A program made the translations under genes and the position numbers. Positions 1 through 8,586 of a stretch of DNA of 8,586 nt are shown here, piece after piece. The notes under the pieces were generated by a model that was not told where the DNA came from, did no database searches, and saw only the letters and a program-made list of their open reading frames with translations. Numbering within the stretch: position 1 is the stretch's first letter; the number at the start of each line of letters is the position of its first letter. The stretch is from a virus (lineage: Monodnaviria > Loebvirae > Hofneiviricota > Faserviricetes > Tubulavirales > Inoviridae): the IMG/VR virus record IMGVR_UViG_2690316267_000001. The stretch is one strand, 5' to 3'.

Positions 1-6883: not shown

Positions 6884-7330
6884 ATGGGCAACAATGAGCA
6901 TGAAGTTATGGCGGACAAACAGAGAGCAGAACGTATAAAAAAGGCAATTCTGGAACACTCGACTTATGAAGAACTGGCCGAGAAGACTGGCATTAGCGTA
7001 AGTACGCTGGTCAGGATAGCGTCCGGCAAAACTGAACCTAAATTCAGCGATATAATTCAGATAGCTAAAATTACTGGCGCAGATTTGAACACCTTAGCTT
7101 ATGGCTATGCTCTTGATGTTAAAGAAGAAGCTACTGAGCGAAAGCTGATAACTTCTGCGGACGGATATACTGATGAAGAAACCACGAACGCGCATAATTT
7201 CATCGTGTGGAACATCAGAACACTGGAGAAGCAAGATATTCTGGCACTTGCAAGGCAAGTTTCTGCATTAAGTTCATATACTTACAGTACAAAAATGTTT
7301 ATGAAAAAAGCATTGTCAGGCGAAGAGTAA
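6884..7330 (+). CDS. XRE-family helix-turn-helix transcriptional regulator (148 aa), candidate phage repressor
   Basis: N-terminal HTH-like segment ..STYEELAEKTGISVSTLVRIASGKTEP..; GGAG 8 nt upstream of the ATG; divergent from gII as in repressor-carrying inoviruses; C-terminal ~70 aa unassigned. Confidence 0.75.
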   Translation: MGNNEHEVMADKQRAERIKKAILEHSTYEELAEKTGISVSTLVRIASGKTEPKFSDIIQIAKITGADLNTLAYGYALDVKEEATERKLITSADGYTDEETTNAHNFIVWNIRTLEKQDILALARQVSALSSYTYSTKMFMKKALSGEE

Positions 7331-7358
7331 AAAGCTAGCGGTCTCAGGAATGAGACTA

Positions 7359-7393
7359 ACGTGCAGTATTACCAACACTGCACGTTCTTTATT
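7359..7393 (+). terminator. rho-independent terminator after the HTH regulator gene
   Basis: Perfect 9-bp stem ACGTGCAGT / ACTGCACGT (7359-7367 with 7377-7385), 9-nt loop, followed by TCTTTATT; a second small hairpin GTCTCA-GGAA-TGAGAC at 7341-7356. Confidence 0.6.
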
Positions 7394-7428
7394 GCGCGAA
7401 TTTTGAACAGTGAAAAAGGATCAAAAGG

Positions 7429-7851
7429 ATGAGTAGAAATAACGAAACAAGCGGCGTTGAACTGGTTGTCGTGGGCATATTTGCTTTCTGTCTGGCAGTT
7501 GTTGCCTGGCTAATGAAAACTTTCGATGTTGAATGGCAAACAGCTCTGGAAACTGCGCCTAGCCTGATAGTCTGGCTGCTTGTTGTTGGGGCGGGGATCT
7601 TTTTCGGGATCAAAATGGAAACAGGTCTTGTTCGCTGGGGTGCTCCACTGGCGATTGCCCTTCTGATTCCGGTATTCAAACCAATCCTTAAGGAAGCTGC
7701 CGGAGTACGTGAAACGGGTGGATTGGTTTTCGATGATATGGTTTCGTGGTATGGAACTGGCTGGGGAATGTCGTTGATGTTTTTCGGAATTCTTATCATC
7801 GGATACGGGCTGCTTTATTGGTGGCACAGAAGAAATTCATATCACTGGTAA
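7429..7851 (+). CDS. small integral membrane protein (140 aa, about 4 predicted TM helices), function unknown
   Basis: Four hydrophobic stretches (LVVVGIFAFCLAVVAWL, LIVWLLVVGAGIFFGI, APLAIALLIPVF, MSLMFFGILIIGYGLLYWW) separated by charged loops; AAGGA 7 nt upstream of the ATG. The overlapping minus-strand ORFs are Pro/Ser/Thr-rich, as expected for antisense of a membrane-protein gene. Confidence 0.65.
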   Translation: MSRNNETSGVELVVVGIFAFCLAVVAWLMKTFDVEWQTALETAPSLIVWLLVVGAGIFFGIKMETGLVRWGAPLAIALLIPVFKPILKEAAGVRETGGLVFDDMVSWYGTGWGMSLMFFGILIIGYGLLYWWHRRNSYHW

Positions 7852-7855
7852 TTTC

Positions 7856-7877
7856 AAACCGTGGGAAACCACGGTTT
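7856..7877 (+). terminator. stem-loop after the membrane-protein gene (9-bp stem AAACCGTGG / CCACGGTTT, GAAA loop), weak terminator candidate
   Basis: Direct inspection; begins 5 nt after the stop codon; no strong U-tract beyond the stem. Confidence 0.35.
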
Positions 7878-7937
7878 AATAAGAGGAAACTGAACCCTAT
7901 CAGTTCCACAATGGAAAAATTGGGTAGTGACTCCAAC

Positions 7938-8441
7938 TTACTGATAGTGTTTTATGTTCAGATAATGCCCGATGACCTTGTCATGCAGCTCCACCGATTT
8001 TGAGAACGACAGCGACTTCCGTCCCAGCCTTGCCAGATGTTGTCTCAGATTCAGATTATGTCGCTCAATGCGCTGAGTGTAACGCTTGCTGATAACGTGC
8101 AGCTTTCCCTTCAGGCGTGATTCATACAGCGGCCAGCCATCCGTCATCCATACCACGACCTCAAAGGCCGACAGCAGGCTCAGAAGACGCTCCAGTGTGG
8201 CCAGAGTGCGTTCACCGAAAACGTGCGCCACAACTGTCCTCCGTATCCTGTCATACGCGTAAAACAGCCAGCGCTGACGTGATTTAGCACCGACGTAGCC
8301 CCACTGTTCGTCCATTTCCGCGCAGACGATGACGTCACTGCCCGGCTGTATGCGCGAGGTTACCGACTGCGGCCTGAGTTTTTTAAATGGCGGAAAATCG
8401 TGTTGAGGCCAACGCCCATAATGCGGGCGGTTGCCCGGCAT
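7938..8441 (-). CDS. insB: IS1 InsB (transposase catalytic part; expressed as InsAB' fusion by -1 frameshift)
   Basis: Translation [59 protein letters not shown].. matches IS1 InsB from memory. Confidence 0.9.
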
Positions 8442-8586
8442 CCAACGCCATTCATGGCCATATCAATGATTTTCTGGTGCGTACCGGGTTGAGAAGCGGT
8501 GTAAGTGAACTGCAGTTGCCATGTTTTACGGCAGTGAGAGCAGAGATAGCGCTGATGTCCGGCAGTGCTTTTGCCGTTACGCACCA
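8360..8586 (-). CDS. insA: IS1 InsA (partial at window edge; N-terminus continues at 49..1 if the sequence is circular)
   Basis: Translation ..[73 protein letters not shown] matches IS1 InsA; the track's initial M is an internal GTG (Val). Confidence 0.9.

Follow-up and report, generated by a model that had tools for sequence, protein, structure and literature searches.

The 8,586-bp stretch of DNA analysed here (the window) consists of 7,818 bp of filamentous phage DNA (nt 105–7922) bounded by IS1 sequence and, by sequence comparison with its relatives, is a derivative that lacks the attachment site (attP) by which its lineage is defined. Very probably, IS1 inserted first and a later IS1-driven event, either an adjacent deletion or recombination between two IS1 copies, removed 1,267 bp that included an accessory gene (ORF369) and attP. 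The original prediction had offered an adjacent deletion or IS1-copy recombination as the explanation for a missing target duplication, and this is borne out by 1,259 bp of additional DNA in an IS-free relative and by a sister genome in which the same IS1 is a simple insertion flanked by an 8-bp target duplication. Mechanisms of this class are textbook material, and the phage belongs to a known family; in the present case the ancestral form is in hand as well.

IS1 junctions and the DNA missing between them

Two pieces of IS1 border the phage DNA, both on the minus strand. The IRR-side piece (nt 7923–8586, 664 bp) runs inward from the IRR terminus (GGTAGTGACTCCAACTTACTGAT) and contains insB'. 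It is identical to the complete IS1 found at 7923–8690 of contig CYBP01000067.1 (L005) and to both IS1 copies in L003, from a sister genome, GCA_977064715.1 (L003/L004). The IRL-terminal piece (nt 1–104, 104 bp) ends ...TTGGCAGCATCACC at nt 104, and either completes the same IS1, on a circle, or is the end of a second copy in direct orientation. When the two pieces are joined they form an intact 768-bp IS1 with two 23-bp terminal repeats and the ends GGTGATGCTGCCAACTTACTGAT and GGTAGTGACTCCAACTTACTGAT, a 91-aa InsA frame, an InsB' frame and an A6C slippery site (TTTAAAAAACTC) for the -1 frameshift, although counting them as a single IS1 presupposes that the window is circular. The Pfam families Zn_ribbon_InsA, HTH_Tnp_IS1 and DDE_Tnp_IS1 match the identical IS1 copies in L003 and L005. 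Both joints with phage DNA coincide exactly with IS1 terminal nucleotides, which fits expectation for events mediated by transposase or by IS homology; the left joint reads ...CAGCATCACC (IS1 terminus) followed directly by GGATGGCAGAATC (phage).

Simple insertion of IS1 normally produces a target duplication of 8–9 bp. The 9 bp abutting the exact IS1 termini, GAAAAATTG (nt 7914–7922) and GGATGGCAG (nt 105–113), are unrelated to each other. Their sequences are just as first described, and no other phasing produces a repeat of 8–9 bp, the longest shared word within 15 bp of each junction being ATGG. The absence of a repeat is, by itself, statistically unremarkable; its significance comes from the usual duplication of the target by IS1 and from the 1,259 bp that separate the two flanks in relatives. 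It reflects the history of this IS1 copy, not IS1 family membership, and in L003/L004 an identical IS1 occupies this site and is flanked by an 8-bp duplication, AAAAATTG.

A megablast search of nt 105–7922 against complete E. coli genomes returned one near-identical match, SCPM-O-B-12142 (NZ_CP144928.1; L001), which is IS-free and differs from the window by one mismatch and one single-base indel over 7,818 bp. Its prophage consists of two tandem 9,078-bp units between hipA and the yneL/ydeT side, the dif locus. Alignment of the IS1 flanks to IS-free relatives had been proposed in the original prediction, which named as its refutation a relative that is contiguous across nt 7922 and nt 105 and has a mis-phased duplication. 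In L001 the flanks are non-contiguous: nt 7922 corresponds to L001 4741 and nt 105 to L001 6001, with 1,259 bp of phage DNA between these breakpoints. Decay of a duplication by point mutation, or its mis-phasing, is a general possibility of the sort listed in PMC11708052, but it is hardly credible here, given the separation of the flanks in L001 and the genuine 8-bp duplication that survives intact in L003. Missing target duplications are typically the outcome of recombination between IS copies or of adjacent deletion (PMC11708052 and its references 14–15).

The 1,259-bp segment starts with 36 bp of upstream sequence that precedes ORF369 (L001 4778–5887), a 369-aa accessory ORF with no significant match in Pfam or PADLOC and a match only to phrog_17621, a group without known function. 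Then come a 24-nt inverted repeat resembling a terminator hairpin (L001 5913–5936 and 5949–5972), a dif-like attP on the minus strand (L001 5960–5992; GGTGCGCATAA-TGTACGACTCG-TTATGTTGAAA), and 8 further bp. The XerC arm of attP agrees with dif at 11/11 positions and the XerD arm at 9/11, and the spacer is 11 nt long. The earlier suggestion that phage DNA was lost was therefore correct, but the loss is not merely intergenic, as had been supposed, since it takes in ORF369, the hairpin and attP. The GC content of the segment is 34.5%, against 41.8% for the remaining phage. In the window, no dif-like site was detected at up to 9 mismatches, nor was an XerC arm with its spacer when up to 3 mismatches were allowed. 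In L001 the same dif-like site as in attP borders chromosomal DNA at the hipA end of the array, and at the other array end, as seen in L004 and L006–L008, a perfect dif (GGTGCGCATAATGTATATTATGTTAAAT) adjoins phage position 105 minus 8 bp. The attP overlaps the 24-nt inverted repeat, the opposite arm of which bears a second XerD-like motif, TTATGCTAAAG (L001 5913–5992); this overlap within the lost segment recalls the folded, CTXphi-like attP that has been proposed for YpfPhi.

A simple insertion followed by a second IS1 event

Further relatives were found by look-up of the 192-aa product of a frameshifted gene III. One of them, the complete chromosome GCA_977064715.1 (L003/L004), matches the window without a single mismatch in the phage part or in IS1. 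Its IS1 is a simple insertion, reading ...ATGG AAAAATTG, then IS1, then AAAAATTG TGCTGC..., with an 8-bp duplication; ORF369 and attP are both present, and the 9,853-bp unit occurs twice, in tandem, at dif. The L001 and L003/L004 prophages each lie between hipA and yneL/ydeT as two tandem units with a perfect attL (GGTGCGCATAATGTATATTATGTTAAAT). The octamer AAAAATTG is present on both sides of IS1 in L003/L004 and is single in IS-free L001 (4734–4741), so that nt 7915–7922 of the window represent the surviving copy of the duplication. Between the IRL end of the L003 IS1 and position 105 there are 1,267 bp, identical to L001 4734–6000 (AAAAATTG plus 4742–6000), in other words the second duplicate copy plus the 1,259 bp. 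Subtracting these from the unit (9,853 - 1,267) leaves 8,586, exactly the length of the window.

The window is tied on sequence grounds to the lineage of L002–L008 by a gene III deletion, a G at nt 4945 and an identical 7922/7923 junction. In the junction comparison the 7922/7923 joint was identical in L002–L007, and the IMG/VR contig L002 and the Logan contigs L006–L008 all have the IS1 junction, the gene III frameshift and G4945. At position 105, L002–L004 and L006–L008 retain attP or dif. An exact-pattern scan for the right junction gave one IMG/VR match (L002) and none in genome or metagenome contigs, and BLAST of the whole junction against complete E. coli genomes returned no record with even the 7922/7923 joint.

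The first step, of which the product is preserved in GCA_977064715.1 as a tandem array at dif, was an ordinary IS1 transposition 71 bp downstream of the gene for a 140-aa protein and 36 bp upstream of ORF369, duplicating the 8-bp target AAAAATTG. In the second step the IRL end of IS1 became joined to GGATGGCAG, 1,267 bp away. The joint itself is present in the sequence, and two routes to it can be envisaged. One would be intramolecular replicative transposition in deletion mode into GGATGGCAG, the 'adjacent deletion' of IS1, where a circle of IS1 and nt 105–7922 would be one of the two products. In the other, a second IS1 in direct orientation would have inserted at the GGATGGCAG site and IS1 x IS1 homologous recombination would have followed. 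Either route would remove the second copy of AAAAATTG, ORF369, the terminator-like hairpin and the whole of attP, and with the second AAAAATTG copy gone the remaining IS1 would be without a flanking duplication. Since the products of both routes would be identical in sequence, and since no contig with IS1 at nt 105–113 and attP beyond it (the two-IS intermediate) was found among viral, genome and metagenome contigs or in the relatives' assemblies, we infer the mechanism of the second step only to the level of these two routes. A degenerate pattern covering the left joint of the window and the joint expected of a simple insertion found no match in viral, genome or metagenome contigs, and look-up of an 82-aa ORF for long assemblies with IS1 at position 105 found none.

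In the ancestor, the sequence now at the new joint (nt 105–113) was separated from the IRL end of IS1 by 1,267 bp and lay 8 bp past the XerC arm of attP, and GGATGGCAG is presumed to be the target of the second IS1 event. A role for XerCD in the deletion was considered and rejected, as the deletion ends 8 bp beyond the XerC arm and does not fall within the site. The unchanged right junction, the joint at the IS1 terminal base and the contiguity of the lost DNA with IS1 together make up the signature of an adjacent deletion, and they fit a second IS1 insertion followed by IS1 x IS1 recombination equally well. The classical work on IS1-mediated adjacent deletion is reportedly that of Reif and Saedler in 1975. 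Shared with that process are one ancestral IS junction, the joining of the other IS terminus to formerly distal DNA, the loss of a segment contiguous with the IS, and the absence of any remaining target duplication. What differs is that the retained product carries a phage replication module and could survive as an autonomous circle, and that here adjacent deletion is inseparable from IS1 x IS1 recombination by sequence alone.

Immediately to the right of the ancestral 8-bp target, the sequence TGCTGCAAACAACTTACT (L001 4742–4759; absent from the window) agrees with the IS1 IRL core (TGCTGC-CAACTTACT) except for 3 inserted bp. It is the best match to an IS1 end in the 9-kb unit and lies precisely where IS1 inserted. 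It offers at most a weak, post hoc hint that the target was chosen for its likeness to an IS1 end, and the motif was not accepted as the cause of target choice, being statistically insecure (equal scores in 67/200 shuffles). A literature search on homology at IS1 hot spots found nothing relevant.

Gene content and affiliation of the phage

The inovirus core set is complete, comprising genes II, V, VIII, III (frameshifted), VI, I/Zot and IV. These genes and an 82-aa ORF are on the minus strand, with a repressor gene and the gene for the 140-aa protein divergently arranged on the plus strand. A gene II/X-family replication initiator (nt 5660–6712; Phage_CRI, G2P_X_C) is followed by a gene V-type ssDNA-binding protein (nt 5331–5648), the major coat protein, gene VIII (nt 4875–5117), the gene III attachment protein (nt 3585–4828), a DUF5455 protein in the position of gene VI (nt 3244–3585), a gene I/Zot-type assembly ATPase (nt 2149–3243; from the L001 match and Pfam) and a 421-aa gene IV-type secretin (nt 876–2141; from the annotation of the matching L001 and Pfam Secretin families). 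The 82-aa ORF (nt 477–725, minus strand) has no assigned function, and its position is conserved in relatives. It gave a marginal PADLOC match to JetB/DUF2398 (E = 2.5e-4, 60 residues of a 420-position profile) that is probably spurious. On the plus strand are an HTH_3/CI-like repressor in the RstR position (nt 6884–7330) and the 140-aa protein (nt 7429–7851; phrog_4174, no assigned function), which is the last phage gene before IS1.

Downstream of gene IV and the 82-aa ORF, the window retains an intergenic region (nt 105–476, minus strand). As viral-strand ssDNA this 372-nt stretch folds much better than shuffled controls (MFE -60.2 kcal/mol, z = -3.6). It may represent a packaging signal or origin, on what would be the viral strand. 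The original prediction had raised the possibility that origin or packaging functions were lost along with the missing DNA; no evidence for such a loss was seen, and the structured intergenic DNA downstream of gene IV has been kept. On the two-step history given above, the 8,586-bp unit would keep its replication, regulation and morphogenesis genes together with this structured region, and would no longer be able to use XerCD/dif.

Gene III carries a 1-bp deletion at nt 4369/4370 (AAGAATAG to AAGATAG) that divides it into products of 192 and 157 aa. The frameshift is common to L002–L008 and 108 collection blocks contain an index entry for the 192-aa product, which argues for a real and widespread lineage marker rather than a sequencing error. 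The prophage is probably unable to make infectious particles. The sole substitution relative to IS-free L001, G instead of A at nt 4945, falls in the major coat protein gene, and the G is common to L002 and every IS1-bearing relative checked.

The phage is a filamentous prophage of the YpfPhi/CUS-1 type, which normally integrates at chromosomal dif by way of a dif-like attP. For YpfPhi and CUS-1, integration at dif is XerCD-dependent, rebuilds a perfect dif on one side and gives tandem arrays with imperfect dif sites between the units; variable ORFs at the prophage extremity and occasional extrachromosomal forms have also been described (PMC4266046). Inovirus gene order, a divergent repressor module, integration at dif and tandem arrays are shared with YpfPhi of Yersinia pestis and CUS-1 of E. 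coli O18:K1:H7 (PMC4266046), whereas the copy in the window has no attP or terminal ORF, has acquired IS1 and shows a frameshift in gene III. The commonest E. coli relatives are only about 84% identical to it in DNA sequence, and the likeness to YpfPhi and CUS-1 is one of description, not of reference sequences. The INPHARED phage collection held no close relative, the only match being that of gene I to phage I2-2 (77%). No entry in the plasmid collection spans 80% or more of the phage; circular 'plasmids' of 7.9–9.6 kb that are related to it do exist (H44, H46).

Three E. coli prophage remnants at dif (L011, L017 and L018) have large internal deletions and have kept ORF369, the 140-aa gene and the 82-aa ORF, with their morphogenesis genes lost or truncated, a pattern that, at the sequence level, shows recurrent decay of the element in place. 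In L016, a second, unrelated inovirus-like gene set (Rep_trans, DUF2523, Zot and secretin; 10700–19200) directly follows the phage on its dif side, so that two different filamentous prophages are stacked at one dif. An ORF369-bearing relative in GCA_010718915.1 (L012) is flanked by genes for a Ribonuc_L-PSP protein and a DUF29 protein in place of hipA/yneL; presumably the phage lies near dif in another species there, or has integrated elsewhere.

Probable source contig and possible topologies of the derivative

The window is identical (0 mismatches) to bases 1–8586 of CYBP01000067.1 (GCA_001285805.1; L005 is its reverse), a 21.6-kb contig that is probably the source of the window. ORF369 and attP are absent from this contig. 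Its IS1 is complete (7923–8690) and is followed by ydcA, cybB, gapC, aldA, ydcF and hrpA, the joint between IS1 and the chromosome being inside ydcA at the equivalent of L009 3500 in an IS-free strain. At the contig end, bases 1–104 form the tip of another IS1 copy in the same orientation. As the contig is written, then, two direct IS1 copies flank the segment, on a short-read path through a 768-bp repeat. The joint of IS1 with GGATGGCAG is present in this one other assembly and was absent from the scans of viral, genome and metagenome contigs; as the contig is probably the source of the window, it does not provide independent confirmation of the joint. Because the outer flank of the complete IS1 is ydcA and not phage, the contig calls for one or more additional events associated with IS1, or for a join made in scaffolding.

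The window starts 104 bp inside IS1, at the same phase as the contig end, and stops just before those 104 bp recur (8587–8690). This recurrence looks like a k-1 contig overhang with repeat-based trimming of the contig, rather than proof of a circle, and the window may never have been one. This apparent trimming, and the passage of a short-read contig through the 768-bp repeat, raise the question of an assembly or curation artefact, in which the IS1–GGATGGCAG joint or the circularity arose from collapse of the IS1 repeat or trimming of the 104-bp repeat, and the real phage keeps ORF369 and attP. This is very improbable. The joint is exactly at the terminal base of IS1 and continues for 104 bp of IS1, the form of a genuine transposition joint; repeat collapse cannot make a novel junction between an IS terminus and unique sequence; and ORF369 and attP would have to be skipped precisely. 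An artefact could account for the circularity but not for the joint. The more general warning is that IS copies at both ends of a phage-sized segment can mimic a circular genome with a direct terminal repeat.

The unit is either a plasmid-like replicative form or chromosomal, lying between two direct IS1 copies as a cointegrate or Tn9-like composite in ydcA. In a short-read assembly graph, a chromosomal IS1-phage-IS1 arrangement would look no different from a free circle together with a separate ydcA::IS1. Two direct IS1 copies bracketing a segment are the product of IS1 replicon fusion or of composite transposition of the Tn9 type, and fusion of an 8,586-bp circle with the chromosome through IS1 would generate the chromosomal IS1-phage-IS1 structure. 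A composite in ydcA would predict IS1 IRR followed by TGTACGGCA-GGCGGCAAAT, the rest of ydcA, while either this composite or a separate ydcA::IS1 would show IRR (…GGAGTCACTACC) followed by TGTACGGCAGGCGGCAAAT. In common with Tn9-type composites and IS1 cointegrates, CYBP01000067.1 has two direct IS1 copies around a 7.8-kb segment next to a chromosomal gene; it differs in that what the IS1 copies enclose is a phage genome capable of replication instead of a resistance gene, and in that the outer flank of the second IS1, where an 8–9 bp duplication of ydcA would be expected, is beyond the contig. In the IS26 translocatable unit, one IS copy and adjacent DNA form a circle that re-enters a replicon next to, or via, another IS copy. 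The resemblance of an IS1 unit to this is by analogy only, as the IS family and the transposase chemistry are different.

The ydcA flank also bears on an unlikely alternative, in which the two IS1 copies are separate chromosomal copies, each a simple insertion of its own, and nothing was deleted at the 105 joint. The copy at nt 105 would have its own GGATGGCAG duplication with attL/dif beyond, its outer side reading GGATGGCAG-TTACCATT-dif/attP (IS1 IRR joined to GGATGGCAG-TTACCATTGGTGCGC), and an inversion, arising replicatively or by recombination with an oppositely oriented IS1 some 100 kb distant, would have brought ydcA next to the copy at nt 7923. The complete IS1 at 7923 of the contig is indeed followed by ydcA and cybB in an inversion-type orientation, and since the contig stops 104 bp into the IS1 at nt 105, the outer flank of that copy is unseen. 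At least two independent extra events would be needed, however (a second insertion and an inversion of about 100 kb), which is less parsimonious, and the contig is without ORF369 and attP. Such an inversion would flip DNA next to dif, and what is known of the dif activity zone suggests that this is harmful. A cointegrate or composite, in contrast, explains all three joints by one deletion and one IS1 fusion.

Across E. coli lineages, IS1 occurs at three or more positions in the gapC-cybB-ydcA interval (L009 2400–3600; L010; H98–H105, H109–H114), namely between gapC and cybB, about 50 bp upstream of the ydcA site in L005, and at the L005 site itself, and the interval may be a local hot spot for IS1. 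Among complete E. coli genomes none had IS1 at the exact L005 ydcA site, only at nearby sites.

On the preferred reading, insertion of IS1 and a later IS1-driven loss of ORF369 and attP, both the ancestor and the derivative are known, and together they show how an IS can remove the integration site of an Xer-dependent prophage. It is conceivable, though doubtful, that the phage, now without attP, uses its resident IS1 as a substitute integration module, entering ydcA as a cointegrate and able to leave as an IS1-bearing circle. If true, this inovirus would have exchanged site-specific Xer integration for integration driven by transposase or by homology. With attP lost, the element is maintained differently: no longer at dif, but as an episome or through IS-mediated insertion elsewhere.
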